NCBI GenBank assembly: GCA_963776275.1
Contig: CAVZMI010000021.1
Coordinates: forward strand, 32,001 to 96,000
Source: Ignavibacteriota bacterium
GTDB taxonomy: Bacteria > Bacteroidota > Ignavibacteria > UBA10030 > CAVZMI01
Direction: 5' to 3'
Length of the DNA stretch: 64,000 bases
The notes beneath the pieces were generated by a model. That model searched no databases. It had not been told where the DNA came from and worked only from the letters and a program-made list of their open reading frames with translations. Of this stretch, positions 1 through 64,000 are shown one piece after another. Position 1 is the stretch's first letter. Each line of letters starts with the position of its first letter. Made by a program: the position numbers and the translations under genes.

Positions 1-181
1 CTGCTTCACTTGCTTTTGCTTCGGAAAACTCAACTTTTTTCATCGATGCATAAAGCGATCGACTGTTCTCCAGGGCTATTTTTATACTTTCTTCGACCGT
101 CAGTGATTGTTTCTGTGCAATCATCGAACTGACAACCATCATCAATACTAGACCAAGGAAGATTTTTCCAGCTTTTTTCAT
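1..181 (-). CDS. TolC-family outer membrane efflux protein, N-terminal part (runs off window)
   Basis: Read manually: ATG at 181 overlaps the ABC gene stop (ATGA); MKKAGKIFLGLVLMMVVSSMIAQKQSLTVEESIKIALENS is a signal peptide plus the typical TolC start LT..E.I..AL.N; efflux operon context. Confidence 0.75.
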   Translation of the reverse strand, partial: MKKAGKIFLGLVLMMVVSSMIAQKQSLTVEESIKIALENSRSLYASMKKVEFSEAKASEA

Positions 182-1125
182 TGCGATACTCCACCTCGAC
201 TTTCTTGAACGGATGAATAATCCGAGAGTAACGATATAAATACATTTTCGAGTGATGGGGGAATTACACGCCAACCGGTGATTTCGATATTCTTTTCGTG
301 AAGATAGCCCAGAATCGATTTCATATCCGTCGAAGCTTTGTGAACAACGATATTGACGCGATCACCAAATGCCTGCACTTCCATAATATCGGGATGTGTT
401 TTGAAGGCAGTGAATGCCGTCCTTATGTCCGGCGTGATAACTTCAACGACATCACCTTTCATCACTCCGGTCAGGTTCCGCGGTGCATCGGCCATCAATA
501 CTTTTCCTTCATTCATCAAAGCGACCCGGGTACATCGTTCAGCTTCATCTAAGTAAGGTGTGGTCATGATAACGGTGATCCCTTTCTTAAGCAAGTTTGA
601 AAGGACTTTCCAGAAATCTCGCCGTGAGACCGGATCGACACCCGTTGTCGGCTCGTCGAGAAGAAGAACGTCGGGAGTATGAACCAACGTGCATGCGAGA
701 GCGAGTTTTTGCCTCATGCCGCCGGAAAGCTTTTCCGCAAGACGATTCCGGAATTTGGTCAGCCGTGTAAATTCAAGCAATTCATTACGCTGAATCTTAT
801 AATTACGGACGCCATGAATCTCGGCAAAAAATTCTATATTCTCATCGACGGTCAGATCACCGTAAAGACTGAACCGCTGCGATAAATACCCGATGTGCTT
901 TTTCACTTCCTCCGGTTTTTTCCGGATATCGAAACCAAGTACACTTATCTCGCCGGACGTCGGGGGTGTGATTCCGCATATCATTCGGATGGTTGTGGTC
1001 TTTCCAGCACCGTCAGGACCTACCAGTGCATACATTTCACCTCGTTCAACATCCAGTGAAAGTGAATCTACTGCAACAATATCACCGAACTTTTTTATAA
1101 CCGACCGGATTTCAACTGCTTTCAT
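178..1125 (-). CDS. ABC transporter ATP-binding protein (multidrug/YbhF-like)
   Basis: Walker A GPDGAGKTT, signature LSGGMRQK, Walker B LLLDEPT. Confidence 0.95.
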   Translation of the reverse strand: MKAVEIRSVIKKFGDIVAVDSLSLDVERGEMYALVGPDGAGKTTTIRMICGITPPTSGEISVLGFDIRKKPEEVKKHIGYLSQRFSLYGDLTVDENIEFFAEIHGVRNYKIQRNELLEFTRLTKFRNRLAEKLSGGMRQKLALACTLVHTPDVLLLDEPTTGVDPVSRRDFWKVLSNLLKKGITVIMTTPYLDEAERCTRVALMNEGKVLMADAPRNLTGVMKGDVVEVITPDIRTAFTAFKTHPDIMEVQAFGDRVNIVVHKASTDMKSILGYLHEKNIEITGWRVIPPSLENVFISLLSDYSSVQESRGGVSQ

Positions 1126-1138
1126 ACGATCTTATCCC

Positions 1139-2097
1139 CTACTTGAGATATGCATCTGCCGGCATACCCCCTTTGAGCACTCCATCATGATTTTCAACTT
1201 CGAGTTTGACGCCAAAGACAAGCTTTGTCCGATCTTCTTTTGTCTGGACATTTTTTGGCGTGAATTCGGCAATCGGTGAGATATAGACAACACGACCCGG
1301 AAAATTTTTTTCGGGATAGGTGTCGATGACAATATCGGCTGCACCACCCAGTTTTACTTTCCCGAGATCGTTTTCGTTAACGTAGATCATTAAATTCAGT
1401 TGTTCAACTCTTGAAATTTTGGCAACAATACCACCCGTCGATATTAACTCCCCCTCTTCAAACGGTTTGCTTGTGACAATCCCGGAAACAGGGGCAAGAA
1501 CGGCTGCGTCGGTCAGCTGCTTCTTAATGAGATCTGCCGAGGCCTTGGCCTGATCGAGACGAGCTTTTGCAGCCATAAGGTCTCAGGACGTGCAAACCGT
1601 TGTAATCGCTGTAAATTCTGTTTTGCCGAATTGAGCTGTGCATGTGTAATTGTCAGCCGCGATTCTGCATCGTCGTACTGTTTTTTAGTAACTGTCTTTA
1701 ATTCGAAGAGCTCTCTCATCCGATCAAAATCACCTTTTGCATTATTATACGAAGATTCGGCCTGCCGGACAGACTCTTCGGCCTGTTGAACATCCTCGAT
1801 TCGTGCGCCATTGAGAAGCAATCGATACTGTGCCTCCGCGAGATCAACGCCGCCTTTTGCCTGTCTCCATTGCAGCTCTAGAGTCACACGATCAAGCAAG
1901 GCCAGAGTATCGCCTTTCTTGACACGGCTCCCTTCTTGAATAAAAAGATGTTCGACCTGTCCCGGCACTTTTGCACTGACACTGACTTCGACAGCCTCAA
2001 GTGTTCCGCTCGCTTCAATGGCACCCTGGTGATTATTTCCGCAACCGCTCATAATAAACAGAGCGCCTACTGCCATAATACTTATGAACTGTTTCAT
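1139..2097 (-). CDS. HlyD-family membrane fusion lipoprotein (YbhG-like), frameshift near 1580
   Basis: Lipobox MSGC, SGTLEA..V.VSAKVPG lipoyl half, coiled coil, C-terminal AEFTPKNVQT; ORFs 1513..2097 and 1139..1576 join as RPE-DLMAAKA if one base is added. Confidence 0.85.
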
Positions 2098-2114
2098 ATT
2101 AACCTTCTTGTCGA

Positions 2115-2744
2115 TTAATGAGATATTGAAATTGACGAATCAAACACATGAAAATTTTTTCGCCCCTCATCGGTAAGAGCACCTTCAAAAATTGTTTTCA
2201 TTATCGTCTTGAATGCTTCCTCTGCAGAAAACGGCGCTTGCGAGAGAATGTCCGGTGTAAGTATTCCCTGAACCGAATTGATGACCATGAGCATGAGAAC
2301 TTGTTCATTCAATTCTTCCCGAATCGCTTTTTCACGACGTCCTTGCTCGAACAATCGATTCATCTTATTCAAAATTTGTTCGCGCCGGAATGTCTCGATT
2401 TCTTTCCAGACATCAGGAGCTACTTTCTGCAGGTTTATAGCGCTTAGACGACTAATCTTACCGATTTGCCGACCAATCAACATCATAATATCTGCAAGTT
2501 TTTCTGTAACCGTTTTATCCGACGATATGATTTCTTCAATCCGGCGTGCGATCCCCTGCAGCATGAAACGAACACCGGCGCGAAGAAGCTCTTCTTTGCT
2601 CGGGAAAAATTTGTAGAGTGTTTTTTTACTCATCCCGAGACCGGTGGCAATTTCATCGATCGTTACTTTGCCAAAACCAAACCTCATAAATAGGTCGGAG
2701 GCAAAAAGAATAATACGTTCGCGTAACGTTTTTTCATTTGACAT
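2115..2744 (-). CDS. TetR/AcrR-family transcriptional regulator
   Basis: HTH GFGKVTIDEIATGLGMSKKTLYKFFPSKEEL. Confidence 0.95.
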   Translation of the reverse strand: MSNEKTLRERIILFASDLFMRFGFGKVTIDEIATGLGMSKKTLYKFFPSKEELLRAGVRFMLQGIARRIEEIISSDKTVTEKLADIMMLIGRQIGKISRLSAINLQKVAPDVWKEIETFRREQILNKMNRLFEQGRREKAIREELNEQVLMLMVINSVQGILTPDILSQAPFSAEEAFKTIMKTIFEGALTDEGRKNFHVFDSSISISH

Positions 2745-2758
2745 GGTAGAACTCCAAA

Positions 2759-2898
2759 GAAACTAATAAAGTTTTTAAAGTTTCCAGGATTTAATAAAAA
2801 AACCCAAACCCGAAGGTATTGAGGATTTTTAAGGGGGCCATGGAAACCCTAATAGTATTTCTGGTTTCCAATATACATATCATTTTTTCGTTTGTCAA
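2759..2898 (-). promoter_or_regulatory. sigma70 promoter with two palindromic putative TetR operators
   Basis: Minus strand TTGACA (2893-2898), 17 nt, TATATT (2870-2875); palindromes TGGAAACC-N14-GGTTTCCA (2841-2870) and GAAACT-N14-AGTTTC (2759-2784). Confidence 0.7.
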
Positions 2899-3165
2899 GT
2901 TCCTTTTAAAAAAAATCAAGGGCCAGGTCGCTCTGTCATCGACTCTGGCCCTAGTGGATGGTGTTTGGAGAGGAGGATGGAAAAGTAAGGGTATACAATG
3001 TCTTCCATATATATACCGCAATTAAAAACCAATTCGTGACAGAAACTGACTGATTGATTTTGGATAGCGAAATTCTGATATTGATATGTCACAAAAACAA
3101 TATTCATTACGGTAAGCATATAGAGGGTATTATTGAGGCGTTGGCGTTTAGTGAGGGAATCATTC

Positions 3166-4158
3166 ATGAAAAAGCAAAAAAAAACCAAACGAGCGAAATC
3201 AGGCCGGAAAAACGCACTGAATCGTACAGTACGGCCTGCGCCCTCTTTTTCATCCGCTTTATTCAACGCGGTAATGAGTGATGCTGTTCGAAGTGAAAAA
3301 CCGACCGGCAACGATTTCGATCAACTAATGCGATATGTAATTTATAAAGAATCACCTAATCATCCGGCATACAAAGAAAATCCATTAAGCTTCGAAGAAG
3401 TACGCTTAATACGGAAGAATTGTGAAGAAAATCCGGAATGGGCTAAAGTACTTGCAGATCTCCGGCATGAATATAATCGACTTCTGGAAACACTCGAACA
3501 GAGCTCCTTTTCCCACATATCAGAGCCTGTCCCCGCACGACCGCCGGCTTTCAAGCGTCGTTTTCAGCTATTCCCCCCTCTTTTATTTACACAATACAGA
3601 ATCCCACGGCTGGCAGTAATCTTTGCCGTTACTCTAGCCGTCGGTTTCGGACTACTTGCCGGAATTAGCTCTCTGGTCACACCCCGGTATTTTAATGCTA
3701 CAACGATCACACCTGTAACATTTACGACACGTGGAGAATATACGGTGCTTGAACCGGGGATCGATGCGCTGTATAAGCAGGATTATCATACGGCACTTGC
3801 GTTTTTCCGACATGTTATAAACAAAAATCCTCAATCAGACAAGGCGCTTTTTGCCCTCTATTTCTCGGGTTCGATAGATTTAATAAATGCCAGAAGAACG
3901 TTTTTCGGCCTTTTTCCTTCATTCGCAGATGTGCAGGTGGATTCCGGCATAGCTGCTTTCACGTACGTTCTGAGTAGTATCCCGACTACCGGACAATTCA
4001 CCCCCCTCGAGGAACAATGCCGTTTTATGCTGGGACAGGCCTGGCTCATGAAGAAAAACATCCCAAATGCCCGTCAAGAATTTGAGCGCGTTATCCAGCT
4101 CCATGGCATTAAAAAACAGGAAAGCGAAAAAATCCTTTCAATTCTACCCCTCCAATAA
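3166..4158 (+). CDS. Single-pass membrane protein with C-terminal TPR-like region (anti-sigma-like architecture)
   Basis: TM segment LAVIFAVTLAVGFGLLAGI; TPR-like YHTALAFFRHVI and FMLGQAWL..NARQEFERVI; start codon uncertain. Confidence 0.6.
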   Translation: MKKQKKTKRAKSGRKNALNRTVRPAPSFSSALFNAVMSDAVRSEKPTGNDFDQLMRYVIYKESPNHPAYKENPLSFEEVRLIRKNCEENPEWAKVLADLRHEYNRLLETLEQSSFSHISEPVPARPPAFKRRFQLFPPLLFTQYRIPRLAVIFAVTLAVGFGLLAGISSLVTPRYFNATTITPVTFTTRGEYTVLEPGIDALYKQDYHTALAFFRHVINKNPQSDKALFALYFSGSIDLINARRTFFGLFPSFADVQVDSGIAAFTYVLSSIPTTGQFTPLEEQCRFMLGQAWLMKKNIPNARQEFERVIQLHGIKKQESEKILSILPLQ

Positions 4159-4758
4159 AAGCACCCGAAGGCTTTACTTTGCGAATTTTCCATTAATACT
4201 GAATTATCTGGACTAAAACGGCCAAAATTTCTTATATTGGTTCTTTTATAAGGTATGGAAAAGCTCACTGAAACTATTAGTCTAGTAATATGTGCATTTG
4301 CCCTTTTCCCTGAATATTCATATTTTCCATCGAGGAGCAATATTAAGGAACAGGTGGCAACGATAAGTATATCCATGTAAATTTTTCACTGCGAGTATCG
4401 CTCCAACCATTATTTAAAAATAATTCTATGTGATTATATGTGTTGGAGCGTGTACTATGCCACTTTTATAATACGGTGAAACACAGTGGAACAGTGCCGC
4501 TATGCGGCAGTACCGCTCCTCGGTAGTAGAATAATTGGAGTGGCACTAGTATGATTAATACTAAATGATCCTTATATTAAGTTCTATTTAGTATACTGTT
4601 CATTGCAACTATCGTCCATTTTATCGTTCTGCCTGTTTCTTTGAAGGTTGAGAACCCTTATGAAAAAAAAGGGAAATAGAAGTGAGGTAGAATTAACGTA
4701 AATTTCGTTCGTTTTTTGTAGAAACATCTGATCTCAGCAATATCAGAGGAGACCTTTT

Positions 4759-7698
4759 ATGCGTCGGTCATCATTATTCTGGAGAGTCCTTGCCAATTTC
4801 GGCATTCTCCTGTTAGTTCTTTCGGCAATGACATTGTTGACGCTATACTACCTTAGTGAGATCGAAAGGAATTTTGGCGGTGCCGCGGCGGACACCAAAA
4901 CGATGATGAAGGTCGAATCGATTACAAAGCTTCTGACCGATGTTCTCTTTGATATCGATTTGTACGTCACTACCGGAACGGCTTCTTCTAGAAATGCCTA
5001 TGTTAAAGATGGAAGCAGGCTGGAGAATGAACTTCGTGAAATGGCACAGAACCCCTCCGACACAACAATAGCGCAACTCTTTAAAGATGCCTCTTGGTCG
5101 TTTTCAAAATGGCGCGAGTTTTATGCCGATAAAAAAATCATCCTTGCAGATCAAAAACATACAGGAATTTCCATAGATCGAGATCTTTTTACTCTCGAAG
5201 CTCAGGAATCACAGAATCTTTACCTGACACGACTCCGTTCTTCTCTCGGTGATGCTTCTCGCCGGTTATCACTTTCACAACTTCACAGTTTTGAGGGTGC
5301 AAGTTCACTTGGAGATAAGCTCGGAAAATTTATCGGCCTTGTGAATATTTTACTGGCAATCTTTGCTCTATTATTGGGATTTTTCCTGACAGCCTCAATT
5401 ACAACACCGGTTAAAATTCTCAAACAGGGTACTCAGAATATTATGAAGGGGGAATTTACGCCGATTGCCCTGAAACGATCTGACGAACTTGGCCAACTCG
5501 CTGTCGACTTCAACAAGATGTCGCAAATGCTCGGCAACAACTATACACGATTACAGGCGTACTCCGAACTTGTCACAGCACTCAACACACATGCCGAGAT
5601 GGCCGCAGTTGAATCGCGAAGTCTGACTCTCCTTTGCAGTCACATCCACGCATCGGTCGGAGCACTCTATTTACTGAACGACCCGGCAACGACCCTGAAT
5701 CTTGTAGCGGGTTACGCCCTGAAGAATCGAGAACATCAAGTAAAATCTTTCACTGTTGGCGAAGGTATCCCAGGCCAATGTGCTGCCGAGCAGCGTAGCA
5801 TTGAAGTAAAAAATCTTCCGACGAATACGGCATTCAGTATTGACACGGGACTGGTCGAAGTCCCTCCTCGCTTTATGCTTGCAGTCCCGATCATGTTTCA
5901 GGACCGTCTTCTTGGAGTGATTGTTGTTGGTTCAATGGAAGAATTTGGCGCTCTCCAGAAGGAAATCATCGATAACTCGGTTCCTCAAATTGGTGTTGCC
6001 ATTGCCAACGCACGTAACTATGAGGCTACACAGAAACTATCGATTGAAATTGCAAAGAAAAACGACGAACTAAATCAGAAACATGCCGAACTTGAAAAAG
6101 CATACCGGGTGAAATCCGATTTCCTCGCCAGCATGTCGCATGAACTTCGGACGCCGTTAAATTCCATTATCGGTTTTAGTTCTGTTCTCCTTGAGCCAAA
6201 TAACGAGCCCCTTACATCCGACCAGGGAAAAGCAATCGAGAAAATCCTGAAAAACGGTAAACATCTTCTGCAGTTAATCAACGATATACTTGATCTCTCG
6301 AAGATAGAAGCCGGGAGGATGACGGTAGGCGTCGATACAGAAACGGTTGATAATATCGTCGCGAGTTCTATGCTTACTGTCGAATCTCTGATCAGAGCAA
6401 AAAACCTTTCATTGAAGCAACATATTCAAACCGGCATTCCTGCATTGAATACCGATAGCCTGAAGGTTAAACAGATTCTGGTCAATCTTTTAAGCAATGC
6501 GACGAAGTTTACCGAAACAGGCGAAATTTCCTTGTCCGTAAAATATGCCGATGATGCCCTTTCATTCGCCGTCAAAGATACAGGGATTGGAATTGATCGT
6601 AAGAACCTTGAACGAATCTTTGAAGAATTTCAGCAAATCGACAGTAGCACGACGCGCAAATATTCGGGTACGGGACTCGGACTACCAATTGCCCGCCGTC
6701 TTGCCCGAATGCTTGGGGGAGATCTAACTGTCGAGAGTGAATTCGGGAGAGGATCGATATTCACTCTTTCCATTCCACCCGTATATAGAGGAGAAGAAGA
6801 GATTAAAAAAGAGCCGGTGCTAGCAGAACAGCCACTACAGGAAAAGCAGGCAGAACAGGTACAGCAGGAAAAGCAGCCACAGCAGGCAAAGCAGCCGCAG
6901 CTACCACCCCAGCCACCGCCACCTGCTAAAAAAGAAGAGGCGGTTCCATCTGCTCAACCCCAGGCTCAGGGAATACCGGTACTCTGTATTGATGATGACC
7001 CGGATGTTATCGATATTCTTCGGGGATATCTTGCACCTGAAGGATACTCGGTACTCAAGGCACTCTCCGGTGATGAGGGGATTGCTATTGCCGCAAAGGC
7101 GAGACCTGGATTAATTACACTCGACATTATGATGCCCAACAAGGATGGTTGGCAGGTACTTAGAGAATTGAAGCAAAATCCCCTTACACGCGATATCCCG
7201 GTTCTGATCCATTCGATTATCGACAATAAGCCTCTTGCCCTTTCGCTTGGTGCTGCCGATGTTATTCCAAAACCCACTGATCAAAAACGCTTAATCTCAC
7301 TCGTAAAGACCCATTACAGATCGTTAAAACCGTTCGTTTTGATTATCGATACAAATCCCGGATTTATTGCAACAGCACAGGGTGTTATGGAGTCTGCAGG
7401 ATTTCTCCAAAAAAATGTCGCCAGCAGTAAGGAAGCTCTCGCCATTATTGAGAAATCGACACCGGCGGTTATCTTTTTCGATCCTCTTATTCTGGAAGCA
7501 GATGGATTTCAACTTGCTCAGCGATTCAAATTAAACGAGCGTTGGCGTATGATTCCTATCGTCATTCTCTCCGTAAAACCGACTACTAAAAAAGTATGGG
7601 AACAATGGAACTTAAACATAAAAGGTTACATGTCGAAAGAAGCGGCATCGCCCGAGACCATCGTAACAATCATCAAGCGTTCACTCCGTCCGTCATAG
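4759..7698 (+). CDS. Hybrid sensor histidine kinase (2TM-HAMP-GAF-HisKA-HATPase-REC-REC)
   Basis: FLASMSHELRTPLN, NLLSNATKFT, DTGIGI, GTGLGL, two receiver domains. Confidence 0.95.
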   Translation: MRRSSLFWRVLANFGILLLVLSAMTLLTLYYLSEIERNFGGAAADTKTMMKVESITKLLTDVLFDIDLYVTTGTASSRNAYVKDGSRLENELREMAQNPSDTTIAQLFKDASWSFSKWREFYADKKIILADQKHTGISIDRDLFTLEAQESQNLYLTRLRSSLGDASRRLSLSQLHSFEGASSLGDKLGKFIGLVNILLAIFALLLGFFLTASITTPVKILKQGTQNIMKGEFTPIALKRSDELGQLAVDFNKMSQMLGNNYTRLQAYSELVTALNTHAEMAAVESRSLTLLCSHIHASVGALYLLNDPATTLNLVAGYALKNREHQVKSFTVGEGIPGQCAAEQRSIEVKNLPTNTAFSIDTGLVEVPPRFMLAVPIMFQDRLLGVIVVGSMEEFGALQKEIIDNSVPQIGVAIANARNYEATQKLSIEIAKKNDELNQKHAELEKAYRVKSDFLASMSHELRTPLNSIIGFSSVLLEPNNEPLTSDQGKAIEKILKNGKHLLQLINDILDLSKIEAGRMTVGVDTETVDNIVASSMLTVESLIRAKNLSLKQHIQTGIPALNTDSLKVKQILVNLLSNATKFTETGEISLSVKYADDALSFAVKDTGIGIDRKNLERIFEEFQQIDSSTTRKYSGTGLGLPIARRLARMLGGDLTVESEFGRGSIFTLSIPPVYRGEEEIKKEPVLAEQPLQEKQAEQVQQEKQPQQAKQPQLPPQPPPPAKKEEAVPSAQPQAQGIPVLCIDDDPDVIDILRGYLAPEGYSVLKALSGDEGIAIAAKARPGLITLDIMMPNKDGWQVLRELKQNPLTRDIPVLIHSIIDNKPLALSLGAADVIPKPTDQKRLISLVKTHYRSLKPFVLIIDTNPGFIATAQGVMESAGFLQKNVASSKEALAIIEKSTPAVIFFDPLILEADGFQLAQRFKLNERWRMIPIVILSVKPTTKKVWEQWNLNIKGYMSKEAASPETIVTIIKRSLRPS

Positions 7699-7725
7699 CG
7701 TCCGGAGTAGCTACATGAGGAATAC

Positions 7726-8844
7726 ATGAACGAATATATAGCGACCATACTCGTCGTCGACGATACTGAGGATAATCTCGATCTGCTCGAATTCGCGATG
7801 AAACACAAACCGGTGAAAATGTTTCGCGCAACAAGCGGGATGGAGTGCCTTGCAATAGCTGAGAGTGTTCGGCCGGATGTTATTCTTCTAGATATTCAAA
7901 TGCCTGAGATGGATGGATTTGAAACGTTTCGGCGGCTTCGGGCAAAACCATCGACCGCAAAGATTCCTGTTATCTTTTTAACAGCCCAACGGAAAGATCC
8001 CGGGAGTATAGCGACAGGACTCGAGATCGGGGCGGATGAGTATCTCACGAAACCGATCGACACAGAAGAACTTCTTGTCCGCACCCGCATGCTTATACGT
8101 TTAAAACGGGCCGAAGCGGCAATTGAACGGACAAGGGCCGACTTTATGGCGATGCTTGTTCATGATCTCAGGAGTCCGCTTTCCGGAATAAAGAGTGTCA
8201 TTGATTTCTTTACCGATCTCAAAGGTCAGGAAGTGACGCTCACGCCTGAATATTTTCAGCTTTTAGAATCGGGACGAGACGCCGCTGGGAGAATGCTTGA
8301 ACTGATTAATAACTTGCTGGGCCTGTCAAAATTCGAAGCGGGAAACATGGCTCTTGACAAAAAATCCGTCATTGTCAGCCAGCTCATTGATGCTGTTGTC
8401 CATGAAGTCCTTCCGCAGTATCAACAAAGAAGGATATCCCTCACGCAACAAACACAACCGGACTTGCCAATTATCGAAATTGATTTACTAAAAATAAGTC
8501 AGGTACTGATGAATCTCCTGAGTAACGCATTAAAATTCACACGATCAGGAGGAAGCGTCGAAGTCAGCGCTCGACAAATCCAGATGCCTCCCGGTGAAAA
8601 ACCTGCTATTTGTTTCAGCATAACAGACAACGGTATTGGAATCGGAAAAGAAGAACTCCCTTATGTCTTTGACCGATACAAACAGGCATCATCGGCACAG
8701 GTGACTAAGACTAAAGGAACCGGATTGGGACTCGCAATCTGTAAACTTGTTGTGGAAGCCCACGGAGGGATGGTATATGCAGAAAGTGAACCCGGAGTTC
8801 GAACAACCTTTTCGTTTACTTTGCCGATAACATCAACTATCTGA
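7726..8844 (+). CDS. Response regulator receiver-histidine kinase hybrid
   Basis: ILVVDD..LLDIQMP; HDLRSPL; NLLSNALKFT; GTGLGLAI. Confidence 0.93.
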   Translation: MNEYIATILVVDDTEDNLDLLEFAMKHKPVKMFRATSGMECLAIAESVRPDVILLDIQMPEMDGFETFRRLRAKPSTAKIPVIFLTAQRKDPGSIATGLEIGADEYLTKPIDTEELLVRTRMLIRLKRAEAAIERTRADFMAMLVHDLRSPLSGIKSVIDFFTDLKGQEVTLTPEYFQLLESGRDAAGRMLELINNLLGLSKFEAGNMALDKKSVIVSQLIDAVVHEVLPQYQQRRISLTQQTQPDLPIIEIDLLKISQVLMNLLSNALKFTRSGGSVEVSARQIQMPPGEKPAICFSITDNGIGIGKEELPYVFDRYKQASSAQVTKTKGTGLGLAICKLVVEAHGGMVYAESEPGVRTTFSFTLPITSTI

Positions 8845-8969
8845 AAGGGACTCTAATTCCTGTGAGACCGGAGGATATACCAATAAAGAATCCATCACAT
8901 AGGAAATACATCATAACAACGATACTGATGATCATAAAGCTTTCGAACAACGAATGAATTGTCTCCGAC

Positions 8970-9734
8970 ATGGAAAGCCGAGCGACAGACATGACAAATG
9001 ACACACAGCGTAAAACTCTTCGAATTGCATATCAATTTAGATTTGCTGATGATTCCGTAAAGAAATTCGAGATCCGTCTCGATGCATTGACACTCGAGCT
9101 TATCTCTGATTCACAAGTAACACCGCCTTATTGGACAAAACTCTCATTCCATCCGTGTGAGAACTGCCCACTCCCCCCGACAACAGAATATTGTCCTATA
9201 GCTGTGAATCTCGCGCGACTGATTGATGAATTCCGTGATTCGATCTCTTACGAACGGACAACGGTGACCGTCGAAGTACCCGAAAGAATCTACATGAAAG
9301 AGACAATGATCCAGAAAGCTCTCAGTTCTATCATTGGTATCTATATGCCGACGAGTAATTGTCCAATCATGGATAAGCTTCGACCGATGGTCCGATTTCA
9401 TTTACCCTTCCAGAGCTCGGCAGAATCACTTTATCGCACTGTATCGGCATATCTCACGGCCCAGTTTTTTCTTATGCGTGACGGAAAAGAACCCGATTGG
9501 AAATTACATCAATTGGTAGAAATTTATAGGGAAATTTCTTTTGTCAATAAGGGGATGTGGCAACGAGTTTCTGCAGCTTCTGAAAAAGATGCAAACACAA
9601 ATGCAGTCGTCATCCTCCACTCCATCGGAGATTCCGTCCCGTATTTCATTGAACACGGACTTGACGAAATTGAATATTTGTTTTCCGTTTTCACCGAAAA
9701 GAAGTACACGAAAACGGACGAGGAGCTTCAGTAA
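8970..9734 (+). CDS. Conserved hypothetical protein (resembles DUF6901 family)
   Basis: Long ORF with WT.L.FHPCENCPL..YCP, SNCP..KLRPMVRFHLPF motifs; family name recalled from memory, not searched. Confidence 0.6.
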   Translation: MESRATDMTNDTQRKTLRIAYQFRFADDSVKKFEIRLDALTLELISDSQVTPPYWTKLSFHPCENCPLPPTTEYCPIAVNLARLIDEFRDSISYERTTVTVEVPERIYMKETMIQKALSSIIGIYMPTSNCPIMDKLRPMVRFHLPFQSSAESLYRTVSAYLTAQFFLMRDGKEPDWKLHQLVEIYREISFVNKGMWQRVSAASEKDANTNAVVILHSIGDSVPYFIEHGLDEIEYLFSVFTEKKYTKTDEELQ

Positions 9735-9995
9735 AAATTCCCTTACATCAATTCATTACCACCCTGACATATTTTCGATAAGCATAGTATTACCATGTTG
9801 GCACGATTATTATGCCTATTGAAGCAGAGAGAAATGGCATTGTATAGAGGAAATTTTAGACATATGGATATACAACAATGGTGTTTTTTTTGTTATTGGA
9901 ACAATCGTCGTTTCAATACTGATTGAATACTATTTGCATTCAAAGTTGTTTTTCTTTAGTTTCCTATCTGATCCACACTATCTCGAGGTATTTCG

Positions 9996-10823
9996 ATGAC
10001 GAAGCCCGATATAAAAGTCATGGTCGCAGTACCGACATTCCTGTCGGTGTTCCACACCGCTTTGTGTGAACATCTCAAGAAATTACTTAAGACGGAGGAA
10101 ATAGTACTCCGATCAGTGACCGATGACCCTGATGAGCAGAAGGAGCGTTTGAATCGGTTCCTGGTACAGGCAAATCCCACCGCTTTGATCGCAATTAGTG
10201 TACGGCCTGATTCCGAAACGATCGCTGCCTACACCGCAGCAGGAGTTCCCATCGTGCTGATAGACGAAGAGACAGCAGGCGTATCGACAATTACAACCGA
10301 CAATGTCACGGGGGGACGACTCGCCGGAGAGTACCTGATCGGGAAAGGCAGGAAGAGGATTGCAATTGTTTCTGGAAGAACGAAAGTGAAGGGCGGCTAC
10401 AACGCGGAGCAAAGGCTCAAGGGATTTCAACAGGCTCTGAGCGTCAATGGGCTTTCTATACCGCCCGGGTGCGCCATCGAAGTTCCTAACTACTCTCGCG
10501 AGGACGGCGTCGAGGTAATGCCGAAGCTATTGGAAAAAGAGATCGATGCCGTCTTTTGCGCAGCAGGTGACAACTGCGCGCTCGGTTTACTCTCGGTCGC
10601 TAGAGAGCGGGGCGTGCTGATACCCGATGACGTCGCAATCATCGGCTTCGACGACCTGCTCATAGCCCAGGTTTCGACTCCCCCACTCACTACCATCAAG
10701 CAGCCTTTATCGGATATGGCCTATGCCGCAAACAAGATGGCCGTGACCGACAGAACCGAAATTCTCCGCAAGCCTCAGCATGTAGTATTCAATCCCGAAA
10801 TCGTGGTTCGCCAATCGGCATGA
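9996..10823 (+). CDS. LacI/GalR-type ligand-binding domain protein lacking the HTH
   Basis: DNVTGGRLAGEYL, RLKGFQQAL, DAVFCAAGD, IPDDVAIIGFDD, PPLTTIKQP, IVVRQS; GAGGT RBS before ATG. Confidence 0.85.
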   Translation: MTKPDIKVMVAVPTFLSVFHTALCEHLKKLLKTEEIVLRSVTDDPDEQKERLNRFLVQANPTALIAISVRPDSETIAAYTAAGVPIVLIDEETAGVSTITTDNVTGGRLAGEYLIGKGRKRIAIVSGRTKVKGGYNAEQRLKGFQQALSVNGLSIPPGCAIEVPNYSREDGVEVMPKLLEKEIDAVFCAAGDNCALGLLSVARERGVLIPDDVAIIGFDDLLIAQVSTPPLTTIKQPLSDMAYAANKMAVTDRTEILRKPQHVVFNPEIVVRQSA

Positions 10824-10841
10824 AACGATTACGCATGCGTC

Positions 10842-10879
10842 ATGCGGGGGAGGCGTTGCATGCAACGCCTCCCCCGCAT
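10842..10879. repeat. Perfect 38-bp palindrome, REP-like
   Basis: ATGCGGGGGAGGCGTTGCA|TGCAACGCCTCCCCCGCAT; partial copy TTGCATGCAACGCCT at 10972. Confidence 0.8.
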
Positions 10880-11253
10880 AAGAATTCTTGCATTTACATT
10901 GCTGCAGATGCCTTCCAATCACCACCAATCTATTTATATATGTCATAATTGGGTTACTGTGGAAGTAACTATTGCATGCAACGCCTACCCGATGCTTTTC
11001 AAAAGATCCCTTAGACTCTTCAGTGAATGATTTCTTCTGAAGGTGCTCTTTTTGATCCTTGATATCGCTATACATCGTTGAAACTCAAATTGCTCAGGAC
11101 TTAAATTTAATCGAAGTTGGGTTATAATTATCACTCTTAGCTATGAACTTCTACCGTACTCGTCGTGTGATCGAATTCCCTCGGAGTGGGATGAGCGAGT
11201 CAAAGGGGTGCTCTACGAATCGGTTCTTTCAGACAGGGTGACATTAATTATTC

Positions 11254-12309
11254 TTACTTCACAAACCAATGTTTCGTCCGGTTACAGAACGAACACACAG
11301 AGAGCATCACCGGAACCTCAACCAACACACCTACGACAGTCACAAGCGCTGCACCCGAACCTGGACCGAATAGTGCAATCGCTGTAGCCACCGCAAGCTC
11401 GAAGAAATTGCTGGCGCCAATTAACGCTCCCGGTGCTGCAATATTATGCGGGACTTTAAAAAATTTCATCAGACCATACGCGAGCGCCGAATTGAAATAG
11501 ACCTGTATTAAAAGCGGAATGGCGATCAACAGAACATGAAGTGATCGACCTGTGATGTTTTCCGCCTGAAAGGCGAAGATAAAAACAAGTGTCGTTAGAA
11601 GAGCAATAATCGTAATCGGATGGAACAATCTCACATAGGTTCCTTCGTACCACTCAAGACCTTTAAATTTTATCAGTACAATACGACTGAGTGAACCGAG
11701 AGCAAGTGGTATGACAATAAAAATCAAAACGCTATAAAGAAGAACGTGGAAAGGAACCGTCAGTGAACTCGCACCGCTGACTAATAAGCTCACAATCGGA
11801 GCAAATAAAACAAGCATTATCAAGTCGTTGACAGAAACCTGTACGAGCGTATATGCCGGATCGCCATCGGTAAGGTACGACCAGACAAACACCATTGCGG
11901 TACATGGAGCCGCCGCAAGAATAATCGCACCGGCAATATATTGATCGGCAAGTTCGGCACCGATCAGCGGAAAGAATAAATGTTTGAAGAAAATCCAGGC
12001 GATCAACGCCATTGAAAACGGCTTCACCATCCAGTTGACTAACAGTGTAACGAGAAGTCCTTTCGGTTTTTTCCGAACATTGAAGATACTCGTAAAATCA
12101 ATCTTCAGCATCATCGGATAGATCATCAGCCAGATCAGCACGGCGATCGGGGCGTTGATCTGGCTTCCCTCGCCAAATTCCCAGCTACGTAAAAGATCGG
12201 TGAGTCCGGGAAAAAATGATCCAAGGAGAATTCCACCGATCATACAGAGAGCGACCCAGATCGTCAGGTATCGCTCGAAAAAAGAGAGTCGTTTTTTAGT
12301 GGTTTCCAT
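11254..12309 (-). CDS. acr3: ACR3-family arsenite efflux transporter
   Basis: LSFFERYLTIWV, MIYPMM, APCTAMVFVWS, SNFFELAVA, GVLVEVPVML. Confidence 0.95.
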   Translation of the reverse strand: METTKKRLSFFERYLTIWVALCMIGGILLGSFFPGLTDLLRSWEFGEGSQINAPIAVLIWLMIYPMMLKIDFTSIFNVRKKPKGLLVTLLVNWMVKPFSMALIAWIFFKHLFFPLIGAELADQYIAGAIILAAAPCTAMVFVWSYLTDGDPAYTLVQVSVNDLIMLVLFAPIVSLLVSGASSLTVPFHVLLYSVLIFIVIPLALGSLSRIVLIKFKGLEWYEGTYVRLFHPITIIALLTTLVFIFAFQAENITGRSLHVLLIAIPLLIQVYFNSALAYGLMKFFKVPHNIAAPGALIGASNFFELAVATAIALFGPGSGAALVTVVGVLVEVPVMLSVCSFCNRTKHWFVK

Positions 12310-12312
12310 CGA

Positions 12313-12738
12313 CTATTCCCGAGTGAGTTCTCTCTTATAGAATTCGAGCATCCTTTTACGGATTTGATCACGAACACGGCGAAATACTTTGAGAATTTCC
12401 TCTTCATTTCCCTTTGCGTTTGCCGGATCCTCGAAGCCGATATGAAGCCTTTTCCCGACTCTGCCTGTAAACATCGGACATGTCTCTCGAGCATTATCAC
12501 AAACAGTGATCACATAATCGAATGAATCTGCAAGATATTGATCGACGTTTTTAGTACTGTTGGAGTTGATATCAATCCCGACTTCATTCATGACTTTAAT
12601 AGCAGCATGATGCACGCGATCGGCAGGTCTAGTGCCTGCGGAATGGACTTCCAACCTTGGATCGAATGATTTCAGAAATGCCTCGGCCATTTGGCTCCGG
12701 CTGGAATTACCGGTACAGAGAATAAGGACTTTTGTCAT
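12313..12738 (-). CDS. arsC: Thioredoxin-coupled arsenate reductase (LMW-PTP fold)
   Basis: CTGNSSRSQMAE (CX5R) plus resolving pair VCDNARETCP; ATGA overlap with upstream gene. Confidence 0.92.
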   Translation of the reverse strand: MTKVLILCTGNSSRSQMAEAFLKSFDPRLEVHSAGTRPADRVHHAAIKVMNEVGIDINSNSTKNVDQYLADSFDYVITVCDNARETCPMFTGRVGKRLHIGFEDPANAKGNEEEILKVFRRVRDQIRKRMLEFYKRELTRE

Positions 12739-13166
12739 AGCATAAGCTCCATACATGTTGCCGATTTTGGGCATGCGCCGGTGAATTCTGCAGATGAAGT
12801 TACCGGTCCTTGAACCATGTCTTTGTCAATTACGAGAAATCCTTTTTGCGCGAAATAATCCGCCGCAGTGGTTGTAAGTAGAATAAGCCTCTTTATATCA
12901 ATACTCTTAGCAAATGTAACAAGCGTTTGATATAATTGTTTCCCGATACCCTGACGTTGAAGTTCTTTTTGCACCACTGCTGAACGGAGAAGTCCGATAT
13001 CTCCATAGATTTCCATACCAATCGCACCGATAACATTCCCTCCATACTCGGCAACAAAGAAGTTTTCGAAATGCTGTTCGACGCAGGCTTTCGGCAGTGA
13101 AGATTCATCGAGTAATTGCATCACTACCGGGAGATCTTCTTTTCGAGCTTTTCTGATGGTAGTCAT
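12735..13166 (-). CDS. arsN2: Arsenic-resistance GNAT N-acetyltransferase (ArsN2-like)
   Basis: GLLRSAVV..QRQGIG, LLTTTAADYF, SAEFTGACPKSATCM; ars operon context. Confidence 0.8.
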   Translation of the reverse strand: MTTIRKARKEDLPVVMQLLDESSLPKACVEQHFENFFVAEYGGNVIGAIGMEIYGDIGLLRSAVVQKELQRQGIGKQLYQTLVTFAKSIDIKRLILLTTTAADYFAQKGFLVIDKDMVQGPVTSSAEFTGACPKSATCMELML

Positions 13167-13340
13167 ATTGATAAAAAGAAAATACCACGGCAACTATTTT
13201 GCTCTCTGGTGGTACTGTGCTCCCTTATCAAAATCAAAATTAATTATAGGAGCACTGCCACAGAGGCCACGGAGATCGTCCGAACAACCAACATGAGAGT
13301 ACGCAGTGTTTGAATGGCCTTTAAATTTTTTCAGTGAACA

Positions 13341-14090
13341 TTATTTACTTGCTTTGACCGTGATACTGAATGGTACGAACGGCGTTCCTTCGGGAACCGG
13401 GAAGGACCGGCTCATCTACGACCGAGATGTTTAAAAATCCAGCATCACCGATAATCTCCAGATACTCTGATCTCTCCAAAGCGCCTGATACGCAGGATGC
13501 CCAGAGCTCGAGATCCTGCCGGTCTTCTCGTTCATTTCGCCGGTATAGACGATATCGGAAACGGTGAATGAACCGCCTTTCCTGAGCACACGAAATATTT
13601 CCGAGAACGCTTTCCGTTTATCGGGAACGAGGTTGATCACACAATTGCTGATCACATGATCGATAGATTCGGAATCGACCGGCATTTGTTCGATCTCGCC
13701 TTTGCGAAATTCGGTGTTTACGATGCCGAGTTTTTGTTGGTTTTTATTTGCCAGAACAAGCATTTCATCAGTCATATCCAGTCCGATCGCTTTTCCGGTC
13801 GGCCCCACTTCACGGGCGGCAAGGAATACATCGATTCCGGCGCCGGAGCCGAGATCGAGGACTGTCATTCCCGGCTTCAAATCGCTGAATTCCGCCGGTG
13901 TCCCGCAGCCGAGTCCCAGATTAGCTTCACGGACAATGTCTGTATCAGCATTTTGATACAAATCCTTTATTGCTCCCGATGAATTCTGATCATCCTCACA
14001 TCCACAACTGCAGCCGCATTTCTTACCAGCAGTTTGCGCAATTTTACCGTAGAGTTCGCGCACAGCCTGTTTTCGATTGTCGTATGTCAT
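13341..14090 (-). CDS. arsM: Arsenite S-adenosylmethionine methyltransferase, two apparent frameshifts (~13528, ~13416)
   Basis: LGLGCGTP, VLDLGSGAGID, ISNCVINL; shifted frames give DLELWASCVSGAL and SITVKASK*. Confidence 0.85.
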
Positions 14091-14464
14091 TTGTTCCCCC
14101 TTTTATCAGATATATTTTGTAAAGAACAACATTTTTTCCGTCGTAACCAGTCTTCGCCTCTTTTCAAATCTCCCCGCATTGTAACATTATGCTCAAGAAT
14201 TTTTGAAATACAATTCAGCAGCATCTGTGCTTCCTTTTGTTTCGGCATCAGGACGGAGTAATGCTTCCAGAGGCCTTCGCGGCGGGTTTTCACAAGGCCG
14301 ACACGTCTCAGGTACGACAGATGGCGCGATGTCTTGGTCTGTGTAAACTCCGTTGCCGCCTCGATATCGCACACGCAGAGCTCCCCCCGTCGAAGAAGCA
14401 GCGCGAGAATCCGCAGGCGCGATTCATCGGACAACGCTTTTAAGATATGTGCAAGGTGATGCAT
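14087..14464 (-). CDS. arsR: ArsR/SmtB-family repressor
   Basis: KALSDESRLRIL, ELCVCDI, SRHLSYLR, C-terminal CC. Confidence 0.92.
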   Translation of the reverse strand: MHHLAHILKALSDESRLRILALLLRRGELCVCDIEAATEFTQTKTSRHLSYLRRVGLVKTRREGLWKHYSVLMPKQKEAQMLLNCISKILEHNVTMRGDLKRGEDWLRRKKCCSLQNISDKRGNK

Positions 14465-14487
14465 CGTGTTTTCCTTTCATATTCTAC

Positions 14488-14509
14488 TATATTTGCATAA
14501 ACGAATATA
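14488..14509. promoter_or_regulatory. Putative ArsR operator 1
   Basis: TATATTTGCATAAACGAATATA imperfect palindrome upstream of arsR; 20/22 identical to 17561-17582. Confidence 0.7.
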
Positions 14510-14637
14510 ATAAAGAAATGTTACATCCACAAGAAATGATAGCTTCCATTAATAATTTTCCCAATTTAAAATAAGGGGTCTGAAGCCGTGCTGCCGAGTG
14601 ATTCAACCACCACTTATGAAACCTACTGATTTTATTG

Positions 14638-14901
14638 TCATGTTTGTTTTGGCATTTGTTTCTTACAGAATTGTCTATACTCAAGGAAGAGAGCATCTTT
14701 GTATATTTCCTCCATGTTTTGTGTGATGTAGTTTCCAAATCCCTTCGCGAGCATGAGGAGCTTCAATTTCACGTCTTCCTCGTTTGAAAATTTGGAGGCA
14801 TAAACACTCTTGAAAATCTCTTCCAAACCGACAATTCCGGATTCGGAGTTGCCGACTTTGATGATTCTCGCAATTGGTTTTGCACAACATGACCGTGCCA
14901 T
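14638..14901 (-). CDS. Small hypothetical protein with N-terminal CC motif
   Basis: MARSCCAKPIARIIKVG..GIVGLEEIF; starts 3 nt after the ccdA stop. Confidence 0.7.
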   Translation of the reverse strand: MARSCCAKPIARIIKVGNSESGIVGLEEIFKSVYASKFSNEEDVKLKLLMLAKGFGNYITQNMEEIYKDALFLEYRQFCKKQMPKQT

Positions 14902-14904
14902 ATG

Positions 14905-15606
14905 TCAGAAAGCGTTGTAGATGTAATACACACCTGCCAGGATAACGAGAACCCCTGCACCTCGCTTAAGGTACGTCGCACCCCTCGACTGTTCTGTCCA
15001 GTTGAGATACTTCTGTACGGTTCCTGCAGCACCTCCGGCTCCCACAATCACCGCACAATGGCCTACTCCAAAGGCGGCGATAAGAGAGAGCGCCTGAAAC
15101 AGGTTTTTGGTTGCCACGCTGAACACCACTCCGAGCACCGGTGCCAAATAGGCGAACGTGCACGGACCAAGTCCAATGCCGAATATGAGTCCCAACAGCA
15201 ACGCCCCTTTCCACCCGCGAGTAAATGATGTACGCGGGACAAACCCACCCCATGAGAGTTTGATGACGTCCATAAGGTAGAGACCGACGACGAAAAACAC
15301 TCCGGCTACAATGATGTTGCCCCATATGCCAACGTCCCCCATCATCCTGCCGGCATAGGCGGTGATCGCTCCAATCAATCCGATCGTAATGAGAATTCCG
15401 ATACCGAATACGAAAGAGAGCGAGTACGAGCGCTTCACGCCTTCCTGTCCCTGACTGCTGATGTAACCGATAACGAGCGGAATACTTGATAGATGACATG
15501 GACTGAGAATGATGCTGATGACCCCCCATCCAAAAGCGGCAAAGAGAGCGATTTCAAATTGTTCGTTCATGGCCGTAGTGAGCCAGGTGAAAAGATTATC
15601 GAGCAT
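14905..15606 (-). CDS. ccdA: CcdA/DsbD-family transmembrane disulfide reductase
   Basis: SPCH.SSIP and GPCT cysteine motifs, about six TM helices. Confidence 0.88.
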   Translation of the reverse strand: MLDNLFTWLTTAMNEQFEIALFAAFGWGVISIILSPCHLSSIPLVIGYISSQGQEGVKRSYSLSFVFGIGILITIGLIGAITAYAGRMMGDVGIWGNIIVAGVFFVVGLYLMDVIKLSWGGFVPRTSFTRGWKGALLLGLIFGIGLGPCTFAYLAPVLGVVFSVATKNLFQALSLIAAFGVGHCAVIVGAGGAAGTVQKYLNWTEQSRGATYLKRGAGVLVILAGVYYIYNAF

Positions 15607-15609
15607 GTG

Positions 15610-16032
15610 CTATCCTCTGCTGCGGATTTTCAAGCCGTGCTTCTGGAGAAGCTTGTCGATCTCTGCTTCGGGAAAGAATCCCTCGTGCCGGAAAAATTCC
15701 TTGCTGTCTTTGTCCAGAAATACCTGTGTCGGGATAACGCGTATTCCAAACTTCTCAGCATATACACGCTGTTCCGATTTCCAGACATCATAGAACACTA
15801 CCTTGATCTGGTCACCGTACTTTTTTTCGACGGCAGCCATAACAGGCTTCATCTGGCGGCACGGGATGCATTTTACTGAACCGAGTTCAACGAAGGTTAC
15901 CAGTGTTTTTTGTGTTTTCGCGGCATCTTTTTGTTCTGTCTTATTTACTTTCGACCGGGAGAGTGCGATTCCGGCTATTCCCAACAGGAAACACATTATA
16001 AGGATCGATCTGAACAGTCTTTTCTGATTCAT
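15610..16032 (-). CDS. Exported thioredoxin-family protein
   Basis: Signal peptide; ELGSVKCIPCRQM; IPTQVFLD. Confidence 0.88.
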   Translation of the reverse strand: MNQKRLFRSILIMCFLLGIAGIALSRSKVNKTEQKDAAKTQKTLVTFVELGSVKCIPCRQMKPVMAAVEKKYGDQIKVVFYDVWKSEQRVYAEKFGIRVIPTQVFLDKDSKEFFRHEGFFPEAEIDKLLQKHGLKIRSRG

Positions 16033-16036
16033 TATT

Positions 16037-16270
16037 CTATACCTTAAGCCATTGTAAGAGTTGAGTATCTTTGGGCACTGTCCCGACACTCTTCAATTCG
16101 TCATTGATGACGAGCCCGGGTGTCATCATGATTCCGTATTTTACCATTTCTTGAAGGTCGGTTACTTTTTCAACTTCTACCGGTAATTTATGTTTTATGA
16201 TTAACTGCCGTACACGTTCCTCAAGCGTTTTACATTTTGCGCAACCGACACCAAGAATCTGAACTTTCAT
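16037..16270 (-). CDS. Small redox-active disulfide protein (MTH895-like thioredoxin)
   Basis: MKVQILGVGCAKC..YGIMMTPGLVIN. Confidence 0.88.
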   Translation of the reverse strand: MKVQILGVGCAKCKTLEERVRQLIIKHKLPVEVEKVTDLQEMVKYGIMMTPGLVINDELKSVGTVPKDTQLLQWLKV

Positions 16271-16279
16271 AGTCCACCA

Positions 16280-17290
16280 TCAATAGATGAAATAAAAAAC
16301 GTATCCCACAATAATTATTCCTATCGCGACAACACCGACAAAGATGAGAATGAGCGGGAGCTTGAGCACTTTTCGCAGAATTATAGTTTCCGGAAGCGAC
16401 AAACCGATGACCGACATCATAAAAGCCAATGCGGTTCCAAGCGATGCCCCTTTTTCCAAAAGTGCATGTACGATAGGAATTATACCGGCCGCATTGGAAT
16501 ATAGGGGAACGCCAATCAACACCGATACCGGTACAGCCCACCATGCCGACTTCCCCATGATGCTTGCCATAAAATTCTCAGGCACATATCCGTGAACTCC
16601 CGCACCGACTGCAATGCCGAAAAGAATATAGACCCACACCTTGCTCACGATGTCTCGCACGGCAATAAATCCGGCTTCTACTCGATCATCGAATGACGGC
16701 TTGTATTCCAAGACGGTATCCTGACCTTTTATGGCATACACCCATTCTTCGACGTAATGTTCGACGCGAAGTTTTCCGATCACGTAACCGGCCGATATCG
16801 CGATGAAAAGTCCCGTGCTTACATACAATAATGCCGTTTCCCATCCGAAAAGACCGAACAGTAAGACGACCGCCACCTCGTTAATCATTGGAGCTGCAAT
16901 AAGGAATGAAAATGTTACACCGAGCGGAATACCAGTCTCGACGAATCCAATGAAAAGGGGTACTGCCGAGCAGGAACAGAACGGCGTAACGATGCCGAGC
17001 ATACTTGCGAGAACGTTACCGACAAATAGTGACCGCTTTTCAAGGAGTTGCCGGGTTCTTTCGGGTGAAAAATAGCTCCTGATAATGCCAACCCCGAAGA
17101 CAACGATGGTCAGTAGAAGGAGCACTTTCGGGGCTTCGTACAGAAAAAACCGAATAGCTTCAGTCATCCGGGTCCCGGAATTCAGCGGCAGTGCTGAAAT
17201 TAGAGCACCGACAGCCGGTCCAAGAATTATATAGAGAATCACCCACACAACGATAAAAAGAAATGCAATATGTGACTTTTTCAGATTCAT
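16280..17290 (-). CDS. DUF318/ArsP-family permease
   Basis: TPFCSCSAVP, FLIAAPMINE, GVPLYSN, LSLPE. Confidence 0.9.
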   Translation of the reverse strand: MNLKKSHIAFLFIVVWVILYIILGPAVGALISALPLNSGTRMTEAIRFFLYEAPKVLLLLTIVVFGVGIIRSYFSPERTRQLLEKRSLFVGNVLASMLGIVTPFCSCSAVPLFIGFVETGIPLGVTFSFLIAAPMINEVAVVLLFGLFGWETALLYVSTGLFIAISAGYVIGKLRVEHYVEEWVYAIKGQDTVLEYKPSFDDRVEAGFIAVRDIVSKVWVYILFGIAVGAGVHGYVPENFMASIMGKSAWWAVPVSVLIGVPLYSNAAGIIPIVHALLEKGASLGTALAFMMSVIGLSLPETIILRKVLKLPLILIFVGVVAIGIIIVGYVFYFIY

Positions 17291-17293
17291 TGA

Positions 17294-17542
17294 CTATAGC
17301 TTTGCTGTATGCTCGAGAATAAGATTCTTTATCTCTTCGATCTTCGGTACGCAACCATAAGACACAACTTTTTCGTCGATCACCAATCCCGGCGTCCGCA
17401 TGATGCCGTAGGTGGCAATTTTCTGAAAATCCTCAACCTTTTCGATTGCGGCTTTCATGTTCAATTCCTGGAGGGCTTCTTCTGTTCGTTTATAAAGCGT
17501 TTTACAGTTCATGCAGCCGGGGCCAAGTACTTTAATATTCAT
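17294..17542 (-). CDS. Small redox-active disulfide protein (MTH895-like thioredoxin)
   Basis: MNIKVLGPGCMNC..YGIMRTPGLVID. Confidence 0.88.
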   Translation of the reverse strand: MNIKVLGPGCMNCKTLYKRTEEALQELNMKAAIEKVEDFQKIATYGIMRTPGLVIDEKVVSYGCVPKIEEIKNLILEHTAKL

Positions 17543-17560
17543 ATGAATTCCTTTCTTGTA

Positions 17561-17582
17561 TATATTTGCTTATACGAATATA
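17561..17582. promoter_or_regulatory. Putative ArsR operator 2
   Basis: TATATTTGCTTATACGAATATA upstream of the trx-arsP operon. Confidence 0.7.
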
Positions 17583-17724
17583 GTTAAGAATGGTTTCACA
17601 TGCAAGGAATATTTCATCATTATTTTGGCAATCCTCGAGAGATCTTTTAAGCTACTGTGACGGAATGAGAGTTATATTGTTCGGAAGGATGAGACTTCGT
17701 TGGGGATTCTCTGGTATGATCGGG

Positions 17725-18465
17725 TCAGAGCCTGTCGACCTCTGATTGGACTTCTCCCATCCGGCGTTCCAGAATATCCGCCGCCTGACTGATTTCAGTC
17801 CAATCGATCGATTCTTTTTTTAACATCGACTCTAATGATGCCGCTTTCTCCGTTACATCGGAATAACCGACGGTCCCGGCGCTTCCCTTGATATCGTGCA
17901 CGAGCCGGTGAAGGTCTTTCAATTCTCTTGATGAGACGAGATCCATCATTTTCTTCACTCGCGGAATATATAAAAGGATGAATTGCTTCTTCAGGAAGGT
18001 CAGCATATTGTCGTCTTCTTCACTCTCTGTCGCATTACCGTTCGACGGCGCTATTTCTAATTCCCTTTTTGTTCCTGAGACAAATTCATCAAATTCGGAA
18101 CCGAATATTTCGCGTAATACCGAAAGAATAACGTTTTCTTTCAGCGGTTTATGGAGAACACATGTGGCACCGAGTACCAATGCATTCTGAATTTTTTCCT
18201 GATCGTCATGACCTGTAATGACTATCACGGGGATCGATTTAGTTTTATCCTGCGATTTCAACACCTGCAGCACCTGAAGTCCATCGAGCTGTGGCATCCA
18301 GATATCAAGAAAAATGATATCCGGTATGAGCTGGATTGCAAGCTGGGCACCGCGATAGCCGTCGGAAGCCGTCGCAATATCAAAGTTCAAGCGCAGCAGA
18401 AGATAACTAGTGTTCCTACGGATCAATTCACCGTCATCCACAATCAGAGCGATTCGCTTTTTCAT
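17725..18465 (-). CDS. Response regulator with C-terminal Hpt domain
   Basis: LIVDD..FLDIWMP..KP; HDIKGSAGTVG; start could also be 18516. Confidence 0.85.
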   Translation of the reverse strand: MKKRIALIVDDGELIRRNTSYLLLRLNFDIATASDGYRGAQLAIQLIPDIIFLDIWMPQLDGLQVLQVLKSQDKTKSIPVIVITGHDDQEKIQNALVLGATCVLHKPLKENVILSVLREIFGSEFDEFVSGTKRELEIAPSNGNATESEEDDNMLTFLKKQFILLYIPRVKKMMDLVSSRELKDLHRLVHDIKGSAGTVGYSDVTEKAASLESMLKKESIDWTEISQAADILERRMGEVQSEVDRL

Positions 18466-18499
18466 TGAGGGAACATCCTGCGGCGATTGTGCCGTGATT

Positions 18500-18760
18500 T
18501 CATTTGGCGGTGTCATGAGGTATTCTCTTATGTCGAGGCTGGAGAGCATGCGTAAGATCTGCCACATATTCCTTATCCACATGTGCGGCATCAGCACTTT
18601 CCTGCTTAATCCGCTCAAAAATTTCGGCCCGATGTACTTTTACCTGTTTCGGAGCATCGATGCCAATTTTTACCTGGCTTCCTTCGATACCGACGACGGT
18701 GATTTTAATTTCATCACCGATTGTGATGACTTCCCCCAACTTCCGCGTTAATACAAGCAT
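18500..18760 (-). CDS. csrA: Carbon storage regulator CsrA
   Basis: [41 protein letters not shown]. Confidence 0.95.
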
Positions 18761-18872
18761 GAGATCCCGTCCCGTATTTTGATTATAGTGCAATTATAGG
18801 ATGCGCCACTTATTTTTTAAATCTATTTTTACCATTGATATATTGGCTGTCACACTCATCCGACAAACGTGA

Positions 18873-20150
18873 TCATCGGGTCTTCCGAACTGGAAGCACG
18901 ACCGTAAAGGTCGAGCCGATACCTTTTTCACTTTTTACCGTAATATCACCGCAATGTTTTTTAACAATCCCATAACTGACAGGTAGGCCAAGTCCGGTTC
19001 CTTTGCCCAATCCCTTTGTTGTAAAGTAGGGTTCGAATATATGATTCATGTTCTCAGTAGGTATACCGCACCCTGTGTCGGTGATGCGAACATAGACTTT
19101 CTCGCCATCGGAAAATGTTTCAACCGTCATTTTTCCGTTTCTTTCTATTGCATCGCGGGCATTTAGAAAAAGGTTAAGAAACACTTGCTGTAAATAAATC
19201 ATGTTTCCGTTAATCGCGGGTATTGCCGGGTCGAGCTTTAACTCAATTTCGATCTCATTGGTCCGGAACTGATAACCAAGCAGCGGTAAAATCTGCTCAA
19301 CGGCGGAATTTATGCTGATAGGTTCTATGATAAAATTTTCAGGGACATTCCGGGAAAATTCGACAAGCCGTTTGATAATCTGAACGATGCGGCCTACTTG
19401 TTCTCTTATGACTTCGGTATGTCTAGTTAAATCTTCCCCAAATTGAAGAAGTTGAACATGTCCGAGTAAAATCTGTAGTGGATTGTTAATCTCGTGAACA
19501 ATTCCACCGACAAGCTCTCCGATTGCCGCCAATTTTGTAGTCAATATCATCTGTTCCTGTGAGATTTTAACGTCGTCGTTCACTTTCTGTAAATCACAAC
19601 GATACTTGTAATTTTCGATTGCAACAGCCGCGGTGTTTGCAAGGATTGAAAGAAGTTGAAGATCCCGATGTTGTATTTCTTCCTGCCGTTTCCTGGTATG
19701 AATTAGATACACTCCTATAATCTCATTACGGAGCATCAGCGGAATGATAACAAAGTTTCTCTCGTCATTGCGGTTTAGTTCATCATCAAAATCGGGGACA
19801 ATGATGGTCTTTTTTTCTTTTATAACCCAATCTATGATTCCTTCATCGTGGTGTCGTTGTGCTGTTTTCTGAAGACTTTCCGATACGGGGGTAGAAAATG
19901 ATATTGCCATATTACCGAAGAGACCAGTATAAAATATTCCACTTTCAATAACCGGAAGAACCAGTCGCGTCAGTTCTGTCAGTGTTGATAGAATTTCTTT
20001 TTGTTCTAGCGCTGTGCTGATGGTGTGTGAAAGTCGCTGCATAATGTGACTCTCACGACTTTCGGCTAATTTCTCGCCATCCGGTAAGGCATTTTCAAGA
20101 AGCGCCAGTTCGTTATGTGAAGGTGATACGATATGATTCTTTATTTCCAT
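18873..20150 (-). CDS. Cytoplasmic GAF-domain histidine kinase
   Basis: GAF (IIPLMLRNEIIGV..AAVAIEN), HEINNPL, NARDA, GTGLGL. Confidence 0.9.
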   Translation of the reverse strand: MEIKNHIVSPSHNELALLENALPDGEKLAESRESHIMQRLSHTISTALEQKEILSTLTELTRLVLPVIESGIFYTGLFGNMAISFSTPVSESLQKTAQRHHDEGIIDWVIKEKKTIIVPDFDDELNRNDERNFVIIPLMLRNEIIGVYLIHTRKRQEEIQHRDLQLLSILANTAAVAIENYKYRCDLQKVNDDVKISQEQMILTTKLAAIGELVGGIVHEINNPLQILLGHVQLLQFGEDLTRHTEVIREQVGRIVQIIKRLVEFSRNVPENFIIEPISINSAVEQILPLLGYQFRTNEIEIELKLDPAIPAINGNMIYLQQVFLNLFLNARDAIERNGKMTVETFSDGEKVYVRITDTGCGIPTENMNHIFEPYFTTKGLGKGTGLGLPVSYGIVKKHCGDITVKSEKGIGSTFTVVLPVRKTR

Positions 20151-20158
20151 GGAATTAT

Positions 20159-21031
20159 TTACACCGGATTGGAAAGCGGCGTTGCAGGTTCGAATGCTTC
20201 CCGAAATTTCAGCGTGTAGCTTGTCATAAATTCTTCGAGCGGTAATTTTTCTTTCCTGTGCAATATCCGTAACACATCGGGTGATATGGTAATCAATGAA
20301 TCGAATTCTAAACGCCCGTCGTGACATCGGGTACTCAAAACGTCAACAAAATGAATCAACGCAACGAGTTCGGGATTCATCTTGGCTTTTTCCGGGAAAT
20401 GGTGATAGCGTATTGCTTCTACGAGTTGTTCTGGAAAATTCCATCGTTCGGCCAACCAGCTCCCTATATCAGCATGCGTAACGCCGAATATTTCCTTTTC
20501 AGCATCCATATGGGATACATCATGTGTCCGCATCAATTGTATCACCTCACGAAATTCACGGGGGAAAAACTGTTCCTCAATAATAATTCCAATGTCATGA
20601 AGGAGTCCCGCAACATATGCCTCACCGCTGAGGCGGTAGTTAAACTCAAGCGAAAATTTTCTCGCTGCCGCACCCGTTGCAGCAGCATGATCCCAGAATG
20701 CTTGTGGATCAAATGAGTGTGTGTTGCGTTTGTGGAGCGAATCGAGTAGCGACGCACTTATTATAATTTCTTTGAATGTTTTAAAGCCTACGACAATAAT
20801 AGCGAAATCGATCGTGGAAATTCGACGTGAAAATCCATACAGTGGTGAATTCGCAACCTTCAGGAGTCTAGCCGTCAATACCTGATCTTTTGACACCAGG
20901 TGTGCCAGTGACGCCGCACTTGTCCGCGGATTACTGACCAGTTTTACCACTTCTGTTGATATAGCCGGCAACGCTGGGAGGCGAACAATATTTTGTACTT
21001 TTTCTTTTAGATTTTGAATTCGTTGTATCAC
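20159..21031 (-). CDS. HDOD-domain protein
   Basis: LPALP, DQVLTARLLKVANSPLYG, AGLLHDIG, WNFP..AIRYHH. Confidence 0.93.
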   Translation of the reverse strand: MIQRIQNLKEKVQNIVRLPALPAISTEVVKLVSNPRTSAASLAHLVSKDQVLTARLLKVANSPLYGFSRRISTIDFAIIVVGFKTFKEIIISASLLDSLHKRNTHSFDPQAFWDHAAATGAAARKFSLEFNYRLSGEAYVAGLLHDIGIIIEEQFFPREFREVIQLMRTHDVSHMDAEKEIFGVTHADIGSWLAERWNFPEQLVEAIRYHHFPEKAKMNPELVALIHFVDVLSTRCHDGRLEFDSLITISPDVLRILHRKEKLPLEEFMTSYTLKFREAFEPATPLSNPV

Positions 21032-21043
21032 GAGACTGCCGGA

Positions 21044-21796
21044 TTATAAAAGAACATTTTTCATTGTATTTTGCAACGTATGGATCGCTTCGGTATGAAT
21101 TTGTGAAACCCGGGATTCGGAAATATCAAGAACCTTCCCGATTTCTTTAAACGTCAACTCTTCATAATAATATAGGCTTAAGACAAGCCGGGGTTTCTCT
21201 CCCAGATCTTTCAACGCATCAATAATTAATTCACGGATTTCATTGTTGGCGATTGCATCGATTATATTTTCTCCATCGTCGGCGCTTATGATTTCATGCA
21301 ATGTCGTCTGGTCGGCACCGGCGTATGTCCGATCAAGCGACAACATCGGCATATAGGCGGTTTTTGTAGCCAACGAGTGATACTCCTCAACGCTGACCGA
21401 CAGCTCGTCGGCAATATCCTTTGAATTGACTTCATCGCCATGAGTATGTTCAAGACGACGAATAGTCTCGTTCAACTGGCGTGATTTCTTTCTAATAGAC
21501 CGGGGCAGCCAGTCGAGCTTACGCAGTTCATCAATGATAATCCCTTTAATCCTGGGAATAGCATATGTTTCAAATTTAATTCCGCGTTCCGGTTGGAAAC
21601 GATCAATGGCATCGCTCAGACCAAGCATGCCATAATTGACCAGATCGGCTTCTTCTAAAACATTCGGCAATGAAAGACTCGAATGGTGGATGACATATTT
21701 CACAAGACCGGTATATCGAACCATTAATTTTCTCTTGACGTTCTGATTATGCCGAGTCGTATACGATTTCCACATCTCATCATGATTGGGTGCCAT
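21044..21796 (-). CDS. fliA: FliA/WhiG-family sigma-28 factor
   Basis: GIKFETYAIPRIKG..DELRKLDWLPRS; YYYEELTFKEIGKVLDISESRVSQIH. Confidence 0.92.
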   Translation of the reverse strand: MAPNHDEMWKSYTTRHNQNVKRKLMVRYTGLVKYVIHHSSLSLPNVLEEADLVNYGMLGLSDAIDRFQPERGIKFETYAIPRIKGIIIDELRKLDWLPRSIRKKSRQLNETIRRLEHTHGDEVNSKDIADELSVSVEEYHSLATKTAYMPMLSLDRTYAGADQTTLHEIISADDGENIIDAIANNEIRELIIDALKDLGEKPRLVLSLYYYEELTFKEIGKVLDISESRVSQIHTEAIHTLQNTMKNVLL

Positions 21797-21882
21797 GGGT
21801 CTACCCTCTGGTAATAATTATTCTGAGTCGCTCTTTTTCTGTTTACTTTTCAAAATAGATTCAACACGTTTGATATCAAAAT

Positions 21883-21934
21883 TACAAAGACCGTACCAAA
21901 GGGTAGGAAATTTGATCATTGTAAGGTATTGATA
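21883..21934 (-). promoter_or_regulatory. Candidate sigma54 promoter plus IHF site upstream of fliA
   Basis: Minus strand TTGGTAC-GGTCT-TTGTA (21883-21899); TAAGGTATTGATA (21922-21934) fits YAANNNNTTGATW. Confidence 0.45.
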
Positions 21935-22065
21935 AATAATAAGTTGCAAGGCCAGATAACCGGCTTCTTAAAGTGCACCCAATTATCCATTGAAAAGAAG
22001 GCTAATATTGGCCAGGTGGCGGTCTTTCTGAATTATGGATAGTGTACGGTAAGTGACGTATTGAG

Positions 22066-23157
22066 TTAATGCAGGACAATCGATGTGAGTATTTCTGGTA
22101 TCTGTTCAAGGGGAGCGATTACATCACTGAGACCGGCTTCGACGGCAGCTCGCGGCATGCCATACACAACGCAAGTTTCTTCATTCTGGGCGATGACATA
22201 CCCACTTCTCTGTTTAATCAGCTTAAGTCCTTCGAGGCCGTCTTTCCCCATCCCGGTCATAATAATCCCAAGTACGCCGGGCCCAAAGACTTCCGCTGCG
22301 GATATCATCATTACATCGACTGAAGGACGATGAAGAGTCTTTGTAGGTTCTTCAGAGAGATGAACTGCGACACTTCTTATATCATTTCTTCTGAAAGTCA
22401 GATGAAGACCTCCGGGAGCAACCAGAGCAACGCCTTCTTGCACAATGTCTCCTTCCTCAGCTTCTTTAACGGTAAGCTCGCTGAGATTATTTAAACGATC
22501 GGCAAGTGACTTTGTAAACTTTGGTGGCATATGTTGAACAATGACGATTCCCTTAGGAAACGTTTTTGGTATTTTCGGTAAGAGAGCATGAAGTGCAAAT
22601 GGACCTCCTGTAGATACTCCGATAGCGACCACCGGGAATTCGATACCGGGAGAAGTACCATTCCACCCCGCGGCAGTAACAATACTTGGCGTTTCAGGTT
22701 CTTCGACGGACGGGCGTGGAGCGCGTAAACGTGAAAATCGTTTCCGAAGGCAACGACTTTGAAAAATTTCGTGGACTTTTTCAAGAAGGTCATTCTTAAT
22801 TTTTACGATGTCAAGCGATACATACGAAAGCTGTTTAGGAATAAAATCGACTGCACCCAGCTCCATTCCTCTGATTGTCGCTTCCGCCCCCTCAGTTGTC
22901 ATTGAACTCACCATCAGAACGGGAAGGGGGCATTCTTTCATGATGATCTGCAGGGCTGTCAGGCCATCCATACGCGGCATTTCGATATCCAGGGTAACAA
23001 TATCGGGTTTCAGCTGCTGTATTTTATCGATGCCATCTTGTCCATCACGTGCAGTACCGATGACTTTTATGCCCGGATCCGATTCAAGAAGCAATGAAAG
23101 CGATTTCCTCATGAATGCTGAATCATCAATCACAAGAACACGAATTTGTTCGCTCAT
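22066..23157 (-). CDS. cheB: Chemotaxis methylesterase CheB
   Basis: REC domain plus GVSTGGP, VQHMP, RPSVD, TGMGKDG. Confidence 0.97.
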   Translation of the reverse strand: MSEQIRVLVIDDSAFMRKSLSLLLESDPGIKVIGTARDGQDGIDKIQQLKPDIVTLDIEMPRMDGLTALQIIMKECPLPVLMVSSMTTEGAEATIRGMELGAVDFIPKQLSYVSLDIVKIKNDLLEKVHEIFQSRCLRKRFSRLRAPRPSVEEPETPSIVTAAGWNGTSPGIEFPVVAIGVSTGGPFALHALLPKIPKTFPKGIVIVQHMPPKFTKSLADRLNNLSELTVKEAEEGDIVQEGVALVAPGGLHLTFRRNDIRSVAVHLSEEPTKTLHRPSVDVMMISAAEVFGPGVLGIIMTGMGKDGLEGLKLIKQRSGYVIAQNEETCVVYGMPRAAVEAGLSDVIAPLEQIPEILTSIVLH

Positions 23158-24917
23158 TGATTGTCTTTCTTCGAAGACCCTACAAGTTTAATCAATTCGC
23201 CAATATCGATAATCATTTTCACGGTTCCATCACCAAGGATGGTGGAGCCCGCAATCCCCTCAATATTCCCGAGATAGCCTCCCAGAGATTTAATAACAAC
23301 CTCTTTTTGGCCCAACAAGGAATCTACAGCGATGCCGACCCGGGTTTCTGCTAAACCGATTACGACGACGTGCAGGCGGTTACTCTTTCTAGCTTCACCC
23401 GGAACATGGAATATATTGTCGATGCGAACTAATGGAAGAACAGCATTCCTAATGCGAATAACCTCTTTTCCATTAATCGTATCGATTTCATCCGTTGTAA
23501 TCCGGACAACTTCGATTACGGAACTCAATGGAATGACAAAAATCTCCTGTTTCACCTGGACAAGGAGACTCTGAATGATTGCTAATGTGAGAGGTAATTT
23601 GATGACAATCTTGGTACCAATTCCAACATCAGACTCAACATCAATGAGACCATTCAGACGCGTTATATTCGTCCGCACAACGTCCATTCCTACACCTCGT
23701 CCGGATATATTGGTCACTTTCGTTGCAGTACTGAATCCCGGCAGGAATATCAGGTTAAACGCATCGCGCCCCGTCATAACGGCGCCTTCGGCTTCGGTTA
23801 GGAGTCCTTTTTCAATTGCCTTTGCTTTCAGTACTTCCGGATCCATACCGCGGCCATCATCCTCTATGTTGATGACGATATGGTTCCCCTCGTGTTCGGC
23901 TTTAAGCCATATCGTACCGCGTCGCGATTTTCCAAGTGATTGGCGTTCTGCCGGAGATTCAATCGCATGGGTCACCGAATTCCTTAAAATATGGATCAAC
24001 GGATCGTTGATTTCTTCGATGATAGACTTGTCGAGTTCGGTTTCTTCACCTGTAATAACCAGATCGATCTCTTTATTCGCATCATGTGCCAGGTCGCGGA
24101 TAAGCCTGGGAAATTTATTAAAGACTCGTCCAATCGGCACCATTCGGGTTTTCATAATAGCCGATTGAAGCTCTGTTGTAATAAAATCGATTTGTGATGA
24201 AGTTTCCACTAGTTCTTTAGCCAGTTCTTCATTCTCGTGCTCACTACCAATCAAGAAGCTAATTTGTGCCAGTCTGTTTCGCCCGAGGACTAGTTCGCCG
24301 ACAAGATTCATAAGATTATCAAGTCGTTGAACATCGACACGTATTGTTGTGTCCGATGTTCTATCGGTCTTCGTTGCTGTCGGTTGAAGTGTTTCTTCCT
24401 CCTGATTATCGCTTTTGAGATTCGCTGTGATATCAGTTAGGGCTTTGGATACGGTATATTCTTCCTGCGAATCGGCGACGGGTTGGGCGGATTTTGCAGT
24501 CTGATGTTCACTGAGTGCGTCGAGTTTTGTCAGGACATCGTTCAGATTAATCGGTGTCATATCACTAGATTGGATCTTTTGGAGCAGTACCTTCATCGTA
24601 TCGAACGCGCAGAAGCTTCCATCGATCAATTCGGGGGTAATTTGCAGCTCATTTTTCCGCAGTTTATTTAGAACCTCTTCAAATTTATGGGTAAGTTCAG
24701 ACATCTGATCGAATCCCAGAAAACCGGAGGTTCCTTTCACTGTATGTGCGGCTCTGAATATTCTATTGAGCAAATCAGAATTTGTCGAGCCGCGTTCTAG
24801 CTCCAGGAGATCCTGATCAAGTCCTTCAATAATCTCGCGTGTTTCGACAATAAAGCTCTCGATGATTTCTTTCATCTCATCGTCGAGGAGGCCCGATGAA
24901 TTTTTTGTGTCAGCCAT
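23154..24917 (-). CDS. cheA: Chemotaxis histidine kinase CheA
   Basis: IFRAAHTVKG, LDNLMNLVGELV, SGRGVGMDVV, C-terminal CheW domain. Confidence 0.97.
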   Translation of the reverse strand: MADTKNSSGLLDDEMKEIIESFIVETREIIEGLDQDLLELERGSTNSDLLNRIFRAAHTVKGTSGFLGFDQMSELTHKFEEVLNKLRKNELQITPELIDGSFCAFDTMKVLLQKIQSSDMTPINLNDVLTKLDALSEHQTAKSAQPVADSQEEYTVSKALTDITANLKSDNQEEETLQPTATKTDRTSDTTIRVDVQRLDNLMNLVGELVLGRNRLAQISFLIGSEHENEELAKELVETSSQIDFITTELQSAIMKTRMVPIGRVFNKFPRLIRDLAHDANKEIDLVITGEETELDKSIIEEINDPLIHILRNSVTHAIESPAERQSLGKSRRGTIWLKAEHEGNHIVINIEDDGRGMDPEVLKAKAIEKGLLTEAEGAVMTGRDAFNLIFLPGFSTATKVTNISGRGVGMDVVRTNITRLNGLIDVESDVGIGTKIVIKLPLTLAIIQSLLVQVKQEIFVIPLSSVIEVVRITTDEIDTINGKEVIRIRNAVLPLVRIDNIFHVPGEARKSNRLHVVVIGLAETRVGIAVDSLLGQKEVVIKSLGGYLGNIEGIAGSTILGDGTVKMIIDIGELIKLVGSSKKDNQ

Positions 24918-24934
24918 GACGTGGGACCTTCGAA

Positions 24935-25654
24935 TTATTTCTCTTTGAACATCCGGTCGATTTCGTTTTGTGACTCAATTTCGCTCTCTGGAAGAACGTC
25001 ATGTGAAAGAGTCTTGCTCGATTGTCGGGCAATATAGTCGGACAATTTCTTCCGTGAGGAATCGGGTATGACACTCTGGAATTCAGCCCCATAGAATTTT
25101 TGGAGGATGATTGTTAATCGATTATGAACCGAATCGATTAGATGGTTAATGGCCTCGATGTGCTGCGCCATGATATCTTGCACCTGCAGCGACATTACGA
25201 TATTTGTCGAATCGCCCTGAATGCTCTCGACCCTCTTAAGCATTGACTGTACGGCCTCATCAATTGGTGGTAGAGATTCATACTCCTGCCAGAGGTTCTG
25301 TAATCGAGGTAATAAAGTAGCCGCATCGTCCTCAGTGAATCCCGTGAGGATAGTGCGTATTTCATCTTGAAGTTCTTTTCGCCTTGGTGTAGAATCGGAT
25401 ATCATTAATAATTCCCCCAAGAACAAGCTGATATTTTCATTCAGGCGATCGACGACACTCAGTATTTCCGCTGTCACGCGTTCATTTCGTTCGGTAACCT
25501 TGTTTAGATTTGTTGAAACATGAGGAATCTTTTTCAAACTTTCGTGAACCATCAGAATAATATCCTCAATGACAGGGAGCAGATTATGATAACCGAACGG
25601 CGGTTTCTGTTCATCAACACGCCCTGATACATCCGTGTGATCATGTTCGTTCAT
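24935..25654 (-). CDS. cheZ: CheZ-like phosphatase
   Basis: SLQVQDIMAQHI (DxxxQ) and C-terminal SQNEIDRMF helix; lies between cheY and cheA. Confidence 0.7.
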   Translation of the reverse strand: MNEHDHTDVSGRVDEQKPPFGYHNLLPVIEDIILMVHESLKKIPHVSTNLNKVTERNERVTAEILSVVDRLNENISLFLGELLMISDSTPRRKELQDEIRTILTGFTEDDAATLLPRLQNLWQEYESLPPIDEAVQSMLKRVESIQGDSTNIVMSLQVQDIMAQHIEAINHLIDSVHNRLTIILQKFYGAEFQSVIPDSSRKKLSDYIARQSSKTLSHDVLPESEIESQNEIDRMFKEK

Positions 25655-25669
25655 GGTACCTCCCTCAAT

Positions 25670-26044
25670 CTAAGCGTTCCGTAATATTTGTTCGATTTTA
25701 TCCTTCAAGAGCTCTGGTGTGAAGGGTTTGATGATATAGTTATTCACGCGCGCCTGAAGTGCTTCCACGATATCTTGTTTTACTCCACGTGTGGTTATCA
25801 TAAGAATCGGGATATGTTGAATATCTGTTTCCGAGCGGACGGCTCTGGTGAATTCGAGCCCGCTCATATTCGGCATATTCCAGTCTGTGATGATAAAATC
25901 GATTTTATCAGTCATAAGCTTTTCGAGAGCATCTTTCCCATCGGAGGCTTCAATGACATCGTTATATCCGCCCTCTTTTAGAGCGTTAAGCACAATGCGA
26001 CGCATTGTTGCCGAATCGTCAACGACAAGTATCTTCAACCCCAT
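25670..26044 (-). CDS. cheY: Chemotaxis response regulator CheY
   Basis: LVVDDSATMRRI, TDWNMPNMSG, YIIKPFT. Confidence 0.93.
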   Translation of the reverse strand: MGLKILVVDDSATMRRIVLNALKEGGYNDVIEASDGKDALEKLMTDKIDFIITDWNMPNMSGLEFTRAVRSETDIQHIPILMITTRGVKQDIVEALQARVNNYIIKPFTPELLKDKIEQILRNA

Positions 26045-26062
26045 ACCATTCCTCCTTGGAAA

Positions 26063-26428
26063 TTAATTCAGGTATTTCGACACTTCATACTGAATTCGTT
26101 TTGGATTGAATGGTTTCACAAGATACGAATTCGCCCCGAGCATCAATCCCCTTTGAATATCGTCTTCATTTGCCAGAGATGAGAGAATAATCACGGGTAT
26201 CCAACGGTATTCTTCCGTTTCACGCAACGTGCGGATGAATTCAAATCCATCCACATTCGGCATATTGAGATCTGTGATAATCAGATCGATGTGTTCTGAC
26301 GGAAGACGCTCGAGGGCTTCCATGCCATCCGATACAGTCAGTACCCGGTAACCAAGTTCTCTCAATGCAAATGTTACAAATTTCCGGATTGAGGTGGAAT
26401 CATCTGCCACGAGAATAACTTTTTCCAT
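26063..26428 (-). CDS. CheY-like single-domain response regulator
   Basis: LVADDS, TDLNMP, YLVKPF. Confidence 0.9.
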   Translation of the reverse strand: MEKVILVADDSTSIRKFVTFALRELGYRVLTVSDGMEALERLPSEHIDLIITDLNMPNVDGFEFIRTLRETEEYRWIPVIILSSLANEDDIQRGLMLGANSYLVKPFNPKRIQYEVSKYLN

Positions 26429-26436
26429 AATGTATT

Positions 26437-27328
26437 TCACTCCTTCTTATAGGCGAGTGTTTTTGGATAATGGACAAGTTTAAATGCCTTTGTGATACCG
26501 TGCAACGACTCAGAGTATCCTATAAAGAGATATCCACCACGGTCCAGACTGTTATAGAGATCGGCAATTACTTGCTTTTTTGAATTCAAATCAAAGTAAA
26601 TCAGAACGTTACAGCAGAAGATAACATCGAAGTCGGACATTCTTCTCATCTGCTGTTGATCATAGAGATTCAGCGTATCAAACCGAACCAGATCTTTCAC
26701 ATCGTTATGAAGATAATATTTCCCATCCATGACGGAAAAATACTTATCGAGATAGAGTTTCGGAGCATTTCGGATTGAATAATCCCGATACACTCCGTCC
26801 TGTGCAGTTTCAAGCATTTGCGAATTTATATCGGTTCCAATGATTTCCAGCTCAATACCCGGATAGCGCGGTTTAATTTTTTCCAGATAAATCATTGCCA
26901 TTGTATATGCTTCTTCGCCGCTCGAACATGCGGCACTCCAGAAGCGAAGAAGTCGTTTTCCGGCTGATTTTTTTGCAAGAATGATCTCATTTACGATCTG
27001 CGTCTCCAGGGCATTGAATTGCGGTTCATTCCGGAAAAAACTAGTCTCATTGATCGTGATCGACTCGTAGAGGATTTTTAATTCCTCTTGCCGTTCCACT
27101 CCGGATTGTATCAACCTCAGATATTCGTCATAATCCTTTATTTCTAGGACATCAAGACGCTTTGCCAGAACGTCCTTCAAGAAGGTACTTTTTATTGTCT
27201 GTGAAAAATATTCCGCATTGTGAATAGATAAAATCCCGGATAGCACGAAATTTATCGTCGGGCATTTTTGGTCCCGGCGGTGAAAAAGTCGGCATTGTTG
27301 CTACCGCGGGAAACGGTTGAAAAGTCAT
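26437..27328 (-). CDS. cheR: Chemotaxis methyltransferase CheR, frameshift near 27170
   Basis: Upstream frame DKFRAIRDFIYSQCGIFF..KKYLLEGR joins LAKRL if one T is removed; TINETSFFR, WSAACSSGEEAY, NVLIYFD. Confidence 0.92.
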
Positions 27329-27349
27329 TCGTCACCTCGATGTACCATA

Positions 27350-28744
27350 CTATTGCGGAATTGTAAGTCGTTCCAACGATCGTTGAGCAAATTCTCGAAC
27401 GATCTCCGATTCATCATTCACTGCTGTCGCCAAATATTCGCGGAGTTGCATATCGCCTACATGTTCCAATAATTCTAAGGCATGAATCCGAACCCAGGGT
27501 TCATAGTCTTTGAGCGAATCCCGGATTATCGGAAGCGCTCTTTCAGTATCAAGCATCATAAGAAGATCGAGTGACCCAAAACGCATCTCGCCTGTCAGCT
27601 CACCCCATATCCGCATAAGAGCTTCAAACGCGCGATCAATCAGCTGGAGAAGATCGCCGTCCTCGGTATCTGAATCTCGCGATTCAACAATATCTTTCAA
27701 TATGAGCGCGAGAAGTTGGATCAGTGTAACATGGGATGGTTCGAACTCCTTTTCCAGTGTCTCGACCAACGCACTGAATGCTTGGTACGGTCTCTGGTGA
27801 AAGATGTTTGAAATAATGTTATTAAATTCCTCATCATTTCCCACCGCCCGGATCATGGCGTTAAAAGCACGCCGTGTTGTAAATTGAGATAATCCCCGAA
27901 GGGCAGAGAGACGAATATCGCGTTCCTCATCTTCAAGTGCTTCAATGAAATATGTTTCAAAAGTTTCAGGAAACTGGAGATCGATCCCCTGCTGTTGGAC
28001 AATTCCGACGACTGCCCGAAGAATCACCCGTCGCATTTCACCCGTATGTTCCGAGATTTTCTCCATCAGGGGATAGAGTGCCTGCTGTGTTCCGAGGTTT
28101 CCCAGCGCTTCTATAATTGCAAATTGTACCAGTGAATCTTCGGTTGCGATGCTTCGGAGTAAAAAATCACCTGCTTTCTCGCCACCAATTTTCCCGAGCG
28201 CCTCGGCGATCGAGGCGCGAAGTCCTTCTTCCGCACCGTAGAGAACAATGAGTGAGTGTACTGCCCGTTCGTCCCGAATATTTCCAAGGGCTTCAACGAC
28301 TCCATATCGGACATTCTCATTGTGATCATTGATAAGATTGATCAGCGGATCAACGGCTCGCGGTTGTTGGATCAGACCTAGAATGTCGACCGTAAATTTC
28401 CGAGTGTCAGGATCTTCATGCGAAAGATATGGGAGGAGGGCATCGATGGCAATACCACCCATTTCAATGAGCAATTCTCCTGCAAGGTTCCTAACGGCCA
28501 CATTATCGTCATGGATATAATGAGTGATAGCCCGCGCAGCATCGTCTGATTTAAATGTATAAAGGCTATGGGCAACCGCATCACGAACCCCTTTATTGTC
28601 ATCGCATAGTTTTAATGCAAGCGCAGAGATCACAGTAGACGATAGTTCGCCATCACCGAGCATCTCCGCTGCAATACGACGCTCTTCAGGGTCGGCACTC
28701 TGCAATTGATCAATAAGATCGTGATTCGTCGGTTCCACGGTCAC
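27350..28744 (-). CDS. HEAT-repeat protein
   Basis: Repeated VR..A.EALG.I..A...L motifs. Confidence 0.88.
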   Translation of the reverse strand: MTVEPTNHDLIDQLQSADPEERRIAAEMLGDGELSSTVISALALKLCDDNKGVRDAVAHSLYTFKSDDAARAITHYIHDDNVAVRNLAGELLIEMGGIAIDALLPYLSHEDPDTRKFTVDILGLIQQPRAVDPLINLINDHNENVRYGVVEALGNIRDERAVHSLIVLYGAEEGLRASIAEALGKIGGEKAGDFLLRSIATEDSLVQFAIIEALGNLGTQQALYPLMEKISEHTGEMRRVILRAVVGIVQQQGIDLQFPETFETYFIEALEDEERDIRLSALRGLSQFTTRRAFNAMIRAVGNDEEFNNIISNIFHQRPYQAFSALVETLEKEFEPSHVTLIQLLALILKDIVESRDSDTEDGDLLQLIDRAFEALMRIWGELTGEMRFGSLDLLMMLDTERALPIIRDSLKDYEPWVRIHALELLEHVGDMQLREYLATAVNDESEIVREFAQRSLERLTIPQ

Positions 28745-28797
28745 TCCTTTTTTTCACTCTGCAGTTGCACGCATTTCAATAAATCGTAATTTCTTCA

Positions 28798-29289
28798 TCA
28801 GACGACCTCTTTCAGCGAGATATGTTCTTCAATCGAGAAGACCTTCTCGAGATCAAGTAAAATTAATAGCCGGTCTTCGAGTTTTCCGACTGCAGTAATA
28901 TAATCAGCATGAATTCCTGCAACGATAGTCGGAGGCGGCTCGATGACGCTACGCTGTATCCGTAGTACTTCACTCACTGCGTCGACAACAAAGCCTACAA
29001 CGCTACTCTTGAGTTCAACGACGATGATTCTTGTATTTTTGTCATGCTCTTTTCGTTGCATCCCGAACCGGGTCCGAAGATCAATAATCGGAATCACCTT
29101 TCCGCGAAGGTTGATGACACCGTCGACAAAGGGTGGTGAATTCGGAACTGCAGTCACTGTCACCATCCGGTTTATTTCCTGAACCTTAAGGATCTCGACT
29201 CCAAATTCCTCGCCGCCAATAGTGAAGCTCACAAGCTGTAACATCTCTTCAGAGCTTCCTTCAACATTTTTTCCTATTGTACTGGTCAT
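28798..29289 (-). CDS. cheW: Chemotaxis adaptor CheW
   Basis: VQEINRM..VPNSP.FVDGVINLRGKVIP. Confidence 0.96.
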   Translation of the reverse strand: MTSTIGKNVEGSSEEMLQLVSFTIGGEEFGVEILKVQEINRMVTVTAVPNSPPFVDGVINLRGKVIPIIDLRTRFGMQRKEHDKNTRIIVVELKSSVVGFVVDAVSEVLRIQRSVIEPPPTIVAGIHADYITAVGKLEDRLLILLDLEKVFSIEEHISLKEVV

Positions 29290-29315
29290 AGATGCTCCTT
29301 CATCAGCATGTCAAA

Positions 29316-29504
29316 TTATCCATTCTCTTCATTATCCTCTTCGTGATAGAAACCATAATCAGTTTCGATAACGGTCCCTTTCCCCTGACAACGGAAACAG
29401 ACCGTTAGAAAAAGTCCTTCCTCGGTCTCAACAACACCGACAATCCGTGCTCCACGGCATCGTTCACAGACAACTTCACGTTCCCTCCGATGGAAATGTT
29501 CCAT
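29316..29504 (-). CDS. Small DnaJ-type zinc-finger protein
   Basis: CERCRG and CFRCQGKG; purine-rich RBS; fills the MCP-cheW gap on the operon strand. Confidence 0.65.
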   Translation of the reverse strand: MEHFHRREREVVCERCRGARIVGVVETEEGLFLTVCFRCQGKGTVIETDYGFYHEEDNEENG

Positions 29505-29580
29505 ACTTTCTTCCCCCCTTCATTCATATTATCGGTTCCTGCGAACGGAAGCTTTAGCAACTGTATCCATTTACCGTGTC

Positions 29581-31482
29581 TCATTCCCCTGTACTTTTTT
29601 GTGACCGCGGGACAATTTTCCCATTGGGACGAACGGCATATTTACCCCGCGCACCATCCTGAGTCTGCAATTGTGGAGATTCCAATTTGAACCTCGTTAC
29701 CAGCTTCTGCAGATGCTGTGTTAGTTTATTGAGATCTTCTGCAGCCCTGGCGATCTGCTGTGTCCCCTGTGCAGTCTCCTGTGTAATTGCACTCATGGCC
29801 TGTACGTTTTGTGAAATATCACCGCTTGTGGATGACTGTTGAGAACTGGCTGCAGCAATCTGCCGGACGATCTCACCGGCCCTCTCGGCTGTCTCGGTCA
29901 TTTCTTTAAGTGAAACTCCCACGCGTTCAGCAATGACCGCACCATTATCAACTTCCCGCGTTCCCTCATTGATTGCGTTAACTGCATTCTTTGTTTCGAC
30001 CTGTATTTTTTTTATCATTTGGGCAATTTCTTTCGTCGCTTTCGTCGTGCGTTCTGCAAGTTTTCGAACTTCGTCAGCAACAACAGCAAATCCACGCCCC
30101 TGTTCTCCTGCACGAGCAGCCTCAATCGCAGCATTTAATGCAAGCAGATTTGTTTGATCGGCAATATCTTCAATCACCTGAATAATCTCGCCGATTTGAT
30201 CACTGCTTTTCCCAAGACCAACAATCGTTTGCGCAGATTGATTCACCACGTAGGCAATCCGATGAATCCCGACTATCATCTCTTTCGCAACGGCAGCTCC
30301 ATCTTGTGCTCTGAGTGAATTCTGACGTGTACTTTCAGATGCAAGTTCAGTATTTTTTGAATTCTCGGTAATTGTTTCTGTCATTTCTTCGATGGCACTC
30401 GCAATTTCCATTGCCTGCGATGTCTGCGTCTGGGCACCTGCCGCCATTTCTTCTGTACTGGAACTTATCTGTGCACTGGCACTCGCGACGGCTGTCGTCG
30501 TCTCACCGACCTGAAGAAGCATACCGCGAAGATCGGCAATCATCCTGTTGATTATTGCCGTCAAACGTCCGATTTCGTCATTCTTCCGAGGCTGAAGTTC
30601 TTGTGTAAGATCTCCGTTGGTCACCTGTTCAACTACAACCGAGAGTCTGTCTACTTCGGTTTCAAGATAGTGCTGTTGTTCAACGGCGTTTCGTTTCGCC
30701 TGTTCCGCTTCGTATTTTGCGTGCTCCGCCCCTTCCTTTTGTCTTTGTATTTCTACAAGGGATTGACGGATATTTTCAACCATGGTATTGAACGCACTCC
30801 CCATTTCTCCAATCTCATCCTTTTGCTCGATCGTCACGCTGACATCAGTGTGGCCTGCTGCCACTTTCTTCGTCGCATCTTTGAGTACCAGTATCGATGT
30901 CACGATCATCCGCCGGAATAATAACGCAAGCACAAGACCTGCTGCAATAAATACTAGGGTAATCACAACGACCATAATCGTTGCCTGTGCTTTGGCTTTT
31001 TCAAGATGCGAAAGTGAAAATGCAAGTCGGGCATATCCGATCGGTTTGCTTTCAGAGTCTGCCCCTCTCTGGAATATTTTCTTCTGAACATCGAGAACTT
31101 TTTCACCGTTCATCAAGGCTAATTCAACAACTTTTTCACCCGGTGTATTAACGGACAGGAGATCGATATTCCGACCCCCGATATTATATTTTGCAAGATT
31201 TTTTTCAACGAGAATTTTCCCGTCAGCGTCGTATACAACCTGTACTCTCAGATCCGAATCCTGGGCAAGTCCTTCCATGACTTCTTTAATCTGGGGTCCA
31301 TCCTGCATCGATACGCCGGACTGAGAATTGAAGGCGAGGGTTTGCATATGCGATGTTGCCCGTCGTTCTAACTCGTTCATCATTGTGTCAGAGAACGATA
31401 TCTGAAAGTAAACACTTACCGACAGTGCAAGCAGCAAAATCAGCGCCTCAACGAGCAAGAGTACTTTCGTTTGCAGTTTCAT
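29581..31482 (-). CDS. Methyl-accepting chemotaxis protein (2 TM, two HAMP)
   Basis: [38 protein letters not shown]. Confidence 0.97.
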
Positions 31483-31552
31483 GTTCAACCTCATGGAATA
31501 CTGGATGTATACGACATAGATGTACGATTAATTTTAGTAACCTGCTAATTTT

Positions 31553-31975
31553 TCAACTTTCTCGTGATTCTCGATGACGATAGACTGCTGCAGCAATCGT
31601 GTCTTCAAGTAAACCGAGGTTTAGCGGCTTCGAGAATATACTCTCAACTCCCTCACGACGGGCTTCCTCTATTATGGCTTCATCGCTGAATCCTGAAATC
31701 ATCACAGCAGCAAAGGAACTTCCTCGTTTTTTCAATTCACGGTAGAGTCTCAATCCGTCCATCCCGTCCATTCGGTAGTCCGTCACCAGAACATCGAACG
31801 GATGCCCCGATGCATACTGCAGCGCTTCTTCTCCAGAACACGCCACAGCAACTTCATATCCTGTATAAATAAAAATTGCCTGCAGGGAGTGCCGCAGAAG
31901 ATCATCATCATCGACCAATAATATTTTTCCCCGGGGGATCAACATTTGCTCCAAAGGGCTTTTAGGTTCATCCAT
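31553..31975 (-). CDS. Single-domain response regulator
   Basis: ILLVDDD, VTDYRM, SKP; start uncertain. Confidence 0.85.
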   Translation of the reverse strand: MDEPKSPLEQMLIPRGKILLVDDDDLLRHSLQAIFIYTGYEVAVACSGEEALQYASGHPFDVLVTDYRMDGMDGLRLYRELKKRGSSFAAVMISGFSDEAIIEEARREGVESIFSKPLNLGLLEDTIAAAVYRHRESRES

Positions 31976-31986
31976 ATTCACCAATA

Positions 31987-32014
31987 TTATCGGCCATTTA
32001 TAGCATGAAGATTA
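31987..32014 (-). promoter_or_regulatory. Candidate sigma28 promoter of the che operon
   Basis: TAAT-N16-GCCGATAA; IHF-like TATCAACAGGTTA at 32047-32059. Confidence 0.6.
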
Positions 32015-32177
32015 GTAATTTTACAAAAATCTTCTAAAATAATAAATATCAACAGGTTAGGACCTGGGAGACTGAAATAACCCACAAAAAGGAATAGCAG
32101 GCTCGGTTCTTTTAGATAATAATGGTTGATGCATGGTTGATGCGTTGAGGAAATGATTAAATATGGAGGTATGATGG

Positions 32178-33596
32178 TTATTCTTCATTGGCCGCGTAGG
32201 TTTTTGGTTGCGTTTGGATCCCGAGTTGTTCCATTCGATATCGAAGTTTCGATCGAGTCAGTCCAAGGACTTTCGCAGCCTTGACCTGATTTCCTCCGGT
32301 AATCTCAAGTGTTTTCAGGATCAGTGCTTTCAAGACTTTTGACATTGAAATCCCTGTTGGTGGAATTGTGAGTGAAAACTCTTTATTACTGAGTGATGTT
32401 TTATCAGTCATTTGCGACTCCTCATGGCGCAGAAACCGCAGGTGCTGCTGCTGAATTACATTATCGGCTTCAACAAGCACAACTCGTTCAAGGACATTAC
32501 GTAGCTCACGAACATTGCCTTTCCAGGGATTGTTCTCGATTATCTCCATTGCTTCCCGTGTTATCCCGTGGACGCGCCTGTTGAATTTTTTATTGAATTC
32601 CTCGATAAAGCTGTTGACCAGAAGCACGATATCTTCACGCCTTTCACGGAGCGGTGGTATTTTGAATGCTGCGACATTCAATCGATAAAAGAGATCTTCA
32701 CGGAATGCAGCACGTTCGACCTCCTTCCAGAGATCACGATTTGTGGCAGCAATTACTCGTGTGTCGACAACAATCTCTTTTGATCCGCCGAGTCGAAAAA
32801 ATTTTTTATCCTGAAGAACCCGAAGCAATTTTACCTGCATCTCCAGACTGAGGTCGCTTATTTCATCAAGGAAAATTATTCCTCCGTGCGCAAGTTCAAA
32901 TTTTCCTTGCTTCATTCGTTCCGTTGCACCGGTAAATGCACCCTTCTCGTATCCAAAAAATTCGCTCTCGGCAAGTTCTTTGGGGATTGCACCGCAATTA
33001 ACCGACACAAATGGACCCTCGGCCCGAAGACTTGCACGATGGATATATCGCGCAAATAATTCTTTTCCGACGCCGCTTTCCCCTTCAATGAGAACCGTGG
33101 TGTCTTCGCTCTGAGCAAACCGTTCAGCAAGTTTGAGCGTTGATTTGATTGCCGGACTGGTTCCGATAATTTCTTTTGAATGGATCTGATCGTCTATTTC
33201 ATTTTTCAGACGATTGACTTCACGCTGCAGGTGCACAGTACGTAGTGCTTTGGAGAGAATCACTTCCAATTGATCGATATCCAATGGCTTTACAATAAAA
33301 TCTTCTGAACCCAGCTTCATTGCCTCAACCGCCAGCTTGACATCAGAGTAGGCGGTAATCATGACAACCGGAAGAGTTGCATCGTTTGATTTAATCGACT
33401 TAAGAATTTCGATCCCATTGGTATCACCCAGATAAATATCGAGCAGGACAACATCCGGTCGAACATTGTTGATCATTGGCAATGCTTTGGTTCCGTGAGA
33501 ACAGACGGAAACATCATATCCACAGTGTTTGAGTACTGATTCCAGCGAGGCTGTCAGTAATTGATCATCGTCTACAATGAGAACACGGTATTTCAC
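32178..33596 (-). CDS. NtrC-family sigma54-dependent response regulator
   Basis: REC, GESGVGKE, GAFTGA, WKGNVREL, Fis-type HTH; GTG start after GGAGG. Confidence 0.95.
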   Translation of the reverse strand: MKYRVLIVDDDQLLTASLESVLKHCGYDVSVCSHGTKALPMINNVRPDVVLLDIYLGDTNGIEILKSIKSNDATLPVVMITAYSDVKLAVEAMKLGSEDFIVKPLDIDQLEVILSKALRTVHLQREVNRLKNEIDDQIHSKEIIGTSPAIKSTLKLAERFAQSEDTTVLIEGESGVGKELFARYIHRASLRAEGPFVSVNCGAIPKELAESEFFGYEKGAFTGATERMKQGKFELAHGGIIFLDEISDLSLEMQVKLLRVLQDKKFFRLGGSKEIVVDTRVIAATNRDLWKEVERAAFREDLFYRLNVAAFKIPPLRERREDIVLLVNSFIEEFNKKFNRRVHGITREAMEIIENNPWKGNVRELRNVLERVVLVEADNVIQQQHLRFLRHEESQMTDKTSLSNKEFSLTIPPTGISMSKVLKALILKTLEITGGNQVKAAKVLGLTRSKLRYRMEQLGIQTQPKTYAANEE

Positions 33597-33600
33597 TGTT

Positions 33601-35169
33601 TTATTCCTCCGATATTTTTTGGGTAAGCGGGAACGTGATCCAGAAAGACGTTCCTTCTCCCAGTTTGCTCGAGACATCGATAGATGCCCCATGGAAATTC
33701 AAAATCTGTTGTGATACGGAAAGACCGAGTCCCGTACCGCTTGCTTTTTTTGTATAAAATGGATCGAATATTTTCTTCATTTCTTCTTTTGTCATTCCCT
33801 CACCATTATCAATCACTGTTACAACGACGCCGTCGGGATTACCGGATGACCGGGTAATATCGCTTCGAATAATAATCCGCCCCTTCCCCTTTACAGCATC
33901 GGCTGCATTCGTCAGGAGATTGACAATCACCTGTTGGATCTGTTTAAAATCGACAGAGATAGGCGGTAAATTTTCCGCGAGCTCGAGAATTACTGTGACA
34001 TTCTTTTTTTCCATCGTGACTTTCGCCAGAGGAACGGTCGCACGGATAATCTCATTTATATCATGAAATTTAAACACTGGTTTCGCCGGTTTTGCGAAAT
34101 TTAATGTTGCACTCACAATACCATCGATTCGCTCAACACCCTGCAAAGCAGTCTCGATCACTTTCCGTTCGGGTTTATCTTTATCGATTGTACGCAGCAG
34201 AAACTGAAGATTAATATTTACAGCTGCTAAAGGATTACGTATTTCGTGGGCAATCCCGGCAGAAAGCTCTCCCAGAAGAGCGAGTCGCTCTGCCTGAAAA
34301 AGTTTATCTTTTAGTCTTCGTTGCTCTGTGACATCTCTGACAAACGCCATGACAACAGAACGATCCGTATTATCAATCAGACCGGCATTGACCTCCACAA
34401 ATAATTGGTACCCATGACTGGTGGTGATTTCACCTTCATAGAAAACCGGCCTTTCGCTGTGTCTTGCCTGCTGCAGAAAGTCTTTGTAAAAATGAAACGG
34501 CTTCCCTAGCATTTCTTCCCGCATCATACCCAGAAGTTTTTCAGCCTGCCGATTGGCGTCAATAATATGCCATGTATCGGGTTCGAGTATAAATGTTGCG
34601 ATGCTTGCACTCTCGAATAAATTTAGATAGCGCTCGCGGGACAGTTGAAGTTCCTTATTTTTCTGGATCAGCATATCGTTGACACGTTCAAGCTCGAACA
34701 TTTTATCTTCGAGCTTTTTGATTAAGACGGCATTGTACTCCTTGAGATATTCTGATTCCCCCGTATCCAGCTCAGTATCATGAAGCGGTACAGTCCTGCC
34801 CCTGTCTGTTCTTGTCGTTTCATTGACAGCATTTATTAAGACTGATATATCAATCGGTTTAATCAGATAGCGATCGGCTCCCACGCTCCTAGCAAAATGT
34901 TCGTCAGCCGGATCGATATAGTTTGCCGTATAGAAAATGAACGGGATTGACTTAAGATGGGTTTGTTTCTTGACTTCCCGACATAGCTGAAATCCATCCA
35001 TCTTTGGCATTAGTACATCTGAAATAATCAGTTGGACCTGATGCTTGGCAAGCTGTTCCAGTGCCTCATACCCGTTTCTGGCCCGTATCGTTTCGAAATT
35101 ATATGTTGTGAGGATATCTTCAAGAAGATCGAGACTCTCTTTGATATCATCCACTATTAATACTTTCAA
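33601..35169 (-). CDS. REC-PAS histidine kinase
   Basis: VLIVDD, PAS, AHEIRNPL, GTGLGL. Confidence 0.93.
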   Translation of the reverse strand: MKVLIVDDIKESLDLLEDILTTYNFETIRARNGYEALEQLAKHQVQLIISDVLMPKMDGFQLCREVKKQTHLKSIPFIFYTANYIDPADEHFARSVGADRYLIKPIDISVLINAVNETTRTDRGRTVPLHDTELDTGESEYLKEYNAVLIKKLEDKMFELERVNDMLIQKNKELQLSRERYLNLFESASIATFILEPDTWHIIDANRQAEKLLGMMREEMLGKPFHFYKDFLQQARHSERPVFYEGEITTSHGYQLFVEVNAGLIDNTDRSVVMAFVRDVTEQRRLKDKLFQAERLALLGELSAGIAHEIRNPLAAVNINLQFLLRTIDKDKPERKVIETALQGVERIDGIVSATLNFAKPAKPVFKFHDINEIIRATVPLAKVTMEKKNVTVILELAENLPPISVDFKQIQQVIVNLLTNAADAVKGKGRIIIRSDITRSSGNPDGVVVTVIDNGEGMTKEEMKKIFDPFYTKKASGTGLGLSVSQQILNFHGASIDVSSKLGEGTSFWITFPLTQKISEE

Positions 35170-35415
35170 GAAAACTCCAAAAGTATTATATCATTATGTC
35201 TCGTTTTACCTGTTTTTTTACGCCCCCTGTTCAATAATAACCAACTGTCGAATGTTAAGCAAGGAGGATTTTGATAAATCTTGAAATTAGGCTTTTTTCC
35301 GAAGTATTTTAGTGATATAGGCTTGATTGTTAATCTTGGTAAGGATTAAAATCTGTAAAATATGCAAGGAGGCAAAAGTCTTTATAGATATGAGATGATA
35401 TCTCGACAAAATTAC

Positions 35416-35649
35416 TCATTGCCGGATATGACGATAAATTGCGTCGGCAACCTTCCCCAATACTTCACGTTGTTCATAAAACCCCGAATTGAGTTTCATA
35501 CGAATATCTTCTATCCTTTTTTCTCGTTGTGTTATATATAATTGATGAATTGCAGACGATGCACAGTTTTCTATCTGTTCTTTCTCGCGTCGCTTGGGAG
35601 CAGAATCGTCAGGTTGAATTTGACCGTGGAGAATATCCTTGATCCGCAT
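35416..35649 (-). CDS. FlgM-like anti-sigma28 factor
   Basis: C-terminal REKRIEDIRMKLNSGFY..KVADAI typical of FlgM; AAGGAG RBS; sigma28-like promoter upstream. Confidence 0.6.
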   Translation of the reverse strand: MRIKDILHGQIQPDDSAPKRREKEQIENCASSAIHQLYITQREKRIEDIRMKLNSGFYEQREVLGKVADAIYRHIRQ

Positions 35650-35815
35650 GTTTGTGCTCCTTCTTCGGAGTATTGCTATGTGACGTTTCATGTATCTTTT
35701 ATGATCCCCACATCAAAATTATAGTGTACCCTTGAGTCTTTCACTCTAATCGGAACCAGAATATATATTCCTACATATACCCCGGTACTGCTCACTCACA
35801 ACCCACTTATTTTCA

Positions 35816-35842
35816 TTATCGGAACATGCTTCCAAAACATTA
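35816..35842 (-). promoter_or_regulatory. Candidate sigma28 promoter of the flgM-like gene
   Basis: TAATGTTT-N11-TCCGATAA versus consensus TAAAGTTT-N11-GCCGATAA. Confidence 0.6.
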
Positions 35843-35893
35843 GGCTGGCATAGAAAAATACAAAATTGCCTTTAAAAATGCTAATTGTACATA

Positions 35894-37675
35894 TTATTTG
35901 CCTATGGTCTCCCATCCGCGTTTATTCATATCAAAATAAATAATTCCTCCGAATACAATACCCGAAACAAGAAATAACAAACCTGGCACAGTATCGCCGA
36001 GGACGATTTTCCCTACTCCGAACAGGAATGAATAAATCATTGCCACACCGCTAATCCAATCGATGAGATTGAAATATCCATCTTTTGCCGGTATAACGTC
36101 GGTTGCCTCTTTAGCAATGTCCCCCCAGAGCATGGGGCTTGGTCGCACCCTGCGATAGAATGAGAGCAATAACTCTTTCGGCTCCGGTCTTGTAAGAATT
36201 GTTACGGTGAGCCACACGATGGTTGTGATACTCATTGTAACAAGGACCAAATATGCGAATCCTAACGGATCCTGACTCGTCAGGCCGAACTTCCACTGAG
36301 CGATGAGCGAGGTAATGAACGCAGTCGCCATCGCTGAGACCTCACTCCATGCATTAATACGCCACCAGAACCAACGGAGAAGATAGACAAGTCCTGTTCC
36401 CGCTCCGAGTGCTATGAGAAAACTCCACGCACCTGCAATTGAATCCATAAAGTACGTTACGATCGCAGAGAAGACCATGAGAATCATGGTGCTTACCTGT
36501 GATGCGGACACGTAATGTTTTTCCGTTGCATTACGTACCAAAAAAGGTCGATAGAAATCGTTCACGAGGTAACTTGCACCCCAATTGAGTTGTGTCCCAA
36601 CGGTGGACATATATGCCGCAGCGAATGCCGCAAGCATTAATCCCCGAAGTGATGCAGGAAGGTCGGTAATAAGTATTCTGATATAGCCGGATTCCGGATC
36701 GGCAGCGAACGCAGCATCACCCTGAAAACGTGCCACTGCAACGAGAGCGACAATGATCCATGGCCATGGGCGGATAGCAAAATGTGCAATATTAAACCAG
36801 AGTGTAGCAAGGAGCGAATTTTTTTCATCCTTCGCACAGAAAATTCTTTGTGCGATATATCCGCCGCCTCCCGGTTCTGCTCCTGGGTACCAAGATGCCC
36901 ACCAGTTCACTGCCACATACACAATAAATGTAATCATCGGCATCCACGTCGAATTGAGATCGGGTATCAACGAGAGAATCGAACCTGTGCCGTTTCTGTG
37001 TGCATCGATTGCATGAATTTTTTCCAGAAGAGCATCCATTCCTCCTGTTGCCTGCACAGCAAAAACTGCCAGGACGATCACCATTCCCATTTTCAATACA
37101 AATTGAAAGAGGTCGGTCACCAACACGCCCCAGAGTCCGGAAAGTGTGGAAATTGAAGCTGTGATGAACATGATGACAAGGGCGATTAAGAGGGCTTCAA
37201 TTCGTGAAACGCCAAGGACGAGCATCATAATCCTGACGATTGCTAAATTCACCCATCCCAGAATAATAAGGTTTATGGGGAGTCCCAGATACAGCGCACG
37301 AAAACCCCGCAGGAAGCTGGCGGGTTTCCCGTGATAGCGGATTTGTGCAAACTCGACATCGGTCAGGACATGTGCCCGACGCCAGAGCCGCGCATAGAAA
37401 AACACTGTCATCATTCCGCTGAAGGCCATGCTCCACCAGAACCAGTTGCCGGCAATACCATTTCTGGCAACAAATCCGGTTACTGCCAGAGGTGTGTCAG
37501 CGGCGAATGTTGTCGCGACCATTGATGTCCCGGCCAACCACCATGAGACATTCCGACCCGAAACAAAGAAGTCACTGACACTCTTGGTCGCTCTTCTGCG
37601 ATAATACAACCCAATACCAAGGTTGAAAAGAAAATATAGAGCGATGATAATCCAGTCGATAAGGGCGAGTTGCGT
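35894..37675 (-). CDS. Sodium:solute symporter (SSS family); apparent ACG start
   Basis: DFFVSGRNVSWWLAGTSMVATTFAADTP; frame extends to ACG-QLALIDWIIIALYF after an AGGAGG RBS. Confidence 0.9.
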   Translation of the reverse strand, partial: TQLALIDWIIIALYFLFNLGIGLYYRRRATKSVSDFFVSGRNVSWWLAGTSMVATTFAADTPLAVTGFVARNGIAGNWFWWSMAFSGMMTVFFYARLWRRAHVLTDVEFAQIRYHGKPASFLRGFRALYLGLPINLIILGWVNLAIVRIMMLVLGVSRIEALLIALVIMFITASISTLSGLWGVLVTDLFQFVLKMGMVIVLAVFAVQATGGMDALLEKIHAIDAHRNGTGSILSLIPDLNSTWMPMITFIVYVAVNWWASWYPGAEPGGGGYIAQRIFCAKDEKNSLLATLWFNIAHFAIRPWPWIIVALVAVARFQGDAAFAADPESGYIRILITDLPASLRGLMLAAFAAAYMSTVGTQLNWGASYLVNDFYRPFLVRNATEKHYVSASQVSTMILMVFSAIVTYFMDSIAGAWSFLIALGAGTGLVYLLRWFWWRINAWSEVSAMATAFITSLIAQWKFGLTSQDPLGFAYLVLVTMSITTIVWLTVTILTRPEPKELLLSFYRRVRPSPMLWGDIAKEATDVIPAKDGYFNLIDWISGVAMIYSFLFGVGKIVLGDTVPGLLFLVSGIVFGGIIYFDMNKRGWETIGK

Positions 37676-37722
37676 AGCGGTACCCTCCTGAGTGATAAGA
37701 TATAATGAAAAAATCCCGGTTT

Positions 37723-39225
37723 CTATCCTTTGCCGTCAGTGAATGAATGCTTGTGGGGAAACATTCCGACACGAACGAAGCGACTGATCGTTCCTGCAAT
37801 AATTGTCGCAGCGCATCCTATACAGGTATGCCATGTAAATCCGATTGTCGTCCATCCAACAATCCATACCATTGTGAGAAGACCGATAATAAACCCTATC
37901 GTCGCATCAAGCTGTGACGATCGCGACGACAATAGACCTAGGAAGAATATGCCGAGCAAGCCGCCGTAGGTGAAAGATGTAATTTGAAGTCCCATTTCAA
38001 TTACTGTGTGCGGAGTGTTGATAAACAGCATCGCTCCTCCAATCAGAATCGCTCCCCACCCAAAGGTCATAATTCGCGACCAGAAGATTTCCCGATTCAG
38101 TGCCTGCAGTTCACGTCTAACCGACTCCCGCACAAGATCTAGGTATGTCGATGAGGCTAGGGAGCTGATTGCCGACGATAGCGAACCCATAGCCGAGGCG
38201 AACACTCCCGCCACGACCAAACCGGTAATCCCTACCGGAAGGTTTTCAACAATAAATTTCGGGAATATCTCGTCGGACGACCTCAATCCTAATTGATTTA
38301 CCGAAAGCCCGTTGTAAAAAGCGAACAGGCAAAGTCCCAGTATCAAGAAAAAAGCAAATTGGATGACAATGAAAGTAGCATCGAGGAAAATTGCTTGCTG
38401 ACTTTCCTTACGGGTTTTGCATCCAAGAAGTCGCTGGACGAGCAGTTGATCGGTTCCATGCGATGCCATGCTTAAGAACGTCCCCCCAATAACTCCTCCG
38501 GCAAATGTATACGGATACGAAAAAAATTCCTGTAACGATTGTCCGGATGAAAAATTGAAAATCCGGAATTTATTTACACCATCCGCGGTAGCCATCCGGA
38601 CGACATCATCCCATCCATGAGGAAGTCGCTGGAGAATGAGGACCATTGCAGCTAACGCCCCGCCCAGGTAAATACACATCTGTACAACGTCCATTGTGAC
38701 CACGGCTTTCAGACCGCCGAGATAGGTATATATCAGCGTAAAAATGCCGATGATGAGTATGGATGTGACGTAATCGTATCCGGTAATGAGATGTACCGGA
38801 ATCGCCGCCGTGAACAGGCGTACTCCCGAAGCAAGGACTCTTGTAACAAGAAAGACTGATGAGGCAAATTTTCTTAGTGCCAATCCAAATTTTTTACCAA
38901 GAAAATCATACGCTGTTTCTAAAGCGCCGCGATAATATGCCGGAATGAACACCGTACTAACAATCATTCGTCCGATAAAAAAACCGAAGACGAGCTGCAA
39001 GAATTGCATCGTCGAGCTGTACCCGAGTCCAGGCACACTGATGAATGTAATGGTACTTGTTTCACTGGCAACAATGGAGAAGCCGACCGCCCACCATGAA
39101 AGCCTCCTACCGCCGAGAAAATAATCCTGGCTGGTGCGTTGATTTTTCCCGATGATGATTCCTGCGAGCGTAACCCCGGTGAGGTATGCGACGACAATCA
39201 CTGTGTCGATGAAAGAAAGGCCCAA
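37723..39225 (-). CDS. Sodium:solute symporter (SSS family)
   Basis: DYFLGGR..WWAVGFSIVASETS, GGLKAV, DQLLVQR. Confidence 0.92.
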   Translation of the reverse strand: MGLSFIDTVIVVAYLTGVTLAGIIIGKNQRTSQDYFLGGRRLSWWAVGFSIVASETSTITFISVPGLGYSSTMQFLQLVFGFFIGRMIVSTVFIPAYYRGALETAYDFLGKKFGLALRKFASSVFLVTRVLASGVRLFTAAIPVHLITGYDYVTSILIIGIFTLIYTYLGGLKAVVTMDVVQMCIYLGGALAAMVLILQRLPHGWDDVVRMATADGVNKFRIFNFSSGQSLQEFFSYPYTFAGGVIGGTFLSMASHGTDQLLVQRLLGCKTRKESQQAIFLDATFIVIQFAFFLILGLCLFAFYNGLSVNQLGLRSSDEIFPKFIVENLPVGITGLVVAGVFASAMGSLSSAISSLASSTYLDLVRESVRRELQALNREIFWSRIMTFGWGAILIGGAMLFINTPHTVIEMGLQITSFTYGGLLGIFFLGLLSSRSSQLDATIGFIIGLLTMVWIVGWTTIGFTWHTCIGCAATIIAGTISRFVRVGMFPHKHSFTDGKG

Positions 39226-39289
39226 AAATTACTCCACCCATGCAATTTAAAAACGAACAGGACAGAGTTCGTGGCGGGACGAACGCCTG

Positions 39290-39622
39290 TCAGTGTTTTG
39301 CTACCTTAGGCACTTCGTTGACGATTTGGAAGACCCGATCGAGTTGAGAGATTTTTATCAGGCTTAAAACTTTTTTTCGGAGACCGGCCAGTTTCACCGT
39401 TCCTCCGCGTTCCCGCATCTTGCGCTCCGCAATAAGAAGGGCACTCAATCCTCCGCTATCACAAAAATCCACCTCCGAAAGGTCGACGATTAACTCTGTC
39501 GTTTTCGGTTTACAGAGAAGAAGAAATTCACCTTTTAATTCTGCAGAGATGGTGGAGTCAAGTTTCTTTTCATGAAGCAGAAATAGTGTTGAGGAACCAT
39601 TTTCTTTTACATCAAAGCGCAT
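39290..39622 (-). CDS. STAS-domain anti-sigma-factor antagonist
   Basis: VDLSEVDFCDSGGLSAL. Confidence 0.88.
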   Translation of the reverse strand: MRFDVKENGSSTLFLLHEKKLDSTISAELKGEFLLLCKPKTTELIVDLSEVDFCDSGGLSALLIAERKMRERGGTVKLAGLRKKVLSLIKISQLDRVFQIVNEVPKVAKH

Positions 39623-39633
39623 ACATCCTCCCC

Positions 39634-40170
39634 TTAAAACATCCCCAGACAAGCAGCAAGTCGCTCATATGTTGTTTTAACGTTACGAGCTCCATCCGTC
39701 TTTATCTGTAAATTGAAGAAAGTATCGGCATATTCCGTGGCAAATCCGACACGGAGCCTGGATCGTGACGCTTTACACAAATATGCCGCTGCAAGAGAAA
39801 ACTCTAAATTCAAGTCGAGCACGAGATCATACTCGTTCCTCTGAATGCGGTTGATAATTCCCCGTTTTGGAAGCGCGAACGACCCGATATCATCACGATG
39901 CAGGTGAATCACTTCACACCGCGGTAGCTGACGAACGACAGGCCGGGCTTCTTCAGGAACTATGACTGTGAGATTGCTACCACGAAACCGATTTTGTACG
40001 AACTGCAGAAGTGGCCGCGACATTTCAGAATGTATCTGTTGAAAAGGCATGATGATTAATGCACTTCGTGCCCGTTTGACCGCATCAGTAAATGTCTGTA
40101 CTTTATCGGGTTCATGGAAATGAATCTTCGCATAGAATAACCCGATTCGTTTTCGCAATCTTTCAAACAT
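39634..40170 (-). CDS. Hypothetical protein resembling the GT9 N-terminal domain
   Basis: YDLVLDL..ASRSRLRVGF motif. Confidence 0.55.
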   Translation of the reverse strand: MFERLRKRIGLFYAKIHFHEPDKVQTFTDAVKRARSALIIMPFQQIHSEMSRPLLQFVQNRFRGSNLTVIVPEEARPVVRQLPRCEVIHLHRDDIGSFALPKRGIINRIQRNEYDLVLDLNLEFSLAAAYLCKASRSRLRVGFATEYADTFFNLQIKTDGARNVKTTYERLAACLGMF

Positions 40171-40234
40171 TCTCTTGTACCACTCCTTTTATACCTTACC
40201 AATTATCCTAAAGTATTTTGACAAATGCAAGCCG

Positions 40235-42256
<2,022 letters not shown>

Positions 42257-42276
42257 TCACCTTAGCGTTATGAAAA

Positions 42277-43053
42277 TTACCGCCGCTCACTATTTTGTCG
42301 CTGAATACTTTCTTTTGAAATGACAACATTTCTCACAACAGCCCGGTTTCTTCCGAGCGGTTCAAGAGTTGTACCATTCAGTGTGAAACGAATCCCTCCG
42401 GCATTTCCAAGCGTGACAGTAAATTTTTCTTTTGCTGTCCATGCGTACTTCGCTTTTGGAGGGAAGAGATATTCTTCGGTGCGTTTTCCGTCGATGATAA
42501 TACTCAACCAGACCGAATCACTAGTGCTTGAAATGAGGTGCAGGCTATCCTGGGTAGCCCGGGAAGCCGCCGTCTCGACGGGTTTGTGTAATACCTGTTG
42601 TGGAGTTGATATTCGTTCGGTTTCCTTCACTACATCATCAAATGCTATTTGACGCACCGGTTGAGAGTCTGATGAATGAACGAAAATATATATACCGATG
42701 AGCCCAAGTAGTACAAGTATGACCGCCGAGATAAGAATTTTCGTGGATCTCGGCCATTGTTGCGATACTGTGGGCCCTTCCTGTCGGTCCGGCTTCACCG
42801 GTTCGGGTGCAGGTTCAAGTCTCTTTCCAAGAAAGAGATCATATCGCTGGAGGGCTTCAACCGGATTCAGGCCGACGCTGATTGCATATTCTCTTATGAA
42901 TGCGCGAATATAGGTCTGCTGAAGCGTTTCAAAGTTTCCCTGTTCGAGAGCTTCAAGAAAGTGGATGTTGATACGGGTCATCAAGGCGATTTCATTCAGA
43001 CTGATCCCCTTGGTGACGCGTTGTTTCTGAAGTTCTTCAGCAAACCAGTTCAT
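42277..43053 (-). CDS. RodZ-like HTH-TM-DUF4115 protein
   Basis: HTH ..FLEALEQGNF..YIRAFIREYA; TM; LGNAGG. Confidence 0.85.
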   Translation of the reverse strand: MNWFAEELQKQRVTKGISLNEIALMTRINIHFLEALEQGNFETLQQTYIRAFIREYAISVGLNPVEALQRYDLFLGKRLEPAPEPVKPDRQEGPTVSQQWPRSTKILISAVILVLLGLIGIYIFVHSSDSQPVRQIAFDDVVKETERISTPQQVLHKPVETAASRATQDSLHLISSTSDSVWLSIIIDGKRTEEYLFPPKAKYAWTAKEKFTVTLGNAGGIRFTLNGTTLEPLGRNRAVVRNVVISKESIQRQNSERR

Positions 43054-43077
43054 GTATAGGCTGAATTTTTCGTGAAG

Positions 43078-43120
43078 AAAAACGCCAAAAGTATTTTATA
43101 TTCCCGGATACTTTTGGCGT
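43078..43120 (-). terminator. Intrinsic terminator downstream of the tRNA locus
   Basis: 13-bp stem ACGCCAAAAGTAT/ATACTTTTGGCGT followed by a T-run on the minus strand. Confidence 0.65.
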
Positions 43121-43182
43121 CATAAATTCTGACTCTGAGACTTGCGTTTCTTCGAACACATTAATGCATTACAAAAAATATT

Positions 43183-43255
43183 GTCGGAACATCCCAACGT
43201 CGGGCAGGCGGGATTTCCTACCCGTTCATCAATGGCTCGGGATAATCCATGATCC
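43183..43255 (-). pseudogene. Degenerate tRNA-Pro 3' fragment with two inserts
   Basis: GTCGGAAC [16 nt] GGCGGGATTT [~27 nt] AATCCATGATCC, versus intact AACCCGCGACCC. Confidence 0.6.
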
Positions 43256-43315
43256 TATTTTAATATTTCTCTGACCGGATCTATCCGACGAAGTTTCGAC
43301 ATCAGTCGAAACGTA

Positions 43316-43398
43316 GTCGGAACGGCGGGATTTTCCGCCGTAGGCGGATCCGCCTCACCGAACCATAATCCTTAGCGGAGAACCCGCGACCCATTGAA
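43316..43398 (-). pseudogene. tRNA-Pro 3' half with a 46-nt insert in the T-loop
   Basis: GTCGGAACGGCGGGATTT [46 nt] GAACCCGCGACCCATTGAA, one mismatch to the intact gene. Confidence 0.85.
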
Positions 43399-43425
43399 TA
43401 TCATTTTGTATTATGAAACTTCTTG

Positions 43426-43499
43426 TCGGAACGGCGGGATTTGAACCCGCGACCCCTTGAACCCCATTCAAGTGCGCTACCGGGCTGCGCTACGTTCCG
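43426..43499 (-). tRNA. tRNA-Pro(GGG), CCA not encoded
   Basis: CGGAACGTAGCGCAGCCCGGTAGCGCACTTGAATGGGGTTCAAGGGGTCGCGGGTTCAAATCCCGCCGTTCCGA folds as a cloverleaf. Confidence 0.96.
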
Positions 43500-43741
43500 C
43501 TTAAATTAATTTTTCAATATACAATCGCTTTTTATGTTTCTTGATTTCTTTCTCTCGTTTCATTGCATCACTGCGATTCACGAAGTCTTCAGTGTACATT
43601 AACTTCTACGGTTGATCCGACTTTGTCGATTGAACCTGTCCGTTATTATGTCTCTGAAGTCTCCTTTCCAAATCGTTCGTTTGCCCTACATAATAATTTC
43701 CATTTTTTATACTTCGTAATATGTAGACAAAAAAAGACATG

Positions 43742-43840
43742 TTCAATTGCGCTACCGGGTCCCGACCTGACGAAGTTAGGGCGCGGATTCTCGTCCCGTT
43801 CCGTTGTAGACGGAACGGGGCGGAACTGCGCTACGTTCCG
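43742..43840 (-). pseudogene. tRNA-Pro 5' half with a 66-nt insert in the D-loop
   Basis: Minus strand CGGAACGTAGCGCAG [66 nt] CCCGGTAGCGCAATTGAA, one mismatch to the intact gene. Confidence 0.85.
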
Positions 43841-43852
43841 CTGAATATATCA

Positions 43853-44263
43853 TTACTGGAGTTTGACAAGCAATGACTCGAGGAATTCTTTCATCTCGAT
43901 GAGATCAGAATGAAGCTGTTCGTCTTTAACCGGACGTTTCTGTGGAGTGGAAAGGAGTTCAAGTTGTTCACCTTCATTTTCGTCATGATATGAAAGGAGA
44001 ACCTGTTTCGCTCCCTCGATCGTATATCGCTCTTCACGAAGCAGTTTCTTGATATACAGTATTAGTTTGATATCCCGATTCGTGTAGATGCGATTGCCGG
44101 CCCGATTTTTTGCCGGCTTCAACTGCTCGAACTCTGATTCCCAATACCGAAGGACATATTGTTCGAGATCGGTCAACTTGCTGACCTCACTGATCGAATA
44201 ATACAGCTTCTTAATCCCGAGCTGTTTCATAACGTTATCATCCGAATAATGATAATGGCTCAT
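43853..44263 (-). CDS. MerR-family HTH regulator
   Basis: KLYYSISEVS..VLRYWESEF..LKPAKNRAGNRIY. Confidence 0.92.
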   Translation of the reverse strand: MSHYHYSDDNVMKQLGIKKLYYSISEVSKLTDLEQYVLRYWESEFEQLKPAKNRAGNRIYTNRDIKLILYIKKLLREERYTIEGAKQVLLSYHDENEGEQLELLSTPQKRPVKDEQLHSDLIEMKEFLESLLVKLQ

Positions 44264-44312
44264 AAAATATACATAAATCGATTTTGAGTTGCAAATAATG
44301 CAGGAAGCTATT

Positions 44313-44348
44313 AAAAAAGAACGCCGATTCCGGCAAAGAATCGGCGTT
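44313..44348 (-). terminator. Intrinsic terminator
   Basis: AACGCCGATTC-N7-GAATCGGCGTT with a minus-strand T tract. Confidence 0.75.
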
Positions 44349-44382
44349 GCCCGATCGTACTGATTTCTAATTAATAAGGTAA

Positions 44383-45009
44383 TTACGGAGTTCCATAAGC
44401 GGTCCCGAACGTTACATCAAAGCTTCCGGCTGATACTTGGACTGGTGTACCCGAGGCAGAACCTGATATCCCCATACCGGTCCCGCTAAAGTTCCCTTTC
44501 ATGCCTGTGGACGAATATGAGGTAATATTTGCGGTGCCGCTCTCAAGCATATAATAATTCCCGTTTGTACTGGTTTGACTGCTAGCCCCTTTAATAAAGA
44601 TGAGCATGGCTGTATTATCAGTTCCAGAAGCAAAACTATAAGTGCCTGTACCCACTTTGTTACTAGAAGGGGTGCGTTCTAATTCAAGAATCGCATAATC
44701 CCAGTCATTACTGGATCTCCACAGAAATGCATAAACCCATGCAACATTTGAACTCGCATCATACCAACTCATTACACCACTGCCGGTTTGACCGGTGCTA
44801 GTCGGATTAAACGAACCGCTTATGTTCCAGGAGTTACCAGCCGTACTCGAATTCGTATTAAAGGACAATGACCCTGAACCATATGATCCTGTGTTTGGAT
44901 TATTCGGACCCGTGGTATCACTACCACTATCACTCTTTTTACATGATGCCATAAGCATGACGAGTGCAATACTTATGATCATCACAAGCACAAATTTGAA
45001 TTGTTTCAT
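44383..45009 (-). CDS. Ser/Gly/Thr-rich lipoprotein
   Basis: Lipobox LMASC followed by KKSD. Confidence 0.8.
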   Translation of the reverse strand: MKQFKFVLVMIISIALVMLMASCKKSDSGSDTTGPNNPNTGSYGSGSLSFNTNSSTAGNSWNISGSFNPTSTGQTGSGVMSWYDASSNVAWVYAFLWRSSNDWDYAILELERTPSSNKVGTGTYSFASGTDNTAMLIFIKGASSQTSTNGNYYMLESGTANITSYSSTGMKGNFSGTGMGISGSASGTPVQVSAGSFDVTFGTAYGTP

Positions 45010-45080
45010 GGGAACCTCCCTCTAAAAGCATTTAATGAAAAATATTGGGAATTATGTATAGAACACTTCAGAAATTCCTA

Positions 45081-45446
45081 TTATTCGATCACCGCAACGG
45101 CGACAACTATCGTTTCTGCATGAGAAAGCGATAGATGAATACGTCGATCGTGCAGATTGTCGCCAAGATGACCGAGAAATCGCACCTCGGGTTTTCCGGC
45201 TGCGTCGTTTATAACCTCGACATCCTGCCACCTAAAAATTCCGGTCCATCCTGTTGCGAGGGCTTTTGAAACCGCTTCTTTCGCCGCAAAACGGGCAGCA
45301 AGGTGCTGATAGGGATTTTTGCGTGCCAGGCAGTAACGAAGTTCATTTTCTGTAAATATCTTTTGCAAAAATCGATTTCCCCACCGTTCCATCGTCTGCC
45401 GGACACGGCCAATCTCAATCACGTCGATACCGATTCCCTGAACCAT
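45081..45446 (-). CDS. acpS: Holo-ACP synthase
   Basis: GIGIDVIE, AARFAAKEA, LSLSH. Confidence 0.96.
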   Translation of the reverse strand: MVQGIGIDVIEIGRVRQTMERWGNRFLQKIFTENELRYCLARKNPYQHLAARFAAKEAVSKALATGWTGIFRWQDVEVINDAAGKPEVRFLGHLGDNLHDRRIHLSLSHAETIVVAVAVIE

Positions 45447-45458
45447 TTGCTATTCTCG

Positions 45459-46139
45459 TCATCCATTCTCACGACGCACAATATCAATAAGCTGGGAAAC
45501 ATCGTCGATATCGTATGTCGCTCGTGAATCGTGTGTCTTGAACGTATCACCGTACCGGGCAAACGCAGTTTTCATTCCGATTTTTGCCGCTCCGACTACA
45601 TCGCGTTCTGGCCAATCGCCTACCATTAATGCTTCTGCCGGCTGGACATCAAGAAGCTCCAGTGCTTTCCGGAACGGCGCCTCATTGGGCTTGCGCTCTC
45701 CCGTATCGTCATAGGTAATGACACGATCAAAGATATGGTGAAAATTTAAATAACACAATCGAAGCCATGCTTCCCGCGCCGGCGCATCTGTAACGACAGC
45801 CAGTTTTAATCCCATTTTTAGAAGTTCCATCAATGTCAAATAGACATGCGGATATGGAACGAGTGCCGCCTCACGTGCCCTTCGATAAGCGATAATGCCG
45901 GCAGAGAGAATTTTGTAATCAACTTTTTTGAAAATATCGTAAAGCAATTCATCGAAAACATTTTGAAATTCGATCCCACGCTCCTTATATATCGCTTCGA
46001 TGCGCTGCTTCGCCTCATCAAAGGAAAGAAGAAGCCCCGCGTCGATCATCGAATGTATGGCAGCATCAATAGCCTGCCGTTTCATCGCCATGAAATCGAC
46101 GAGGGTATTGTCGAGATCGAAAATAATGGCTTTGATCAT
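45459..46139 (-). CDS. HAD-superfamily hydrolase
   Basis: FDLDNTL, KP, VGDWPERD. Confidence 0.92.
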   Translation of the reverse strand: MIKAIIFDLDNTLVDFMAMKRQAIDAAIHSMIDAGLLLSFDEAKQRIEAIYKERGIEFQNVFDELLYDIFKKVDYKILSAGIIAYRRAREAALVPYPHVYLTLMELLKMGLKLAVVTDAPAREAWLRLCYLNFHHIFDRVITYDDTGERKPNEAPFRKALELLDVQPAEALMVGDWPERDVVGAAKIGMKTAFARYGDTFKTHDSRATYDIDDVSQLIDIVRRENG

Positions 46140-46573
46140 TTCGGACGCTGAACAATACGACGAAGAGCCTCGACGGCAAGTGAGTAACTTCGCGGTCCAA
46201 AACCGGCGATCTGCCCTGCACAGACACCCGCCGTCACCGAATGACTTCGGAACTCCTCCCGCGCATGAATATTCGAAAGATGGACTTCAATCACCGGTGT
46301 ATCGAGTGCGGCAATCGCGTCCCGGATTGCATATGAGGTGTGTGTATATGCACCGGGATTGAGGATCACTCCATCATACACCTTCCCGATTGTTCCCTGC
46401 AATGTATCGATGATCGCCCCTTCACTGTTATTCTGGAAAAAAGTAAACACAACCTCGGGAAATTCTTTTTTGAGATCGGCATTCACCTGGTCGAGTGATA
46501 GTGTCCCATAGATTGCAGGCTCCCGTTTTCCCAGCATATTCAGATTAGGGCCATTGATGACAAGAATTTTCAT
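46136..46573 (-). CDS. aroQ: Type II 3-dehydroquinate dehydratase
   Basis: NGPNLNMLGKREP.IYG, NPGAYTHTS, EVHLSNIHAREEFR. Confidence 0.97.
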   Translation of the reverse strand: MKILVINGPNLNMLGKREPAIYGTLSLDQVNADLKKEFPEVVFTFFQNNSEGAIIDTLQGTIGKVYDGVILNPGAYTHTSYAIRDAIAALDTPVIEVHLSNIHAREEFRSHSVTAGVCAGQIAGFGPRSYSLAVEALRRIVQRPK

Positions 46574-46845
46574 GCAGCAGCTCCTCTCCGGACTTTAGCA
46601 ACTTCGTCTTCGATGAAATCCCGTAATGCCGGCCTTATATATACATTCTCAAGACCGATTTCATGAATACTCAGCGCAATGACAGCAGCTTTTCGTTGAG
46701 GCGAAAGCTTTTTATTCACGACAATAAGACGTTCTTCATGAAGAACACAGTATCCACCGTCAAAATCCCCCTTTTCATACCTAATACGAATAGAAAGACC
46801 AGATGCAAGCTCATGAAGTTCCTGAATGATCGATTCGTATTCCAT
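46570..46845 (-). CDS. Conserved hypothetical protein
   Basis: IRYEKGDFDGGYC motif; ATGA coupling to aroQ. Confidence 0.75.
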   Translation of the reverse strand: MEYESIIQELHELASGLSIRIRYEKGDFDGGYCVLHEERLIVVNKKLSPQRKAAVIALSIHEIGLENVYIRPALRDFIEDEVAKVRRGAAA

Positions 46846-46848
46846 AGG

Positions 46849-47370
46849 TTATGATTCCGGTAAAGATTTCCTCAGCGGCTGCCAAATCGCAAGGATGACG
46901 ATGGTGTAGTATGTCAGCGTAGCGATCACCGGCACACCGCGTAAGGCGGCTATTCTTTTTATATATAACTCTCGCAATTGTGGAATATCAGCAGATCTGA
47001 AAAACTCTGCATGGATGAAATTCCAATCAAGCTTCATCGTATAAAATTCTGCTGGTGAAAAAAGAAAGAAAAGGATTGTGCACATCATCAGCCAACCCTG
47101 CTCTTTCAGCTTCAGTCGTGTTGTTCTAAGATAGAGAATCGCACTTAGAAAAACAATACAGTAGCTTAGATTCACGACAATCGATGTCATGGCAAGCAGA
47201 GCATAGATTTCCCGCTCCGCATGCGGCTCTATGTAGGGCAGGAATTCAAAGGTTCCTGTATACACAAGTGCATCTCCTATCAGTGCCCGGATATTGATGC
47301 TCCCCAGCCATAGAATCCCGGTGATGATGACAAACGTAAGCGAGAGTTTTGCAGATAGTCGTTCTTTCAT
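46849..47370 (-). CDS. Hypothetical membrane protein (~4 TM)
   Basis: Hydrophobic segments; operon coupling. Confidence 0.7.
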   Translation of the reverse strand: MKERLSAKLSLTFVIITGILWLGSINIRALIGDALVYTGTFEFLPYIEPHAEREIYALLAMTSIVVNLSYCIVFLSAILYLRTTRLKLKEQGWLMMCTILFFLFSPAEFYTMKLDWNFIHAEFFRSADIPQLRELYIKRIAALRGVPVIATLTYYTIVILAIWQPLRKSLPES

Positions 47371-47819
47371 ACCGGTCTATCCGATTTATGGTCGATCGAC
47401 CAATTCTTTATCCAGCTTATATCATGTAACAATTCAATCTGGGCCTGGAGAGATGCCCGAGTATTGACGAAAAATTTCTCTTCAAACTGTTTGCGGACTT
47501 CATCCGGCGAGGGCCCCAGAAGCACTTTGAGCGATGAAATTACTTTCACAACATTCTCGTTAAATTCAGACATCAGGCGCTCGTAACCTTCGACTCCGGG
47601 TCCAATACGTTTCATCACTGAAAAGATGTTCCAACAAAACTTGGCTCCAAAAGCAAGTTCAGCAAGCTGCGTCCTCTGATCGTGACGTCTGGAAAGCTCG
47701 AGCACGATACCCACTTCGTTTCTGTGAATGAGTGAATTGTTCGATAGCCCGTCAAGCCGTTTAAGAAATACTTCCGTCTCCGGCGAAAATACCACGACAT
47801 CCATCCCTGTCATTCTCAC
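47367..47819 (-). CDS. Hypothetical protein
   Basis: ORF overlapping both neighbours on the operon strand. Confidence 0.65.
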   Translation of the reverse strand: MRMTGMDVVVFSPETEVFLKRLDGLSNNSLIHRNEVGIVLELSRRHDQRTQLAELAFGAKFCWNIFSVMKRIGPGVEGYERLMSEFNENVVKVISSLKVLLGPSPDEVRKQFEEKFFVNTRASLQAQIELLHDISWIKNWSIDHKSDRPV

Positions 47820-48505
47820 AACTCAAATCGTATCCCGACCGATACGATAAAGGTCGATGGAAGCGATGCGGTTGACATCCCGTTGATCGGTTCGAAATAC
47901 GGTCCGAAAAGAAAATAATGGTTCAGCATCAAGTACGGTTTGACAACGTCCAGTACAAGGATGGTCACACCATAGGAAATATCAAAACCGACAAACGATG
48001 CCCGTGTTCCTTTGATTACAGTCGTTGCTCCACTCTGCCGAAGATCGCCAGTTGAAAAGACAGCACCATAAAAACCGACACTGATAAAAGGTGATATCCA
48101 ATCGGCCTGCGGAATGATTAACCGATGAACCGGTTTGATTTCAATCGCTGTAATGACCGAATTGGCTCCGTCAAATCCATTACGAGAAAAATAATCATCA
48201 CCATAACGATTTTCTTGCGCGATGCGAATAAAATTGCAGGTGGAGTAATTCACAGCCGCTTCGATCTCAAGATGATATTCATAATTTCCAATAGCCGTCT
48301 GATAAATATCGTATCCTATTCCACCGGCAACCAGCAGTGTCGCCCCCCCCCATTGTACTTCCTCGTTTTGCAGTAATCCACGGACTCGAATTGAGCTTAT
48401 TCCGACCCGCGCGGTACCGTACGGTTGAGCGAAGAGAATGGAAGGAAGAATTAAAAGAAGAGCTATCAGGCTGTTGAAATGTTTTTGTGGGCGATTATTA
48501 TTCAC
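47816..48505 (-). CDS. Putative small outer-membrane beta-barrel protein
   Basis: Signal peptide, amphipathic strands, C-terminal VSVGIRFEL. Confidence 0.6.
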   Translation of the reverse strand: MNNNRPQKHFNSLIALLLILPSILFAQPYGTARVGISSIRVRGLLQNEEVQWGGATLLVAGGIGYDIYQTAIGNYEYHLEIEAAVNYSTCNFIRIAQENRYGDDYFSRNGFDGANSVITAIEIKPVHRLIIPQADWISPFISVGFYGAVFSTGDLRQSGATTVIKGTRASFVGFDISYGVTILVLDVVKPYLMLNHYFLFGPYFEPINGMSTASLPSTFIVSVGIRFEL

Positions 48506-48661
48506 TGGCTAACTTTCCGAGTTGATCGTACCGTATCAAAAAATATAATAGTTTTCTCACCGATAATCAACCGTTGATTCTCGACCCCTAATTCTGTACC
48601 TTCAATAAGGAGACCGTTATTATCCATCCACCATCTATTCAGGTGAATTGAAGGTACTGGC

Positions 48662-50107
48662 ATGACAACCGCACATCATCTGACGTTTTCACCCCCCGTC
48701 CCGACTACAATTCTTATCGTCGATGATGATCGGGCATTCCGTTCCGTTCTCAGCACCATTCTTACCGATGCAGGTTACACCGTCGTTCTAGCGGCAAGCG
48801 GCAGGGAAGCTCAGGATCACCTCGGCGCTCGGCATTTTGATCTGGTGCTCACCGATCTTGTTATGGATGATATCAGCGGTATCCATCTCCTTCAATACAT
48901 CAAGGCGAATTATCCCGATACGATTGTCTTTATGGTAACAGGATTCGCATCAATTAATACTGCTGTTGAAGCAATGCGACTTGGAGCCTATGACTACCTG
49001 ACAAAACCCTCGAACAACGACGAGCTTATGATAAAAATCCTGCGTGCTGTCGAAGACCGCTGGAAGACACAACAGCTTGCACAGCTCCGGAGCGAAGTCG
49101 AATTGATTTACAGTCTTGATAACATCATCAGCCGCAGTGAAAAAATGAAGGACGTTTTTAAACAAATTCGCCGTGTTGCCGATACAGATGCAACGGTGTT
49201 AATCCAGGGTGAGACGGGTACGGGAAAGGAACTCGTCGCAAAAGCCATCCACTATCATAGTGCACGGAAAGACAAGCCGTTGAACATAGTCGATTGTTCC
49301 GCCGTCCCTGAGACATTAATGGAAAGCGAGTTATTCGGACATGAGAAGGGATCATTCACTGGAGCGCTGAAACAACGAATCGGAAAATTTGAAGAAGCTC
49401 ATGGCGGAACGGTGTTTCTGGACGAGATCAGCGATATTCCTGTGAACCTCCAGGTAAAATTACTCCGTACTCTTCAAGAAAAAACTATTCAGCGTGTCGG
49501 AAGTAACGATACCATCGTAGTAGATGTTCGAATAATTGCGGCAACAAACCGACCTATCGACGTGCTGGTTGCCGAAAATTCATTTCGTGAAGACCTATAC
49601 TACCGGTTGAATGTCTTTCCCATTTTTCTACCGCCCCTCCGGGAAAGAATCGATGACGTTCCGCTTCTTGCAGACCATTTCCTAAAAAAGTATGCTCAAC
49701 TCTCTTCGCGTCCTATTTATACAATCGCTCCGTCGGCGATGGCACAATTGGTTTCCAACTCGTGGCGGGGGAATGTCCGTGAATTAGAAAATATCATAAA
49801 GCGGGCAATTATCCAATGTGAAGGGGAAACAATCACATCCTTCGATATTCCTACACTCGCTCCACCAGCAGGTACTTTGGTTGATCAATCATCAAGAGAG
49901 CCTGCGGAGATGCTGACGATTCAAACACCTTACAAAGAATATCTCCGTTCAATAATTATGAACGCTGAGGCAAAATACCTCGTCCAAATGCTGTCTCTCT
50001 GGAAAGGGAACATCAACAAGGTTGCTCACCTCATGGGTCTCGATCGTAAAACTATCTACAAAAAAATGGTGGATAATAATATCGATGTAAATAAATTCCG
50101 CTCATAA
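48662..50107 (+). CDS. NtrC-family sigma54-dependent response regulator
   Basis: REC, GETGTGKE, GSFTGA, WRGNVRELEN, HTH. Confidence 0.95.
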   Translation: MTTAHHLTFSPPVPTTILIVDDDRAFRSVLSTILTDAGYTVVLAASGREAQDHLGARHFDLVLTDLVMDDISGIHLLQYIKANYPDTIVFMVTGFASINTAVEAMRLGAYDYLTKPSNNDELMIKILRAVEDRWKTQQLAQLRSEVELIYSLDNIISRSEKMKDVFKQIRRVADTDATVLIQGETGTGKELVAKAIHYHSARKDKPLNIVDCSAVPETLMESELFGHEKGSFTGALKQRIGKFEEAHGGTVFLDEISDIPVNLQVKLLRTLQEKTIQRVGSNDTIVVDVRIIAATNRPIDVLVAENSFREDLYYRLNVFPIFLPPLRERIDDVPLLADHFLKKYAQLSSRPIYTIAPSAMAQLVSNSWRGNVRELENIIKRAIIQCEGETITSFDIPTLAPPAGTLVDQSSREPAEMLTIQTPYKEYLRSIIMNAEAKYLVQMLSLWKGNINKVAHLMGLDRKTIYKKMVDNNIDVNKFRS

Positions 50108-50169
50108 ATTTTACAGACCCGTTTTCCAACAACCGATCACCCCTTTTTTAAAAATTCAAGGGATTCAAG

Positions 50170-50308
50170 TGTTGACTCTTTTCCACATTATACTGGAAAA
50201 AAATTTCTATCTCTGTTGACTTTATTCCACAGTCATCTATATTTTATTTCTCAAAATATAGAAAAAACCGGCTTTCCTCCCTTTTTCCAAAATGGCATAT
50301 AACTTGTG
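50170..50308 (+). promoter_or_regulatory. Two enhancer-like palindromes and a sigma54-like promoter
   Basis: TGTTGACTCTTTTCCACA (50170) and TGTTGACTTTATTCCACA (50214); TGGCAT-ATAAC-TTGTG (50293). Confidence 0.6.
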
Positions 50309-50365
50309 GTAAATATGATGTTTGATTAATCCATTCCCTACTTTCATAATTGAGGGGGCAAGACC

Positions 50366-50950
50366 ATGGTATCTGCAGACGAACAAAAGCGACTCGATTT
50401 CGATCGTGAAGCACTGCCTCATCTGGATGACATGTATCGATTTGCTTTGTATATGAGCGGCAACATCGACACGGCACAAGATCTTGTTCAAGAAACATAT
50501 CTGAAGGCATTCCGATTTTTCTCGACATTCGAGCGTGGGACAAACTGCAAGGCATGGCTCTTTCAGATTCTAAAGAATTCTTTTATTAACCGTTTCAGAC
50601 GTAGCCAGATTCAACCGGATTCAATGCATCTTGAAGCAATCACCGACTTCTATCCGATCTTTCAGGATGCAGATGAAGCGTTGGTGCATGATCTTGACTA
50701 TCAGCTTGAAAGCCACATGATGAACGATGATATTACCAAGGCTATTGCATCGCTCCCTGACGACTATAGAACCGTTGTCATTCTTTGCGATATAGAAGGA
50801 ATGAAATATGATGAGATTGCGGAATTTGTTTCCTGTCCCATTGGAACGGTTCGGTCGCGAATACACCGTGCACGAAAAATTCTTCATAACAAACTCCTCG
50901 GCTATGCACGCAGACACGGCTATGCACCGATTCCGCAGTTTTCGGATTGA
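50366..50950 (+). CDS. ECF sigma factor (SigH/SigR-like)
   Basis: AQDLVQETYLKA, GTNCKAWLFQI, YDEIAEFVSCPIGTVRSRIHRAR. Confidence 0.93.
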   Translation: MVSADEQKRLDFDREALPHLDDMYRFALYMSGNIDTAQDLVQETYLKAFRFFSTFERGTNCKAWLFQILKNSFINRFRRSQIQPDSMHLEAITDFYPIFQDADEALVHDLDYQLESHMMNDDITKAIASLPDDYRTVVILCDIEGMKYDEIAEFVSCPIGTVRSRIHRARKILHNKLLGYARRHGYAPIPQFSD

Positions 50951-51256
50951 AACCGCCGGCTGCTATTCACTATAGATATACGTGCATTCAAGTCCCTCCA
51001 AAAAGAAATAGCAGAAGTTCTTTCCAAGCATCAGAGTATTGCGCCTGTCCCTTTCCTTATATTTTTTCTTGCTTTTCAGTTCACTCTTTCATACATTTTT
51101 TAAACATTGAAAAATTTTACAACATTCAAAACCTTAAAGATATTCGTTCCCCTCATTACCAGATGGCATGAAATACAGCACGGGGTTTTTCCTATCACAT
51201 CGCATACACCCCAAGATGCATTATGTATAATCCACGAATAGAAGGAGCTCATAGCA

Positions 51257-51670
51257 ATGCTACAACCAGACACTCATGATACAGGTTCTCGCTACCCCTG
51301 GTATCACACTCTTCTCGGGTATCATAAATTCTCTGGAAGCTGGGCGTGGATTATCCATCGACTTACAGGCATAGGACTGATTACATACATCATCATACAC
51401 ATTTATACCCTTAGCAGTCTCCAAAAAGGAAAAGAGGCATTTGACACAGAAATGAGGCTCTTCACCAGCCCGTTCTTCCTATTCCTGGAGTGGGCTCTTG
51501 GAGCTTTCGTATTATATCATGCCCTAAATGGTATTCGAATCGTCCTAATTGATCTTGGCAGCAGGTCGAAATACCACAAGGCATTGTACTATGCCACATG
51601 GACCGTCGGTATCATTTTGCTGGTCATTATGGCGATTCTTATTTTTGATCCTCACATAGTCCGCCAATAA
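51257..51670 (+). CDS. sdhC: Succinate dehydrogenase cytochrome b subunit
   Basis: IHRLTG, HALNGIR, 3 TM. Confidence 0.92.
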   Translation: MLQPDTHDTGSRYPWYHTLLGYHKFSGSWAWIIHRLTGIGLITYIIIHIYTLSSLQKGKEAFDTEMRLFTSPFFLFLEWALGAFVLYHALNGIRIVLIDLGSRSKYHKALYYATWTVGIILLVIMAILIFDPHIVRQ

Positions 51671-51698
51671 ACCACAAAAACACAAGGGAAATTTATGC

Positions 51699-52052
51699 AT
51701 GGCCTATAAAAATCTTGGATCACGGACTTCAGGAGCTTCATCATGGCTCTGGCAGCGGATTACCGGCCTCGTCCTCGTTGTGGTAATGGTCGGACATTAC
51801 TTTCTAATGCATTATACTCCCGATTCCGGACATACCTATGAAGCAGTGCTTTACCGCTTGCAAAATCCTTTCTGGAAAGTTTTTGATCTTACTTTTGTTG
51901 TATTTGGATTATATCACGGTCTTCAGGGAGTCTGGAATATTATTCGCGATTTCACAATGAGCAATACAGGACGCATCGTGGCAATGATCCTGCTTTTAAT
52001 TATCGGCGTCGGGTTCGGCGTGCTGGGATTTACCACAATCCTGAAATTCTAA
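51699..52052 (+). CDS. sdhD: Succinate dehydrogenase membrane anchor
   Basis: WLWQRITG, YHGLQG. Confidence 0.9.
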   Translation: MAYKNLGSRTSGASSWLWQRITGLVLVVVMVGHYFLMHYTPDSGHTYEAVLYRLQNPFWKVFDLTFVVFGLYHGLQGVWNIIRDFTMSNTGRIVAMILLLIIGVGFGVLGFTTILKF

Positions 52053-52079
52053 TCGGTAACCGCCAGAAGGAATAAATTA

Positions 52080-53815
52080 ATGGTTCACACATATGATATT
52101 GTTATCGTTGGAGCAGGCGGGGCCGGATTGCGTGCTGCGATTGAAACACCCCCCGGTGCAACCTGCGCGGTAATTACAAAAGTTTTTCCATCGCGCTCGC
52201 ATACGGGAACGGCACAAGGTGGCGTGTGTGCGGCATTAGCCAATGAAGAAGAAGATTCTTGGGAATGGCATATGTTCGATACAGTTAAGGGCGGTGACTA
52301 CCTTGGTGACCAGGATGCAATCGAGATTATGTGTCAGGATGCCATTCGTGCAATCATCGAACTCGAGCACATGGGGCTCCCCTTCTCGCGCACCCACGAT
52401 GGAAAAATAGCACAACGCCGTTTCGGCGGTCACACACGGGATTTCGGCAAAGCACCGGTGAAACGCGCGTGTTATTCTGCAGATCAGCCGGTCACGTCAT
52501 GCTGCAAACGCTGTTCGAGAATTGCATCCGCAACAGAGTAAATTTTTTTCCCGAATATTTGGTCACAGATCTTATTATCGATAAAAAAGGAATTTGCTGC
52601 GGTGTTGTTGCATACGACATCGCAACGGGTGAGATACATACATTCCACGCACGGGCGGTAATGTTTGCTACAGGCGGATACGGCCGCGCATATCGCATCA
52701 CCTCGAATGCAATGATCAGCACGGGAGACGGATTTGACATTATGTACGAACGGGGTATCCCGCTGGAAGACATGGAGTTCGTCCAATTCCATCCAACGGG
52801 TCTCTGGAAACTTGGTATTCTTGTTTCCGAGGCAGCCCGTGGTGAAGGTGGAATTCTCCTGAACAACAGGGGTGAAAGATTCATGGAACGATACGCTCCG
52901 ACGGTGAAAGACCTTGCACCACGCGACATGATCTCGCGTGCCATCATGACCGAAATCCGCGAAGGTCGCGGCTTTCAAGGAACTGATGGAACGTACTATA
53001 TCAATCTCGACGTTTCCCATCTCGGGAAAAAAGTCATCGATGAAAAAATCCCGGAGATTACAGGATTCGCCCGCACCTATCTTGGCGTCGAACCGACGAA
53101 AGAACCGATCCCGGTTCAGCCGACTACACATTATGCGATGGGAGGGATTCCCACAGATATCGACGGCCACGTATTGATCGATGCCAAAGGAAACAATATG
53201 CCTGGATTGTACTCTGCCGGCGAATGTGCCTGTGTCTCTGTTCATGGTGCGAATCGTCTGGGCACAAATTCGCTTCTCGACATTGTTGTTTTTGGCCGGC
53301 GGGGAGGAAAAGCGATTGCCGAGTATTTGAAGACAGCCGAATTCGTCCCGCTTCCAAAAAACGCGGAAGAAAAAAGCCGTGACCACATATCTACAATTCT
53401 CTGTAACGTAGGCAAGGAATCGGTTGCAACACTACGCACCAAGCTCCAGGAAACAATGATGGAGAATGTCGGCATCTTTAGGACGAAGGCTGGCATTAAA
53501 AAGGCCCTGAAGAAAATTGAAGAAATCAAGAGCCGGTACAAACATACCGCCATTGAAGATAAGGGAAAGACATTTAATACCGATCTGGTGGAAGCAATTG
53601 AACTGAAACATCTCATCGGGACTTCGGAAGCGATTGCCATTTCCGCCTTGAACCGCGAGGAAAGTCGTGGCGCCCACGCGTGTGAAGATTTTCCAAAACG
53701 CGACGACAAAAAATGGTTAAAGCACACTTTCCTCACACTAAAAGATGGAAAGACAAGGATCACCTATAAACCGGTAACGATTACACGATTCCAACCGCAA
53801 GAGAGAAAGTACTAA
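52080..53815 (+). CDS. sdhA: Succinate dehydrogenase flavoprotein, frameshift near 52487
   Basis: [38 protein letters not shown]; two ORFs join at AD.TGH. Confidence 0.93.
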
Positions 53816-53835
53816 GGGAACCTTAAGGAGACTTT

Positions 53836-54545
53836 ATGGAAGTGGTGTTCAAAATACAACGATTTGATCCCCAAAAAGATCAAGCTCCATATTATCACGA
53901 ATATAAAGTTCCGAATGTAGACACGAACTGGAGCATACTGGACGTGCTCAACGAGATCAAATGGAAACAGGATGGCACGTTAACCTATCGCCGCTCATGC
54001 GCACACGGCATCTGCGGTTCGGATGGTGTACGGATCAACGGGAAAAACCGACTCGCATGCGCACTGCTTCTACAGGATATAGAATATAAGAAGACCGTAA
54101 CGATCGAACCGCTCCCCGCACTGCCCGTCATCAAAGATCTTGTGGTGAACCTGCAAAGTTTTTATGATAAGTATGAAGTAATCAAGCCATACCTGATAAA
54201 TAAGAATCCGCCGCCTGAACGCGAACGACTCCAGAGTAATAAAGATGCGGAACTGCTTTTCGAATCGGCAAAATGTATTCTGTGCGCCTGTTGTACAACG
54301 TCATGCCCATCGCTCTGGGCACGAACGAGAATTATCTGGGGCCTGCTTCATTCTTGAAAGTATTTCGATTTGTGTTTGATACGCGTGATGAAGCTGCAGA
54401 CGAGCGTCTCAATATTATCGACACACAGGATGGAATATGGCGGTGTCATACAATCTTCAATTGCGTTGAAGCGTGTCCGAAAGAGATCGATATCACATGG
54501 CACATTTCGCAATTGAAGAAGAAACTGGTGGCAAGAAAATATTAA
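53836..54545 (+). CDS. sdhB: Succinate dehydrogenase Fe-S subunit, frameshift near 54320
   Basis: SCAHGICGSD, CILCACCTTSCP, CHTIFNCVEACP. Confidence 0.93.
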
Positions 54546-54683
54546 TGATTGGTTTTTTAAACACTTCGTTCTCTGCGGATTCTTTGAGTTCTCCGTGTTT
54601 TTCTTTTTCACATTGATAAAAATATAAACACTGAGTCACAGAGGACACGGAGTGGAGATTGTTTTAGACTGTGTCTTTCAGAA

Positions 54684-54730
54684 AAAACCGGCTGATTTGC
54701 GAACTCTGAACGATTCAACCAGCCGGTTTT
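54684..54730. terminator. Hairpin between convergent genes
   Basis: AAAACCGGCTG-N25-CAGCCGGTTTT. Confidence 0.55.
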
Positions 54731-54766
54731 ATTATAAGGTTCTATAGGAAATGATGCACCATCTTC

Positions 54767-55243
54767 CTATTTATTCACTACCAATGTTCCCGCCATCATA
54801 TCGTGCAGCGCTTGTTTTTTCTCTGTGAACGCCGCCATGATAAATCCGATGTATAATATCATTCCTGATATTATTTTCCCGAAGTATCGGCCGGTCGCTT
54901 TTCCAAAGCTTATTTTCCCCGCATTTAGATCCGTTACTATAATCCCCAGCGCCATTTTCCCCAGTGTCGCCTGGCGGGACGACGATTCCATCAACGCAAA
55001 ATAGAGCCATGCTAGGATCATCAACACGAGGAGTGCAAAAAATAATCCCCCGAAAATGAGACCGATTAATCCTGCGGCGGCCTCCGGGTTATCCATCGAA
55101 CTTCCGACTCCTGCACCCACGCCGATCACAGCCAGGAATGGGACGAGCACAAGAAAATTAACCAATCCCAGAATCAGACCATCGATGAGATATGCTGCAA
55201 CACGTTTCCAGAATCCCGCATACGTTACAACTTGAGGTTCCAT
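54767..55243 (-). CDS. RDD-family membrane protein
   Basis: YAGFWKRVAAYLID, ATLGK, QALHD. Confidence 0.92.
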   Translation of the reverse strand: MEPQVVTYAGFWKRVAAYLIDGLILGLVNFLVLVPFLAVIGVGAGVGSSMDNPEAAAGLIGLIFGGLFFALLVLMILAWLYFALMESSSRQATLGKMALGIIVTDLNAGKISFGKATGRYFGKIISGMILYIGFIMAAFTEKKQALHDMMAGTLVVNK

Positions 55244-55318
55244 GGCGTATCCTTTCTTTTTGTAAGGGGTGGATAATGTAACGAAATTACTGTATAATGG
55301 AATCTACGGAATCATTTT

Positions 55319-55720
55319 ATGGAAATCAAAACATATATTATATCAATCGTATTAGTGTGGCTCACCGTGGTTGTCACTGAATATATCGGCCATCATTTGA
55401 TTTTTTCGAGGGTCTGGAAGAAGTTTGGCGAATATCCTCCCGTCGAAGAGATTGGTTCCGATAAAATGTCATGGAATATGCTGGCGGCATTAATTTATTC
55501 AGTCGTTTTTGTTCAGCTTTACACGCTGAATTTTATCGGTACGGGGCCCACGGTCGGACTCCAATTCGGGCTTCTTATCGGCTGTATAATCTCCATACCC
55601 CGGCTTCTTCACCAGCGTGCCCATTCACCGCTTAGATGGGAACTTGAAATTATCTCCCCCTTCATCACCATCGCAGAATCGGGATTCTCAGGGATCCTGG
55701 TGGCATGGATGTTTCAATAG
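55319..55720 (+). CDS. Hypothetical membrane protein (~4 TM)
   Basis: Hydrophobic ORF, G..FGLLIG motif. Confidence 0.65.
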   Translation: MEIKTYIISIVLVWLTVVVTEYIGHHLIFSRVWKKFGEYPPVEEIGSDKMSWNMLAALIYSVVFVQLYTLNFIGTGPTVGLQFGLLIGCIISIPRLLHQRAHSPLRWELEIISPFITIAESGFSGILVAWMFQ

Positions 55721-55786
55721 GCTTTATTAAAAAGATTAGTTGAAATTTCGGATTTGGGACTTATCCTGAGTTTATCGAGGGATAAA

Positions 55787-56422
55787 TCATCGAAATGAAA
55801 ATATAATTAGGCAAACTTTTGGATTTAGTTTCTGCATTGCTTTATTACTTGATTGAAAATCACGATCTCCCATAACTGAATCATATTCTTTTTCATGGAT
55901 TGTTCTTACATCTATATCAGGTACAAGATATAGACGAATCTCAGACAGTCGATCAGCAAGTTTACCTTTTTCCCATGAAATAACAGCTCCTTCATAATCC
56001 CAGGCAAATCCTGCAAGCACAAACGATTTTCCATTAAGTAATTCCAGTTCTTTAAGCGAAGTACCAAGTGTAATATCTTTATATGTCCGCCATAAAGTTT
56101 TTGACCCACTAATTCTTACTTCTTGGGGATATTTTTGATTTATCGAATCTTTCCATAAAATGCGAAGAGTTTTTTGTTCATCATTAGGAAAAATAACACT
56201 CCCGGGTTCGGTAAATCCTTCTCCTATATATATTCTGTCGCTGACGACATTTGGTTCTCCGAAAATCATTTTTAATTCTGAAGCGGTTGTCCCGGGAGAA
56301 ATCGGACCGATATTTTCCTGGGGAATAATACGCCAATCAAATGGTTTTGAAATTTCCTGGGCCGACAGGAATTGCGGAACAATAAAAACAACAGTGATGA
56401 ATTTTAATAAAAACTTTTTCAT
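55787..56422 (-). CDS. Exported hypothetical protein, AT-rich
   Basis: Signal peptide; NGKSF..GFAWDYEG motif. Confidence 0.75.
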   Translation of the reverse strand: MKKFLLKFITVVFIVPQFLSAQEISKPFDWRIIPQENIGPISPGTTASELKMIFGEPNVVSDRIYIGEGFTEPGSVIFPNDEQKTLRILWKDSINQKYPQEVRISGSKTLWRTYKDITLGTSLKELELLNGKSFVLAGFAWDYEGAVISWEKGKLADRLSEIRLYLVPDIDVRTIHEKEYDSVMGDRDFQSSNKAMQKLNPKVCLIIFSFR

Positions 56423-56658
56423 AGCATGCCTTATAATATTTTCTATTGATTTGTTGCTATGTATCTTTTGCAGTCTATCAGAACTTCCTTACGACGGGAA
56501 AGCCAGGCTCCCCTCCTTTTTCAATTGGCCGAAATTCTCTTTCTAAAAAGATTTGGAGTAGACTTGTCCGTCGGAATCCCAATGGCTTGCCATGAGCTTT
56601 CGGCCCGAGCGGCTCGACCCGCTTCGGCGAGCGAGGCGAGAACTCCCTCGGAGCTGGC

Positions 56659-57243
56659 TCATTTCTTCAACCATTCTTCGAACAAAGCATCAAAAACATT
56701 TTTTGAAAATTTTCTGGACTTGAATTGTCCCGCCTCCATTCGCTGGCGAAAGGCTTCATAGAGCGATACTGCACAGGCAACCGAGACGTTGAGGCTTTGA
56801 ATCATTCCCATCATCGGAATCAGAAAATTCCCGTCGGCTTTCTCTGCCGCTTCATCCGATACACCGCGGTGCTCGTTGCCGAATACAAGCGCTACCGGAC
56901 GCGTGAGGTCGAGCGAATAAAGCGACACGGCCTCTTCGCCAAGATGGGTAGCATAGATATGAAAACCTTCGCTGTGAAGTTTTGAGTAACATTTGTCTAT
57001 TGAAGTAAATTTCCGTCTCAATACCCATTTTCGTGCACTTGCCGAACTTTTTTCGCCTATTTTGGGAAATTCCTCCTTCGTGTAGACCAGCTGCACTTCC
57101 ATTACGCCGACGGCATCTGCGGATCGAAGCATTGCACTCACATTGTGCGGATCGTGGATATTTTCCATGACGATGGTCAGGTCGGGCTGCCGGTGTCTCA
57201 GCACCGAGTGTATTTTTTTTAAGCGCTGATCGGTGCGTTTCAC
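56659..57243 (-). CDS. trmH: tRNA Gm18 2'-O-methyltransferase (SpoU/TrmH)
   Basis: HDPHNVSAMLRS, FGNEHRGVS, IPMMGMIQSLNVSVA. Confidence 0.9.
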   Translation of the reverse strand: MKRTDQRLKKIHSVLRHRQPDLTIVMENIHDPHNVSAMLRSADAVGVMEVQLVYTKEEFPKIGEKSSASARKWVLRRKFTSIDKCYSKLHSEGFHIYATHLGEEAVSLYSLDLTRPVALVFGNEHRGVSDEAAEKADGNFLIPMMGMIQSLNVSVACAVSLYEAFRQRMEAGQFKSRKFSKNVFDALFEEWLKK

Positions 57244-58130
57244 TATTCCTCCGATTCTTCACGATTTATCTCAATGAGGCTGACTGCAGCTAGAACAGTT
57301 ATTGCTCCCGTGATCTGGACAAAACTTAATTTTTCACCTATGAAGAGATATGCTGAAACAATCGCCACTACCGGCTCGAGCGTACTTACGATACTTGCGC
57401 GACTCACCTGTACGAGATGGAGTCCGGCACTGAAAAACGAATAGGGAATCAGGATGGAGCCGATGGAAAAGAGGAGGAAAATTCCCCAATCATGAAGCGT
57501 ATAGCCCTGTGATATAATTTCGACCGGTGTATTGATGCAAAGCCAGAACAGCATAGCAAACCCGAATGCATAGATGAGCATTGTCCAATGCTGGTACCGC
57601 CGTAAAATATGTTTGCCCATGATGATCATGAAAGAAAAAGTTAAAGCCGAACCTATCCCCGTTACTATCCCCAATCCCTGGAGGTGGATTGTCGTTATGT
57701 CGCCGCCGCTCACTGCTAGAAAACAACCTATCATCGAGAGAGCAAGAGCAAAAAATTTTATCTTTGTAAATCGTTCTTCGTGAAAGAAGGTCGCATAGAG
57801 TGTCACCATCACCGGTGCGGTATACTGGATGAGAATTGCTGTCGCGACCGTGGTCTCTTTAACCGTAAAATAGTACAGGAAGTTCGTTGCCGCGATCCCG
57901 ATGACGCCGAGCGTAATGAGTGAACCAAGATCACGGATATGAATTTTCAACATCGCACGATTGGTTATACTAAAGTACCCGAAGAGGAGCAGAAATGCCA
58001 GTGACGAACGAGTCTGTACAATAATGAGTGTGTCGATATTATGCATGAAAAGATATTTAGCAACCGTTGCAGATACACCCCAGAACAGCACTGCTATCAT
58101 GATAAAAATATAGCCGCGGAGTGTCTTCAT
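57243..58130 (-). CDS. EamA/DMT-family transporter
   Basis: ~10 TM, QYTAPV, LEPVVA. Confidence 0.9.
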   Translation of the reverse strand: MKTLRGYIFIMIAVLFWGVSATVAKYLFMHNIDTLIIVQTRSSLAFLLLFGYFSITNRAMLKIHIRDLGSLITLGVIGIAATNFLYYFTVKETTVATAILIQYTAPVMVTLYATFFHEERFTKIKFFALALSMIGCFLAVSGGDITTIHLQGLGIVTGIGSALTFSFMIIMGKHILRRYQHWTMLIYAFGFAMLFWLCINTPVEIISQGYTLHDWGIFLLFSIGSILIPYSFFSAGLHLVQVSRASIVSTLEPVVAIVSAYLFIGEKLSFVQITGAITVLAAVSLIEINREESEE

Positions 58131-58735
58131 GCTGAAGGCGATGGTTGATCGGGCGGGGACGGCGGTTCGACCGGAGATGATGGGGGTGAGCCCGCTCCGC
58201 CGCGAGGCGAGCCCGCTTCATCGGCTTTGAGTTTATAATATTCGCTCAGATCGGCATCTCCGAGGATCGCATACAGTTTGGAAAGTCTTCGGAGCAAATG
58301 TTCGGATTCAACCACATGCTCTAGACCGAATTTAAGGAACTCGATCAGACCGTCAATCGGGGGAATGTTTAAATCCGGTTCGTAACAATCACTTGCGTCA
58401 AGATACGAGGCGGGGTCCGTAGGCCGCGTATATGCGGCTTTTTTGTAATATGTCAACGCAAGTTCGTAGTTGTCGTATGCCGAATATGTGACGGCAAAGA
58501 CGCTCGCAAGCCATCGATATACTTCAAAGGCAATGTCCGGAAACTCCTTGGCAAGTTTTTCACCAAACAAACAGAGTTCATCGGGAGTAAGTGAATGGTT
58601 CCAGAACAATAATCGATAGAGCTCAAGATCGACGAGTCGTTGATTCACAGCATCTTCAAACGCATCAAAGATTTCGTTGAATTCGTTGGAACCGGCAAAG
58701 CGTCTTCTTATTTCTTCGACTGCAAATCGTGCCAT
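58127..58735 (-). CDS. Hypothetical helical (TPR-like) protein with Pro/Ser-rich tail
   Basis: MARFAVEE..YELALTYYKKAA; coupled to the EamA gene. Confidence 0.7.
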   Translation of the reverse strand: MARFAVEEIRRRFAGSNEFNEIFDAFEDAVNQRLVDLELYRLLFWNHSLTPDELCLFGEKLAKEFPDIAFEVYRWLASVFAVTYSAYDNYELALTYYKKAAYTRPTDPASYLDASDCYEPDLNIPPIDGLIEFLKFGLEHVVESEHLLRRLSKLYAILGDADLSEYYKLKADEAGSPRGGAGSPPSSPVEPPSPPDQPSPSA

Positions 58736-58909
58736 GGGTTGACGCGTGGACGTGACAAACACCGATCTAATTGAACAGTAGATATAAAAATTCAATTTGG
58801 GGGCGCCGCCTACCTCCCTTGCCCCCAATTCCCGGTGAGAATGCGTTCTTTTCTGGTTTTTTCCAGTTGAAAAAAACTTACAAAACATGTATCTGAAAAG
58901 CAACTCCGG

Positions 58910-60681
58910 TCACCGTATCGTCATATATTTTGAAATCGTTTCCTTTTCGGTTTTGAGTGTATAGCGATAAGAACCTTTTACAAGTTTCAGGCGATAGAGA
59001 GGAACGACAAACGAACCCGCGCCTTGCATTGCATCCACCATCGTCTCAATATAATTTCCATTCTCATCGAAGAGCTGAAGGGATACCTGTGAAGGTTGTG
59101 CAAGCTGATATGCAATATATGTCTTACGGTCCATCGGATTTGGTATGTTTTGTGCCAGCATTGTTTTCGGCTCGAAATATTGCCGCATTACAACTGCTTC
59201 CTGAAATTCAGCAGTTGTCATATTCGACGGCTGACTTTCAATGTTCGCTTTATCGAATGCTGTGACTACATAGAAATATTTCAATGCTGTGGGTCGGTCT
59301 ATGATATCTGTGAATGCGGTCTGTAATCCGGATGTAACAGCAACGAAACAGTCGGATGTGGAGATATCGATCGTCGGAGAGATCGAGCGATAGATGGCAT
59401 ACCGTTGCGGTGCATATTCTTCAGTGGCAGACGATGGTGGATCCCATTCCAGTGTAAACATACCGGCACTTACTTCTTTTACCCGTAGGTTCTTGGGTGT
59501 GCCGGGAGGCAATGTGTATTTCCATCGCATTGGAGGAATAAGCGCCGGCTTTGAATATCGATTACGAAAGACGGCAACATCTTTCACATCGTTATAAGTG
59601 AAGTAACATTCACCCCCAGCGCCTATGACACGGACGAATCGATCATAGCCGGAATTTGTTGAGGGATACCGGGCCGGAACGCTCCGATTCCGGCATAGAC
59701 ATGACGTCCCCATGAATTATCCTGCCAATCGCGTAATAGCACTGAGAATCGCGGATTGGAATATAGTTCCCAGTACAGTTGCGGTATGATATAATCCACA
59801 ATCCCTTCACGAAGCCACTGCCTTGTGTCCTGATACAGCAATGAATACGACTGCCATCCGGATGCTTCCGGCAGATTTTTATAAATCCCAATCGGCGCAG
59901 CACCGATCTTCAATAATGGCTTTACTGCTGTCGCCCGCTTATAAAATTCCCTGAGGAACAATGTGACATTAAGCCGACGCCATTCATCGCGCGATAAGGA
60001 ACCGCCATAGATCGCATAGGATGAATAATCGTCAAATTCCGGCCCCGGATAGCGCAGATAATCAAAATTAATAGCATCGATATCATACTTCTCCACTAAC
60101 TCCATGGCTATGTCAATCAGTCGTGTACGAACTTGCGGGTAGCCGATATCAAGCCACCATTCAATACTCCCGTTACCGTTTCCGTTCTTATTTCTCCATC
60201 GTTTTAACCATTCAGGATGCGTATGTGCGATGTGGGCCGGAGAAGTCAGAGGCGGGGGATTTTCTCCATCTGCGACTTTGCAAACGTTCCACCACGCATG
60301 GAATTCCAGTCCAAATTTATGAGCCTCTTCGATGGCAAACTTCAGCGGGTCATAATCGGGTTTCCCTCCGAGCACTCCGGTTACGGATGAGGCGAAAGGT
60401 TCGAACTGCGAGGGATACATCACATCGCCGCGAGCACGGACCTGAAACACAACCGCATTAAGATTATTCAGACGGACTGTTTGATAAATATTTATGAGTT
60501 CGAGACGTTGTTCACGGGGATATTTCGACTTTGGCCAGATCGAACCATAGACTGTCGTAATCCAGACACCCCGAAACTCATACTTTGGAGAAAAAGAATA
60601 TGAAGTGTACGACTGGCCCTGAACCGGTCGTGGTAAAAGGTATGCGATGAATATTATAAGGCCAATAGCTACTCGATACAT
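58910..60681 (-). CDS. GHL10 (YddW/DigH-like) glycoside hydrolase with FN3 and T9SS-type C-terminal domain, frameshift near 59632
   Basis: EFRGVWITT, FQVR..GD, EFHAW, FDYLRYP, PQLYW; second ORF has FN3 and QNIPNP sorting-type motif. Confidence 0.85.
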
Positions 60682-60780
60682 GAAAATAACTTTTTTACTT
60701 TTTTCCGAAGTTTTCACATCCTGGTTTAATTACATCATGGATAATCCTGATGCGATTCTTATGGGGAATAAATACCCTTT

Positions 60781-62313
60781 TCATTGTAATTTTCCGATTG
60801 ATTTTTCAACCGCCTGCAAAACCGCTCCGGACCGAAGCAAAGAAAGCGATGTCTGGATATCATCATAGATTACCCGGTCATGCTCGAGGTGCTCTATATG
60901 CCGTCGGACAGTCCGATAGGCAGCCTCCGTACCTTTTCCGCACTTCATCGGCCGATGGAAGTCAATCCCCTGACATGCCACCATCATCTCAATAGCAATC
61001 ACCTGCTGGACATTATGCAAAATTCTCCAGGCTTTCTGTGCACTGATCGAGCCCATACTATTATGATCCTCCTGATTGGCCGAGGTCGGAATAGAATCGA
61101 CACTGGCAGGATGGGCGAGAACCTTATTTTCCGATACGAGTGAAGCTGCAGTGTACTGTGCAACCATCAATCCAGAATGAAGTCCCCCCTTTTTTATCAG
61201 AAACCTCGGAAGACCACTTAGACTTCCATTAACCATCCGCTCAATCCGCCGCTCCGAGATATTTGCCAATTCCGCAAGAGCAATACCGAGGAAATCCATT
61301 GCCAGCGCAATCGGTTGGCCGTGAAAATTTCCTCCTTCAAGATAATCTTTTTCTTTTGAAAAAATAAGTGGATTATCGGTGGCCGCGTTAACCTCAACCG
61401 CTACAATATTATAGATATAGTCAATCGCATCGTGTGAGGCGCCGTGAACCTGGGGAATACATCGAAGTGAATATGCATCCTGGATCTTGTCGTGATGATG
61501 CAGATGCGATTCCCGTATTTCGCTTCCCTTCATCAACTTTCGAATATTCGATGCGACAATGATCTGTCCCGGGTAAGGACGGAGCCTGTGGATCCGCTCA
61601 TCGTATGAGCGGTCGGCTCCCTTGAGCGCATCGATACTCAGAGCTGCAGCAATGTCTGTGTGCTTGGCAAGGATCTTCGCTTCATGGATAGCAATCGCCG
61701 CATAACCTGTCATCATCTGTGTACCGTTAATCAGTGCAAGACCTTCTTTCGCCATCAATCTTACCGGCTGTAAATCAGTTTTCCGCAGGGCAAGGTTCGC
61801 ATCCATCACTTCATTCTGATACAGGACTTTCCCTTTTCCCATCATTGTCAATACTAGATGTGCCAGCTGGACGAGGTCTCCACTCGAACCTACAGAACCC
61901 TGTGATGGAATAACCGGTGTGATTCCATGGTTCAGGAATTTCACAAGTGTCTGAACGGTTTCAAGACGAACTCCTGAATAACCTTTAGCAAGAGCGTTCG
62001 CCCGTAGTACCATCATCGCCCTTACAATTTCTGGCGGCAGCGGATCGCCCGTCCCTGCCGCATGACTTACTACAAGATTTTGTTGAAGCGCCTCTATGTC
62101 TTCACGACTTATTTTCACATTGCTGAATTCACCGAAGCCGGTTGTGACACCATAGATAACAGCCTCTTTTTCAACCCACGAATCAATAAGTCGGCGTGAA
62201 GCTTTGATTGCACGGACGGCTTTTGGCGTTAGCCCTACTGGATTGTTTCGTACGGCAACCTGAGCAACCTGTTCGATTGTCAGGGAATTTCCATCAAGTA
62301 ATATGACATTCAT
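60781..62313 (-). CDS. hutH: Histidine ammonia-lyase
   Basis: YGVTTGFG, SHAAG, GSSGD, KEGLALINGTQ, QDAYSLRC, GGNFHG. Confidence 0.93.
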   Translation of the reverse strand: MNVILLDGNSLTIEQVAQVAVRNNPVGLTPKAVRAIKASRRLIDSWVEKEAVIYGVTTGFGEFSNVKISREDIEALQQNLVVSHAAGTGDPLPPEIVRAMMVLRANALAKGYSGVRLETVQTLVKFLNHGITPVIPSQGSVGSSGDLVQLAHLVLTMMGKGKVLYQNEVMDANLALRKTDLQPVRLMAKEGLALINGTQMMTGYAAIAIHEAKILAKHTDIAAALSIDALKGADRSYDERIHRLRPYPGQIIVASNIRKLMKGSEIRESHLHHHDKIQDAYSLRCIPQVHGASHDAIDYIYNIVAVEVNAATDNPLIFSKEKDYLEGGNFHGQPIALAMDFLGIALAELANISERRIERMVNGSLSGLPRFLIKKGGLHSGLMVAQYTAASLVSENKVLAHPASVDSIPTSANQEDHNSMGSISAQKAWRILHNVQQVIAIEMMVACQGIDFHRPMKCGKGTEAAYRTVRRHIEHLEHDRVIYDDIQTSLSLLRSGAVLQAVEKSIGKLQ

Positions 62314-62602
62314 ATATACGTTGACCGCATGTCAGGTTGATCATTCTGATCCAACATCCTAAAAATGTATGTATAACTTAGAAAATCTTCAAGAAGAATC
62401 CATTTAAACTGGTTTTTTCATCGAGAAATAAGGAAAATGTAAAAATTACACTGAATATCATTCTGAAGATTGTTTCTATCTTTTTAGGCTTAAGAATCTA
62501 TATAATTTAATTATTATTGTTTACGACTGAATTTTTTACATGTTTGTGCCGAAAATAGTGACAGGTGGCATGTAAGATTTACATGGTACAGAAGGGATGA
62601 TA

Positions 62603-64000
62603 ATGTTTAGGCTTCGTCTCTCTCATAAAATTCTTACAGGATTTGTATTTCTTACAATCTTCTTCATTGTAAGAACTTTGATCGTTTCATCAAAGATAGA
62701 AGAGATCGTCAAGAAATCCAGCGGACTGGTTGAAGAAGGATACCAGACTTCCTCGCAGATTAGCAATCTAAATTCCGCAATTGACATTATGGAATCCAGC
62801 CTTAAGGGATTCCATGATACCGGAAAAGAATTGTTACTTGAATCGTACCGGGATGCACAAAACCGTTTTAAAGTAACCTCATATCGACTTCGCGAAGCAG
62901 TCTCGTACTCTCCAGAGTTGCTTCGTGATGTTGATAGTCTCATCACATTGAAAAACACTCTGGATCTTTCGATCACACGGAACAGAATATTCCGGCAATT
63001 GAAAGGCAGGTCGTCGAGCATTCACGAGGTTCACGATCGGAATGCTGAATATACTGCGCTATTCGATCGCATGCGTTCTGAATGCCGAATAATCGATAAC
63101 CTTCGTCGACAACAGAACACGGAGCGGATTCAAATGGTGGGTGGGCTGCATGCAAAAATGCTGGCTTTTCTGACGTTCATTGATATTCTCATTATCTTCC
63201 TTTTTCTCGTACTTGGAATTATTCTAGTGCGAGCCATGGTCGCACGCCTCCGTAACATTCAACAGGGTACAGAGACTATCGTTGACGGAACGTTCGAGAC
63301 AATTCCGGTTACAAGCCGTGATGAGATTGGTGAACTCACAGAGCATTTCAATACGATGGGTTCATTGTTGAAGCAGCGCAAGGACGAAGTGAATTTCAGG
63401 ATAGCACAGATCCGCGAAAAGGAGGAGGCCCTTTTTCAGGTTAATCGTGAGCTTCGACGCCGCAATTTTTATATCTCCACAATGCTCGACGGCCTCTGGG
63501 TTATCGATTCGAATTATGTTACAATCGATGTAAATGAAGCTATGTGTGCTATGGTGGGAGTTTCCCGTGAAAGTCTCATCGGAAAATCGGCGTATGATTT
63601 TTTCCCTCCCGAGCATCAGGAGAAACTTAAACAGAAAATTTCCACTCACGACAGCATTCAAAGCAGCGTGTATGAAACCGAAATGTTCAGAAGCGATGGG
63701 ACTAGATTTGTTGCTCTGATCAGTGGGGCACCCGTCATCGAAAAGGGCGTTGTGGTCGCACAGGTGGCACTGGTTAAAGATATCACCACCATCAAACGCG
63801 CCGAAGAACAGATTGCTGTATTTGAACACACCATCCGCAGCGCAAGCGATGCGATTACATTGCTGGATGTTTCGGGAAAAATCACATTTTTAAACGATGC
63901 GGCCGTCAGACTTTTCGGTTTTTCCCGTGAGGAACTTATCGGCAAACCGGTCACCCGACTTGTTTCTTCTCAGAATCGACCGGGTATCGCGCGTGAAATC
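62603..64000 (+). CDS. Membrane sensor protein (2TM-HAMP-PAS-PAS), runs off window
   Basis: Read manually, frame spot-checked: MFRLRLSHKIL.., HAMP SRDEIGELTEHFNTM, PAS VNEAMC..GVSRESLIGK and LNDAAVRLFGFSREELIGK. Confidence 0.85.
   Translation, partial: MFRLRLSHKILTGFVFLTIFFIVRTLIVSSKIEEIVKKSSGLVEEGYQTSSQISNLNSAIDIMESSLKGFHDTGKELLLESYRDAQNRFKVTSYRLREAVSYSPELLRDVDSLITLKNTLDLSITRNRIFRQLKGRSSSIHEVHDRNAEYTALFDRMRSECRIIDNLRRQQNTERIQMVGGLHAKMLAFLTFIDILIIFLFLVLGIILVRAMVARLRNIQQGTETIVDGTFETIPVTSRDEIGELTEHFNTMGSLLKQRKDEVNFRIAQIREKEEALFQVNRELRRRNFYISTMLDGLWVIDSNYVTIDVNEAMCAMVGVSRESLIGKSAYDFFPPEHQEKLKQKISTHDSIQSSVYETEMFRSDGTRFVALISGAPVIEKGVVVAQVALVKDITTIKRAEEQIAVFEHTIRSASDAITLLDVSGKITFLNDAAVRLFGFSREELIGKPVTRLVSSQNRPGIAREI

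Follow-up and report, generated by a model that had tools for sequence, protein, structure and literature searches.

A tRNA-Pro(GGG) gene nested within a split tRNA copy is probably a decaying GIY-YIG homing cassette

On the minus strand of a 64,000-nucleotide stretch of DNA from an Ignavibacteriota bacterium (the window), between a merR-family gene and a rodZ-like gene, an intact tRNA-Pro(GGG) gene lies inside a second tRNA-Pro copy that is broken into two halves (Table 1). What kind of arrangement is this, and how does a working tRNA persist within it? An earlier note on this DNA had offered two answers: that a mini-element carrying a replacement tRNA entered an ancestral gene, or that the whole is a maintained structured RNA. 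We consider it probable that a homing cassette, now in decay, occupies this tRNA gene, and that the family of such cassettes to which it belongs has apparently not been described before.

Direct reading of the sequence bears out the order of 5' half, intact tRNA-Pro(GGG) and 3' half described in the earlier note, as well as the start of the outer copy after a 12-nt gap from the merR stop codon (43855-43853). In full, the parts run from a 5' half with a D-loop module through a nuclease ORF, the complete tRNA-Pro(GGG) and a 26-nt trailer to a 3' half with a T-loop module. The halves do end exactly at either side of the anticodon loop, as had been stated: the last base of the 5' half (43742) is the first base of that loop, and part a of the 3' half opens with its last base. 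Part a of the 5' half and part b of the 3' half have the same sequence as the inner tRNA. Comparison with the inner gene also confirms one complementary difference in each half, C27>A in the 5' half and G43>T in the 3' half. The inner gene is the sole functional-looking copy and the only tRNA called here by ARAGORN and Rfam. Its trailer is approximately 77% like the trailer (43165-43190) of a third tRNA-Pro fragment, which is made up of the T-loop end and T-stem 3' strand, a 16-nt insert and the acceptor 3' strand and whose T-run is the only terminator-like site on the minus strand. This third fragment is similar to a 3' fragment in another genome (G164). The hairpin overlapping the outer 3' end represents native 3' flank, since it is also found 3' of an uninterrupted tRNA in a genome of the same genus (G001).

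Table 1. Features of the merR-rodZ interval, in order along the minus strand.
Feature	Coordinates	Strand	Basis
merR-family regulator gene	43853..44263	(-)	ORF; Pfam MerR_1 E 5.8e-19
Outer tRNA-Pro 5' half, whole	43840-43742	(-)	direct reading of sequence
Outer 5' half part a: acceptor 5' strand + D-stem 5' strand (positions 1-15)	43826..43840	(-)	repeat comparison
D-loop module, 66 nt, two hairpins	43760..43825	(-)	covariance model 86.9 bits; covariation
Outer 5' half part b: remaining D-loop, D-stem 3' strand, anticodon-stem 5' strand (C27>A)	43742..43759	(-)	
Insert between outer halves, 343 nt	43741-43399	(-)	direct reading
GIY-YIG nuclease ORF, 79 codons + stop	43501..43740	(-)	Pfam PF01541; PDB matches
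Intact inner tRNA-Pro(GGG)	43425..43499	(-)	ARAGORN; Rfam tRNA 64.1 bits
Trailer/spacer 3' of inner tRNA, 26 nt	43399..43424	(-)	
Outer tRNA-Pro 3' half, whole	43398-43316	(-)	direct reading
Outer 3' half part a: anticodon-stem 3' strand (G43>T), variable loop, T-stem 5' strand	43381..43398	(-)	
T-loop module, 46/47 nt, between TTC and AAAT of T-loop	43334..43380	(-)	
Outer 3' half part b: T-loop end, T-stem 3' strand, acceptor 3' strand	43316..43333	(-)	
Trailer hairpin overlapping outer 3' end	43284..43321	(-)	inverted repeat, 17-nt arms, 88%
Third tRNA-Pro 3' fragment, older, then T-run	43173..43216	(-)	repeat comparison, 83%
rodZ-like gene, downstream neighbour	42277..43053	(-)	ORF; Pfam HTH_25 and RodZ_C

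The insert between the halves has the size reported for it earlier and carries the intact tRNA, but most of it is a GIY-YIG ORF that had been missed. Other features ascribed to the insert were not upheld. The score of its imperfect inverted ends was matched or beaten by 811 of 2000 shuffles and their duplex energy was reached by 65 of 500; a transposon or MITE identity was rejected because no terminal inverted repeats exceed chance. In place of the -10-like element reported before the inner tRNA, a scan for sigma-70-like sites called none on the tRNA strand and one on the opposite strand, against 1.9 expected. A promoter type other than sigma-70 is possibly used in this lineage, and the null scan is weak.

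The nuclease ORF begins (ATG, 43740-43738) directly after the anticodon-loop position and ends (TAA, 43503-43501) 1 nt before the inner tRNA. It matches Pfam PF01541 over residues 2-70 of 77 aligned, at 66.5 bits where the cut-off is 22.6 (E 2.7e-18), and its PDB matches are UPF0213 proteins (1zg2, E 3.5e-9; 1ywl, E 3.5e-7). No variation occurs at Y4, Y15, G17, R25, H29 and E61 across 17 sequences, this copy among them, and of these residues we take the two Tyr, the Arg, the His and the Glu to be the catalytic-type residues of GIY-YIG nucleases. The ORF is predicted from these matches to encode a minimal stand-alone GIY-YIG nuclease of the UPF0213/Slx1-like type. A DNA-binding region for a long specific target is absent from the 79-aa protein, which is a catalytic domain only (the PDB relatives are 96-107 aa), and site choice must therefore come from something else. 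The gene is free-standing, situated between copies of the tRNA and accompanied by no intron ribozyme family. While the reading frame is intact in relatives, such as the orthologs beside tRNA-Pro in G002 and G140, in this genome it is broken by an in-frame TAG (TGG>TAG, 43608-43606) in a column with Trp in at least 90% of the sequences of a 17-sequence alignment. The loss of this near-invariant Trp codon leads us to regard the present copy as a pseudogene or relic.

Comparison with close relatives bears on which of the two tRNA copies is the resident one. In G001 the site contains a tRNA-Pro(GGG) without interruption, whose 5' and 3' flanks are those of the outer halves, next to a merR gene that is 99% identical. 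In sequence this tRNA, with C27:G43, matches the inner tRNA at 100% identity. A contig from a peat-metagenome relative (X2) has merR followed by a D-arm without the D-loop insert, and occupied and empty alleles of the same site accordingly exist in close relatives. A search of 277 genomes of the order found no intact tRNA with the ATTGA..TCAAT stem, and an intact A27:U43 tRNA-Pro was rejected as the source of the outer halves. Judged by these comparisons, A27:T43 is not an ancestral allele. The earlier proposal of a mini-element bringing a replacement tRNA into the gene survives in essence, given the empty site in G001, but it overlooked the main cargo, the nuclease gene, and to call the outer copy the ancestral gene is too simple. 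The wider comparison of the merR-rodZ interval that the note had called for found merR followed by tRNA-Pro(GGG) at 17 of 30 relatives' loci examined; at five of 29 other loci, in four families, the same merR/tRNA-Pro position carries an ortholog of the nuclease gene (47-62% identity). The best match to this nuclease in G001 is 48% identical and is located elsewhere in that genome.

The inserts of the partial copies occupy D-loop and T-loop coding positions. Each had been described as a single hairpin; the sizes hold, but both inserts fold as two hairpins. The D-loop module has the skeleton TTCCG, hairpin 1, CGAGAATCCNCG, hairpin 2, CGGGA, and its first bases pair with the acceptor 5' strand, a pairing held across acceptor variants (98.6% of cells paired). 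Covariation analysis, suggested as a check in the earlier note, gave a strong signal for this module: in 14 sequences from 13 genomes, double changes occur at 15 of 23 pairs, and 93.5% of cells are paired. None of 500 shuffles reached this figure, the shuffled value being 78.6%, and sliding the partners gave no more than 56%. G.U cells outnumber A.C cells (18 versus 5, p 0.011), an excess that favours folding of the sense strand. These data support the D-loop insert as a conserved structured module, and to that extent the idea of a maintained structured RNA stands, but it is not established for the split tRNA as a whole. Neither loop insert, in the window or at six related loci, matched a known RNA family in Rfam. 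A covariance-model search found the D-loop module in 21 of 151 genomes. In four genomes (G036, G189, G026 and G085) solo modules scoring 74-79 bits, unaccompanied by a nuclease gene, lie 27-64 nt upstream of an intact tRNA-Pro, an arrangement equally compatible with decay and with an RNA role on the host side.

The T-loop module folds into a hairpin with a large loop and a TCCGCC-TAC-GGCGGA hairpin. A related module of approximately 64 nt occurs twice in Ser(GGA) copies and once in a Met copy of the same genome, each time between TTC and AATCC, and the T-loop insert thus reads as a reusable module that is present in other tRNA copies. TCCCG..CGGGA hairpins take the place of arms in partial copies. 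As a generic palindrome, present in 276 of 277 genomes, they were rejected as a nuclease signal, for they also occur in genomes without close nuclease homologs and double as terminator stems.

A scan of the tRNA loci of this genome, likewise proposed earlier, revealed nuclease-linked tRNAs with partial copies at five loci. There are 13 GIY-YIG matches in the genome, and eight nuclease copies adjoin such tRNAs, at Pro-GGG, Pro-TGG, Ser-CGA, Ser-GGA and Met (a 4x tandem array). Four copies that are not tRNA-linked form a clade of their own and may be a housekeeping form. Nuclease homologs are found in 189 of 277 genomes of the order, in arrays of up to 13 copies; among the best 29 loci of the order 25 have a same-strand tRNA and the other four are cut by contig ends. 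In named genomes from many phyla, searched with a single protein query that reached closer relatives only, a tRNA lies no more than 300 nt from the nuclease gene at 62 of 80 loci and is co-oriented with it in 62 of 62. Cultured carriers among these genomes include Flavobacterium beibuense F44-8, Maribellus sediminis and Algoriphagus winogradskyi DSM 15360. A same-strand tRNA lies within 500 nt at 64 named-genome loci, 55 of which have exact tRNA fragments (at least 11 nt); at 53 of the 64 the fragments are on the opposite side of the nuclease gene from the tRNA. The fragments are 5' parts when the tRNA is downstream of the nuclease gene and 3' parts when it is upstream, and the partial copies vary in the part of the tRNA that they keep. 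As read from these sequences, the unit of the family is a GIY-YIG gene of approximately 80 codons, co-oriented, between an intact tRNA and partial copies of the same tRNA. The loci together show a family-wide link of this predicted nuclease gene to tRNA genes and partial tRNA copies. A search of mainly open-access literature found no paper connecting bacterial UPF0213/YhbQ-type GIY-YIG genes to tRNA genes or fragments.

In a tree of 118 nucleases, built on 77 columns and with most forks unresolved, the tRNA isotype changes 32 times compared with a mean of 58 (minimum 53) in 200 shuffles, a test that overstates the difference since related rows share labels. Clades associated with the same tRNA cross phyla, and near-identical copies are found in different phyla. 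The tree shows the putative nuclease lineages tracking tRNA identity across phyla. Between congeners the nuclease gene may be present or absent, nuclease identity is 69-78% where that of the flanks is 96-97%, and nonsense and truncated copies occur. These comparisons show that the predicted cassettes turn over fast between congeners.

Tyrosine-integrase elements that target tRNA genes restore their target with a carried 3' part. The cassettes are like them in that the missing part is supplied, the target gene works and displaced tRNA fragments mark the site. They differ in having no integrase, in a unit of only 0.3-0.4 kb, in duplicating 5' parts as often as 3' parts, in breakpoints that include the D-loop and in the conserved structured inserts of their partial copies. 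The contrast with such elements drawn in the earlier note is apt: the merR-rodZ interval contains no integrase ORF, its sole protein-family match being the GIY-YIG ORF, and an integrase-type tRNA-targeting island was rejected because neither a tyrosine nor a serine recombinase gene lies there. Homing-endonuclease genes reside in group I introns of bacterial tRNA anticodon loops; at this locus, too, a nuclease gene interrupts a tRNA at the anticodon loop and tRNA function is kept, but through a spare gene copy and not through splicing, with no ribozyme recognized by Rfam. Archaeal split, permuted and multi-intron tRNA genes (PMC3218864) similarly consist of tRNA pieces interrupted at loops; the present locus differs in belonging to a bacterium, in the intact copy between the pieces and in a joined gene that ARAGORN does not call.

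By analogy, the closest known relative of the cassette family is best read as phage SegB. SegB of phages T4/T6 is described as a free-standing GIY-YIG homing endonuclease in tRNA gene clusters (PMC2330249, in the part consulted). According to the sections consulted of PMC13096335, it cuts inside tRNA genes at RAWTSGAAC, its nuclease activity together with homologous recombination drives tandem amplification of the tRNA and segB, and its C-terminally truncated form is non-toxic. Like the cassettes, it is a GIY-YIG gene beside tRNA genes, statistically enriched near tRNAs; its cut motif matches T-loop coding sequence, and its tandem tRNA + nuclease units resemble the cassette arrays. The cassette nucleases are a bare UPF0213/Slx1-like domain of approximately 80 aa encoded in bacterial chromosomes; SegB, in contrast, comes from phages and extends C-terminally past its catalytic domain, and the same sections of PMC13096335 describe no partial tRNA copies with hairpin modules. 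The UPF0213 or prokaryotic Slx1-like proteins (PDB 1zg2, BH0048; 1ywl, EF2693) are of the same sequence family and are likewise stand-alone catalytic domains. A role in double-strand-break repair has been predicted for them (Dunin-Horkawicz et al. 2006, PMC1564403), in an account whose consulted parts connect them with tRNA only via a TrmH-like fusion and not through gene neighbourhood.

We propose that tRNA function outlives the insertion by means of the spare copy and not by splicing. The nuclease would break tRNA-gene DNA at loop-coding positions, as SegB does at a T-loop-like motif, or alternatively would cut extruded hairpins in a structure-specific, Slx1-like manner. Repair by recombination with a copy that bears the cassette, in which the tRNA-derived arms supply the homology, would copy the nuclease gene and part of the tRNA into the broken gene, and tandem arrays would result from unequal repair. 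Transcription of the nuclease gene would come from the tRNA promoter. The D-loop and T-loop hairpin modules may keep the partial copy from being re-cut and from recombining the cassette away, and may also prevent it from behaving or folding like a tRNA; in the RNA, the D-loop module may sequester the duplicated acceptor 5' strand. If the target is inside the tRNA, the intact spare copy would stay a target and the model would need low expression, protection or continual repair. A more far-reaching form of the proposal, which we put forward as speculative and rather unlikely, is that minimal Slx1-like GIY-YIG proteins are the engines of a new class of mobile elements that know tRNA genes by hairpins or a cloverleaf extruded from the DNA and not by sequence, make structure-guided loop cuts, move as 0.3-kb cassettes and rebuild the tRNA from carried parts, with the module-bearing partial tRNA serving as an RNA scaffold with paired halves (A27:U43) that tRNA-processing enzymes would process to nuclease mRNA and tRNA and that would shield the cassette from its own nuclease and from deletion.

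The present layout might instead have arisen in two events, a possibility we take seriously while leaning against it. The inner tRNA would be the resident gene, a 5' cassette would have entered its D-loop and a 3' cassette remnant would separately have entered its T-loop, and there would be no single split outer gene. The 5' cassette could conceivably have consisted of the D-loop module, the partial 5' half, the nuclease gene and a copy of positions 1-15, and the 3' remnant, just as tentatively, of positions 58-76, the trailer, the partial 3' half and the T-loop module. Such a history accords with the empty-site tRNA of G001, which matches the inner tRNA and not the outer halves, and by our reckoning would take two insertions and no substitutions, compared with three insertions and two substitutions if the outer copy were resident. 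It is also favoured by G002, which has 5' units only and lacks the 3' half, by 3'-only units at Pro-TGG, Ser-CGA and Met in G000 and also in G014, and by the start of the 3' part, which differs between genomes. It does not readily account for halves that stop exactly at either side of the anticodon loop or for the complementary A27:T43, which by a rough estimate would arise by chance with a probability of approximately 0.3-1% and suggests that the halves were once one gene or still pair; all of this would follow from a single replacement through recombination with a donor allele. We think it unlikely that the module-bearing partial tRNAs are host-maintained cis-acting RNA elements, for instance a leader controlling the processing, stability or expression of tRNA-Pro and the nuclease mRNA, with the nuclease gene as passenger or partner. 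The covariation and G.U bias of the D-loop module, its pairing with variant acceptor 5' strands, the solo modules upstream of intact tRNA-Pro genes and the uniform co-orientation of nuclease and tRNA all point in that direction, as does the fold of the 525-nt stretch (z = -4.3), which is suggestive only. Set against these are the patchy spread of the module, its lack at this site in the congener G001, which has a normal tRNA, the differing tRNA parts kept by partial copies, and tandem arrays, truncated copies and pseudogenes that resemble decaying selfish DNA. It seems less likely again, and quite improbable, that the small GIY-YIG protein is a host enzyme of tRNA metabolism, encoded in tRNA operons and serving the repair or processing of tRNAs or their genes. 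Strict co-orientation and closeness to tRNAs across phyla and conserved catalytic residues would be expected of it, and a prokaryotic Slx1-like domain is reported to be fused to a TrmH-like tRNA methyltransferase (PMC1564403, in the part consulted). Variable presence among congeners, divergence well beyond that of the flanks, nonsense and truncated copies, long arrays, near-identical copies in different phyla and flanking partial tRNA duplicates (53 of 64 loci) all speak against such an enzyme.

It is very improbable that the locus is what remains of a tyrosine-integrase island, that it is a group I intron, or that it is a split or multi-intron tRNA of archaeal type whose pieces are spliced into a working tRNA. 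Integrase elements usually leave tRNA fragments next to tRNA genes as their scar, and such fragments are present here, but integrases are not known to leave 5' fragments or D-loop inserts, and the only protein-family match between merR and rodZ is the GIY-YIG nuclease. Bacterial group I tRNA introns sit in the anticodon loop, the position of the present insertion; a cmscan of 42900-44100 against Rfam at E up to 10 returned only the tRNA and four sub-threshold chance matches, with no intron or ribozyme family, and the non-coding, non-tRNA sequence is shorter than a group I core needs. A group I intron was rejected on this absence of a ribozyme core. The pieces of the outer copy keep all four stems, as a split or intron-bearing tRNA would, yet the intron-aware search recommended in the earlier note did not call the outer gene: ARAGORN with introns allowed (-i) reported the inner tRNA only, and at an 80% threshold it gave only spurious Arg calls and no joined outer tRNA. 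Splicing is in any case unneeded with an intact copy in the middle. An assembly artefact at a repeated tRNA locus of a metagenome-assembled genome is barely conceivable. The genome is a 38-contig draft with 5.3% contamination and contig ends are frequent at related loci. The proposed check by reads, in four runs that cover parts of the stretch only, mostly the tRNA itself from many organisms, found none spanning the whole locus, no contig over 43506-43824 and none that covers the nuclease gene. One 139-nt contig from run X1, possibly the source sample of the window and so not necessarily independent, joins part of the inner tRNA, the spacer and the 3' half across 43316-43442 with 1 mismatch, and covers the T-loop module. 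The copies share at most 18 nt of identity, too short to mislead an assembler, and the same architecture recurs in more than 12 other assemblies, one of them with an 862-kb contig; this recurrence in independent genomes disfavours an artefact.

tRNA genes are classic landing sites of integrase-borne islands. The homing cassettes that we favour would be a second, much smaller and very widespread tenant of tRNA genes, relying on a nuclease where the islands have an integrase and preserving the tRNA by means of a spare copy. The D-loop module is a new RNA motif with covariation support, and the family offers a testable case for homing guided by structure and not by sequence. If the proposal is true, the large family of "hypothetical" GIY-YIG proteins of approximately 80-100 aa (UPF0213) that extends from Bacteroidota to Patescibacteria would gain both a function and a target, and an origin would be at hand for many partial tRNA genes and for tandem arrays of tRNA fragments, both of which cause confusion in annotation. 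The proposal would also carry over to bacterial chromosomes the principle recently shown for SegB of phages, whereby a nuclease amplifies tRNA loci.

Direct reading, ARAGORN and Rfam bore out the coordinates and the core of the split tRNA described in the earlier note: the 5' and 3' halves of an outer tRNA-Pro gene enclose an intact tRNA-Pro(GGG), and a single base separates each half from the inner gene, C27>A in the 5' half and G43>T in the 3' half, two changes that are mutually complementary. The inner tRNA is the sole ARAGORN tRNA call in the whole window and scores 64.1 bits in Rfam, with no Rfam family other than tRNA at the locus. The 343-nt insert between the halves does contain this intact tRNA, as had been noted, but a GIY-YIG ORF in it had been overlooked. 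The ORF starts directly past the anticodon-loop position, ends one base before the inner tRNA and carries a GIY-YIG domain (Pfam PF01541, E 2.7e-18). The solved relatives of its product are the ~100-aa 'UPF0213' proteins 1zg2 and 1ywl, and UPF0213 proteins were classed in 2006 as minimal, stand-alone prokaryotic Slx1-like nucleases (PMC1564403). The catalytic-type residues do not vary across 17 aligned relatives, and the single in-frame TAG of the window ORF falls in a column occupied by Trp in at least 90% of sequences. Because the TAG sits at this conserved Trp, the window copy is a pseudogene.

Features of the window locus (coordinates within the window) and tRNA-linked nuclease loci of the same genome
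Feature	Coordinates	Strand	Basis or remark
merR	ends 43853	minus	direct reading; then 12-nt gap before outer 5' half
Outer tRNA-Pro positions 1-15	43840-43826	minus	direct reading
D-loop insert, 66 nt	43825-43760	minus	direct reading
Remainder of 5' half, to first anticodon-loop base	43759-43742	minus	direct reading
343-nt insert	43741-43399	minus	direct reading
GIY-YIG ORF	ATG 43740-43738 to TAA 43503-43501	minus	direct reading and ORF search
In-frame TAG of ORF	43608-43606		
Inner tRNA-Pro(GGG)	43499-43425	minus	ARAGORN; Rfam
3' half, starting at last anticodon-loop base	43398-43381	minus	direct reading
T-loop insert, 46/47 nt	43380-43334	minus	direct reading
tRNA-Pro 3' end	43333-43316	minus	direct reading
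Third, older tRNA-Pro 3' fragment	43173-43216	minus	16-nt insert between T stem and acceptor strand, then T-run
Nuclease locus, Pro(GGG)			window locus
Nuclease locus, Pro(TGG)			order tRNA, nuclease gene, 3' part with 46-nt T-loop hairpin
Nuclease locus, Ser(CGA)			
Nuclease locus, Ser(GGA)			full-length copy with D-loop and T-loop inserts, nuclease gene, duplicated leader, intact tRNA
Nuclease locus, Met	contig C10:40586-42065, outside window		tRNA-Met, then four 100% identical 349-nt tandem units

Other parts of the earlier description did not hold. The 'imperfect inverted ends' of the insert were equalled or beaten in alignment score by 811 of 2000 shuffles and in duplex energy by 65 of 500, no sigma-70-like promoter was called on the minus strand to match the proposed −10-like element, and ARAGORN with introns allowed did not call the outer gene.

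The order merR then tRNA-Pro(GGG) is conserved in 17 of 30 fetched loci. In G001, a genome of the same genus whose merR is 99% identical, an uninterrupted tRNA begins 12 nt past merR; its 5' flank and 3' trailer hairpin match those of the window's outer halves, and its sequence is that of the window's inner tRNA, with C27:G43. The best G001 match to the window nuclease (48% identity) lies at another site in that genome, and in a peat-metagenome contig merR is followed by a D-arm that lacks the D-loop insert. Orthologous nuclease genes (47-62% identity) occupy the merR/tRNA-Pro site in 5 of 29 other fetched loci, representing four families. One fetched locus (L024, genome G017) has a run of GGTTAA repeats between merR and tRNA-Pro, within the first 40 nt past merR. 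Since the empty site has C27:G43 and an intact tRNA with the ATTGA..TCAAT stem was found in 0 of the 277 genomes of the order, A27:T43 is not an ancestral resident allele. The pair came with the cassette (a nuclease gene between an intact tRNA gene and partial copies of the same tRNA), or arose later under a pairing constraint, or is due to chance (0.3-1% by rough estimate). It did not replicate in relatives: genome G002 is without the 3' half, and G042 shows no complementarity between the two strands.

The window's own genome (G000) has 13 GIY-YIG matches, 8 of which, at five loci, adjoin a tRNA together with partial duplicates of it. In the Met array each 349-nt unit combines a GIY-YIG gene and a terminator-like hairpin with a tRNA-Met copy in which a 15-nt hairpin replaces the D-loop; in the last copy the T-loop is replaced too. 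Four GIY-YIG genes not beside tRNAs (contigs C20:185312, C8:55574, C22:3651 and C26:29314) form a separate, well-supported clade and may represent the family's housekeeping form.

Across the order, a nuclease homolog is present in 189 of 277 genomes, in arrays of up to 13 copies, and a same-strand tRNA accompanies it at 25 of the 29 best loci, the remaining four being cut by contig ends. Named species genomes, including Ignavibacteriota (the window's lineage), Bacteroidota, Patescibacteria, Zixibacteria, Marinimicrobia, Omnitrophota, Thermodesulfobacteriota and Pseudomonadota, gave a tRNA within 300 nt of the nuclease gene at 62 of 80 loci, on the same strand in 62 of 62. Within 500 nt there are 64 loci with a same-strand tRNA; 55 contain exact fragments of it, and in 53 the nuclease gene separates the tRNA from its fragments. 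The fragments are 5' parts when the tRNA is downstream of the nuclease gene and 3' parts when it is upstream. On a tree of 118 nucleases the tRNA isotype changes 32 times (shuffled mean, 58) and same-tRNA clades span phyla, a pattern that we take as supportive rather than decisive, given the short, poorly resolved tree and the labels shared among related rows. Nearly identical tRNA-His-linked GIY-YIG genes at loci L122 (Omnitrophota) and L125 (Planctomycetia), with end branches of 0.09 and 0.14 and differing phylum labels, reflect either recent transfer or a binning error.

The D-loop insert, earlier described as a hairpin, is indeed structured, shows covariation and consists of two hairpins rather than one. 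The insert is present in 13 genomes, where it precedes nuclease ORFs at genes for Pro(GGG), Pro(CGG) and Pro(TGG) and keeps a constant skeleton with two hairpins of wholly differing sequence. Among 14 sequences, 93.5% of cells are paired; shuffling gives 78.6%, with 0 of 500 shuffles reaching the observed value, and sliding the partners gives no more than 56%. Changes on both sides occur in 15 of 23 pairs. The module's first bases form a third helix with the acceptor 5' strand, tracking acceptor variants. With 18 G.U cells to 5 A.C cells (p 0.011), the data favour folding as the sense strand, most simply as RNA. A covariance model detects the module in 21 of 151 genomes, new nuclease-gene cases included; four solo modules lie 27-64 nt upstream of an intact tRNA-Pro without a nuclease gene. 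The T-loop insert has a relative in G000, a ~64-nt element that two Ser(GGA) copies and one Met copy carry between TTC and AATCC. That these modules have a host-side role as RNA seems to us unlikely.

Hairpins with TCCCG..CGGGA stems take the place of entire arms of the partial tRNA copy in other phyla. This palindrome, which doubles as a terminator stem, has 164 matches in G000 (5-7 for control words), 32% of them within 1 kb of a tRNA versus 2.6% expected. Across the order its counts are 20-180 per strand versus 0-24 for a reversed control. We rejected it as a nuclease signal because it is generic: 276 of 277 genomes have it, whether or not they have close nuclease homologs. Separately, tRNA-Gly(GCC) in G000 is preceded by five tandem 86-nt repeats (C18:93425-93928, outside the window), each made of tRNA positions 1-26 and then a TCCCGATGAAATCGGGA hairpin, and the array has no nuclease gene. 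Gly(TCC), Lys(CTT), Thr(CGT) and Leu(TAA) have fragment arrays of a similar kind, and exploded tRNA copies occur at Arg(TCT) and Met (C15).

Cassettes differ even between congeners whose flanks are 96-97% identical. Between G000 and G001, the Pro(TGG) cassette shows an internal deletion in the nuclease gene (69% identity) as well as 471 additional nt, and the Ser(GGA) cassette loss of the upstream copy and the nuclease N-terminus. At the window locus the third tRNA-Pro 3' fragment (43216-43183), which carries the only terminator-like site on the minus strand and is homologous to a fragment in genome G164 (L061), points to an earlier event there and to several rounds of events. An origin of the window locus in two events instead of one nested insertion is conceivable, and we hold it as a tentative reading.

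Beyond the observed anatomy, empty site, family-wide rules, covariation and decay of the window copy, we infer a mechanism in which the nuclease would break the DNA of tRNA genes where loops are encoded. Repair templated by a copy that bears the cassette, with the tRNA-derived arms as homology, would transfer the nuclease gene together with the missing tRNA part, and the intact tRNA would therefore always be regenerated; arrays would arise by unequal repair. Because the protein consists of no more than a catalytic domain, of the Slx1-like group, it is also plausible that structure and not sequence is recognised. Under the proposed mechanism, the D-loop and T-loop inserts would remove the target from the partial copy, cut its uninterrupted homology with the intact gene to at most 18 nt, prevent it from acting as a tRNA and, as RNA, sequester the duplicated acceptor strand. 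The nuclease may be expressed from the tRNA promoter, which fits the uniform co-orientation.

The closest known system, and the experimental precedent for the proposed mechanism, is phage SegB, for which PMC13096335 describes cleavage inside tRNA genes at a T-loop-like motif and an amplification of tRNA plus segB units that depends on its nuclease activity and on recombination proteins. A similar logic is seen in integrase elements that restore the tRNA gene they target, and in homing endonucleases carried by introns in tRNA anticodon loops; the cassettes nonetheless differ from all three. A literature search, which fell short of most subscription journals and supplements, found nothing tying bacterial UPF0213-type nuclease genes to tRNA genes or fragments. 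We rate the finding as probably belonging among free-standing homing-endonuclease cassettes, with the window copy as a decaying member.
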